A stretch of 25,242 bases of DNA, from IMG/VR virus record IMGVR_UViG_3300022561_001209; one strand, given 5' to 3'. How positions within the stretch are numbered: position 1 is the stretch's first letter; each line of letters opens with the position of its first letter. Below the pieces are notes generated by a model. The model was not told the DNA's origin and made no database searches. It saw only the letters and a program-made list of their open reading frames with translations. This DNA comes from a virus. Taxonomy: Duplodnaviria > Heunggongvirae > Uroviricota > Caudoviricetes. This document shows positions 1-25,242 of this stretch, one piece after another. The position numbers were made by a program, and so were the translations under genes.

Positions 1-30
1 TTTACAAAACATACATTCTTTATTATCCAT
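1..30 (-). CDS. 5' end of a small Cys-containing protein (MDNKECMFCK...), runs off the window
   Basis: ATG at 28-30 preceded on the minus strand by GGGGAGG; CxxC start like the two neighbouring Zn-finger-like ORFs. Confidence 0.55.
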   Translation of the reverse strand, partial: MDNKECMFCK

Positions 31-52
31 TTTTGTTTCCTCCCCTTTTAGT

Positions 53-277
53 TTAAACCCATTCACCGATTTCTTTTTCTAACTCTTCCTCATCGTAAAA
101 ATCAAAGTTAAAATAATATCTTCCGTCTTCATCTAGTGCTACAATGTTTTGTTTTCTTAAATCTTGTATACAACATTCTATACAACAGTAATCTTCTCCA
201 TTTACACTTTCAAAATAATATCCAACATATTCTAAATCTTCCCCGCAATTTTTACATACTTTAGACTCATTATCCAC
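53..277 (-). CDS. small Zn-finger-like hypothetical protein (CxxC...YCxxxCC), 74 aa
   Basis: CKNC...YCCIECC; GCGGAGG RBS upstream of a GTG start; similar layout to 456..785. Confidence 0.8.
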   Translation of the reverse strand: MDNESKVCKNCGEDLEYVGYYFESVNGEDYCCIECCIQDLRKQNIVALDEDGRYYFNFDFYDEEELEKEIGEWV

Positions 278-310
278 AGTATGTTTCCTCCGCTTTGTTT
301 TTATTATTTA

Positions 311-463
311 CTAATGTATTTCAAATTTTAAACCATATCTGTCATCTAATTCATCTATCAATAATCCAGTTCTTGTAGCTATACTTACTTCATCGAATGT
401 GTCCTCTGTATATGATGCTGCTATTCCTGCTGCTATCTGTATTATAGCTTCTGTTCTACTCAT
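311..463 (-). CDS. 50-aa hypothetical protein (MSRTEAIIQIAAGIAASYTEDTFDEVSIATRTGLLIDELDDRYGLKFEIH), below ORF-track cutoff
   Basis: manual translation; fills the gap exactly, ATG overlaps the end of 456..785 (translational coupling). Confidence 0.7.
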   Translation of the reverse strand: MSRTEAIIQIAAGIAASYTEDTFDEVSIATRTGLLIDELDDRYGLKFEIH

Positions 464-785
464 TTTCTAACCCGTAAATTACTTCTTCACCTATTTCTTT
501 AACTAATTTATCTGTTTCGTCTTCTGCTGTATTATCACCTTCACCATATGCATGTAACCTATATTTCTTACCTTTGTATTCGTAAATCCAGTAATCATAT
601 CTCTCTCCAGTTTCTTTTGCTTTGTACACTGTAAATTTTATTATTCCCTTTTCTTCTAAGCCCATTATGCAACAATCATAATCGCAATAATATTCTCCAG
701 TGTCATAACTTTTAAAATGTTCGTTCTCATAATACAAGCTTCTTTTACAAAACCCACAACTTCCAAAAGATTCTACATCAATCAT
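456..785 (-). CDS. Zn-finger-like hypothetical protein (CxxC...YCxxxCC), 109 aa
   Basis: CGFC...YYCDYDCC; GGAGAAG RBS. Confidence 0.8.
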   Translation of the reverse strand: MIDVESFGSCGFCKRSLYYENEHFKSYDTGEYYCDYDCCIMGLEEKGIIKFTVYKAKETGERYDYWIYEYKGKKYRLHAYGEGDNTAEDETDKLVKEIGEEVIYGLENE

Positions 786-810
786 TTTATTCTTCCTCCG
801 TATATATTAT

Positions 811-1575
811 TTAATTATTCTCTGTTTCATTTTTTAATATCCCTATTATATAAGAAAGTTCGTTGTTATCCAGTTTTCCGTCTTCTAATACTTTATTAAA
901 ATTCATCTTATTTCCATTTAACACAGTTACTAGACTGTCTAAATCATTACCGTTTAAACCTAGTGTGCTTAACTCGTTTATATAAGATGTTTCTTTTACT
1001 ATATCCTTTACATTTTTAGTCTTAACTTCTGCTATACTCATTTCTTTACCCATGTATTCCATTACTTTTTTAACATAATTCTGAGTTTCTTTGAATGGTG
1101 GTATTCCTCCGTATTTATCTACGTTTCCAGGTCCTGCGTTATATGCTGCTAGTGCTAACTTTACATCTCCGTCATATCTATCTAATTGATGACGTAAATA
1201 CTGTGCTCCACCCATTATATTCTGTTCAGGATTAAATGCATCTGTTACCCCTAACCCTGCTGCTGTCCCTGGCATTAATTGCATAACCCCCTGTGCACCA
1301 CAGCTTGAAACTGCTTTTGGATTGAAGTTAGATTCTGCCTTTGCCACTGCTTTTATTAAATTCACATCTACTCCGTAAATATCTGATGCTCTTTGAAATA
1401 TGTCATCTAAATCTGTTTTACCTATTTTATTTGCATTTGAAGCTATTACTCTGTTATCTTCTATTTTATCTGACAGTATGTTTGAGAAGTCTTTCCCTTC
1501 CTTTACCTTATTCTTATTTTTATTGTTTAAATAAGATAAGTAGACTCTACTGTTATTGTTTACATTTATATTCAT
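811..1575 (-). CDS. soluble lytic transglycosylase (SLT family) with low-complexity N-terminus
   Basis: [11 protein letters not shown] (catalytic Glu), [34 protein letters not shown] motifs; AAAGGA RBS. Confidence 0.93.
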
Positions 1576-1597
1576 GTCTATTCCTTTCTATCTTGTC

Positions 1598-1924
1598 TTA
1601 TATCTGATTAGTTTCTATGTAATAGTTACTTATTTCTTCCCGCTCTGCATTTATTACTTTACCGTTTTCTAATTCTATCTCGAAAAATCTTTCTGAATAT
1701 ATTTCTCCATTGGTTTCGTCTATCCACCCTGCACTATACTCATTTCCCAGTGATTCTCTATTTTCATCGTCAAAATGCTCATAAAGTACCTTGAACTTCA
1801 GTCCATTAAATTCTTTAAGTCCACTGTAAGGACTTTGAAAAGTATTTTTCTCCAGTTCATCCATTTGTTCTCTAGTATATGGTTTTACATTCTCTCTTAT
1901 TATTTTCATGTAATCTCTTTCCAT
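1598..1924 (-). CDS. hypothetical protein, ~108 aa
   Basis: ORF track 1598..1942; start moved to the ATG at 1922-1924, which follows GGAGGG. Confidence 0.75.
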   Translation of the reverse strand: MERDYMKIIRENVKPYTREQMDELEKNTFQSPYSGLKEFNGLKFKVLYEHFDDENRESLGNEYSAGWIDETNGEIYSERFFEIELENGKVINAEREEISNYYIETNQI

Positions 1925-1938
1925 TTTATTTCCCTCCA

Positions 1939-2112
1939 TCACTCTTTTGATATCTCTTCATATGAATACTTAACATTAGTTTTTCTTATAATATTTCCAC
2001 TTGCTCCACAATATATACACTTTTCAATATCTGTTTCTTCGTCTACTATAGCGTATTTACCACACCAGTAACAATATATTTCTGTACCTTTAAAAACTAT
2101 GTCTTTACTCAT
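1939..2112 (-). CDS. small Zn-ribbon protein (CxxC-x14-CxxC), ~57 aa
   Basis: CYWC...CIYC; start moved to the ATG at 2110-2112 downstream of GGGGGT. Confidence 0.75.
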   Translation of the reverse strand: MSKDIVFKGTEIYCYWCGKYAIVDEETDIEKCIYCGASGNIIRKTNVKYSYEEISKE

Positions 2113-2199
2113 ATCTCTTACCCCCACATTAAAATTACCATATAACTCTATAAATAAAAGATGTTTAAATATGCTTAATATATCTATCTATCTTACATA

Positions 2200-2238
2200 A
2201 AAATAACCATACAACTTATTCTATTGTATGGTTATTTT
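2200..2238 (-). terminator. intrinsic terminator ending the protein + ncRNA unit
   Basis: perfect 15-bp inverted repeat AAAATAACCATACAA / TTGTATGGTTATTTT, 9-nt loop, T-rich tail on the minus strand. Confidence 0.85.
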
Positions 2239-2281
2239 ATCTCATTTTATTTACCCTTCAACTTTTGGGTTATATTTATTT

Positions 2282-2631
2282 TAACATTGTGAACTATTCA
2301 GCCCAGTACAAACCTAAAGATAATTAGTCTAACTCTTACAAACTTCTTCTAGGATTTTATCGAATTTTTATATTTAAGACTTAAACTTTAATATAAAGAA
2401 TTTTGAACCCTAACTTTTGAACTGTGAATGCTGATGTTTGAACTTTCTCATTAATTAGTCCGTAGCGATAAGCAACCTGTTATCGCTCACGGAATCTAAT
2501 CCCATTTGTAATCGATATATAGATATATCAAAATAAGAAAATCACCAGTTTTCTTGTTCTTAATTTCAGGTTATTACCCCAACCAGAAAGGGGAGACTAA
2601 ATTTAAGATTTTCAAATAACCCACAATGTTA
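2282..2631 (-). ncRNA. putative ~350-nt structured non-coding RNA of unknown family
   Basis: no substantial ORF; 5' TAACATTGTGGGTTATTTG (2613-2631) pairs with 3' TGAATAGTTCACAATGTTA (2282-2300), a 10-bp perfect helix extended by G-U pairs valid only on the minus strand; internal hairpins ATTAG..TCCGT-G-AGCGATAA/TTATCGCT-ACGGA-CTAAT (about 2454-2500), AAGAAAA/TTTTCTT, GATATAT/ATATATC, CCCC/GGGG; lies between a stop codon and a terminator. Confidence 0.7.
2362..2446 (-). repeat. degenerate 7-nt periodic tract (11 heptamers + 1 octamer, consensus about AAANTTY)
   Basis: minus strand reads AAAGTTC AAACATC AGCATTC ACAGTTC AAAAGTT AGGGTTC AAAATTC TTTATATT AAAGTTT AAGTCTT AAATATA AAAATTC. Confidence 0.8.
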
Positions 2632-2643
2632 TTTTTTATTTAA

Positions 2644-2682
2644 TAGGTAGCTCGACTCCTCGTGAACGAGTCGAACAACCTA
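2644..2682 (-). other. GC-rich hairpin between the 212-aa gene stop and the ncRNA closing stem
   Basis: TAGGT-TG-TTCGACTC / GAGTCGAG-CT-ACCTA on the minus strand, 9-nt loop, no U-tract after it. Confidence 0.7.
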
Positions 2683-2696
2683 AGTGTTACCGTAAA

Positions 2697-3335
2697 TTAA
2701 TTTTCAACTACTATAGTGTTTTTAGAATTAGCTTCTGACAGACACATATCAACTTCGTTCTCAAACTCAATTATTTCTGTTCCCATCTTACTAATTACTT
2801 CCGTTAATTTTAGAGGGTCAACAAATACTGTCTTGTTAGCCTCCCAACGTGCTTTAGCCATATCTTCAGACGTTTTAACTAAGTCTTTATTGTTCTTATC
2901 AGAAGATATTAAACTCTCTACTAATTTTTCATTAGCCATATCTAATTGAATATTAGCTGATTCCAAACTAGATGTTGCTCTATTTAAGCTTTTCTTCAGA
3001 ACTTCTAAAAAGTTCTTTTCGTATGATATAGATGTCTTTCTTTCTATAGCATCTGCCACTGTATATGTATTTCCTGCAATTTCTATGTTATTCCCAGCGT
3101 TTGATTTAACTATAGCTGATTTAAGCTCTTTTCTTTGACTAATTAAATCGTTTACTGATTCAAATGCTGCTTTTACTTGTTTCTCATATTCTTCGACAGT
3201 TAAAGTCCCGTTCTGTACTTTATCAGCACTGTTTTTTCTTGTTTCTACGAAGGTTGTTTCTCTCATTGCCTTATTTATTTTATCGTCAAGTAACTTCAAT
3301 GTCTGTAATGCTCTTGTTATAGATATCTCTCTCAT
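2697..3335 (-). CDS. 212-aa alpha-helical/coiled-coil protein, distantly DIP1984/DUF6847-like
   Basis: GGGGA RBS; ITRALxxLKLLDxKI ... AIVKSN ... IAGNTYTVADAIERK ... EVDMCLSEAN parallels the LAEAL...RINxxN...TL.E.I..RD...D..IQ..N pattern I associate with DIP1984-type proteins (from memory). Confidence 0.85.
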   Translation of the reverse strand: MREISITRALQTLKLLDDKINKAMRETTFVETRKNSADKVQNGTLTVEEYEKQVKAAFESVNDLISQRKELKSAIVKSNAGNNIEIAGNTYTVADAIERKTSISYEKNFLEVLKKSLNRATSSLESANIQLDMANEKLVESLISSDKNNKDLVKTSEDMAKARWEANKTVFVDPLKLTEVISKMGTEIIEFENEVDMCLSEANSKNTIVVEN

Positions 3336-3380
3336 ATTTTATCCCCTTATTCTTATAATTTATTTTTATTTCATATACCT

Positions 3381-3409
3381 ATTATAAACTAAAACTTTTA
3401 CTTTGTCAA
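3381..3409 (-). promoter_or_regulatory. consensus sigma-A promoter driving the 212-aa protein + ncRNA
   Basis: TTGACA (3404-3409), 17 nt, TATAAT (3381-3386) on the minus strand; A-tract upstream. Confidence 0.9.
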
Positions 3410-3483
3410 TAGCTTTTTTAAATATTTTTTTAATAATTTTATTAAACTAATCTTAAATCAAAATTTTATATTCCATGAATTAT

Positions 3484-3777
3484 TCAATCAATTTTTACTA
3501 TTTTCATTTCAGGATACAATTCTTTTATTTCTTCTAAATCATTTAACATTCTTGTGTAATGTCTTCCTTCTTCTTTTTCAGTGAATACCCCAACTTCCTC
3601 TGTTTTGTTACATACCTTGCATTGTCTACCTTTACTTATGAACCTATGTTTATCTGTTGTAACTATAACTTCTTCATATTCATGTTTATGGTTTGACTTC
3701 TTTATTTTCCTACTACCCTTTTTCTTTCTGTAAGGTATCTCTTTGTCTAAACAGTAATAATTTTCATCCCTAGCCAC
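3484..3777 (-). CDS. basic hypothetical protein with HxH...CxxC motif, 97 aa
   Basis: ORF with GGAGGGG RBS; KKSNHKHEYE...CKVC. Confidence 0.8.
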   Translation of the reverse strand: MARDENYYCLDKEIPYRKKKGSRKIKKSNHKHEYEEVIVTTDKHRFISKGRQCKVCNKTEEVGVFTEKEEGRHYTRMLNDLEEIKELYPEMKIVKID

Positions 3778-3804
3778 TTTTATACCCCTCCGTAAATACC
3801 CTTA

Positions 3805-4116
3805 TCAATCTAATTCACATAACATCAGTTCAAATGTCATTCCACAACCCCTTATTACTAAAGGTCTATGTCCTTCTTTTATCATTGTTATGTCAAAGTC
3901 CAATTCCCAACCGTTGTCATTTCTATTCTCTTCTTCATATCCTAATTCTTCAAGTAATTCCCCTAATCTAGAAGGATTTAATTCAGTGTCTGAAAAATCT
4001 TTTTCAAGCAATTCTTTTCTTTCTTCTATATCTATGTTTTCTACTTCTCCTATAAACTGTTCTACTATAGGTGTAAATTTAATTTTTACTTCTTCAGTTA
4101 AATGCCATCTATTCAT
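3805..4116 (-). CDS. acidic hypothetical protein, paralog of 5702..6031
   Basis: AGGAAG RBS; shares KDFSxTxLN...LLExxGYEE and RPLxIxGxGxxFELxL with 5702..6031. Confidence 0.85.
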   Translation of the reverse strand: MNRWHLTEEVKIKFTPIVEQFIGEVENIDIEERKELLEKDFSDTELNPSRLGELLEELGYEEENRNDNGWELDFDITMIKEGHRPLVIRGCGMTFELMLCELD

Positions 4117-4131
4117 ATTTATCTTCCTATT

Positions 4132-4692
4132 CTATGCTGCCAATATGCCTACAACAGCTATAAATAAAATTATTGATACTGCAATTATGCATACTGTACT
4201 TATCATAATTCCTGCTATAGCTAAGCCTTTCCCTTTTTCCCCTGTTCTATTAACTTCACTAAGTCCTTTTATAGAGAATATTAAACTTATTATAGGTACT
4301 ATACCAAACAATGATATAGGTACAGAAACTAAAGATAATATAAACCCTATTAGTGCATTATCATTTGTTCCTACTCGATTGTATGATTGTCTAGAACTAT
4401 TCATAGGTCTACCCATACTTTGCCTACTATCGCTTGTCCCACCTTCTCTTGCTCCAGGTCTACTACTGCTTGCCCCAGGTCTATTATTACTTGTTCCGCC
4501 TTCTCTTGCTCCAGGTCTACTATTATATATTACTCTTTCTGCTGGCATAGGTGCTGGCATAGGTCCTTGTATCTCTTCATCTTGTTCTTGTTTAATCTCT
4601 TCACTTGGATTTTCTGTTTCTAATGCGTTTCCGCAATGTTCACAAAACTTCGCTGTCTCTGTTACATCTCCGTTACATCTCGTACATTTCAT
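4132..4692 (-). CDS. Zn-ribbon + repetitive linker + DUF4190-like multi-pass membrane protein, 186 aa
   Basis: N-terminal CTRC...FCEHCG; RPGAREGGTS repeats; hydrophobic C-terminus with GEKGKGLAIAGI; AGGAGG RBS. Confidence 0.85.
   Translation of the reverse strand: MKCTRCNGDVTETAKFCEHCGNALETENPSEEIKQEQDEEIQGPMPAPMPAERVIYNSRPGAREGGTSNNRPGASSSRPGAREGGTSDSRQSMGRPMNSSRQSYNRVGTNDNALIGFILSLVSVPISLFGIVPIISLIFSIKGLSEVNRTGEKGKGLAIAGIMISTVCIIAVSIILFIAVVGILAA
4433..4522. repeat. intragenic direct repeats encoding SRPGAREGGTS
   Basis: 33-nt copies at 4433-4465 and 4490-4522 (2 mismatches) with a partial copy at about 4469-4486. Confidence 0.85.
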
Positions 4693-4719
4693 AAATTTTC
4701 CTCCTATGGTTTTGTTTAA

Positions 4720-4787
4720 TTAATGCCTTAATCTAAATACATATCCCCTATGTTTTATATACTTAGAGCAAGGCATTAACCCTGCTT
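4720..4787 (-). promoter_or_regulatory. pair of mutually exclusive RNA hairpins in the leader of the membrane-protein gene
   Basis: TTAATGCCTT / AAGGCATTAA plus inner TCTAAGTATATA / TATGTATTTAGA (2 G-U pairs on the minus strand) versus AGCAGGG-TTAATG-CCTTGCT. Confidence 0.5.
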
Positions 4788-4965
4788 ATAACAATACAGC
4801 TATTTCTTCAATAACTTTAAGTCCTAAACCAACAGCCTCTACCCCTAATTTAATTGCCTGTGAAGCCAAGTCTATAACTGGAATTACTAACCTCTCTTGT
4901 TCAAAACCTCTCATTAAATCTGTTAATGATGCCCCTTTTAGTGAATCAATGATAAATGTTAACAT
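4786..4965 (-). CDS. 59-aa amphipathic/hydrophobic peptide (MLTFIIDSLKGASLTDLMRGFEQERLVIPVIDLASQAIKLGVEAVGLGLKVIEEIAVLL)
   Basis: manual translation; GAAGGAGAG RBS; just under the ORF-track cutoff. Confidence 0.8.
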   Translation of the reverse strand: MLTFIIDSLKGASLTDLMRGFEQERLVIPVIDLASQAIKLGVEAVGLGLKVIEEIAVLL

Positions 4966-5042
4966 AACTTTCTCTCCTTCTAATTTTTATTAGTTTTAAG
5001 GATTAAACTGTAACCATCTTATCATTAGTTCACCATAAATCA

Positions 5043-5413
5043 TTATTCTATATTTTTGATTTCATTCAATAGTTCATATTCAAAATAGTGCTTATGAATT
5101 GTTGCTATGATGCAATCCATCATTCCTTCAATTTCATCTATGTATATTTCATTTCCATTATGTTTAAGTATCATAATTGTATCTAACTTACATTTTATAA
5201 CTAGTATTTCACCCATTAATTGACAATGTTTTATCTGCTTTATACCTTTTAATTCTTTTTCCAAAGATTCTAAAGAACTTGTATTACATGCCTTTAATAT
5301 GTTCTTTATAAATATATAGTCTTCATAAATGTATTTTGTTACTTTATTATCTCTGTATTTCTTACTAATTTATTCATTTCTTCTTTAATTTTATTAATAG
5401 GTGCATTATACAT
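5043..5413 (-). pseudogene. frameshifted hypothetical gene (24-aa ORF 5339..5413 plus a frame open from 5369 to 5043)
   Basis: AAAGGA RBS + ATG at 5411-5413; the frame of the annotated 73-aa TTG ORF is open 35 codons further upstream and overlaps the 24-aa ORF; one -1 shift joins them. Confidence 0.6.
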
Positions 5414-5454
5414 ATCACTGTCATCCTTTCAATTACATTTTTTATTGTAATTTT

Positions 5455-5483
5455 ATTATAACATAAAACCTAACCTTTGTCAA
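5455..5483 (-). promoter_or_regulatory. consensus sigma-A promoter
   Basis: TTGACA 5478-5483, 17 nt, TATAAT 5455-5460; AATTACA-N8-TGTAATT inverted repeat at 5431-5452 over the expected start site. Confidence 0.9.
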
Positions 5484-5503
5484 GACTTTTTATAATAATT
5501 TTA

Positions 5504-5686
5504 TTAAACTTTTTTAAACTCGTCCTCTAATCTTTTTATCACTTGTCCGTAAATACTATCTCAGATTTTCCTAGTATTTCAAATAGTTCAGTTATTTTTA
5601 ATTCTGTATTATTAAACATTTACTTTCTCTTCATTATAAATAAAGTTATATATTTTATTTACACGTGTATTTTTGTCTTTAACCAC
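5504..5686 (-). pseudogene. possible decayed small gene (three overlapping coding-like segments)
   Basis: AGGGA RBS + GTG; MVKDKNTRVNKIYNFIYNEEKVNV / NNTELKITELFEILGKSE / DSIYGQVIKRLEDEFKKV joined by two 1-nt shifts. Confidence 0.35.
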
Positions 5687-5701
5687 GTCTGTTTCCCTAC
5701 A

Positions 5702-6031
5702 TTATTCAAATGTACTTAGTATTAATTCAAAATTTAATCCACTACCTATTATATTTAATGGTCTGTTTTCTTTATGATTTAGCGTAATTATAAACCCTAA
5801 ATCGTCTATACCATACCTTTCTCCGTAAATATCAAATCTTCTGCTGTATTCTTCATATCCTATGTATTCAAGTAATTTAATCAATTTATAAGTGTTTAAA
5901 TCTGTATTTGAAAAATCTTTTGTTAGTTCTTCTTCTGATTCTTCTGCTCTCTTAATAAATTCTTTAACTTCATCTAAATACTTATTTACATTTTCTTTAT
6001 TCAAATTATCTTTTAATACTATATTTATCAT
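5702..6031 (-). CDS. hypothetical protein, paralog of 3805..4116
   Basis: AAAGGGG RBS; shared motifs with 3805..4116. Confidence 0.85.
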   Translation of the reverse strand: MINIVLKDNLNKENVNKYLDEVKEFIKRAEESEEELTKDFSNTDLNTYKLIKLLEYIGYEEYSRRFDIYGERYGIDDLGFIITLNHKENRPLNIIGSGLNFELILSTFE

Positions 6032-6219
6032 TTCTTAAGCCCCTTTCCCTATTTAATAACGCCTTGATTATATTTATATGTCTAACCGAGGTGTCTTTAC
6101 TTTTATCCTTAATTCGTCATTTTATTATAGCTTTAGATTTTCCTATCGCTGTTAATCAGTCACTTCTAAATGCTTCTACAGCTGTTTAGTTACTGTTAAT
6201 ACTGAAATAATTTTCTTTG

Positions 6220-6534
6220 TTACTGTTCTATCTCTTCTTCTTTTTCTTTTATTTTAAATACATATTTTGAATTGAGTGTGTACACTCTAAATTCATCGTT
6301 TTTAATCTCTACTGATTCTATTGTTGATGTTCTTATTCCCCAACATTCAGGATTATCTAAATAGTCTATAGGTTTGTCAAACTCTATAAACAAACATCCG
6401 CCTGCATAATTTAAGTATTCTTTACCCATTGGACTGTATATTTCTGCTTCTACCCCTTTTACAGGAAATTTCAACCTTTTCTTTGTTTCCAATGTCATTC
6501 CGTAAATTAACTTAACCTTCGCTCTTTCAACCAT
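6220..6534 (-). CDS. hypothetical protein, 104 aa
   Basis: AAGGAGG RBS, intact ORF. Confidence 0.85.
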   Translation of the reverse strand: MVERAKVKLIYGMTLETKKRLKFPVKGVEAEIYSPMGKEYLNYAGGCLFIEFDKPIDYLDNPECWGIRTSTIESVEIKNDEFRVYTLNSKYVFKIKEKEEEIEQ

Positions 6535-6693
6535 ATTTGTTGTTCCTCCTTGTATTTGTGTACTATACTTGTCCTTTTCTTCAAAGTGTTTATTTACTAA
6601 TATTTCAAATTATATATTATACCTAAAATAAAACTATTTTAATTTATACTTATTTGACAGCTGTTACTGACTTTATAAAATAATTTCAACTCT

Positions 6694-7389
6694 TTATGTA
6701 ACTAAATTCCTTACTCTACCTACTATCCCTTTAGCATAGTCTATATTGCTCTCTATGTGCATTTTATCACAACCCATTATCTCATTTTCTAGTTTGTTAC
6801 TAAAACTATTGTTTACATAATTCATTGTACCGAATAGTATGTTTATTGCTACAACTACTTCTATATGACAACCATAATCTGATATACTCTTACCATTAGA
6901 AACATTGCTTAATGACATTCTGTTAGATTCTTTTGTTAATGTATTTAATACATATTCTTTAAAATCTATGACCTTACCTATATCATTAAATATAACAAGT
7001 ACATTCTTATTTTCAGGTTTTCCATTTTCTATGTATTCACTGTATTTCTCACTACTGAATTTTTCAAATCTTCCTATATTATTCATAATCAATGTATAAT
7101 CAGGCTCTAATTTGAATACGTTACTTATTCTCTCTTTATATTCATTGTAAATTTCTCTTTTTTTCATGTAAGTATTTTTACTTTGTAATTTACTAACTTC
7201 TTCGTTTAATCTCTGTAAGTATTTGTTTATTACTTGATTTTTACTTACACTCAGCTTATAATTATTTACTTGAATCATAAAATTTATGTATCCATCAATA
7301 CTTTTGAAGTTTATGTTTTTATTTAAGTAATATACTTCTTTTCCGTTCATCTCTTCTGGTTCATGTATCTTATTATACCAAGTTATCAT
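6694..7389 (-). CDS. hypothetical protein, 231 aa
   Basis: GGGGGA RBS, long ORF, no motif recognised. Confidence 0.85.
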   Translation of the reverse strand: MITWYNKIHEPEEMNGKEVYYLNKNINFKSIDGYINFMIQVNNYKLSVSKNQVINKYLQRLNEEVSKLQSKNTYMKKREIYNEYKERISNVFKLEPDYTLIMNNIGRFEKFSSEKYSEYIENGKPENKNVLVIFNDIGKVIDFKEYVLNTLTKESNRMSLSNVSNGKSISDYGCHIEVVVAINILFGTMNYVNNSFSNKLENEIMGCDKMHIESNIDYAKGIVGRVRNLVT

Positions 7390-7411
7390 ATTTTAGTCCC
7401 CCATTATTTTA

Positions 7412-7630
7412 TTAGTTTCTTCTATATCTTTTTCTATTTATTTCATTTTGTAATGAATTGTGTGACCTTATTGATTCTTTTAGGCACTGTATAGTTATCT
7501 TTAAATCGTCTATTTCATCTAAATATCCAAATGCCTCAAGGTTTAATTTTTTAACATCTTCTTTCAATAGTTTGTTTTTTTCTGCTAAGTTATTCATTTC
7601 TTTTTCTCTATCTTCTATATCTTCTGTCAT
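7412..7630 (-). CDS. small coiled-coil hypothetical protein, 72 aa
   Basis: heptad-like E/K/L pattern; AGGGA RBS. Confidence 0.75.
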   Translation of the reverse strand: MTEDIEDREKEMNNLAEKNKLLKEDVKKLNLEAFGYLDEIDDLKITIQCLKESIRSHNSLQNEINRKRYRRN

Positions 7631-7652
7631 ATCATTTGTTATATCCCTAAGT

Positions 7653-7949
7653 TCATATACATATGTTTATTTTATATAATTAAGGATATGTAACTTCTGT
7701 TAAATGTTCTCCGAAATAATCTGTTATTAAATTATACTTTTGTATAACCTTACTTTTAATGTCTTTTCAAATTCCCATCTTGTATTTATAATTCTGAAGT
7801 AGCAATTTGTATGTGCAATAATCTTTTCTTTCTCTCATTATTTTTCTGTCTTCAAGCATATTTAAGATGTCTTTTATGTTTTACCCACCAAGTTTAATGT
7901 CTAACCATTTTAAATCGTTTGTTCTTTTTGTCATTATTACTTTAATCAT
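7653..7949 (-). pseudogene. probable pseudogene with in-frame stops
   Basis: ATG 7947-7949 after AAGAGAG; single frame MIKVIMTKRTNDLKWLDIKLGG*NIKDILNMLED...KMGI*KDIKSKVIQKYNLITDYFGEHLTEVTYP*LYKINICI* with stops at 7881, 7767, 7680. Confidence 0.5.
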
Positions 7950-7992
7950 GTCTCTCTTTTCTACTTTAGTTTATAAATATCTTATTAACTAT

Positions 7993-8021
7993 ATTATAAA
8001 CTAATTTTAAACATTTGTCAA
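7993..8021 (-). promoter_or_regulatory. consensus sigma-A promoter
   Basis: TTGACA 8016-8021, 17 nt, TATAAT 7993-7998. Confidence 0.9.
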
Positions 8022-8057
8022 GACTTTTTTTAATAATAATTAAAAATTTAATTAAAT

Positions 8058-8092
8058 AAAAAAATAACCGTCAATTAATTGGTGGTTATTTT
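8058..8092 (-). terminator. intrinsic terminator after the cca/U32 operon
   Basis: AAAATAACC...GGTTATTTT stem followed by a T-run on the minus strand, directly after the U32 stop. Confidence 0.75.
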
Positions 8093-8095
8093 ACT

Positions 8096-8980
8096 TTAGA
8101 AACATTTCCTATCGCATGTTTTACATTTAAATTCACAGTTTCCTTCAGCCATTCTTGAATATTTATACATTCTGTCTTTTAATATAAATCTTAGTAATAA
8201 TCTAATTACATCTGTATTTTCTACCAATTCTATATCAAAATCACTTTCTCCTGTATAGTAATTTAAACAACTTTCGTAAAGTTCTGCTGATTCACTTCTA
8301 TCAACTAATTTTATTGTGTTTATGTAAGGTAGTACCTTCATTAACACCTGTCTAGGTATAAAATATGAATTTAAATCATTAGGACATATGAAGTCACCGT
8401 ATATACGTCTGTCTGTTTTAAATAAATGTTTATCCATATTCATGCATGCAGGATTACAGTGGTGATTACATAAATAAACTAAGTTTACTTTCTTACTTGC
8501 TTCTCGTAAATATTCTTCATCTAGCATTTTATGATATGCTACAACTATGCTATCAAATCTTTCGTCTATTTCTTCATTATATGAATTTCCCACTATACTT
8601 CTATGAAACTTCAATCCCTTGTATATTGATTTTAATTTATAGAATTCATTGTCCCATTTAGTCACCATAAATCCTCTTACACCTAATTCACAGTATTTTT
8701 TTATTACATCTATATCCCCCTTAGGATATGTAATTACTATAGGTTTATGCACTAATATTCTTTTTATCAAATTAAAATATTCTTCTCTATCATATTTATA
8801 TAGAAACACCCTTCCAGACAATCCATCAGTACCATGTACTGGCATATATACTGATTGTATATAATCAGGATTTAAGTACTGTTCATTATTTGTTATGTTA
8901 TCGAACAGTACTTCCTCACCTTCAAATGTTAAAGGTATTTCAAATATTTCTCTAAAGTCTTCATTAAATTTTTGTCTCAT
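8096..8980 (-). CDS. peptidase U32-like (TrhP/RlhA/UbiUV superfamily) TIM-barrel Fe-S protein
   Basis: GLSGR, GVRGFMV, FDSIVV, LCNHHCNPAC, FICP, FIPRQ...IKLVDRS (cf. KIEGR/KISGR) and C-terminal CEFKCKTCDRKC follow the order of motifs in U32-like proteins. Confidence 0.7.
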   Translation of the reverse strand: MRQKFNEDFREIFEIPLTFEGEEVLFDNITNNEQYLNPDYIQSVYMPVHGTDGLSGRVFLYKYDREEYFNLIKRILVHKPIVITYPKGDIDVIKKYCELGVRGFMVTKWDNEFYKLKSIYKGLKFHRSIVGNSYNEEIDERFDSIVVAYHKMLDEEYLREASKKVNLVYLCNHHCNPACMNMDKHLFKTDRRIYGDFICPNDLNSYFIPRQVLMKVLPYINTIKLVDRSESAELYESCLNYYTGESDFDIELVENTDVIRLLLRFILKDRMYKYSRMAEGNCEFKCKTCDRKCF

Positions 8981-8993
8981 TTATATTTCCCCT

Positions 8994-10313
8994 TTAGCAA
9001 TGTTTTAATAACTCTTCTTTTGTGTTATCTATTTCCTCGTTTATTACCATTTCAAGTAATCTGTTTAATGTTTCTCCTATTTCTTTACTTGGTTTATATC
9101 CCTTTTTAATTAAATCATCTCCGCTTATTGCTAAACTTTTTAACGTAAAACTTAAATCATCTAATTCTAAATTATCAATCATTTTTTCAATTTCATCTAA
9201 CATATTTAATCTTTCTTCAGGTCCGATTACACCTTGCTGACCTTTTACATCAGCTCTATTTAACTTTAGGAGTTTTCTAAATGTACTCTCACCCAATTTA
9301 TTTATCATTCTTTTTATAAACTTAGTTGTGACTGAAAGTTGAATGTCATGATATTTTATTAATGTTATTATTTCTTCTATTTCTTTATTACTAAATCTAA
9401 GTCTGTTTAATATCTCTTCTGCTAACCCTCTTGAAACTTCAGCGTGTCCGTAAAAATGCCCTATATTTTCCACTGGTTTTTCTGTATAACAATATGGTTT
9501 ACCAACATCATGCAATAATGCTGCTATTTTCAATATTCTATCGTTTTCTGATTCTCTAACTACTTCTATAGTATGTGTCCACACATCATTCTTATGATAA
9601 GGATTGTTTTGCTCAAACCCATCTGATTTTTCCAATTCAGGTATTATTTCGAATATCACATCTTTAAACTCTCTTAATATTCTACTTACCCCTTTACCTG
9701 TAAGTATTTTGCTTATCTCTACACTTATTCTTTCAGCTGACACATTTTTTAATTTGTCTTTAAATGTATGAATAACTTCTGCTGTCTCATTCTCTATTTC
9801 AAAATCTAATACTGAAGCAAATCTCAATGCTCTTAGTATTCTTAAACTGTCTTCACCAAATCTTTCACAAGGACTTCCTACACATCTTATTATGCCTTGT
9901 TCTAAATCTGACTTACCTCCAAATATATCTATTAAGCCATCCTTTTCAGAATAAGCCGTTGAATTAATAGTAAAGTCTCTTCTACTTAAATCCTCCTCTA
10001 TTTTATTCGTAAATATTACTTCATCAGGGTGTCTACCATCTGAATAATCACCATCTATTCTGTATGTAGTTACTTCAAAACCTTCTTCACCTAACATAAC
10101 AGTAATAGTTCCGTGTTTCAATCCTGTTGGTATCACTTTGTATGACTTAAACACTTTCAGCATCTGTTCAGGTAATGCGTTTGTGCATATATCCCAATCT
10201 TTAGGTTCTTTGTTTAACATACTATCTCTGACACATCCACCTACAACGTATCCATCAAATCCTGCCTTATTTAATTCATTTATTATTTTAACTGCGTTCC
10301 CGTTTAGTTTCAT
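8994..10313 (-). CDS. cca: class II CCA tRNA nucleotidyltransferase with HD domain
   Basis: VGGCVRD...DWDICT, EVTTYRID + YSDGRHP loop, RRDFTINS, EDSLRILRALRF, SAERI, HD motifs HKNDVWTHT / LLHDVGKP / FYGHAE / YHD. Confidence 0.95.
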   Translation of the reverse strand: MKLNGNAVKIINELNKAGFDGYVVGGCVRDSMLNKEPKDWDICTNALPEQMLKVFKSYKVIPTGLKHGTITVMLGEEGFEVTTYRIDGDYSDGRHPDEVIFTNKIEEDLSRRDFTINSTAYSEKDGLIDIFGGKSDLEQGIIRCVGSPCERFGEDSLRILRALRFASVLDFEIENETAEVIHTFKDKLKNVSAERISVEISKILTGKGVSRILREFKDVIFEIIPELEKSDGFEQNNPYHKNDVWTHTIEVVRESENDRILKIAALLHDVGKPYCYTEKPVENIGHFYGHAEVSRGLAEEILNRLRFSNKEIEEIITLIKYHDIQLSVTTKFIKRMINKLGESTFRKLLKLNRADVKGQQGVIGPEERLNMLDEIEKMIDNLELDDLSFTLKSLAISGDDLIKKGYKPSKEIGETLNRLLEMVINEEIDNTKEELLKHC

Positions 10314-10317
10314 TATT

Positions 10318-10827
10318 TCACTTCCTTATGTATAAGTATGTACTTCTTTCAAAATGTAAATCACCTATTATTTCTTCTAATTTATATTTTCTAGGAAATT
10401 TAGGAATATTTTTCTCAACATAACCCATTTCTTCTAAATCCTTTATAGGTGTTCCTATGTACATATAAAAATGTTCTCTACCCAATTTTATTGATGATTT
10501 CATCATTTCCTTTATTGTCTCTATCCCCATATTTTCTAATACAAATATAGAACATTCATTAGGTATTTTACTTATTTCCTCTAATATATTCATTTTGTCA
10601 ATTTCAATTTTAAATATATTGAAATTGAAATCATCTTGTAATATTTTATTTAAGTCTATATCTTCACCCATATTTGTTAACATGTAAGTCTCTTTGCATA
10701 TTCTACCTATAAAATCAGATATGTATATTATATTATTATCGTTAAATATTTCTGAGTTATACCCCACATCTTTATTGTCAAATATACTTGTTTTAAATTC
10801 TTTTAAAGTTCTTTTAATTGTTCTCAA
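10318..10827 (-). CDS. hypothetical protein, 169 aa (TTG start)
   Basis: GAGG RBS before TTG; abuts cca with a 4-nt gap. Confidence 0.75.
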   Translation of the reverse strand: MRTIKRTLKEFKTSIFDNKDVGYNSEIFNDNNIIYISDFIGRICKETYMLTNMGEDIDLNKILQDDFNFNIFKIEIDKMNILEEISKIPNECSIFVLENMGIETIKEMMKSSIKLGREHFYMYIGTPIKDLEEMGYVEKNIPKFPRKYKLEEIIGDLHFERSTYLYIRK

Positions 10828-10921
10828 ATTTCCTCACACCCTTAATAAAAATGTCAGATGTAATTTTAGACAAATCACACCCAACACTTCTATACAATTA
10901 TGTAATATTTATTCGTAAATA

Positions 10922-12031
10922 TTACATTCTATCCAATATTCTGTAAAATTCATTTACTTGTTCTTCAGATAATAACTCTGATACTCCACTTTCAATCCAA
11001 TTCTCAAATTCTTCTCTAGGTGTCTTTACAACTAATTTCTCAGATTGAAATTCTTCAGCCTTTTTAATTATTCTTGCTTCACCCTCACTAACCATTACAG
11101 GTTTTCTTCCTGCTTGAATTGCACAAGTTAATTCGTCTTGATTTTCTACTGGAATACTGTTCTCTCCATGTTCTTCTTTGAATGAATTATAAGCCATAGA
11201 ACTTAATACATCATCTTGTACATATGGGTACATATCTGTTATATACTGTGTATCCATTGCTTTTTCTTTAATTAGTTTAAGTGCTAATTGTCTGTCTTGA
11301 CTAATTACACTTTGCCATAACATAGATGTCTGCCAACTTAAATTAAAACTGTCAACTAACTTTCTATCTCTGTCTAATTTAATTACTTCAGGATTAAAGT
11401 CATATCCGTAAACTAATCCTTGATGACTATTTACATACAACCCTTTTACAAATACTTTTCCTTTGTATTTTTCGCTTAATAATATTCTTCCTGTTTTACC
11501 TACATAAACTTCTCCAACTTCTTGTAAATGTAAGTTACTCTTTACTATTCCTTTGTATTCTTCAGGTGTAATTCCTTCTATCTCTATCATTAAATCATGA
11601 CTAGGAATTTTTGACCGTATTGAAGTTTTTTCTACTATTATTGTAGGCACTAAACTATTTGCAAATCTTCTGCTTTTAACTAATTTTGTATTCCAAATTT
11701 CCTTTGCCCCGTAGTTATAAACTGTTACTTTTTTATCTTCTCTTAGAAGAACCATAAATGCTATCTTATAACCTTCTCCATGTTGTCCTATTGTTCTGTC
11801 GTCATCTCTTTTTGAAGAACTTCCCAATAGTAATGTATCAAGTGTTAATATAGAAGTCTTATTTCCTATTCTTAAAACCTGTTCTTTTTCACCATATCCG
11901 AAATACATTTTATTTTCTGGATTAGTTGTTTCATTGTCTATTGCATTTTGAAATAATTCCCTTATTGCATCTACATAATTCCAATTTAGTACATAATCAG
12001 TTGATATTGTTAATTCAAATTTACTTGTCAT
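10922..12031 (-). CDS. stand-alone GHKL (Hsp90/MutL/MORC-like) ATPase
   Basis: AIRELFQNAID, LGSSSK, IGQHGEGYKIA Bergerat-fold motifs; GGGAGAG RBS. Confidence 0.88.
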   Translation of the reverse strand: MTSKFELTISTDYVLNWNYVDAIRELFQNAIDNETTNPENKMYFGYGEKEQVLRIGNKTSILTLDTLLLGSSSKRDDDRTIGQHGEGYKIAFMVLLREDKKVTVYNYGAKEIWNTKLVKSRRFANSLVPTIIVEKTSIRSKIPSHDLMIEIEGITPEEYKGIVKSNLHLQEVGEVYVGKTGRILLSEKYKGKVFVKGLYVNSHQGLVYGYDFNPEVIKLDRDRKLVDSFNLSWQTSMLWQSVISQDRQLALKLIKEKAMDTQYITDMYPYVQDDVLSSMAYNSFKEEHGENSIPVENQDELTCAIQAGRKPVMVSEGEARIIKKAEEFQSEKLVVKTPREEFENWIESGVSELLSEEQVNEFYRILDRM

Positions 12032-12191
12032 AATTTACACTCTCCCTTTAATTTTAGTTTGTTTTTAATTTAACATAGTTACTAGTATGTACTTTTACTT
12101 ACTGTTCAATTTCTGTTTAATTACTATCTTCAAGTTATGTTTACATCTTCTGTCATTTCTTTAATTTCTCTTTCCTTTATCTTATATACTC

Positions 12192-12220
12192 ATTATATAC
12201 TAAATAAATCATTTTGTCAA
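12192..12220 (-). promoter_or_regulatory. consensus sigma-A promoter (extended -10)
   Basis: TTGACA 12215-12220, 17 nt, TATAAT 12192-12197. Confidence 0.9.
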
Positions 12221-12256
12221 GACCTTTTTTAAACTTTTTTTAATAATTTTCAAAAT

Positions 12257-12282
12257 AAAAAATCATCTTAATAAGATGATTT
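12257..12282 (-). terminator. intrinsic terminator after the GNAT gene
   Basis: AAATCATCTTA / TAAGATGATTT inverted repeat with T-run on the minus strand. Confidence 0.75.
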
Positions 12283-12311
12283 CTATAACATTCTTTTGAT
12301 ATTCCTTTTAA

Positions 12312-12653
12312 TTAAATGTTAAACCATAAACATCCTTCGTCTCTTTGCTCAAATCCATGTTCTATATACCATTTATGTAATTCGCTAAAACTTAAGTTAC
12401 TGTAAGGATTTATTTCGCACATCAAACTCACATCATTTTGTTGTACTATATTTAGTAGTTCATCTAATAATTTACTACCTATTCCATTGCCTCTAAATTC
12501 TTCTGGTACATTTATTCTATTAAAGTAATATATCTTGCTTTTATTTATTTTACCTTCGTAAACATCTGTTATATTACTAGCTTCTGCCAATGCTAACTTG
12601 TTTCCAATTTTTTCATATACTGTTATAGTTAAATCATTAATGTTACTTTTCAT
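12312..12653 (-). CDS. GNAT-family N-acetyltransferase
   Basis: RINVPEEFRGNGIGSKLL (acetyl-CoA motif A), WYIEHGF. Confidence 0.88.
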   Translation of the reverse strand: MKSNINDLTITVYEKIGNKLALAEASNITDVYEGKINKSKIYYFNRINVPEEFRGNGIGSKLLDELLNIVQQNDVSLMCEINPYSNLSFSELHKWYIEHGFEQRDEGCLWFNI

Positions 12654-12671
12654 ATAATCCCCCTATTTAAT

Positions 12672-13349
12672 TTATAATGATTTATTTTTCTTAATTGAAT
12701 TTCTAGTTATCAATGTTTGTAAAGTCGTTTTGCTCCTGTTTAAATATTTAACTATAGTATTCCAAGATTTTATTCCGTGATATTTCCTTATGTATTCTAC
12801 ACATTTTTCTTTTTCTTCTTCTGTCATGAATTCGCATTTCTTATTAGTTTTTTGCACTATTCTAATTTCATTTAAATAGCAATATCTGCTTATTGTATTA
12901 CAATTTACTCCAAATTCTTCTCCTAAATCTAATGTACTTTTAGTTTCTAACTGTTTTCTTATGTAATCCACAACATCTTCTTCTTTATCAAATTTTTCAT
13001 CTATGACTTCTTTTATTATGCTGTGTAATTTACTGTTTTTATTTTCTCTGTATTCCTCTAGAAAATCTAACAGTAATTTTTCATCTATACTCATTTCGTT
13101 AGCTAACTCTTTTTTATGTTTAAATATATTATTATAAATGTAATTTATTTCTTTTTCAGACAAATCGTATTTATCTACATAATAATTTATATCCACACTT
13201 TTATATGTTATAACAGTATTTATTTTATTTATTTTACAATATTTTTTTATATCTTCTACGTTTACTGCTATGTCACTCGCTATTTTTAATGGTGTTCTTT
13301 TACCCATACATTTTCTAATGTATTTTTCTTCTAATTCTGTAAATTCCAC
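12672..13349 (-). CDS. tandem HTH-repeat protein (about 4 repeats)
   Basis: repeating (F/L/M)(T/S)ExExxYI...IA..L.....I..Y units of about 50-60 aa; GAGGAG RBS, GTG start. Confidence 0.7.
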   Translation of the reverse strand: MEFTELEEKYIRKCMGKRTPLKIASDIAVNVEDIKKYCKINKINTVITYKSVDINYYVDKYDLSEKEINYIYNNIFKHKKELANEMSIDEKLLLDFLEEYRENKNSKLHSIIKEVIDEKFDKEEDVVDYIRKQLETKSTLDLGEEFGVNCNTISRYCYLNEIRIVQKTNKKCEFMTEEEKEKCVEYIRKYHGIKSWNTIVKYLNRSKTTLQTLITRNSIKKNKSL

Positions 13350-13361
13350 TTTTCTACTCCT

Positions 13362-14258
13362 CTAGTTTTTAAATTTTTCCATTACTCTATTAAAAGAACT
13401 TTTCCACTCTTTATCATATTCTACTTCTTCTCCCACTATAAATTCTGTTAATTTTCCTATTTCTACATTTTCTATGTCCTTTATAACTCTAAAGTATCTT
13501 TCAGATACTTCTATATATCCGCCTTCTCTTAGTTCTTTGTACATCTCTTTAATTTCTTCTTTTATGTTATTAGATACGTTTTTTGTAGGTATCAATGAGT
13601 TTTTAAGTATTTTTATACTTTCGTTGTACTTTTTGTATTTACCTATAACTATTACACCATTTTTATTTAAAAATACAGCTCTTTCACCATTTTCATAATC
13701 TTTAATATCTATATTAGTTATTTTTTTAATTTCATCATAACTTTTAATTTGAGAATAATCATATGTGTTTTTATTGTCTTCTTCAATTCTTCTGTTTATT
13801 TCTTCTTCTGCATTTTTCTCAATTATTTTTTCTATTTCACTATCTACTGTATTGCCTTCTTTTGTTTCTATTTCTATTATATCAGCTTTACCTTTCGTTT
13901 CCTTTTGTACTTCAATTTCATTTGTATTGTTTAGTATGTTACTAATTATTTCAGCGTCACCTATCAATTCTTTTAACTCGTTAAATTTTGACTCTTTTAC
14001 TAAATTAAATATCTTCTCATTAATTTTGTTTCTTACTTCTTCTATCACTATTTTCTTTTCATATACTTTGGTATGTATTAATATCGTTCTCAAATCTACT
14101 ATGTTTTTGTTGTTTGTGTTTATATTTCTTAGAGCGTCTATTGTTTCATCTTCAAATAGTTTGTTTAATAACTCTTGTTTGTATTCATTTAATTGTGAAA
14201 ACTTATTACCCATTTCTAGATTGTATTTAGTTACTATTTCTTTTAATATCTTTTCCAT
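13362..14258 (-). CDS. coiled-coil N-terminus + DUF4357 (RAMA-like) C-terminal domain
   Basis: C-terminal VFL..G...G...IKILKNS...LREGGYIE...FRVIKDIE...FIVG...EWK resembles the DUF4357 pattern as I recall it; GGGAG RBS. Confidence 0.55.
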   Translation of the reverse strand: MEKILKEIVTKYNLEMGNKFSQLNEYKQELLNKLFEDETIDALRNINTNNKNIVDLRTILIHTKVYEKKIVIEEVRNKINEKIFNLVKESKFNELKELIGDAEIISNILNNTNEIEVQKETKGKADIIEIETKEGNTVDSEIEKIIEKNAEEEINRRIEEDNKNTYDYSQIKSYDEIKKITNIDIKDYENGERAVFLNKNGVIVIGKYKKYNESIKILKNSLIPTKNVSNNIKEEIKEMYKELREGGYIEVSERYFRVIKDIENVEIGKLTEFIVGEEVEYDKEWKSSFNRVMEKFKN

Positions 14259-14287
14259 TTTCTTCTTCTCCCTTAGTTTATCTTTTG

Positions 14288-14320
14288 TAACAAGTCCTTA
14301 ATCTCTATAACTTGTCCTTA
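14288..14320. promoter_or_regulatory. operator-like direct repeat in the 5' leader
   Basis: TAACAAGTCCTTA (14288-14300) and TAACTTGTCCTTA (14308-14320), 20-bp period, just downstream of the promoter. Confidence 0.45.
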
Positions 14321-14335
14321 TTTTTAATATATCTT

Positions 14336-14364
14336 ATTATACCACAATATAAATTATTTGTCAA
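14336..14364 (-). promoter_or_regulatory. consensus sigma-A promoter
   Basis: TTGACA 14359-14364, 17 nt, TATAAT 14336-14341. Confidence 0.9.
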
Positions 14365-14412
14365 CTATTTTTTTGACTTTTTAACTAACTTTTTTAAATT
14401 TAAAATTTTAAT

Positions 14413-14444
14413 AAAAAAATAACTACCTTTAAGGTAGTTATTTT
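14413..14444 (-). terminator. intrinsic terminator
   Basis: AAAATAACTACCTT / AAGGTAGTTATTTT inverted repeat + T-run; overlaps the stop of 14438..14665. Confidence 0.8.
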
Positions 14445-14665
14445 TCATTATGTATTTTATCATTCACTGTTAAATTACATATATTCTTTTGGAATATCCC
14501 AGGTTTATCTAAATATACTCCTGCCACATATTTATCATATTCTTCAGCTATAAGTCCTGGAAATGGATGTGTTATCCTACCAACTATTCCAACCATGTCT
14601 TCATCATCACTATCTGTAATAACCACCATTGTTCCTACTTCAAAATCTGTTTTACCTGCTTTCAT
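14438..14665 (-). CDS. small beta-rich (KOW/SH3-like) hypothetical protein
   Basis: FEVGTMVVITD...GIVGRI pattern; AGGAG RBS. Confidence 0.75.
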   Translation of the reverse strand: MKAGKTDFEVGTMVVITDSDDEDMVGIVGRITHPFPGLIAEEYDKYVAGVYLDKPGIFQKNICNLTVNDKIHNEK

Positions 14666-14679
14666 AAATGTTCTCCTTA

Positions 14680-14877
14680 TTATCCGAAATACATTAATAT
14701 ATCTGACAATACCAATTCACCATTTTTAAATATTAAGTCCTCTTTAAAATAATGTTTAATTTTATTTATGTTTACTTTAAATATATTGTCCATCTCTTCT
14801 TTAAATTCTGACACTATTTCGCTACCATTTTTATAAACTATATGGTATGTTGTACTATTAAATTTACAGTCAAACAT
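14680..14877 (-). CDS. hypothetical protein, 65 aa
   Basis: AAGGAG RBS. Confidence 0.75.
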   Translation of the reverse strand: MFDCKFNSTTYHIVYKNGSEIVSEFKEEMDNIFKVNINKIKHYFKEDLIFKNGELVLSDILMYFG

Positions 14878-14892
14878 AAATTTCTCCTTATC

Positions 14893-15234
14893 TTATATGT
14901 CGAAATTCATTACTTTATCTAAAAGTGTTGTTCCCTTAAATAATACTTTAAGCTGTTTAATAAACTCTTCTTTCCCTATTTTTTCTCCGTTTTCTTTTAA
15001 TGTACTAAATTGTACTCTTTTAACTGGCGCCCCTTGTTTTATTAGATATAATACACATGTATCTTTAATGTTAAAATCCATATTCATACTGTAGTAATCA
15101 TATAATGTATAAATTCCCCATTTTTTCCCTGAACCCACTGTTTCTCTTCTTTTATGTGTTTCAGGTGTTGCTACCTCAGCGTCTTTCATATTCATTTCCA
15201 AACAATTTGCCATGTAATCCGTAAATTTTTTCAT
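14893..15234 (-). CDS. hypothetical protein, 113 aa
   Basis: intact ORF in the operon; RBS within the end of the upstream gene. Confidence 0.8.
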   Translation of the reverse strand: MKKFTDYMANCLEMNMKDAEVATPETHKRRETVGSGKKWGIYTLYDYYSMNMDFNIKDTCVLYLIKQGAPVKRVQFSTLKENGEKIGKEEFIKQLKVLFKGTTLLDKVMNFDI

Positions 15235-15243
15235 AATTTTTTC

Positions 15244-15828
15244 TTATTCTCCTCTTATTTGTCTTAATAAATATGGTACTCCATTTGCCTTATCTTCATA
15301 GTCATTTAAGTATTCTATGTTTCTTATATTTGACCAATCTATTCCAGTTAGATACATTAATTCTTTCATATTACTACCAAATTTGCTGTAATAATTTCTT
15401 ATCACATCTATATCATAAACACCTGTTATGTATTCTACTGGAATATCTTCTGTAAACATTATGTATCCTATAGGTGACCTACTATTTCTACATTCTATAC
15501 ATAAGTAATAATCTAAATCATTTGTATTAAAAAGTATGCCTATATTATATTCGCTACTAAACAACCTTTTTAGTTCTGTTGGTAATGTATAAACACCTTT
15601 CCCAAAGTTATTTTCATCGGCTGTTTCTTTGCTTGTCATTATTCCATTTTCTCTTATACTACTTATATTATTTTTATCTGTAAAATGCACCATTTCTCTG
15701 TTTGTGTTTTGTTCTACTAGTATATATTCTTTATCATGACCTATACAAAATTTCTCCAAATTGTCTATGTTATTTTCATACTCTTCTTGTGATATTACCA
15801 CACTATAAGGTATTTTATTTAAATTCAT
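15244..15828 (-). CDS. putative ADP-ribosyltransferase-fold protein (DarT/Tpt1/PARP-like motifs)
   Basis: VHFTDKNNISSIRENGI, NFGKGVY, MFTEDIPVEYI; GGAGG RBS. Confidence 0.55.
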   Translation of the reverse strand: MNLNKIPYSVVISQEEYENNIDNLEKFCIGHDKEYILVEQNTNREMVHFTDKNNISSIRENGIMTSKETADENNFGKGVYTLPTELKRLFSSEYNIGILFNTNDLDYYLCIECRNSRSPIGYIMFTEDIPVEYITGVYDIDVIRNYYSKFGSNMKELMYLTGIDWSNIRNIEYLNDYEDKANGVPYLLRQIRGE

Positions 15829-15830
15829 CT

Positions 15831-16025
15831 CTACCTCCTTAGACCATTTACCTCTGCATTAGATTCATGTTTAATATATTCTACACATTCTTCTTCTGTA
15901 TCAAATTCTATTAACACGTTTCCACTCTTTAAATTACCGTCTGCATCCCATATTCCAGCCCATGTTATTGGTCTTACGTAATACTTACCGTTTGTCCTTT
16001 TACCAAGAATTAAATGTTCTTTCAT
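15831..16025 (-). CDS. hypothetical protein, 64 aa
   Basis: AGGAG RBS. Confidence 0.75.
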   Translation of the reverse strand: MKEHLILGKRTNGKYYVRPITWAGIWDADGNLKSGNVLIEFDTEEECVEYIKHESNAEVNGLRR

Positions 16026-16033
16026 ATTATCTC

Positions 16034-16306
16034 CTATGTTGTAAATCTAATTATTCCCCAATCTATAAACTCTAAGAACTCACCTGTTCTTTTTCCATCT
16101 TGTAGTCTGCTTCTTGCTTCTGTTTTTGTGCAACCTACTTCATCACACCAATCACTACAGAAGTCATCCCAATCTGAATAGTATGCACATACATTAGGTT
16201 CTATTCTATGTTCTTTACAATGTTTCAATATTTTTCTAATCTTTATTTCATCTAATGGTTGATACCAATCTGGATAGCCTATCTGCTCCAATAATTCTGT
16301 TTTCAT
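16034..16306 (-). CDS. hypothetical protein, ~90 aa
   Basis: ORF track 16034..16321; start moved to the ATG at 16304-16306 after GGAG/GGGG. Confidence 0.8.
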   Translation of the reverse strand: MKTELLEQIGYPDWYQPLDEIKIRKILKHCKEHRIEPNVCAYYSDWDDFCSDWCDEVGCTKTEARSRLQDGKRTGEFLEFIDWGIIRFTT

Positions 16307-16329
16307 TCTTCCCCACTCCAATTAATTTA

Positions 16330-16599
16330 TTATTTTATATATTCTTTAATTTCTTCTTCCGTAAATTCTATTCCTTTTAATGTGTATCTTACTGCTCCTT
16401 GTAATCCTTCTGTTTTTACCCATTCCCTATTTTCATATGTGTTAATCAACTCTAAATCTCTTCTTAACCATAGTTTACATCCTGTTTCGAAATTATAAAA
16501 TAATCTGTATTCATTTACTAATGTGTATAATCCTCAATCTTTTATGTATTCTGATTTCTCTTCTAACTCTTTAACTAAGTATTAAAATAATCTTTCCAT
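16330..16599 (-). pseudogene. gene with two in-frame stops (MERLF*YLVKELEEKSEYIKD*GLYTLV...EEEIKEYIK)
   Basis: single frame, TAA at 16582-16584 and TGA at 16534-16536, then 67 open codons with no good start; fills the gap between flanking genes. Confidence 0.7.
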
Positions 16600-16604
16600 A
16601 TCTC

Positions 16605-16814
16605 CTAATCTTCTACAACATCACTTTCATTAGTTCTCCAAATATAATAACATCTTCCTGCAAATATCTTGTTGTAATCTCCATTTTCTATTCTTTCACA
16701 CAATGTTTGATATGCTTCTTCTGCTGTGTTTCCTTCAGATACTGTTTCAATTACTTCTATGTCACTTTCTTTCCAATTATGTGATACATCTATAAATATT
16801 TTATATTTTTTCAT
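16605..16814 (-). CDS. hypothetical protein, 69 aa
   Basis: GGAGG RBS. Confidence 0.75.
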   Translation of the reverse strand: MKKYKIFIDVSHNWKESDIEVIETVSEGNTAEEAYQTLCERIENGDYNKIFAGRCYYIWRTNESDVVED

Positions 16815-16841
16815 TTCTGTATCCTCCGTTAATATTTTAAA

Positions 16842-17066
16842 TTATTCCCCTTTATATACTTCAAACTCTTCATTTATTAGTGAATATATAAATGTTCCAG
16901 ATACTACCCACATGTCTCCAAAACAATCTGCTTCTACTAATCTACCTCTGTCATCTACCCAATACTCTGTTTTAGATATTTTTTCTCCGAGTTTAACTTT
17001 AAATATCTCGTTAGTATCTACTCCGAGTATTTCGCATATCTTGAATTTACTTTTACTCATAAACAT
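16842..17066 (-). CDS. hypothetical protein, 74 aa
   Basis: coupled to the end of 17053..17667. Confidence 0.7.
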   Translation of the reverse strand: MFMSKSKFKICEILGVDTNEIFKVKLGEKISKTEYWVDDRGRLVEADCFGDMWVVSGTFIYSLINEEFEVYKGE

Positions 17067-17667
17067 TCTCTATATCTTCGTATCTAACGTTAAATAATGA
17101 TTTATCATCATTTATCTCGTAACGTATTTTTCCTATTACCTTAAATTCATCTCTAATGCTCTCTAAATTATATGTTCCTGTATCATTACTGCCATCATAC
17201 ATCATATAAGTATCATATGTTATATTAGTACCGTCTTCAAATCTTATTTCTAACCAATTATAATCTAGACTTTCCAAAGGTTTTACTTTATTTAATATGA
17301 AGTTTATATAATCTTCTTCCGTAAATTTCATGAATTGTTCTTTACTTATATCATCTATGTAAGCGTATCTTTTAGTTTCCTCATATGCTTTAAACAGTTC
17401 TGTCACAGTCTCAGTTTTTTCATCTGTCTTAATTTGTATGTCTTTAAACATCTGTTCATCTAACTTTAAATCTTCATTTAATTCACTGTTCCAATTAAAT
17501 TCTAAAGGATATTTTTTCTTTTCCTCTACTGCTATTTTTAACTCTTTATCTAGTTCTTCTTTTAGTTTAGAATCTTTATTTGATACCTGCATAAATCCTA
17601 CTGCTAAAGCTATACACAGTAATGTGAATAACACTAAACCTAGTTTACCTTTTAAATCTTCGTTCAC
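17053..17667 (-). CDS. membrane-anchored hypothetical protein (single N-terminal TM helix)
   Basis: LGLVLFTLLCIALAVGFM; GGAGG RBS, GTG start. Confidence 0.85.
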   Translation of the reverse strand: MNEDLKGKLGLVLFTLLCIALAVGFMQVSNKDSKLKEELDKELKIAVEEKKKYPLEFNWNSELNEDLKLDEQMFKDIQIKTDEKTETVTELFKAYEETKRYAYIDDISKEQFMKFTEEDYINFILNKVKPLESLDYNWLEIRFEDGTNITYDTYMMYDGSNDTGTYNLESIRDEFKVIGKIRYEINDDKSLFNVRYEDIENVYE

Positions 17668-17681
17668 TTCTTACCTCCATT

Positions 17682-18005
17682 TTACCAACTAACAGGATAT
17701 CTATCTAATATCTCTTGATTATATAAATATTCTCCGTTATTATAACTAACTACATCTTCCCACCATTTTATCCCGTAAGTTAATCTTATAACTGCCATTC
17801 TTTCTATATCATCATCATGTATGTAAAATATTAAATCGTGTCTTCCGCCTTCTTCGTCTCTTTCAACACTTCCGTTTGTTATTACTTCTTCACAGAACTT
17901 AATTCTAATATCAAATTCACCAAACATAAACTGTTCAAACTGTTTTTCTGTATTATCTCCTAACATTGTAGCAGGCCATACACACAGTTGATTAAATTTA
18001 TCCAT
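17682..18005 (-). CDS. hypothetical protein, 107 aa
   Basis: AAGGGG RBS; aromatic-rich globular composition. Confidence 0.85.
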   Translation of the reverse strand: MDKFNQLCVWPATMLGDNTEKQFEQFMFGEFDIRIKFCEEVITNGSVERDEEGGRHDLIFYIHDDDIERMAVIRLTYGIKWWEDVVSYNNGEYLYNQEILDRYPVSW

Positions 18006-18025
18006 GCCCTTACCCCTTGCCTCTC

Positions 18026-18353
18026 TTAGTATATTCCGTAAACATTCCTATCTACCCATTTTCTTGATTGCTGGAAACTTGTGTAAGTCCTTAATGCATC
18101 ATCGTATTCTTTATATATTTCTGTATAAGTTGAATTATATTTACATTGCTACTTCTTTAAATACCCTATTTGCTACCTTATTATCAGGTGTATCCAATCT
18201 ATTGAATAAATCAAATGCTTCTTTATAATTATCTGTTATTAAGTCTATTTTCTCGTCTCCAGAATTTCTTATAATTGACCAGGTTTGATTTGCATTTTCT
18301 CTTATTACTATTTCGTATTTATCTCGCTTTAATCTTAACTCAGGCTCCATCAC
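18026..18353 (-). CDS. hypothetical protein, 70-aa ORF 18141..18353 with a probable frameshifted tail to 18026
   Basis: AAAGG RBS; the +1 frame continues CKYNSTYTEIYKEYDDALRTY...VYGIY* across an otherwise unexplained 135-nt gap. Confidence 0.6.
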
Positions 18354-18442
18354 ATAAGTTACCTTTCTTTTAGTTTATTTCTGTATACCGTGCTTTATAT
18401 ATAGTTTTACCATGTTCACAGTTTATCTTTTCTCTAAGTTTT

Positions 18443-18994
18443 CTATATCTCTATTTTACAGTGTTCAGCTATTCTCTTAGCATCTTTGTAATCATCAGGA
18501 TGTACTAAATATTCATCTAACTTATTATTTCCTCCGAATATCCTTAAAAATCCTGCGCACTGAGTAAATGTCTTTGCTCCCATACCTTTTATCTTCTTTA
18601 ATTCTTCTCTACTTTTGAACCTGCCTACTTCTTCTCTGTAATCTACTATCTTTTGTGCCATACTATTATTTATTCCTGCTACGTATGAAAGTAACTCCAC
18701 AGAAGCTGTATTTAAATTCACCCCTACCTCATTAACTATTGTAGTTGTTACTCTAGTTAATGCTATATTTAGTTTAGTTTGGTTCACATCATGTTGATAT
18801 TGTCCAACACCCAATGATTGAGGATTTATTTTTACATATTCACTCAATGGGTCTAATAATCTTCTTGCTAAACTTACTGAACTTATTAAGTTAATATCTA
18901 AATCTGGAAATTCTTTCTTTGCTGATGGTGTTGCTGAATATTTACTTGCTCCACTCTCATTTACTATTGTGTATTTAATTCCTTGTTTACTCAT
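18443..18994 (-). CDS. miniature Tex-like protein (end of YqgF/RNase H-like domain + HhH domains only)
   Basis: IVNESGASKYS, EFPDLD, SLARRLLDPLSEYVKI.P.SLGVGQYQHDV, VGVNLNTAS, FTQCAGFLRI, VHPDDY match Tex; no Tex_N or S1 domain; own AGGAG RBS. Confidence 0.9.
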   Translation of the reverse strand: MSKQGIKYTIVNESGASKYSATPSAKKEFPDLDINLISSVSLARRLLDPLSEYVKINPQSLGVGQYQHDVNQTKLNIALTRVTTTIVNEVGVNLNTASVELLSYVAGINNSMAQKIVDYREEVGRFKSREELKKIKGMGAKTFTQCAGFLRIFGGNNKLDEYLVHPDDYKDAKRIAEHCKIEI

Positions 18995-18995
18995 A

Positions 18996-20219
18996 CTATA
19001 TCTCCTTATTTTCCCTTTTTTTCATATCTTCAGTTTTTAACCCCATATTTAATTCTTTGGCATATTTTTTAATTGTTTCTATGCTCAATTTTAAATCTTC
19101 AGCTAATTCCTCTAATGTTAATTTATTATTATTTTCTCTTATATATTTTAAATTAGTTTCTTTCTTTCTATTTAAAAATTTTAAATTATGTTCTCTACCT
19201 ATTTCGTATATTTTATTTTTACTTATATTAAATTTTCTTGTCATTTCTTCTACAGTCATTTTATTTATGTTATTTATAATTAAATTTTCTATTTCAACAT
19301 ATTTGTTTTTTCTTCCGCCAATGTTTATTTTAGGTGTATATTTTAATCTATTAATATAGTAGTAATTTGCCACACTCTTGTATGTTCTATTAATTTTAAT
19401 TGCCATCTCTTCTATTGTCATATATTCAGAATACTTATGCATTGTTTCTTTTTCAGCATCTGTATATCCTTCAACTTTAGTATTTTTTCTCTCATACTTT
19501 GCTAATTCTCTTTTAAACCTATATTTATTTTTATATAAAAATTGTCTTACTTTTGTGTCTGATAATTCTAATTCTTTAGCCATTTCTTTTATAGTCATAT
19601 TATCTTTATTTGTTACTATGAATTTTTTCTCTTCCTCACTTAGTCCTCTTTGCTCTTCCGTAAAATCTATATTATGTTTTTTACAATATTTTTTAATACA
19701 CACCTTTTTTTTATCTGTAATTTCAGAAATTTCATCTAAATTCAAATATTTAGTTTTTTCTTCTAATTTCTTTTTATCTTCATATCTCATTATATTAAAT
19801 TTATTAGTTAATTTTATTCCATAATCTGTAGCATAATTAATTACTGTGTTTCTAGATATTCCGATATTTTTTGCGATTTCTAAAGCCGGTTTATCATTAT
19901 TTCCTTTTATATACACCAAAATTTCTAGTTCTCTTTTTATTTCTTTTTCTTTATTCACTCTATTTTTTAGAATATTATGTACTGTTCCTTGACTTATGTC
20001 TAATTTTTTTGCTATTGCATAATTACTTATCAATCCTTCGTTATTCAATATAAATTTTTTCTCTTGCACAAGTAATTTTCTCTGTATTTTTGCCTTTATT
20101 CCTTCAGATTCACAAAATGTTTTGACTGTGCTATAAGGTATTTTTAGTTCTTTAGATATTTCTTTATATGACATTTCTGCTGCGTTTTCTTTTATAAACT
20201 CTCTTTGGTTGTTGTCCAT
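18996..20219 (-). CDS. tandem HTH-repeat protein (about 8 repeats of 45-60 aa)
   Basis: units such as LSEEEKKFIVTNKDNMTIKEMAKELELSDTKVRQFLYKN and YTDAEKETMHKYSEYMTIEEMAIKINRTYKSVANYY; GCGGAG RBS. Confidence 0.75.
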   Translation of the reverse strand: MDNNQREFIKENAAEMSYKEISKELKIPYSTVKTFCESEGIKAKIQRKLLVQEKKFILNNEGLISNYAIAKKLDISQGTVHNILKNRVNKEKEIKRELEILVYIKGNNDKPALEIAKNIGISRNTVINYATDYGIKLTNKFNIMRYEDKKKLEEKTKYLNLDEISEITDKKKVCIKKYCKKHNIDFTEEQRGLSEEEKKFIVTNKDNMTIKEMAKELELSDTKVRQFLYKNKYRFKRELAKYERKNTKVEGYTDAEKETMHKYSEYMTIEEMAIKINRTYKSVANYYYINRLKYTPKINIGGRKNKYVEIENLIINNINKMTVEEMTRKFNISKNKIYEIGREHNLKFLNRKKETNLKYIRENNNKLTLEELAEDLKLSIETIKKYAKELNMGLKTEDMKKRENKEI

Positions 20220-20281
20220 TTTATTTCTCCGCCTATATTTTCTAAATTTTTTATTTCTCTATTTTTATTCCTCTTCGTAAA

Positions 20282-20554
20282 TTATTTATTATGATTTGTG
20301 TTTTTTGATATTACTTCGAATGCCTTAGTCACTTCAACAAATATTTCCATGTGTTTATGCATCTCTAGTGAACTGTATTCTGCAAATACTTCACCTTTCT
20401 TGGATGTTATATAGTAAGGCTTTAAATTATTAAGTGCCTTTGCCTTAACATCATCTAAACACTTTTCACACGTACACACGTTTTTATACATGCCCCTATT
20501 AATTAAGTCTTCCAATATGATGTCTACACATATCTCCATATAGTTTTTAACCAT
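20282..20554 (-). CDS. comFB: ComFB-family protein (cyclic-dinucleotide-binding family)
   Basis: KNYME..V...L, CTCEKCLDDVKAKALNNLKPYY, KKGEVF, VEVTKAFEVISKN.NH pattern; GAGG RBS. Confidence 0.8.
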   Translation of the reverse strand: MVKNYMEICVDIILEDLINRGMYKNVCTCEKCLDDVKAKALNNLKPYYITSKKGEVFAEYSSLEMHKHMEIFVEVTKAFEVISKNTNHNK

Positions 20555-20685
20555 ACTTAATACCTCTCTTAGAATATTTTGTGTGTCATTCCTAAGGTGT
20601 TAATTTTTTAAATCTTAATTATCCCTAACTTATACAATAATACCTCAAAGTAATATTTTACAGGTTAACTATTTCCCGTATATCT

Positions 20686-20714
20686 ATTATAACATATTTA
20701 TACACTTTTGTCAA
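20686..20714 (-). promoter_or_regulatory. consensus sigma-A promoter of the comFB / 8xHTH / mini-Tex operon
   Basis: TTGACA 20709-20714, 17 nt, TATAAT 20686-20691. Confidence 0.9.
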
Positions 20715-20749
20715 TACTTTTATTATAACTTTTTATAATAATTCAAAAT

Positions 20750-20782
20750 AAAAATAAACTTTCATTTTTATGAAAGTTTATT
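20750..20782 (-). terminator. intrinsic terminator
   Basis: AATAAACTTTCAT / ATGAAAGTTTATT inverted repeat, 4-nt loop, T-run. Confidence 0.8.
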
Positions 20783-21242
20783 GTATAATTTATCTGTTAA
20801 CAATAACATTTTACCTATATTTTCTAAAAATATGTGTCCATGTTTAATTATATGTAATTTTGTCCTTTTTTCCGAATTTACTTTCGATATAACATCTTCT
20901 ATTTTAATCCAATTCTCTTTATTTTCTTTATTTAAGTATACCTGGAAATATTGACATAGCTTGATAAGCTATACATGCCGTAAATTCTAATATATCAATT
21001 TCTTCTAAACAATTGAACTCTTTTTTTATCATTTCATTTACACTATTTACATGTCTTTCTATGAATGGTACGTATATACCTTTTCTTATTTCTGTATCAA
21101 AATCAGGTCTTATAAATTCTACTGCAAGTTCAACTTCTGTATCCATATCTTTAATGTATGTATATGTGTTACCATTATTCTCTATTACTGTACATATGAA
21201 TACTTTTCCTAAATGTTTGCCATAAATTTGTATATTATTCAT
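20768..21242 (-). CDS. hypothetical protein, 104-aa ORF 20928..21242 with a probable frameshifted C-terminus ending at 20768
   Basis: the +1 frame LIKLCQYFQVYLNKENKENWIKIED...LYNKLS* overlaps the ORF end and stops inside the terminator. Confidence 0.6.
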
Positions 21243-21622
21243 TATTTCTCCCTGTCTTTTATAATAGTATTTATTCCTCTAGTCATATCTAATAACTCAT
21301 CGTATAAGCTATACTCTCCCAGTAGTATGTCTGCTTTCTCTCTTTTACTGTTCGTTAATTCAGCTAATAAATCTGTCATTGTATGTAAATCCTCTTCTGT
21401 TAGTTCATTATACATCCACTTCATTATCCCAGTTCCTATATTATTTCCATCGTAATTGTTTCCAAATATCTTTTCATTTAATATGAGTTTTTCTATCATG
21501 TCGTTTATTCTATTTATATCTTCTAATTTCCTGTATGTTCTTTCTTTTAATACTTCTTTGCACTCTATAAGTAATTCCTCTATTGTTATGTCCACATATC
21601 TTCCACCTAATGTATTAAACAA
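21242..21622 (-). CDS. helical hypothetical protein
   Basis: intact ORF; the start may be the internal GTG after AGGTGG rather than the TTG listed. Confidence 0.75.
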   Translation of the reverse strand: MFNTLGGRYVDITIEELLIECKEVLKERTYRKLEDINRINDMIEKLILNEKIFGNNYDGNNIGTGIMKWMYNELTEEDLHTMTDLLAELTNSKREKADILLGEYSLYDELLDMTRGINTIIKDREK

Positions 21623-21635
21623 CCCCTAATCTCCT

Positions 21636-22121
21636 TTATTTCTTGTTTAATATATCTATTGCCTTTATTACATGTTCTTCTCGTAAACCTCTGCTGTTCG
21701 TAGTTTTAACTAAGTTTGTATTCGTAAATTCACACATATCACTGTCATCATCTAATATTATGAATGACTCAACTTCAGGATGTCTCTCTAGCCAATCCCT
21801 AATCTCGTCTCCACGATGTACCCCATGTAATATAGGCGTTGTATCTAATATCTTTAGCCCTACTTTTTCAAGTTCTTCTTTTAATTTTATTATTAGTTCT
21901 CCACCTAATTCTAAGTGTTTATGTGTCCAACCATATCTCCACGAAGATGACACCACTATTTCAGCACCAGTTTTATCTACTATTTCTTTGAATAATTTAA
22001 GTGCTCTTGGTTCTACTTCATCATATAATCCTGCAGACTTCTTACCCGTTCTTTTTAAGTATTCCATCATATCTTCTGTTGAATTTAATACTCCGTCTAC
22101 ATCTAAAAATATTACTTTCAT
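21636..22121 (-). CDS. HAD-superfamily phosphatase, Swiss-Army-knife RNA-repair-associated type (HAD_SAK-like)
   Basis: IFLDVDGVLNS, IVVSSSWR, RGDEIRDWL, FIILDDDSDM motifs. Confidence 0.88.
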   Translation of the reverse strand: MKVIFLDVDGVLNSTEDMMEYLKRTGKKSAGLYDEVEPRALKLFKEIVDKTGAEIVVSSSWRYGWTHKHLELGGELIIKLKEELEKVGLKILDTTPILHGVHRGDEIRDWLERHPEVESFIILDDDSDMCEFTNTNLVKTTNSRGLREEHVIKAIDILNKK

Positions 22122-22124
22122 ACC

Positions 22125-22298
22125 TTACCCCTTAATGAACTTTACTCTTATGCCAAACTTACTATTTAAAAACTCGTCAGACATTTCTAAATAGTCTATA
22201 CAACTTTCTAAGAACATCTAATTTAGCATACCAATATGTTTAGTCTTATCGTTTTCTACAAGTTCTTTTATTTCTTGTAATGTATATTCTTTATTCAT
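22125..22298 (-). pseudogene. 57-codon gene with one in-frame TAG
   Basis: MNKEYTLQEIKELVENDKTKHIGMLN*MFLESCIDYLEMSDEFLNSKFGIRVKFIKG; TAG at 22218-22220; start overlaps the upstream stop and the end carries the RBS of the HAD gene. Confidence 0.55.
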
Positions 22299-22656
22299 GT
22301 GTTTTACCCATTACTTTCTTTAAATATTCTAGTTCTTCCTCATGTTCATTTACTTTGTACTCTCTATCTATTTTTACAGTATTCAATGCATCTATTATTG
22401 TTTCTCTATCTTCCTTAGATATTTCCGTTTCTACCCAATCTCTTACTGTATTAAAATTTATGAAGTTTACTATTCTCCATTCTTTTCTTAATCTTTTTAT
22501 TGTTTCTTTTAATTTATTAGATTCTTCATTGAGTATTTCAAAACTTTCTATGTCTCCACCAGTTCCGTTTTCTTCTGCCCGTAAATCATATATTTCTACT
22601 GCTTTTAAACAGTATTCTAAAAATGTATATAATGTTGTTCCGCTTATCTGTTCCAT
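22291..22656 (-). CDS. helical hypothetical protein, 121 aa
   Basis: AAGGA RBS. Confidence 0.8.
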   Translation of the reverse strand: MEQISGTTLYTFLEYCLKAVEIYDLRAEENGTGGDIESFEILNEESNKLKETIKRLRKEWRIVNFINFNTVRDWVETEISKEDRETIIDALNTVKIDREYKVNEHEEELEYLKKVMGKTHE

Positions 22657-22681
22657 CTTTATGTTCCTTCTTATCCTTTGT

Positions 22682-22924
22682 TCAATATTCTTCTTCCTCT
22701 AATTCTATATCTTCATGTCTTAGTTTTTTCATATATCTCTCAAGACTAGCTTTTATCTCCACTTGTTCATTTAACTTTGACATTAATTCTCTTTCTGTAT
22801 ATTCAAAATCTTTGTTTACATTAAGTTCTTCTTTTGTTTCTTTTATTCTTTCCTTTAACCACTTTACACAGTCTTCTACACCACCTGCTTTTATTCTTAA
22901 TTAAGTTGATTTACATGTAAACAT
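22682..22924 (-). pseudogene. 80-codon gene with an in-frame TAA at codon 8
   Basis: GGGGA-N7-ATG, MFTCKST*LRIKAGGVEDCVKWLKERIKETKEEL...EEEEY; 72 open codons after the TAA at 22901-22903. Confidence 0.7.
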
Positions 22925-22939
22925 TCATTATTCCCCGTT

Positions 22940-23332
22940 TTATAACACCCAAGTATTGTAATCAAATTCAGTGAATATTGTACATTCATGAAATAAGTTA
23001 TTTATTAGCCTATATTCATAATCTGTTAACTTCAATCTATTTTTAAACTTATGTAATATACTGTTACATATTGACTCTTCTTGTTCATGGTCTTTTAAAT
23101 CTCCACCATTTAACCACCCGTCATGTAAACAAAACTCTGCCAAATCTCCCCAGTTTATTCTACTTATTTCTTCCATTATTTCTTCTAATGTCCCACCACG
23201 TTCACGTACATTATAATCTACGTAGCATATATTTCCATTGTCGAATGTCAATTCAAATTTGTAAAATTCTATCTTTAATTCTTCTTTAGCACTGTAAATA
23301 CGTGATGCTTCTTCTATATTTATAATCTTCAT
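22940..23332 (-). CDS. hypothetical protein, 130 aa
   Basis: CGGAGG RBS. Confidence 0.8.
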   Translation of the reverse strand: MKIINIEEASRIYSAKEELKIEFYKFELTFDNGNICYVDYNVRERGGTLEEIMEEISRINWGDLAEFCLHDGWLNGGDLKDHEQEESICNSILHKFKNRLKLTDYEYRLINNLFHECTIFTEFDYNTWVL

Positions 23333-23349
23333 TATGCTGCCTCCGTAAA

Positions 23350-23640
23350 TTATCTATTTCTGTTTAAATAATCTTCTTTAGACTGATATTCATGTTTATC
23401 ACAATGAATTCTTTCTTCCCATGTTTGTTCACACACAGGACAATAAATTTTATCATATGTCCTTCCCTCATAGCTGTCGTGTTCTTGGTCATACCAGTAA
23501 GCATCTTCATGCCTACACTCATTTTGAAATTTGTCTCTAAGCTTCAATATCTGGTTTTCTATTTCATTGTATTTATCAAAAGCCTCTTTGTACTGCTTTT
23601 TTTCTTCCTTCAGTTCGTCTATTTTCTCTTTATAATCCAT
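23350..23640 (-). CDS. coiled-coil + CxH...CxxC hypothetical protein, 96 aa
   Basis: ECRHE...YCPVCEQ; GGAGG RBS. Confidence 0.8.
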   Translation of the reverse strand: MDYKEKIDELKEEKKQYKEAFDKYNEIENQILKLRDKFQNECRHEDAYWYDQEHDSYEGRTYDKIYCPVCEQTWEERIHCDKHEYQSKEDYLNRNR

Positions 23641-23662
23641 CTTTCCTCCGTAAATTAATATT

Positions 23663-24118
23663 TTATTTTCTATCTCTTACTTCGTCATCTACTATATCTA
23701 TCCCTTGCTCTACTAATGCGTCTTTAGCACATTCTATTAATAAGTACATCTTATGATTTTCTATGACTATGCCTTGTCCCATGTCTAAACAGAAATCTTT
23801 ATGAGGATTATTCATTAAATCATCTGAAACTCTATCAATAAAGTGATTATCAAAATAATATGACCAAAATCCACCAAAGTCTAATTTCAAATGTTTAGAC
23901 ACTACTATTTTTCTTTCTTCATTCTCAAACTCAACGTACACATCTCTAAGTACCTTAGGATATAAAGTTTCTTCTGAACCGTTTCCTTTTTCAATCACTA
24001 TTTCTGTTTCATAAAATATGTTTTCATCCTTTAGTTTATTATATTCTTCACTAAAATGTCTTTGCTCTGGTGTCATAGTTGCTGTTTTTTCTTCTAGTTT
24101 CTTTTTGAAGTCTATCAT
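23663..24118 (-). CDS. hypothetical protein, 151 aa
   Basis: AGGGGG RBS. Confidence 0.8.
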   Translation of the reverse strand: MIDFKKKLEEKTATMTPEQRHFSEEYNKLKDENIFYETEIVIEKGNGSEETLYPKVLRDVYVEFENEERKIVVSKHLKLDFGGFWSYYFDNHFIDRVSDDLMNNPHKDFCLDMGQGIVIENHKMYLLIECAKDALVEQGIDIVDDEVRDRK

Positions 24119-24176
24119 AACTTCCCCCTGTTATTTTACTGTTTTTCTATCTAACCATTTATCAATAGTGTATCTA

Positions 24177-24869
24177 TTATTTTATTTTTATATATTGTTT
24201 ATAACTTGGATAATATGTTTTTGCACCTGTTTGTTTAGCTACATATTCATTTAATAATACTTGTAGTTCATCTATATCACATTGGTCATATGCATCTTCA
24301 TGTAAATCCTCACAAGCGTTTTCTAGTATGTTGTCTGCATTGAGTGATAAACTCTGTTCCACTGTAACCCACAATCTTTCAGGCATCTCATCTTCTTCAT
24401 CATGGTCACATTCCCAATCCTCAAGAAAATCTTCTACTGATGCATAATATTCCTCTGTTTCTTCACAATATAGCATGTTTGTTACGTCTTCTTCTTTAAC
24501 TTCCTCTGCCTTACTCAAGACTTCGTTCCACTTTTCAAGTCTTATTGCTTCTTGTTCTCGTAAATATCCTTCACAATCACACTTGTCTATGTATCCCTTT
24601 TTAATTGGTTTACCACAGTATTCACATAACTTCTGAACTCCGTTAAAACAGTTAGGACAGAAATTTAAACTTTCATGATGATATGGAAATCTCTCTTTCT
24701 TTGCTCTTTCACTTGTATCTCCATGTAAACCGAACTCATTCTTTACTATTTTTACGCCTAACCCCTTACATGTCGGACAAACTCTCTCATTATCCTGTAA
24801 GTCTTTCACTAGTACTTCAGGTAGTATTTCATTTATCACTTTTTTTAAATCTATAAACTCTTGTTTCAT
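24177..24869 (-). CDS. Cys-rich (DnaJ-type CxxCxGxG-like) Zn-binding hypothetical protein, 230 aa
   Basis: CPTCKGLG, FCPNCFNG, LCEYCG, CDC; AGGGAG RBS. Confidence 0.8.
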   Translation of the reverse strand: MKQEFIDLKKVINEILPEVLVKDLQDNERVCPTCKGLGVKIVKNEFGLHGDTSERAKKERFPYHHESLNFCPNCFNGVQKLCEYCGKPIKKGYIDKCDCEGYLREQEAIRLEKWNEVLSKAEEVKEEDVTNMLYCEETEEYYASVEDFLEDWECDHDEEDEMPERLWVTVEQSLSLNADNILENACEDLHEDAYDQCDIDELQVLLNEYVAKQTGAKTYYPSYKQYIKIK

Positions 24870-24870
24870 C

Positions 24871-25242
24871 TTATTTGTTCTCCCTTAGTTTTTGATTATG
24901 TGATGCTATTAACATTTGTAATATCTTATTATAATCATTAAATCCATAAAGTCCACATGAGAAAAAGTCATGTATTTCTATTATGACTGTCCCTAATTCT
25001 TTGCTTACTCCTACATCTAATGTGTATGCATCTAAACCTTTGTATTTCTCTATTATTGTTTCTACATAATTTAAATTAGGTGCTGAACCTAATGAATTTA
25101 TATAGTTATGTACCCCTAGTAATTTACCTTTTAAAACGAAACATCTCCATTCAGAATCTAAATCTTCCAGTACTTCTGAGAATAAGTAGTTTCCTTCTTT
25201 TAATTTCGTTTTATCATCTATTATATCTGTAAACTTCTTTAT
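24871..25242 (-). CDS. C-terminal part of an ATP-grasp protein (R2K / DUF4343-like), 5' end outside the window
   Basis: manual translation: ...LFSEVLEDLDSEWRCFVLKGKLLG...AYTLDVGVSKELGTVIIEIHDFFSCGLYGF...RENK*. Confidence 0.75.
   Translation of the reverse strand: MKKFTDIIDDKTKLKEGNYLFSEVLEDLDSEWRCFVLKGKLLGVHNYINSLGSAPNLNYVETIIEKYKGLDAYTLDVGVSKELGTVIIEIHDFFSCGLYGFNDYNKILQMLIASHNQKLRENK

Follow-up and report, generated by a model that had tools for sequence, protein, structure and literature searches.

The stretch of DNA analyzed here, referred to as the window, is 25,242 nucleotides in length and belongs to a virus of the Caudoviricetes (IMG/VR record IMGVR_UViG_3300022561_001209). Its minus strand carries, between positions 3409 and 2197, a promoter, a protein-coding gene, a structured noncoding RNA, and a terminator, which are arranged as follows.

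3381-3409 (minus strand): sigma-70-type promoter with TTGACA at 3404-3409, a 17-nt spacer, and TATAAT at 3381-3386, matching the consensus at 12 of 12 positions
2697-3335 (minus strand): open reading frame for a 212-aa protein of the T5.085/phrog_1491 family
2645-2681 (minus strand): optional strong hairpin in the interval from the stop codon to the RNA, with no U-run after it
2286-2627 (minus strand): structured noncoding RNA core of 342 nt, running from the 5' to the 3' strand of helix P1 and defined by conserved blocks, covariation, and family HMM matches
2615-2627 (minus strand): 5' strand of the closing helix P1, AUUGUGGGUUAUU, which pairs with 2286-2298, AAUAGUUCACAAU
2594-2614 (minus strand): conserved GAAAA junction and the 5' strands of helices P2 and P3
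2567-2593 (minus strand): H-type pseudoknot of two stems, both supported by permutation
2460-2529 (minus strand): lineage-variable hairpins; the point at which a tRNA is inserted in three related phages
2362-2446 (minus strand): array with a 7-nt period, ~11 units of the ANNNUUC or AAAGUUC type
2299-2361 (minus strand): 3' domain, which holds the conserved GAUAAAAUCC and helix P5 and encloses the 3' strands of P3 and P2
2197-2235 (minus strand): intrinsic terminator, an A/U-rich stem of 12-15 bp followed by UUUUUAU

The components named in the first-pass annotation, namely the perfect promoter, the 212-aa reading frame, the long stretch free of reading frames, and the terminator hairpin with its U-run, are all in place, and its description of promoter, gene, RNA, and terminator as a self-contained unit is supported. 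The locus is taken as a single transcription unit because the promoter is perfect and a terminator is present. From position 2697 to the start of the next gene at 2127, a gap of 569 nt of which ~460 nt extend as far as the terminator, the gene strand contains no reading frame of at least 40 aa. The hairpin at 2645-2681 is present in one related locus (L005) and absent from another (L004). The runs listed as carrying the window's own DNA are glacier metagenome runs, with no RNA library among them.

Searches of phage and plasmid collections with the window, using megablast and blastn, returned no match, nor did a first scan of IMG/VR with the single protein or two strict DNA patterns. Matches to a profile of the RNA were located behind the homologous gene, in the same place and on the same strand, in all 97 loci from phages, IMG/VR, and metagenomes, and nowhere else on either strand in the 529 kb of these sequences. 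For loci in bacterial genomes the count was 79 of 80, and when the sampling was begun from the RNA, all 28 true RNAs were immediately preceded by the gene, in the same orientation. It had been suggested in the first-pass annotation that similar proteins are trailed by similar noncoding regions. These counts bear out that suggestion, and the homolog collection proposed there as a check revealed a conserved RNA block behind the gene nearly everywhere examined. Indeed, the one-to-one adjacency on the same strand fails in one of ~200 loci; even in very distant phages, the link between gene and RNA is obligate. Members include T5 (gene T5.085), Bacillus phage Bcp1, and large C. difficile and C. botulinum phages, and the carriers span phages of both Gram-positive and Gram-negative hosts as well as prophages. 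That the RNA is more strongly conserved than the protein is likewise supported, its blocks being nearly identical in relatives with only 65-72% protein identity. We read positions 2197-3409, with moderate confidence, as a single copy of a widespread two-part phage module, in which a protein gene and a dedicated ~340-nt RNA share one transcript.

The RNA family is uncatalogued. No Rfam 15 model, including those for GOLLD, ROOL, drum, tmRNA, RNase P, 6S, OLE, and HEARO, has a match in the window at gathering, and at E-values up to 10 the region from 2100 to 2800 yielded four chance-level matches only. The RNA site in 28 distinct related loci gave nothing at gathering or at E-values up to 5. ARAGORN detects no tRNA or tmRNA in the window, so that the earlier statement that the RNA is unlike a tRNA, a tmRNA, or any named motif stands, and the covariance-model check suggested with it assigned the RNA to no family. 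Within the openly accessible literature on T5.085, Tequintavirus noncoding RNA, T5 stable RNA, and DIP1984, no description of the RNA was found. The phage K lncRNAs (PMC9241854) were considered as members of the same family and rejected, since phage K lacks the protein. An identification of T5.085 with the T5 Rad anti-retron protein (10.1101/2023.03.15.532788) was also rejected, the latter being a different protein of 189 aa.

The noncoding RNA is real, and it is folded on the gene strand. Its region has a folding energy of -129.9 kcal/mol versus a mean of -94.4 for shuffled sequences (z = -6.2), and none of 100 shuffles was as good. The closing helix, first proposed to pair 2613-2631 with 2282-2300, was found close by, at 2615-2627 with 2286-2298. 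Covariation within it, the check that had been suggested, gave a partner-permutation z of -15.8, with 0 of 1000 permutations reaching the observed value. Across the family, G-U pairs outnumber A-C combinations by 50 to 2 in P1 and by 10 to 1 in P5. The strand argument made from the window thus holds family-wide: given this excess of G-U over A-C in the closing helix, the fold is that of an RNA on the gene strand.

Within the core, the junction nucleotides GAAAA, AAAUCC, and GGCUG are invariant, the last of these (2299-2303) forming the end of the 3' domain. The 5' strand of P2, CUUAAA (2602-2607), pairs with 2313-2318, and that of P3, UUAGUCU (2594-2600), with 2324-2330, both partners lying within the 3' domain. 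For P2 and P3 together, that is, the 5' segment against the interior of P5, the permutation z is -8.0 (0 of 2000), and covariation in P3 is present in alignment A3. Stem 1 of the pseudoknot is formed by CCCC (2590-2593) and GGGG (2577-2580), with a z of -7.5, and stem 2 by CUGGUU (2581-2586) and AACCUG (2567-2572), with a z of -20.4; neither value was reached in 1000 permutations. The equivalent stems are CGC/GCG and GUGGUU/AACCAC in D-1873, and CCUCG/CGAGG and CAGCGGU/ACCGCUG in T5. In stem 2 the ratio of G-U to A-C is 33:22, a count that carries no information because the windows were loose. A hairpin in the variable region is swapped in L004 by a compensatory replacement. P5 pairs CCUAG (2349-2353) with CUGGG (2302-2306), with a z of -16.4 (0 of 2000), and the three pairs at its center are intact in every one of the 33 sequences given to RNAalifold, with 5 to 21 double changes. 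Compensatory pairs identified by RNAalifold number 14 in A3 and 6/8 in A4, whereas P4 is placed by inspection and three RNAalifold pairs only. The permutation windows for P2 through P5 were set by sequence anchors, those derived from HMM columns or the hmmemit consensus being out of register and null; RNAalifold on the family-wide HMM-column alignment was uninformative because the sequence profile leaves the helices unaligned. A 3-bp UCU/GGG helix drawn by RNAalifold in A3 is probably wrong, as the family has CUUAAA/UUUAGG at that position. In the reading that we favor, the RNA forms a rigid multi-pseudoknot core, built from P1, the H-type pseudoknot, and P2 and P3 docking into the 3' domain closed by P5. 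The structured RNA, originally described as a multibranched fold with internal hairpins, is upheld and shows abundant compensatory changes; the pseudoknots and the 7-nt array had gone unnoticed.

The array is interrupted by a small hairpin, CUUUAUAUUAAAG (2386-2398). Among 73 members the autocorrelation has a z of 23.6 at a lag of 7 and 19.9 at a lag of 14, and the 6-mers AAAGCT, AAAGTT, and TCAAAG are enriched ~5-fold. The repeat motif is strand-specific. This single-stranded array looks more like a multi-site binding platform than a catalytic core.

The 212-aa protein matches the phrog_1491 profile over residues 1-211 with an E-value of 1.1e-57. The label "tail fiber protein" attached to phrog_1491, and also to T5.085, was rejected as unsupported, given the location of the genes in early or tRNA regions and a predicted fold that is a helical dimer. 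The AF2 model from the single sequence was poor (pLDDT of 61); the alignment-based model that was used instead is all-helical, with a pLDDT of 91.6. The homodimer model scored 0.59 versus 0.00 for the best control, a mark that 20 of 30 solved homodimers and 1 of 23 monomers attained. In three homodimer runs the contacts agreed to at least 97%, with pLDDT values of at least 88. The pI is 5.24 for the window protein, and the family, with a median of 5.27, is acidic. The protein is acidic, and the models have it dimeric and all-helical.

Its fold is probably shared with the DIP1984/DUF6847 member of known structure (PDB 3kdq). Chain A of that entry is the best VIA-align match, with a Z of 11.1 over 151 of 152 residues and 7.8 for the next match, Z values that are inflated for helical folds. 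The same entry is the top Foldseek match in the PDB (probability 1.00, E-value 6e-3) and appears in the Atlas structure rows. Pfam PF20935 matches neither the window protein (E-values up to 1) nor 42 family members (up to 0.01), a PDB sequence search with the window protein gave nothing significant, and a fold search of the Swiss-Prot AFDB returned chance-level helical matches only. PADLOC, Pfam, and NCBIfam contain no match for the window protein. No known RNA-binding fold was recognized, the fold matches being to DIP1984/DUF6847 and to generic helical hairpins.

The best explanation of the whole, to which we give about equal measures of belief and doubt, is a two-part module in which the protein forms a ribonucleoprotein with its co-transcribed RNA. 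Host RNA polymerase would transcribe the unit early from the consensus promoter, and the RNA would be set free as a separate molecule, in many phages through the same processing that liberates the tRNAs on either side. Several protein dimers may then load in register on the exposed heptad array, and the resulting particle might act alongside the phage tRNA set. We infer binding from the genomic linkage and the periodic array; stoichiometry and cellular target are conjectural. The first-pass annotation had likewise proposed a ribonucleoprotein, and what stands of that proposal is a real, linked, uncatalogued RNA in a self-contained unit, whereas binding and a scaffold, decoy, or anti-defense role are unsupported. 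Several observations count against a ribonucleoprotein. RNA binders are not usually as acidic as this family, the fold shows likeness only to DIP1984/DUF6847 and helical hairpins, and the tight linkage could reflect a shared function without contact, or a role of the RNA in cis.

It is possible, but rather unlikely, that the RNA acts alone, either as a ribozyme or, like GOLLD and ROOL, as an ornate RNA that assembles with itself. The protein would then be a functionally coupled neighbor (for example a chaperone, a regulator, or a co-actor on the same target) and not a stable subunit. The ornate pseudoknotted core with its invariant junctions and the acidic protein are in keeping with such a role, as is the position of the RNA in or beside phage tRNA arrays, a position, sometimes with embedded tRNAs, that GOLLD likewise occupies. 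Of 73 IMG/VR viral loci, 40 have tRNAs within 2.5 kb of the RNA, all 120 of these tRNAs are co-oriented with it, and in L040, L066, and L077 a tRNA lies inside it; the tRNAs of the relatives are separate genes or inserts. Of 80 prophage loci, only 7 have tRNAs within 1.5 kb. Family genes sit in early or tRNA regions, and both the tRNA-operon link and the membership of T5 had been missed in the first-pass annotation. The one-to-one adjacent linkage is, however, tighter than loose coupling predicts, and the heptad array has the appearance of a binding platform and not of a catalytic core.

Improbable, in our judgment, is that the RNA serves as bait, its heptad array, possibly in a tRNA-like context, soaking up a host RNA-binding factor or a defense nuclease while the protein is a helper or unrelated. 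A repeated, exposed short motif does resemble RNA sponges, the consensus promoter suggests early expression, and the tRNA-rich region of T5-like phages encodes counter-defense genes (bioRxiv 10.1101/2023.03.15.532788). Yet the target would have to be universal for a module found in phages of Gram-positive and Gram-negative hosts, a sponge has no need of an intricate pseudoknotted core, and the protein is without a PADLOC match.

Also improbable is that the RNA belongs to the protein's own mRNA as a 3' untranslated element that works in cis, governing stability, autoregulation, or processing without acting in trans. The RNA is always co-oriented with the gene and immediately downstream, in most loci separated from the stop codon by 3 to ~60 nt, and in one T5 RNA library (X13) a single contig covers both. 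With a length of ~340 nt, five helices that covary, and at least two pseudoknots, it nevertheless goes far beyond what known 3' stabilizers require. In Bacillus phage KLEB27-3 it lies 1.37 kb from the gene, past three other ORFs, and in three phages it is split by a tRNA. Furthermore, contigs from T5 RNA libraries of three studies break at the 3' edge of the RNA (L234 7943-7980), and in one library 7965-8299 assembles as its own contig, with adapter directly after 8330, three nucleotides past the stop codon. This evidence, which is contig-based and gives neither levels nor strand, suggests a discrete, released RNA species of ~366 nt in T5, which would map to about 43,140-43,500 on the minus strand of NC_005859.

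An element acting at the DNA level to which the protein would bind (an origin, iterons, or a partition site), with the structure incidental, would fit the A/T-rich short direct repeats beside a small helical protein and the plasmid-like prophages among the carriers (e.g., C. botulinum phages), but it is highly improbable in light of the compensatory changes that keep the helices, the 50:2 preference for G-U over A-C on the gene strand only, the strand-specific motif, the presence in RNA libraries with defined ends, and the 120 of 120 tRNA genes inserted in register on the same strand.

For the ribonucleoprotein reading we offer, tentatively, a more specific form: a previously unrecognized class of phage ribonucleoprotein in which a helical dimer polymerizes in 7-nt register on a pseudoknot-anchored RNA. 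The particle would be produced early, along with the phage tRNAs, and its target would be host translation, tRNA metabolism, or an RNA-targeting defense. Such a class, if it exists, would be common to T5, Bacillus and clostridial phages, and prophages. An intricately folded RNA of 340-370 nt and its partner gene are unannotated in hundreds of sequenced phages, including T5 and phages of Salmonella, E. coli, Klebsiella, Vibrio, Bacillus, Lactococcus, C. difficile, and C. botulinum, and the widespread misannotation as a tail fiber protein is corrected. Widely conserved, complex pseudoknotted RNAs have usually proved mechanistically new. The tractability of T5 and of phages like Bcp1 puts the function within reach of deletion, pull-down, and cryo-EM.

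Among known systems, type III toxin-antitoxin loci (ToxIN, AbiQ/antiQ, CptIN) similarly combine a protein gene and a repetitive noncoding RNA in one phage-related unit. There, the repeats measure ~34-45 nt, precede the toxin gene, and are cleaved by an endoribonuclease rich in beta structure; here, they are 7 nt long, downstream, and inside a folded RNA, and the protein, predicted to be all-helical, has no counterpart in PADLOC, Pfam, or NCBIfam. TRAP with the trp leader and HutP with hut RNA are alike in concept only, in that short RNA units set at even intervals could serve as sites for an oligomeric protein; here, the units recur every 7 nt next to a large structured core, and the protein, modeled as a helical dimer and not a beta-rich ring, has no detected fold or sequence similarity to either. 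DIP1984/DUF6847, labeled "septicolysin," provides the best structural match, but the window protein is ~60 residues longer, with extra helices, and has no significant Pfam sequence match. T4 species 1 and 2 and the T5 low-molecular-weight RNAs are stable non-tRNA RNAs of ~100-140 nt among phage tRNA genes. We know of no pairing of these with a protein gene, and no paper in the open literature links them to T5.085 or its locus. GOLLD and ROOL share with the present RNA a phage or prophage location, the association with same-strand tRNA arrays, a variable internal region able to hold a tRNA, and an intricate pseudoknotted fold. Unlike them, the present RNA does not match their covariance models, is much smaller (~340 nt), carries an array with a 7-nt period, and, with a single exception among the loci tested, follows one particular protein gene; to our knowledge no such link exists for GOLLD or ROOL. 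The module would represent a protein-linked addition to the group of ornate RNAs that accompany the tRNA arrays of phages.

The unit lies on the minus strand, which is the orientation of all genes in its part of the window, and its parts are as follows.

Parts of the unit in the window
3409..3381, minus strand: perfect TTGACA-N17-TATAAT promoter, by consensus match
3335..2697, minus strand: 212-aa open reading frame, by ORF call
2235..2197, minus strand: terminator, a hairpin with a U-run, near the end of a 569-nt ORF-free stretch

These 569 nt extend from the 212-aa ORF to the start of the next gene (2127) and contain no minus-strand ORF of 40 aa or more. The promoter, the protein, the ORF-poor stretch, and the terminator described by the first-pass annotation are all present, as is its long-range closing helix, in which 2615-2627 are now seen to pair with 2286-2298. 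The non-coding part folds far better than its shuffles (z -6.2, with 0 of 100 as good). That annotation could match the RNA to no tRNA, tmRNA, or named RNA, and the searches agree: neither a tRNA nor a tmRNA was found in the window, no Rfam 15 family reached the gathering threshold there, and a permissive Rfam scan of 2100-2800 returned chance-level matches only. The RNA is absent from Rfam 15, and no description of it was found in the searchable literature. A 15-bp G+C-rich hairpin (2645-2681, minus strand) separates the stop codon from the RNA. This hairpin is found in the window and in the metagenomic relative L005, is absent from a second relative, L004, and is followed by no U-run; it may be a processing site or a protector of the mRNA 3' end. 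The second gene downstream of the unit (811-1575, minus strand) encodes a 254-aa lytic transglycosylase with an SLT domain, and a transglycosylase or cell-wall hydrolase is also located near the module in T5 (T5.083), JLBYU40, and KLEB27-3.

The 212-aa protein is a member of phrog_1491 (E 1e-57), a family present in 746 phage records as judged by tblastn. The proteins of L005 and L004 are 72% and 65% identical to that of the window. Their downstream DNA shares long near-identical blocks with it, and the intervening hairpins change sequence while keeping their pairing. In Clostridium phage D-1873 and its relatives the protein identity is only 40%, yet the gene is followed by the same RNA, and its architecture is unchanged. 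The RNA is more strongly conserved than the protein. RNAalifold, applied to seven sequences including those of D-1873 and its relatives, gave 39 pairs, and compensatory double changes occur in 14.

A profile of the RNA, built from the alignment, was iterated on the 700 nt that follow each homologous gene. Of 82 distinct downstream regions drawn from IMG/VR, a phage collection, and metagenomes, 81 gave a match, mostly at full length and mostly beginning 3-60 nt past the stop codon. The first-pass statement that similar proteins are followed by similar non-coding regions is thereby borne out, and the aligned homologues display a conserved non-coding block. As a control, the full 529 kb of these loci were scanned on both strands, and all 99 profile matches fell at the expected place and on the expected strand. 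Only in Bacillus phage KLEB27-3 is the RNA displaced: there it (L002:4996-5353) lies 1.37 kb downstream of the gene within a 1.1-kb unannotated gap, with three small ORFs (3596-4542) intervening. In the reverse direction, a motif pattern of the RNA was used to draw loci from IMG/VR, and the profile then decided which were true RNAs. There were 28, and the protein gene was directly upstream on the same strand in every one; the other 91 loci were chance matches with neither gene nor RNA. In bacterial genomes, mostly as Bacillota prophages, the RNA follows the gene in 79 of 80 gene-bearing loci. The RNA and this one protein family form an obligate pair, and the module is widespread in phages and prophages.

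Its carriers include many T5-like Salmonella and E. coli phages, Pseudomonas KIL-type phages, Klebsiella and Vibrio phages, Bacillus Bcp1, Lactococcus 949-type phages, and C. difficile LIBA6276. The T5 gene is T5.085, annotated as "tail fiber protein", and the RNA occupies the 363 nt that separate it from the next promoter. This label has spread over hundreds of T5-like, KIL-like, and rV5-like phage records of the family. Nothing observed favors it: early or tRNA regions are where these genes are located, and the predicted fold is a helical dimer. The gene and RNA also occur on contig DASQNU010000236.1, labeled as a Candidatus Bathyarchaeia MAG (L247), and in a Parabacteroides bin; these host labels may stem from wrong binning of viral contigs into MAGs.

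A common plan of the RNA was read from ~40 diverse members compared side by side. Its helices were examined with an alignment-free covariation test, in which each 5' strand was matched either to the 3' strand of its own sequence or to one taken from a different member.

Elements of the common fold, with partner-permutation z and the number of permutations reaching the observed value
P1: closing helix, 12-20 bp; z -15.8, 0 of 1000
GAAAA: conserved junction 3' of the P1 5' strand
P2, P3: two short 5' strands pairing into the 3' domain; P2+P3 segment against the P5 interior, z -8.0, 0 of 2000
H-type pseudoknot: window, CCCC-UUU-CUGGUU-GGGG-UAAU-AACCUG; T5, CCUCG/CGAGG and CAGCGGU/ACCGCUG; D-1873, CGC/GCG and GUGGUU/AACCAC; stem 1, z -7.5, 0 of 1000; stem 2, z -20.4, 0 of 1000
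Variable hairpins: lineage-specific
3' domain: closed by P5 (CCNNG with CNNGG), flanked by near-invariant AAAUCC and GGCUG; P5, z -16.4, 0 of 2000

The 3' strands of P2 and P3 lie inside P5, and thus the fold contains further pseudoknots. In an RNAalifold analysis of 33 diverse 3' domains, the three pairs at the center of P5 are intact throughout and show 5, 16, and 21 double changes. With the helix register chosen so that G-U and A-C were equally allowed before counting, P1 contains 50 G-U versus 2 A-C, and P5 contains 10 versus 1. The structure is therefore selected in the RNA of the gene strand, rather than in antisense RNA or DNA, just as the first-pass annotation had argued from the G-U pairs of the closing helix. 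The RNA family is real, strand-specific, and multiply pseudoknotted.

The stretch upstream of AAAUCC has a periodic sequence, as can be seen in the window.

Heptad array in the window
First block: AAAGUUC AAACAUC AGCAUUC ACAGUUC AAAAGUU AGGGUUC AAAAUUC
Between the blocks: small hairpin
Second block: AAAGUUU AAGUCUU AAAUAUA AAAAUUC

In 73 distinct members, letter autocorrelation has its peaks at a lag of 7 (z 23.6) and of 14 (z 19.9). The hexamers AAAGCT, AAAGTT, and TCAAAG are ~5-fold enriched, on the gene strand only. The array is probably single-stranded because its units are unable to pair with each other.

The module is often part of phage tRNA operons, without dependence on them. Genes for tRNA lie within 2.5 kb of it in 40 of 73 IMG/VR loci, all 120 on the same strand, and the nearest downstream tRNA typically begins directly after the RNA; prophage copies are mostly without adjoining tRNAs. 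Three phages carry a complete tRNA inside the RNA at its variable region, with the 5' pseudoknot domain on one side and the heptad array on the other (L040:3238-3314, Thr; L066:3203-3277, Ser; L077:2237-2326, Tyr). Normal tRNA processing would cut these RNAs into two halves joined by P1-P3. At a distance of ~6 kb from the module, the window encodes a phage tRNA nucleotidyltransferase of 439 aa, the CCA-adding enzyme (8994-10313, minus strand; phrog_2244, E 3.5e-77). The 1.2-kb gap behind the D-1873 gene contains the family RNA (L001, about 4663-4977), a tRNA-like sequence, and then an Rfam drum RNA (RF02958; L001:5407-5514, plus strand of the locus; 47.7 bits, above gathering). A twister-P1 ribozyme-like match in one IMG/VR phage (L035:3490-3551; 41.3 bits, E 1e-5, below the gathering value of 67.2) directly follows the 3' end of the family RNA, which it might process.

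No RNA runs are listed for the DNA of the window, the matching runs all being glacier metagenomes. The T5 stretch (L234) is present in 13 runs recorded as RNA, which are assembled contigs and give neither levels nor strand. In libraries of three studies the contigs break at 7943-7980, the 3' edge of the RNA. In one library 7965-8299 was assembled as its own contig, and short contigs end at 8330 with adapter sequence directly after; this position lies 3 nt past the stop codon of T5.085, with P1 7 nt further on. The contigs give a moderate hint that T5 makes a discrete RNA, ~366 nt in length.

The AlphaFold2 model of the protein, calculated with a 42-sequence alignment (pLDDT 91.6), is characterized by long helical hairpins and small beta elements. 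Its sole standout structural relative is 3kdq (Z 11.1 versus 7.8 for the next), a C. diphtheriae protein of the DIP1984/DUF6847 type with no assigned function. Searches of Pfam, NCBIfam, and PADLOC gave no meaningful match. The two-copy model is symmetric with an extensive interface and scores 0.59, versus 0.00 for the best control. This mark is attained by 20 of the 30 solved homodimers and by 1 of the 23 monomers. Between runs, at least 97% of contacts agree and pLDDT is 88 or higher; the modeling supports a dimer.

What, then, might the unit do? In the ribonucleoprotein proposed by the first-pass annotation, a real RNA obligately linked to the gene stands firm. That the protein binds this co-transcribed RNA we infer from their near-absolute adjacency over great evolutionary distance and from the exposed, evenly spaced array. 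The family is acidic (median pI 5.27) and is without any RNA-binding fold, and for these reasons we hold the proposal in even balance. It is rather doubtful that the RNA acts alone, in the manner of GOLLD or ROOL. A role as bait for a host factor or defense nuclease is unlikely, and a cis-acting 3' element slightly more so. Function at the level of DNA is most improbable, being strongly opposed by the G-U asymmetry and the strand specificity. For a protein that binds its own RNA, the array would suit an oligomerizing reader, and the likeness to TRAP and HutP, in which an oligomerizing protein reads an evenly spaced RNA array, is offered as an analogy only.

What the first reader, a model, noticed from the sequence alone, without database searches (positions are those of the whole stretch)
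2362..2446. 12-unit 7-nt periodic tract inside the putative ncRNA
Seen: AAAGTTC AAACATC AGCATTC ACAGTTC AAAAGTT AGGGTTC AAAATTC TTTATATT AAAGTTT AAGTCTT AAATATA AAAATTC. Spacing is kept (one 8-mer) while sequence degenerates, with purines in the first half and pyrimidines in the second. A 7-nt period does not fit codon periodicity, and the units are too diverged for recent slippage, which suggests selection on register. Known precedent: TRAP wraps regularly spaced triplet repeats around an oligomeric ring. Inference: each heptamer is a docking site for one subunit of the adjacent helical protein, so the RNA would set oligomer size or act as a ruler or sponge.
Basis: partly seen in the sequence, partly recalled or inferred. 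Interest (0 to 1): 0.8.

Follow-up and report, generated by a model that had tools for sequence, protein, structure and literature searches.

The report
Heptamer-repeat array in phage RNA
The 7-base repeats are real and form the conserved, probably single-stranded core of an uncatalogued 350-base structured RNA that always follows one helical-protein gene in hundreds of large phages, including phage T5, so they are likely the docking track of an undescribed protein-RNA particle.

Summary
Observation confirmed. Window 2446-2362 (minus strand) holds 7 heptamers, an 8-nt U-rich linker and 4 more heptamers. All 11 have A at position 1 and U at 6 (consensus AAAGUUY). No other stretch of the window is as 7-periodic.

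The tract lies inside a 350-nt RNA (2631-2282) closed by a 17-bp helix, with a pseudoknot upstream and a covarying 3' hairpin domain downstream.

The same RNA, with the array in the same register, follows homologues of the 212-aa protein (phrog_1491, T5.085, a DIP1984/DUF6847-like fold):
- A model of the 3' domain hits once, downstream and on the gene's strand, in 81 of 86 sources, T5 included.
- All 26 periodic loci found by an RNA pattern alone carry the protein gene upstream.
- No Rfam family matches and I found no paper describing it.
- The tract alone folds no better than shuffled sequence.

Best reading (about 0.45): a single-stranded, fixed-number docking array for copies of the co-encoded protein. 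Binding is inferred, not shown. Rivals are an RNA-only scaffold, a decoy for a host factor, and DNA heptads.

T5.085 is dispensable in a published laboratory screen, which suggests an accessory role.

This scan found the same pair on two other genomes (e1-5355777, e1-5442857).

The parts
3381..3409 (-). Consensus sigma-70 promoter (TTGACA, 17 nt, TATAAT) in front of the protein gene
   Evidence: 12 of 12 matches. This is a consensus match only; no transcription start was measured.
2697..3335 (-). 212-aa helical protein P0001 (phrog_1491, homologue of T5.085, DIP1984/DUF6847-like fold), the gene that always precedes the RNA
   Evidence: PHROG match E 1e-57. AF2 pLDDT 91.7. Best fold match is 3KDQ, Foldseek probability 0.97 and VIA Z 10.1. 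746 phage records hold a homologue.
2650..2676 (-). G+C-rich hairpin between the stop codon and the RNA. It has no U-run and may be an mRNA 3' end or a processing element.
   Evidence: MFE fold and sequence. Its function is inferred.
2282..2631 (-). The whole structured non-coding RNA, 350 nt, from the P1 5' strand to the P1 3' strand
   Evidence: The intergenic region folds with z = -5.9. Homologous RNAs of 264-464 nt occur in other phages.
2615..2631 (-). P1 5' strand, UAACAUUGUGGGUUAUU
   Evidence: It pairs with 2282-2298. Across 29 distinct P1 helices the 10 junction-proximal pairs are 99.7% paired, with all pair types, against 48.5% when partners are shuffled.
2608..2614 (-). Conserved junction strand UGAAAAU (family consensus YGAAAAY) directly after P1
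   Evidence: CGAAA or UGAAA in 22 of 29 distinct sequences.
2564..2593 (-). H-type pseudoknot: CCCC (2593-2590), loop strand UUUCUGGUU (2589-2581), GGGG (2580-2577), UAAU, then AACCUGAAA (2572-2564), which is complementary to the loop strand with one U-U mismatch
   Evidence: Read by eye in the window. The same layout, with different but complementary strands, appears in about 18 of 29 lineages. The script's per-sequence score exceeds the shuffled 95th percentile in only 31% of sequences, so the support is comparative.
2460..2560 (-). Variable hairpin region, including hairpin 2492-2460 (CCGUGAGCGAUA...UAUCGCUACGG). Its length and sequence are not conserved between lineages.
2398..2446 (-). 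First heptamer block, 7 units: AAAGUUC AAACAUC AGCAUUC ACAGUUC AAAAGUU AGGGUUC AAAAUUC
   Evidence: Seven-unit first blocks also occur in L003, L266, L268, L282, L300 and L305.
2390..2397 (-). U-rich 8-nt linker UUUAUAUU, which breaks the phase by one base. It can form a minimal CUUU/AAAG hairpin with the flanking units.
   Evidence: the anchored stack of 61 sequences shows a U-rich linker at the same distance from the 3' anchor.
2362..2389 (-). Second heptamer block, 4 units: AAAGUUU AAGUCUU AAAUAUA AAAAUUC
   Evidence: four A-rich peaks 7 nt apart, in fixed register to the anchor, in 61 distinct sequences.
2299..2365 (-). Conserved anchor (UCGAUAAAAUCC) and 3' hairpin domain closed by CCUAG/CUGGG, ending in GGCUG directly before the P1 3' strand
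   Evidence: Covariance model R1 scores 55.4 bits, E 2.4e-12. The helix is 98.7% paired in 63 distinct sequences, with 93 double-change cells against 27 +/- 3.4 in shuffles, 0 of 500 as high.
2282..2298 (-). P1 3' strand, AAUAGUUCACAAUGUUA
2199..2238 (-). Intrinsic terminator (about a 16-bp stem, then a U-run) that ends the unit
   Evidence: MFE fold and sequence. The simple terminator scan missed it because the stem is A+U-rich.

Best explanation
The tract is the heptad-repeat module of a widespread phage non-coding RNA family that no catalogue holds. The RNA is made from the 3' side of the gene for a 212-aa helical protein (phrog_1491, T5.085). It is closed by a long helix, P1. It carries a pseudoknot and variable hairpins, then the array, then a conserved anchor and a 3' hairpin domain. 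In the window and in the best-preserved lineages the array is 7 units, a U-rich linker, then 4 units, with consensus AAAGUUY. A1, A2 and U6 are nearly invariant. The array sits at a fixed register to the anchor (UCGAUAAAAUCC). The most likely mechanism is inferred, not shown: the structured parts hold the array out as a single strand of defined length, and each heptamer is one binding site for a copy, or one surface, of the co-encoded protein. That would give a ribonucleoprotein of fixed stoichiometry, about 11 sites in two blocks. The particle's target is unknown. It is probably an accessory, host-directed function tied to phage tRNA and RNA biology.
For: Shown here.
(1) The periodicity is real and unique in the window.
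(2) The RNA is real. P1 is 99.7% paired over 29 distinct sequences with every pair type. The 3' helix is 98.7% paired, with 93 compensatory cells against 27 in shuffles. A pseudoknot with lineage-specific complementary strands recurs.
(3) The array is conserved in place, strand, phase and number. It is the top periodic window in about 60 of 80 loci. Spacings are multiples of 7. An ungapped stack of 61 sequences anchored at the 3' domain keeps the pattern of 4 units, linker and further units. A1 and U6 persist in G+C-rich phages such as L303 and L306.
(4) The tract has no selected self-structure: mean folding z is 0.00 and 0 of 29 fall below -2, while the whole gap folds at z = -5.9.
(5) The gene and the RNA are linked both ways. 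Model R1 hits once, downstream and on the same strand, in 81 of 86 sources. It also hits in T5, Vibrio phage Brizo and Cronobacter phage GAP31. All 26 periodic loci found by an RNA pattern alone have the gene upstream, while 66 chance matches have neither.
(6) The stop codon lies 6-65 nt from P1 in many loci, which leaves no room for a separate promoter.
From established knowledge (my own): TRAP and HutP read regularly spaced short motifs on single-stranded RNA with one site per subunit, and HutP sites are 7 nt apart.
Against: No binding data exist and no RNA-protein fold was possible. Thermodynamic folding of the full RNA gives the tract about the same pairing probability as the rest, 0.59 against 0.63. 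Single-strandedness therefore rests on the lack of excess stability and the lack of complementary arrays, not on probing. The protein's conserved residues cluster in the small beta-sheet 'head' and include several acidic ones, which would also fit an enzyme or a single specific site. In Bacillus phage KLEB27-3 three small genes separate the protein gene from the RNA. Some lineages carry weaker arrays: Pseudomonas KIL1 and the T5 group have contrast about 0.15.
Confidence: 0.45

Rival explanations
1. An RNA-only architecture. The A-rich heptamers make repeated tertiary or quaternary RNA-RNA contacts, such as A-minor or ribose-zipper contacts, or multimerisation as in the ROOL and GOLLD cages. 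The protein would then be a chaperone, a processing or modifying factor, or a functionally separate product of the same operon.
For: The RNA is large and ornate, and it sits in phage tRNA and ncRNA clusters beside tRNAs, drum, skipping-rope and tmRNA-like RNAs. That neighbourhood is typical of ROOL and GOLLD, which form RNA-only multimers (10.1101/2024.12.08.627333, abstract seen). The fixed register of the array to the 3' domain would suit a defined 3D fold. Conserved acidic residues in the protein head are not typical of a simple RNA binder.
Against: The two-way gene-RNA linkage is much tighter than is known for ROOL or GOLLD. No partner sequence complementary to the units is present in the RNA, by inspection. 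The tract has no excess folding stability.
Confidence: 0.2
2. A decoy or sponge for a host factor or a defence nuclease. The repeated single-stranded words, UYAA every 7 nt (GUUCAAA resembles a tRNA T-loop word and AG/UUY an RNase E-type site), would titrate or misdirect a host RNA-binding protein or a tRNA-targeting immune nuclease. The co-encoded protein would stabilise or deliver the decoy.
For: The unit sits in or near phage tRNA clusters. The window also encodes a CCA-adding enzyme and RNA-repair domains. T5.085 is 'Not Fit', that is dispensable, in a genome-wide knock-down screen in a laboratory E. coli (PMC11879866, supplementary files 8 and 16), as expected for a counter-defence or accessory function. 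Phage tRNA regions are known to hold anti-defence genes (10.1101/2023.03.15.532788).
Against: The family spans phages of Gram-negative and Gram-positive hosts: Escherichia, Salmonella, Pseudomonas, Vibrio, Bacillus, Clostridium and Lactococcus. A host target would have to be nearly universal. The positions that define a T-loop, U54 and C56, fall on the least conserved unit positions 5 and 7. No experimental link exists.
Confidence: 0.2
3. A DNA-level element. The heptads would be binding sites on double-stranded DNA for a repressor, partition or replication protein, like the 7-bp heptad arrays bound by the omega repressor of pSM19035.
For: Contiguous 7-bp direct repeats are a known operator and centromere format (my own knowledge). 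The lag-21 signal, two helical turns, is the strongest in the window. Phage D-1873, which carries the element, is a plasmid-like prophage (from memory).
Against: The array is always on the transcribed strand of the upstream gene and lies inside an RNA delimited by covarying helices, at a fixed register to them. It occurs in strictly lytic phages such as T5. It often sits inside tRNA operons a few bases from tRNA genes. The purine-first, pyrimidine-last asymmetry is kept.
Confidence: 0.05
4. No function: a low-complexity A+T-rich stretch or a decayed slippage product.
For: The window is 28% G+C and Tandem Repeats Finder does not score the tract.
Against: No other window of the sequence is as periodic. 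The same array recurs in the same place in phages with 30-45% protein identity and in G+C-rich phages.
Confidence: 0.01

Closest known systems
HutP with the hut leader RNA of Bacillus subtilis
   Same: Short motifs are repeated with a 7-nt period (UAG plus a 4-nt spacer) in two blocks separated by a linker.
   Different: HutP has 3+3 sites, while here there are about 7+4. The motif differs (A1, A2 and U6 of AAAGUUY). The protein is unrelated, with no Pfam hit at E <= 10. The hut RNA is a cis-acting antiterminator upstream of genes. This array is embedded in a closed 350-nt RNA downstream of its protein gene.
TRAP with the trp leader
   Same: Eleven regularly spaced repeats wrap an 11-subunit ring (my own knowledge). 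The array here also has about 11 units in many lineages.
   Different: TRAP reads (G/U)AG triplets 5-6 nt apart, whereas this period is 7. The protein here is an elongated helical DIP1984-like fold, not a beta-sandwich ring. No ring or oligomer could be shown here.
Translational operator of T4 gene 32
   Same: A pseudoknot is followed by an unstructured A/U-rich stretch with repeated short words. It is coated cooperatively by a protein whose site size is about 7 nt (my own knowledge).
   Different: That operator lies upstream of, and regulates, the gene of the binding protein. This element is downstream, closed by P1 and followed by its own 3' domain. The protein is not an OB-fold single-strand binder.
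ROOL, GOLLD, drum and skipping-rope RNAs (orphan structured RNAs of phage tRNA regions)
   Same: The genomic neighbourhood is the same: large phages and prophages, next to tRNA genes. drum and skipping-rope RNAs lie in the same loci. The function of these RNAs is also unknown.
   Different: There is no sequence or structure match to any Rfam 15 family. None of those RNAs has a heptad array or an obligatory partner gene, to my knowledge.
Omega repressor heptad arrays of inc18 plasmids (DNA)
   Same: Seven to ten contiguous 7-bp repeats, each bound by one protein dimer (my own knowledge).
   Different: Those are double-stranded DNA operators at promoters with the motif WATCACW. This array is strand-fixed inside a covarying RNA structure.
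DIP1984 / DUF6847 ('septicolysin') proteins, PDB 3KDQ
   Same: It is the best structural match of the partner protein, covering nearly the whole 152-residue chain (Z 10.1, rmsd 6.5 A, 151 residues aligned; Foldseek probability 0.97). Atlas neighbours carry PF20935.
   Different: The phage proteins are about 60 residues longer, with an extended helical hairpin. No Pfam HMM match was found. DIP1984 itself has no known function, and the papers found use 'septicolysin' only as an annotation label.

Membership tests
Any Rfam 15 RNA family (including ROOL, GOLLD, drum, skipping-rope, RAGATH-27) | Covariance-model match at or near the family's gathering score | tested here: not met
   Window: 0 hits at gathering score, and only chance-level hits at E <= 5 on 2050-2750. 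In 18 related loci only tRNA, drum, skipping-rope and tmRNA were found, all elsewhere in the loci. In 8 loci at E <= 1 nothing overlaps the RNA.
HutP / hut RNA | UAG (NAG) triplets with 4-nt spacers, in 3+3 sites | tested here: not met
   The 7-nt period is shared, but the conserved unit positions are A1, A2 and U6 of AAAGUUY, arranged in about 7+4 units.
HutP / hut RNA | A HutP-family protein encoded with the RNA | tested here: not met
   No Pfam family at E <= 10 other than noise. The fold is a helical hairpin bundle.
TRAP / trp leader | About 11 (G/U)AG repeats separated by 2-3 nt, with a TRAP (MtrB) protein | tested here: not met
   The period is 7, not 5-6, and there is no GAG/UAG core. 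The protein is not TRAP.
Omega/ParG-type DNA heptad operators | Contiguous 7-bp repeats on duplex DNA at a promoter or centromere, bound by a ribbon-helix-helix dimer | tested here: inconclusive
   The period fits. But the array is strand-fixed, lies inside covarying RNA helices and tRNA operons, and has a different motif. I did not search systematically for a ribbon-helix-helix partner gene.
Type III toxin-antitoxin RNA (ToxI-like) | Near-identical tandem repeats of about 34-40 nt upstream of an endoribonuclease toxin gene | tested here: not met
   The units are 7 nt, degenerate and downstream of the gene. The protein has no nuclease family match.
DIP1984 / DUF6847 (partner protein) | Pfam PF20935 profile match | tested here: not met
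   hmmscan at E <= 10 does not list PF20935 for P0001 or two homologues.
DIP1984 / DUF6847 (partner protein) | Same fold as the solved member 3KDQ | tested here: met
   It is the top hit in both searches: Foldseek E 0.018 and probability 0.97, VIA-align Z 10.1 over 151 of 152 residues. Note that helical proteins give middling Z scores easily. An Atlas structural neighbour carries PF20935.
The heptad-repeat phage RNA family itself (defined here) | P1 flanked by YGAAAAY and GGCUG, a heptamer array, a UCGAUAAAAUCC anchor, a covarying 3' hairpin, and a position downstream of a phrog_1491 gene | tested here: met
   The window has all of these features. R1 scores 55.4 bits.

The most novel reading that the evidence does not exclude
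The RNA and the T5.085-family protein form a previously unknown kind of phage ribonucleoprotein. A scaffolded single strand of exactly spaced heptads (7+4) would act as a molecular ruler, setting the copy number and geometry of an elongated helical protein. The resulting particle would act on host tRNA or RNA metabolism, or on an RNA- or tRNA-directed immune system. It would be present in T5 and in hundreds of other large phages of both Gram-negative and Gram-positive bacteria.
Probability: 0.35. Interest if true: 0.9.

Novelty: categorically new. Interest (0 to 1): 0.8.

Why it matters
A conserved 350-nt structured RNA with an obligatory partner protein has gone unannotated in one of the oldest model phages. 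In T5 it lies in the gap after T5.085, about nt 43140-43496. It is also unannotated in at least 440 T5-like genomes, and the protein has homologues in 746 phage records (the RNA was checked in a sample of them) across Escherichia, Salmonella, Pseudomonas, Vibrio, Bacillus, Clostridium and Lactococcus phages.

The heptad array is a rare case in which spacing and number, rather than sequence, are visibly under selection. That gives a directly testable hypothesis of stoichiometric protein loading.

Because T5 and its host are genetically tractable and the gene is dispensable in the laboratory, function can be tested at once. Possible roles include counter-defence, tRNA handling and RNA decoy.

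It also corrects a propagated mis-annotation as 'tail fiber protein'.

Tried and rejected
- **Homo-oligomer prediction** of the protein (4 copies): no verdict (score 0.40 against a mark of 0.42). It counts neither for nor against.
- **RNA-seq and RIP-seq contigs** from T5-type infections: long contigs of 4-14 kb cover the gene and the RNA, so they show presence in RNA libraries but give no ends, strand or abundance. The RIP-seq runs most likely come from the DRT9 reverse-transcriptase study (PMC11974808, which reports RIP-seq during T5 infection; inferred, since run and study names are coded) and are not about this protein.
- **Direct search of viral contigs with P0001 alone** and blastn of the region against phages: nothing found. 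The relatives are too distant at DNA level.
- **Rad anti-retron protein of T5-like phages:** a different protein of 189 aa with a TOPRIM-like domain.
- **T-loop mimicry of GUUCAAA:** rejected as the main reading, because the T-loop-defining positions are the least conserved in the unit.
- **Small-peptide coding in the tract:** there is no start codon, and a 7-nt period is incompatible with a conserved reading frame.
- **Thermodynamic pairing probabilities of the tract within the full RNA**: not discriminating, 0.59 against 0.63.
- **Sequence searches for the protein** (Pfam, NCBIfam, PDB): no family.
- **Literature searches**: no description of this RNA was found. That is not proof that none exists.

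Full report
**The observation**

- Base identity at lags 7, 14, 21 and 28 is 0.50, 0.52, 0.56 and 0.47, against about 0.31 in shuffles.
- No other 85-nt window of the 25-kb sequence reaches 0.5 at lag 7.
- A contrast score (lags 7/14/21 minus off-phase lags) ranks this stretch first, 0.32 against 0.19 for the runner-up.
- Tandem Repeats Finder does not report it, so the units are degenerate.

Parsed in phase, the tract is seven heptamers (2446-2398), an 8-nt linker UUUAUAUU (2397-2390) and four heptamers (2389-2362). All eleven have A at position 1 and U at position 6.

**Context in the window**

All genes run on the minus strand. The unit reads as follows:
- A perfect TTGACA-17-TATAAT promoter at 3409-3381.
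- A 212-aa gene at 3335-2697 (P0001).
- A 569-nt gap without ORFs, ending in a terminator at 2238-2199.
- The next gene, at 2127.

The gap folds far better than shuffles, z = -5.9. It contains no tRNA and no Rfam family. P0001 matches PHROG 1491, labelled 'tail fiber', at E 1e-57. It has no Pfam, NCBIfam or PDB sequence match.

**Homologous loci**

tblastn finds the protein in 746 phage records. These include T5-like phages and phages of Pseudomonas, Vibrio, Bacillus, Clostridium, Lactococcus and Erwinia, as well as rV5-like phages.

In Clostridium phage D-1873 and Bacillus phage KLEB27-3 an unannotated gap near the homologue contains the most 7-periodic stretch of the locus.

A protein-profile scan of viral contigs returned 80 loci. 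In about 60 of them the single most 7-periodic 84-nt window of the 7.6-kb locus lies 120-280 nt after the stop codon, on the gene's strand, with units of the form AAAGNUY. G+C-rich phages keep A1 and U6, for example AACGGUC and AGGACUC.

Scored units are spaced 7 nt apart 75 times, 14 nt 17 times, 21 nt 20 times and 28 nt 5 times. A 15-17-nt step marks the linker.

Stacking 61 distinct sequences without gaps, anchored on the invariant CC of the 3' domain, still shows four A-rich peaks 7 nt apart, a U-rich linker, and further peaks upstream. Position, phase and number are therefore conserved while the sequence drifts.

**The RNA around the tract**

Downstream of the array every lineage has UCGAUAAAAUCC. 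A hairpin of about 52 nt follows, whose closing pairs covary (UAG/CUG, AAG/CUU, AUG/CAU, GCA/UGC, GAG/CUC, ACG/CGU). Then comes GGCUG.

A covariance model of this domain, R1, hits exactly once, downstream of the gene and on its strand, in 81 of 86 sources. It also hits in T5 itself, Vibrio phage Brizo and Cronobacter phage GAP31. On the resulting alignment 98.7% of cells pair. There are 93 double-change cells against 27 +/- 3.4 in shuffles (0 of 500 as high), and sliding the partners by one column collapses the signal.

Directly after GGCUG starts the 3' strand of a long helix, P1. Its 5' strand ends directly before a conserved YGAAAAY. In 29 distinct sequences the ten junction-proximal pairs are 99.7% paired with every pair type, against 48.5% with shuffled partners. 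Choosing the best helix adds some circularity. Its exact abutment to both conserved motifs was not imposed at the 5' side.

After the junction about 18 of 29 lineages show an H-type pseudoknot: a CCC/GGG stem whose loop pairs with the strand that follows UAAU. The window has CCCC-UUUCUGGUU-GGGG-UAAU-AACCUGAAA.

The RNA is 264-464 nt long, and 350 nt in the window (2631-2282). tRNA genes often begin 10-60 nt after P1. The stop codon lies only 6-65 nt before P1. The RNA is therefore most likely cut out of the gene's transcript, which is an inference.

**Is the tract paired?**

The 105 nt upstream of the anchor fold no better than shuffles: mean z is 0.00 and 0 of 29 fall below -2. The direct-repeat units have no complementary partner array, by inspection.

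Full-length partition functions are not discriminating, 0.59 against 0.63 paired. Only a minimal hairpin across the linker (CUUU...AAAG, UUC...GAA) recurs.

I conclude that the tract is probably single-stranded or engaged in non-Watson-Crick or protein contacts. This needs chemical probing.

**Linkage with the protein**

Going from gene to RNA, R1 hits in 76 of the 80 protein-anchored loci, and the others have at least a periodic tract.

Going from RNA to gene, I scanned for TCGAUAAAAUCC-N45-60-GGCUG and looked at the 101 loci with enough upstream sequence:
- 26 have a periodic tract, and all 26 have the protein gene upstream.
- 9 more have the gene, with an inserted hairpin that displaces the tract.
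- 66 have neither a tract nor the gene. These are chance matches to the pattern.

**The protein**

AlphaFold2 on 58 homologues gives pLDDT 91.7. The model is a small beta-sheet 'head' formed by the termini and a central hairpin, plus long helical hairpins.

The best structural match in two independent searches is 3KDQ, an uncharacterised Corynebacterium diphtheriae protein (Foldseek probability 0.97, VIA Z 10.1). Atlas neighbours carry DUF6847, labelled 'septicolysin'. No function is known for that family.

In T5 the gene is T5.085. A published dCas13d knock-down screen scores it 'Not Fit', meaning dispensable in a laboratory host (PMC11879866, supplementary files 8 and 16). That argues against a structural tail-fibre role and for an accessory one. 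The T5 gap (about 43140-43496) and the equivalent gaps of 440 T5-like records are unannotated.

**Interpretation**

Shown: a real, strongly conserved RNA family not found in Rfam, with a register-conserved heptad array and an obligatory upstream protein gene.

Inferred: the array is a single-stranded multivalent track for the co-encoded protein. This works like HutP or TRAP on their RNAs, and recalls the pseudoknot plus unstructured repeat operator of T4 gene 32. It is a member of none of these families, since the motif, the protein and the placement all differ.

Rivals:
- An RNA-only scaffold or multimer of the ROOL/GOLLD type.
- A decoy for a host factor or a tRNA-directed nuclease.
- DNA heptads. 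This is unlikely, because the array is strand-fixed inside covarying RNA helices and tRNA operons.
- Chance. This is refuted.

**Novelty**

No Rfam 15 family matches in the window or in 18 related loci. Seven literature searches found no description. The large survey of phage structured-RNA candidates (PMC10690425) does not mention such an RNA in its main text.

Two earlier follow-up reports of this scan, on other genomes, reached the same reading (e1-5355777 and e1-5442857). This report is therefore a further instance of that family, not its first sighting in the scan.

I rate the tract as a genuine and interesting feature, interest 0.8. Its mechanism is still open.

Noticed in passing
L001:5407-5514 (Clostridium phage D-1873, ACSJ01000017.1): A drum RNA (RF02958, 47.7 bits) lies in the same 1.2-kb unannotated gap as the heptad-repeat RNA. 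More structured-looking, unassigned sequence lies between them (about L001 4970-5400).
   Followed up: no
L003:6421-6605: Two skipping-rope RNAs (RF02924) lie directly upstream of the protein gene and three tRNAs lie directly downstream of the RNA. The unit sits inside a dense ncRNA cluster.
   Followed up: no
L328:1-247 (Lactococcus phage AM4): A partial tmRNA match (RF00023, 50.7 bits, cut at the locus end) lies about 2 kb upstream of the protein gene in a lytic lactococcal phage.
   Followed up: no
L329:849-1567 (phage T5, nt 40848-41566): The T5 record annotates a 719-nt 'RNAX, stable RNA with unknown functions' next to tRNA-Arg, about 1.6 kb from the heptad RNA. It is a different RNA and is also unexplained.
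   Followed up: no
window 2650-2676 (-): A strong G+C-rich hairpin without a U-run sits between the stop codon and P1. It may be an mRNA-stabilising or processing element that separates the mRNA from the ncRNA.
   Followed up: no
window 1939-2127 (-) and 1598-1942 (-): The genes after the terminator are a 62-aa CxxC...CxxC zinc-ribbon protein and a 114-aa protein without any family. An SLT lytic transglycosylase follows at 811-1575.
   Followed up: partly
window 8994-10313, 21636-22121, 18443-18994, 20282-20554 (-): The window also encodes a CCA-adding enzyme with an HD domain, a HAD_SAK_2 'Swiss Army Knife' RNA-repair phosphatase domain, a Tex-like YqgF/HHH fragment and a ComFB protein. This phage invests heavily in RNA and tRNA handling, although it has no tRNA gene in these 25 kb.
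   Followed up: partly
L300, L305, L307, L320, L324, L325, L334 and related loci: One lineage has an extra G+C-rich hairpin (GAGGGC...GCCC) inserted between the second heptamer block and the anchor, and the anchor reads ACAAAGUUUUACAAAAUCC. This is a natural insertion variant that would be useful for testing spacing requirements.
   Followed up: partly
L274, L276, L278, L283, L330 (Pseudomonas KIL1 group): These loci keep a shorter heptamer tract after the gene but are missed by the 3' domain model. They look like a divergent subfamily of the RNA.
   Followed up: no

Follow-up and report, generated by a model that had tools for sequence, protein, structure and literature searches.

A gene of the window (the whole 25,242-nt stretch of DNA analysed here) is confirmed as a genuine member of the ComFB family with the known fold of that family in its predicted structure, and the element that carries it is very probably a large virulent phage, judging from its gene content and layout. 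As a protein it is a further, clear-cut member of a family already known; its setting, on a phage and together with a cyclase and chemotaxis genes, is what is new. ComFB was recognised as a widespread family of c-di-GMP/c-di-AMP receptors only in 2023-2025, and its flagellar target is still unsettled. Based on the genomic context and on what is reported for the family, we propose, with a probability of about 0.5, that the phage ComFB serves as the reader within a phage-run kit for c-di-GMP signalling and chemotaxis that acts on host motility. The features of the ComFB locus are collected in Table 1.

Table 1. Features of the ComFB locus, in coordinates of the window, and functional residues of its product
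Feature	Position	Strand	Description
ComFB coding sequence	20282..20554	-	90 aa, ATG start, stand-alone, without extra domain
Ribosome-binding site AGAGAGG	20563..20569	-	8 nt before the ComFB ATG, read from sequence
Perfect extended sigma-70 promoter, TTGACA, 17-nt spacer, TG-n-TATAAT	20686..20714	-	12/12 score, about 130 nt before the ComFB start codon
Intrinsic terminator of the preceding unit	20745..20782	-	13-bp AT-rich hairpin and U-tract, -11.8 kcal/mol, z -5.7
407-aa protein with eight tandem HTH repeats (8xHTH)	18996..20219	-	phrog_323, D5-like regulator; many HTH Pfam families
183-aa Tex-like YqgF-tail/HhH protein	18443..18994	-	next in the ComFB unit; 91% identical in sister phage L007
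ComFB dimer and ligand residues			N4, E7, D35, A38, N42, Y48, I49, T50, S51, F57, Y60

Family membership, zinc site and predicted ligand-binding interface

The ComFB profile PF10719 matches the open reading frame with an E-value of 7.8e-21 and a score of 74.4 bits (cut-off 25) over positions 1-82 of the 83 in the model. The NCBIfam ComFB model scores 40.7 bits (E-value 1.9e-10), which lies under the cut-off of 120 set for that equivalog model. Sequence matches to proteins of known structure include B. subtilis ComFB (PDB identifier 4WAI) with an E-value of 2e-6 and CdgR with c-di-GMP (PDB identifier 8HJA) with an E-value of 0.012. When the AlphaFold2 model of the phage protein (pLDDT 79.6) was compared with the PDB using Foldseek, 4WAI was the top match with a TM score of 0.74 and a probability of 1.0, followed by 8HJA with a probability of 0.99, and the search found no confident match beyond ComFB and CdgR chains. 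The zinc motif CxCxxC is present as C27-x-C29-x-x-C32, with all three cysteines invariant. Thus, the first-pass annotation, which was made from the letters and their translations and described a stand-alone 90-aa ComFB domain with a CxCxxC motif, is borne out by the profile match and by these cysteines. Also, His88 is conserved at 90% or more both in the close alignment and in a wide alignment of 61 members, and is plausibly the fourth zinc ligand, taking the place of Cys88 of B. subtilis ComFB.

Residue numbering was anchored on the zinc cysteines through the alignments to 4WAI and 8HJA. The five residues reported to mediate dimerisation of B. subtilis ComFB (Asn4, Glu7, Asp33, Asn40 and Tyr46; PMC12448109) are all kept in the phage protein, as N4, E7, D35, N42 and Y48. 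The ligand contacts D33, N40, A36, V47 and Y55 of the B. subtilis protein correspond to D35, N42, A38, I49 and F57, of which D35 and N42 are invariant across the clade and in both known phage copies, and the contact L37 corresponds to K39. In CdgR, eight ligand positions have been validated by mutagenesis (PMC10068817); five of these, namely D93, N100, T108, T109 (as Ser) and Y115, are kept in the phage ComFB as D35, N42, T50, S51 and Y60, while Y97, R101 and Q116 are not. The basic ligand residue, which is K41 in B. subtilis ComFB and R101 in CdgR, is Asn43 in the phage protein and in at least 90% of the Sedimentibacter clade. This substitution is not disqualifying, since K41A costs B. subtilis ComFB only about 2.6-fold in affinity, as against about 74-fold for D33A and about 29-fold for N40A. 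The first-pass annotation had named the loss of the family's binding residues as grounds for giving up a nucleotide-binding function, and the alignment reveals that these residues are mostly retained (D35, N42, A38, I49, T50, S51 and F57/Y60).

A homodimer of the phage ComFB, modelled with c-di-GMP and zinc riding along, obtained a score of 0.84, against 0.01 for the best of three controls. Of proteins solved as pairs of one chain, 20 of 30 attain the mark used for this score, as does 1 of 23 proteins solved as single chains. The three homodimer runs agreed in 100% of their contacts, with a pLDDT of at least 89 for the partner chain, and the predicted interface uses exactly the published dimer residues. 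As 4WAI is itself a solved dimer, this score may reflect what the predictor had learned from that structure and is taken as likeness rather than proof. As a part of the motility explanation as a whole, and at the same even odds, the phage ComFB would be a dimeric, zinc-stabilised receptor for c-di-GMP, and possibly for c-di-AMP as well.

Structurally, the phage protein shares with B. subtilis ComFB the fold, the zinc knuckle, the dimer residues and the ligand contacts listed above, but the two are only about 25% identical in the structural alignment, differ at the basic position and at the fourth zinc ligand, and the phage gene stands outside a comF operon. With cyanobacterial CdgR (SyComFB) it shares the ComFB core, the dimer interface of which is where c-di-GMP sits in CdgR. 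Unlike CdgR, it has neither the N- and C-terminal extensions nor the Arg lid (R142, R148). CdgR works by way of transcription factors of the CRP type and type IV pili.

A phage-like locus with a ComFB gene of Tissierellia descent

The element matches several phage-specific families, among them phrog_1491 at 1e-57 and phrog_6077 at 4e-81, the latter with homologues in 107 phage records, and further phrog_1818, phrog_323, phrog_135, phrog_174 and phrog_2244, as well as the dUTPase and dCMP deaminase PHROG families. Six-frame lists of open reading frames place the coding frames almost all on one strand, with genes that are mostly small. These phage families and this gene layout show that the gene had been assigned correctly to a phage-like element when the sequence was first read. 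At least 10 contigs in JGI, ENA and Logan samples, of up to 220,542 bp, encode the identical ComFB protein. No capsid, portal or terminase gene was seen in the roughly 95 kb inspected of a genome of about 220 kb (about 70 kb walked upstream and about 20 kb downstream), and a megablast search of the window against INPHARED gave no close cultured relative.

ComFB opens a new transcription unit, since the terminator of the preceding unit and then a promoter stand upstream of it. The terminator is AT-rich and was missed by the consensus terminator scan, which demands at least three G-C pairs. The placement of ComFB first behind a consensus promoter, as originally noted, is therefore upheld by a sigma-70 site with the TG extension and by the terminator just upstream of it. 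The window holds six perfect copies of TTGACA-17-TATAAT, all on the coding strand, versus 0.13 expected by chance, and it looks like an early region read by the host polymerase. The 8xHTH gene starts 62 nt after ComFB, no terminator was detected between the two by the scan that demands at least three G-C pairs, and the two genes are probably co-transcribed. A search for riboswitches returned no Rfam match in the window or in the 126-nt ComFB leader. A structured leader was also considered and rejected, as the leader folds no better than shuffled sequence.

A second copy of the gene, 78% identical at the protein level, was found in the sister phage L007, in which the order of 13 genes follows that of the window, with protein identities of 28-91%. 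In L007 a perfect promoter stands 128 nt upstream of ComFB and the Tex-like gene comes after ComFB and a 44-aa open reading frame. While the promoter, ComFB and the Tex-like gene are all kept, neither an HTH gene nor a remnant of one was found in the L007 locus. The dN/dS between the two phage copies is 0.11, with a dS of 1.28; the phage ComFB is under purifying selection and neutrality is excluded.

All other ComFB homologues found are bacterial, and the nearest are those of Sedimentibacter/Tissierellia (for example, S. hydroxybenzoicus DSM 7310 and S. saalensis DSM 13558), which are 54-60% identical to the phage protein, have a length of 89-90 aa, and share with it the CxCxxC...H88 pattern and the invariant residues N4, Y5, E7, D35, A38, N42 and Y48. 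Maximum-likelihood analysis groups the two phage proteins together (100/99) and places them within the Sedimentibacter/Tissierellia clade (98/90). From these sequence relationships we conclude that the phage ComFB was captured from a Sedimentibacter-like Tissierellia host lineage. In about 26 relatives, ComFB lies in a flagellar/chemotaxis locus, where FlhB-like/PilZ/SLH/ComFB genes face CheD/CheC/FapA/FlgG/SigD/FlhA genes, with cheA-cheR-cheB alongside. In contrast, the phage gene is located on a phage-like element behind a consensus early promoter, has no flagellar neighbours, and has a GC content of 30% versus 41% for the host gene. Sedimentibacter genomes hold two ComFB paralogues each. 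The sister group of the phage pair in the tree (96/81, with long branches) consists of six chromosomal ComFBs without flagellar neighbours, one of which (L043) lies beside relA, in the order apt-relA-MBL-radical SAM-ComFB, and not beside flagellar genes. Given this sister group, the donor paralogue was not necessarily that of the flagellar locus. An en-bloc capture of the host SLH gene adjoining ComFB was considered and rejected, the likeness being at the level of the SLH domain only, with 23-32% identity.

The capture was followed by uneven change along the protein. The core of ComFB (residues 27-64) is conserved at 78% between phage and bacteria versus 84% among bacteria, which is much the same level, compared with 22% versus 47% for helix 1 and 41% versus 66% for helix 3. 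The two phage copies agree at 67% in helix 1 and at 77% in helix 3. Phage-specific changes are also seen outside the interface at positions that are invariant in the hosts, viz., Q66 to H or S, A69M, I72F and F81V. These comparisons indicate that helices 1 and 3 were remodelled once in the phage lineage and conserved afterwards, and the output surface of the phage ComFB may thus differ from that of the host protein.

Companion signalling genes and a proposed action on host motility

Independently assembled contigs of this element, followed upstream past the right end of the window, revealed a set of signalling and chemotaxis genes on the same coding strand. A CheA of 691 aa and a CheR of 268 aa are 55% and 63% identical, respectively, to their counterparts in the Sedimentibacter locus, and the His and kinase boxes of CheA are intact by eye. 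CheB is represented by its catalytic domain only, without a receiver domain, and two assemblies show the same in-frame TAG. About 30 kb past these three genes lies a membrane-anchored methyl-accepting chemotaxis protein (MCP) with HAMP and signalling domains and an intact signalling tip. Directly after the MCP comes a gene for a 391-aa protein whose N-terminal part is long and hydrophobic and whose GGDEF domain has its motif intact, with an RxxD I-site five residues before that motif. This protein apparently is an active diguanylate cyclase. Full-length homologues of this cyclase in Sedimentibacter are 41-42% identical to it, and Sedimentibacter genomes contain 15-25 matches each to the phage GGDEF protein. 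The companion genes have a GC content of 27-30%, or 35% in the case of the CheB domain, compared with 40-43% for the host locus, and their junctions agree at 99.9% in three independent assemblies (ENA, JGI and Logan). This element-like GC content and the agreement of the junctions argue that the companion genes are resident and not the product of a chimeric assembly. The cyclase and chemotaxis genes stand 10-42 kb from ComFB in other transcription units, and hence their functional link to ComFB is one of shared genome and shared pathway only.

We hypothesize that a large virulent phage, infecting a Tissierellia host akin to Sedimentibacter, took ComFB from the host lineage and kept it under selection. 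Early in infection, the host RNA polymerase would transcribe the gene from its consensus sigma-A promoter. Supplied by the phage or by the host, c-di-GMP would then bind at the dimer interface of ComFB, through D35 and N42 with T50, S51, F57 and Y60. The loaded dimer would act on the host flagellar apparatus in the manner of B. subtilis ComFB, which lowers swimming speed and tumbling only when loaded with c-di-GMP and in that state inhibits swimming and swarming (PMC12448109). Suppressors of this motility effect in B. subtilis map to CheY, FliM and FliY. In the phage-infected host, the outcome might be arrest, smooth swimming or redirected taxis.

This motility takeover is the most economical explanation, since one phage combines a GGDEF protein that would make c-di-GMP, a ComFB of host descent that would read it, and an MCP-CheA-CheR-CheB set. 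It also agrees with one of the functions offered in the first-pass annotation, the manipulation of host c-di-GMP physiology, which fits the wider context of GGDEF, MCP, CheA, CheR and CheB-domain genes on the element. More tentatively, the parts may form a self-contained second-messenger circuit run by the virus, in which its own membrane GGDEF protein would make c-di-GMP and its own ComFB would read it. A chemoreceptor, CheA, CheR and a CheB that would be constitutively active for want of a receiver, all likewise encoded by the phage, would add control of swimming and taxis. If this circuit is real, ComFB would be the first virus-encoded c-di-GMP receptor.

It was also suggested from the sequence that ComFB could be a sponge against CBASS-type signals. 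In such a reading, an abundant early ComFB would sequester a signal and thereby blunt CBASS or STING-type immunity based on c-di-GMP/c-di-AMP, or drain the free c-di-GMP or c-di-AMP pool of the host. The phage ComFB indeed resembles the sponges Acb2, Tad1 and Tad2 in being small, phage-encoded, oligomeric (as a predicted dimer) and probably expressed early, and in the binding of cyclic nucleotides, which is predicted for ComFB; its gene comes first after a perfect promoter and has a strong ribosome-binding site. We found no published test of a ComFB on cGAMP, cUA or cA3. The conservation of the ligand and dimer core, with helices 1 and 3 drifted away from the host type, would be expected if only binding mattered, but the same helices are themselves conserved between the phage copies. 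Draining c-di-GMP would moreover be self-defeating for a phage that encodes an apparently active diguanylate cyclase. The ligands of the family are the housekeeping nucleotides c-di-GMP and c-di-AMP, bound with affinities of 0.14-8 micromolar for the former and 20-83 micromolar or none for the latter, and to our knowledge these affinities are weaker than those of the known phage sponges. The three sponges have no sequence or fold relationship to the phage ComFB, the confident fold matches of which in the PDB are confined to ComFB and CdgR chains and the model of which has no structure match in BFVD (best E-value 1.9). Sequestration is, on this balance, an unlikely function.

Somewhat less likely still is a role as a nucleotide-dependent co-regulator, in which ComFB would bind the 8xHTH protein or a host factor and c-di-GMP would switch the interaction. 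The model for such a role is CdgR, which in its apo form binds the CRP-type factor DevH, with c-di-GMP weakening the binding (PMC10068817), and which is reported in a 2026 preprint to interact with two transcription factors. The closely following HTH gene and the lack of a detected terminator before it would suit this arrangement. However, sister phage L007 keeps the promoter, ComFB and the downstream genes without any trace of the HTH gene, no transcription factor adjoins ComFB in the nearest bacterial relatives, and the 8xHTH protein is unrelated to the CRP-family partners. The gene arrangement in L007 shows that the 8xHTH protein is no obligate partner and so weakens the earlier idea that ComFB is a sensor coupled to it. 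Another possibility, which we consider improbable to a greater degree, is that the phage ComFB is a dominant-negative mimic that heterodimerises with the flagellar ComFB of the host, or competes for its target, and so turns the host pathway off. Its interface residues are identical to those of the host ComFBs and it carries the changes at host-invariant, non-interface positions described above, but most of these substitutions look like repacking of the hydrophobic core; the reading is purely inferential and leaves the phage cyclase unexplained. The least probable of these alternatives is that ComFB has no phage function at all, either because the element is plasmid-like or another mobile element or because ComFB is a neutral passenger. 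No capsid, portal, terminase or DNA polymerase gene was seen in the approximately 95 kb inspected, and many genes on the element are host-like (SASP, SLH proteins, chemotaxis genes). Against a non-phage element stand phrog_1491, phrog_6077, phrog_1818, phrog_323, phrog_135 and phrog_174, a layout in which small genes predominate, almost all coding lies on one strand and consensus promoters and terminators recur, and the recurrence of the sequence at 99.9-100% identity in many metagenome samples; against a passenger stands the dN/dS of 0.11.

ComFB among viral signalling genes and its meaning

A survey of how often ComFB occurs in phage genomes, as proposed in the first-pass annotation, was run over PHROGs, BFVD, INPHARED and IMG/VR and gave no further ComFB. 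In INPHARED, tblastn searches with the phage ComFB and with a Bacilli-type ComFB found no copy. In IMG/VR, no contig was found by pattern scans with the protein and the close alignment, scans that see close relatives only. The phage ComFB matches no PHROGs family, and 61 diverse ComFBs gave marginal matches only (two members to one family, and one member each to two others). We found no literature that links ComFB to a phage genome or that describes one phage with a cyclase, a ComFB receptor and a chemosensory set.

The companion genes of the phage GGDEF, CheA, CheR and MCP kinds are not unprecedented, as PHROG families without an assigned function exist for them. For example, host-derived GGDEF proteins are represented by phrog_5594, phrog_14602 and gp350 of Bacillus phage G, and CheA-like, CheR-like and MCP-like proteins by phrog_22644, phrog_24903 and phrog_8572, respectively. 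Also, motA/motB are carried by a glacier-ice virus (PMC8290583). None of these signalling and motility families is ComFB. The matches to CheA and CheR in cultured phages are mostly to fragmentary or unannotated records, and none is in a well-characterised phage.

The phage ComFB, with its ligand and dimer core kept and its outer helices remodelled, offers a natural dissection of binding versus output surfaces in this family. It also cautions that not every small nucleotide-binding protein of a phage is a sponge for immune signals. Seen alongside the cyclase, chemoreceptor, CheA, CheR and CheB of the phage, it points to large phages of anaerobes some of which may steer the motility of their hosts through the host's own second-messenger logic, a form of takeover that is little explored.

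Chemotaxis and signalling genes of the phage element

The phage-like element to which the window belongs carries cheA, cheR and cheB in the order of the host operon, and the encoded CheA (691 aa) and CheR (268 aa) are 55% and 63% identical, respectively, to their counterparts at the ComFB-containing Sedimentibacter locus. Both proteins are matched by PHROGs families, phrog_22644 and phrog_24903, which are annotated as being of unknown function. The phage CheB keeps its catalytic motifs (GASTG, H and D), and its gene is broken by a single in-frame TAG (L014:4184-4186) that the ENA and JGI assemblies share; the interrupted cheB would be either a decaying gene or one that is read through. Two further genes of the element, next to each other, encode a chemoreceptor (MCP) and a predicted GGDEF cyclase. 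The former is membrane-anchored, with HAMP and signalling domains and without a periplasmic sensor. In the latter the GGDEF and RxxD motifs are intact and the N-terminal region is long and hydrophobic; it has full-length homologues in Sedimentibacter genomes (41-42% identity).

Locations of the features discussed (L014, L088, L089 and L092, further assembled stretches of the element; L028, L041, L043 and L045-L047, bacterial chromosomal loci; G001-G003, Sedimentibacter genomes)
Feature	Location	Remarks
cheA-cheR-cheB	L014:915-4420	coding strand as window's; ~5-9 kb past window's right end
Phage CheB	L014:3821-4420	catalytic domain only, without receiver domain
Adjacent MCP and GGDEF cyclase genes	L089:6808-9271	same element, ~42 kb from ComFB
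Perfect TTGACA-17-TATAAT promoters	window 3381-3409, 5455-5483, 7993-8021, 12192-12220, 14336-14364, 20686-20714	all minus
SLH-domain proteins and small acid-soluble spore protein gene	L088:3199-7116, 8850-9920, 10636-10857, 12784-19725	
PLD/helicase protein (1047 aa), then Eco57I/MmeI-like methyltransferase (880 aa)	L092:1-4030	same element
His88 codon of phage ComFB	window 20291-20293	
L043 ComFB	L043:5989-6276	neighbourhood inspected
ComFB match	L028, L041, L045, L046, L047, near 6001-6270	
Second ComFB-domain gene	G001:C1:71237-71473; G002:C8:154529-154765; G003:C8:480988-481224	

Promoters and other genes of the element

Perfect TTGACA-17-TATAAT sites occur six times in the window against 0.13 expected by chance, and all share the start TTGACAAA; these predicted promoters are all of one strong type, read by the host polymerase, and punctuate the region. 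Elsewhere the element encodes a small acid-soluble spore protein (PF00269, phrog_10367) and three SLH-domain proteins of 1305, 356 and 2313 aa, the largest of which additionally has RCC1/WD40, LRR and Big domains. The PLD/helicase and methyltransferase pair may give the phage a module for restriction or anti-restriction.

ComFB zinc site and bacterial relatives

His88 is at least 90% conserved both in the close alignment and in the wide alignment of 61 CxCxxC-type ComFBs, whereas B. subtilis ComFB uses Cys88; most ComFBs of the Clostridia type may thus have a zinc site of the CCCH kind. In every Sedimentibacter genome examined, the ComFB gene of the flagellar locus is accompanied, at a distance of about 31 kb, by a second gene with a ComFB domain, which occupies a longer open frame of 154-158 aa. 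Flagellar neighbours are absent from the chromosomal ComFBs that form the sister group of the phage pair. At the one locus of this group that was inspected (L043), the gene order is apt, relA/spoT, MBL hydrolase, radical SAM, ComFB and oxaloacetate decarboxylase beta, a context hinting that the sister-group ComFB subfamily may have a second role, adjacent to (p)ppGpp.
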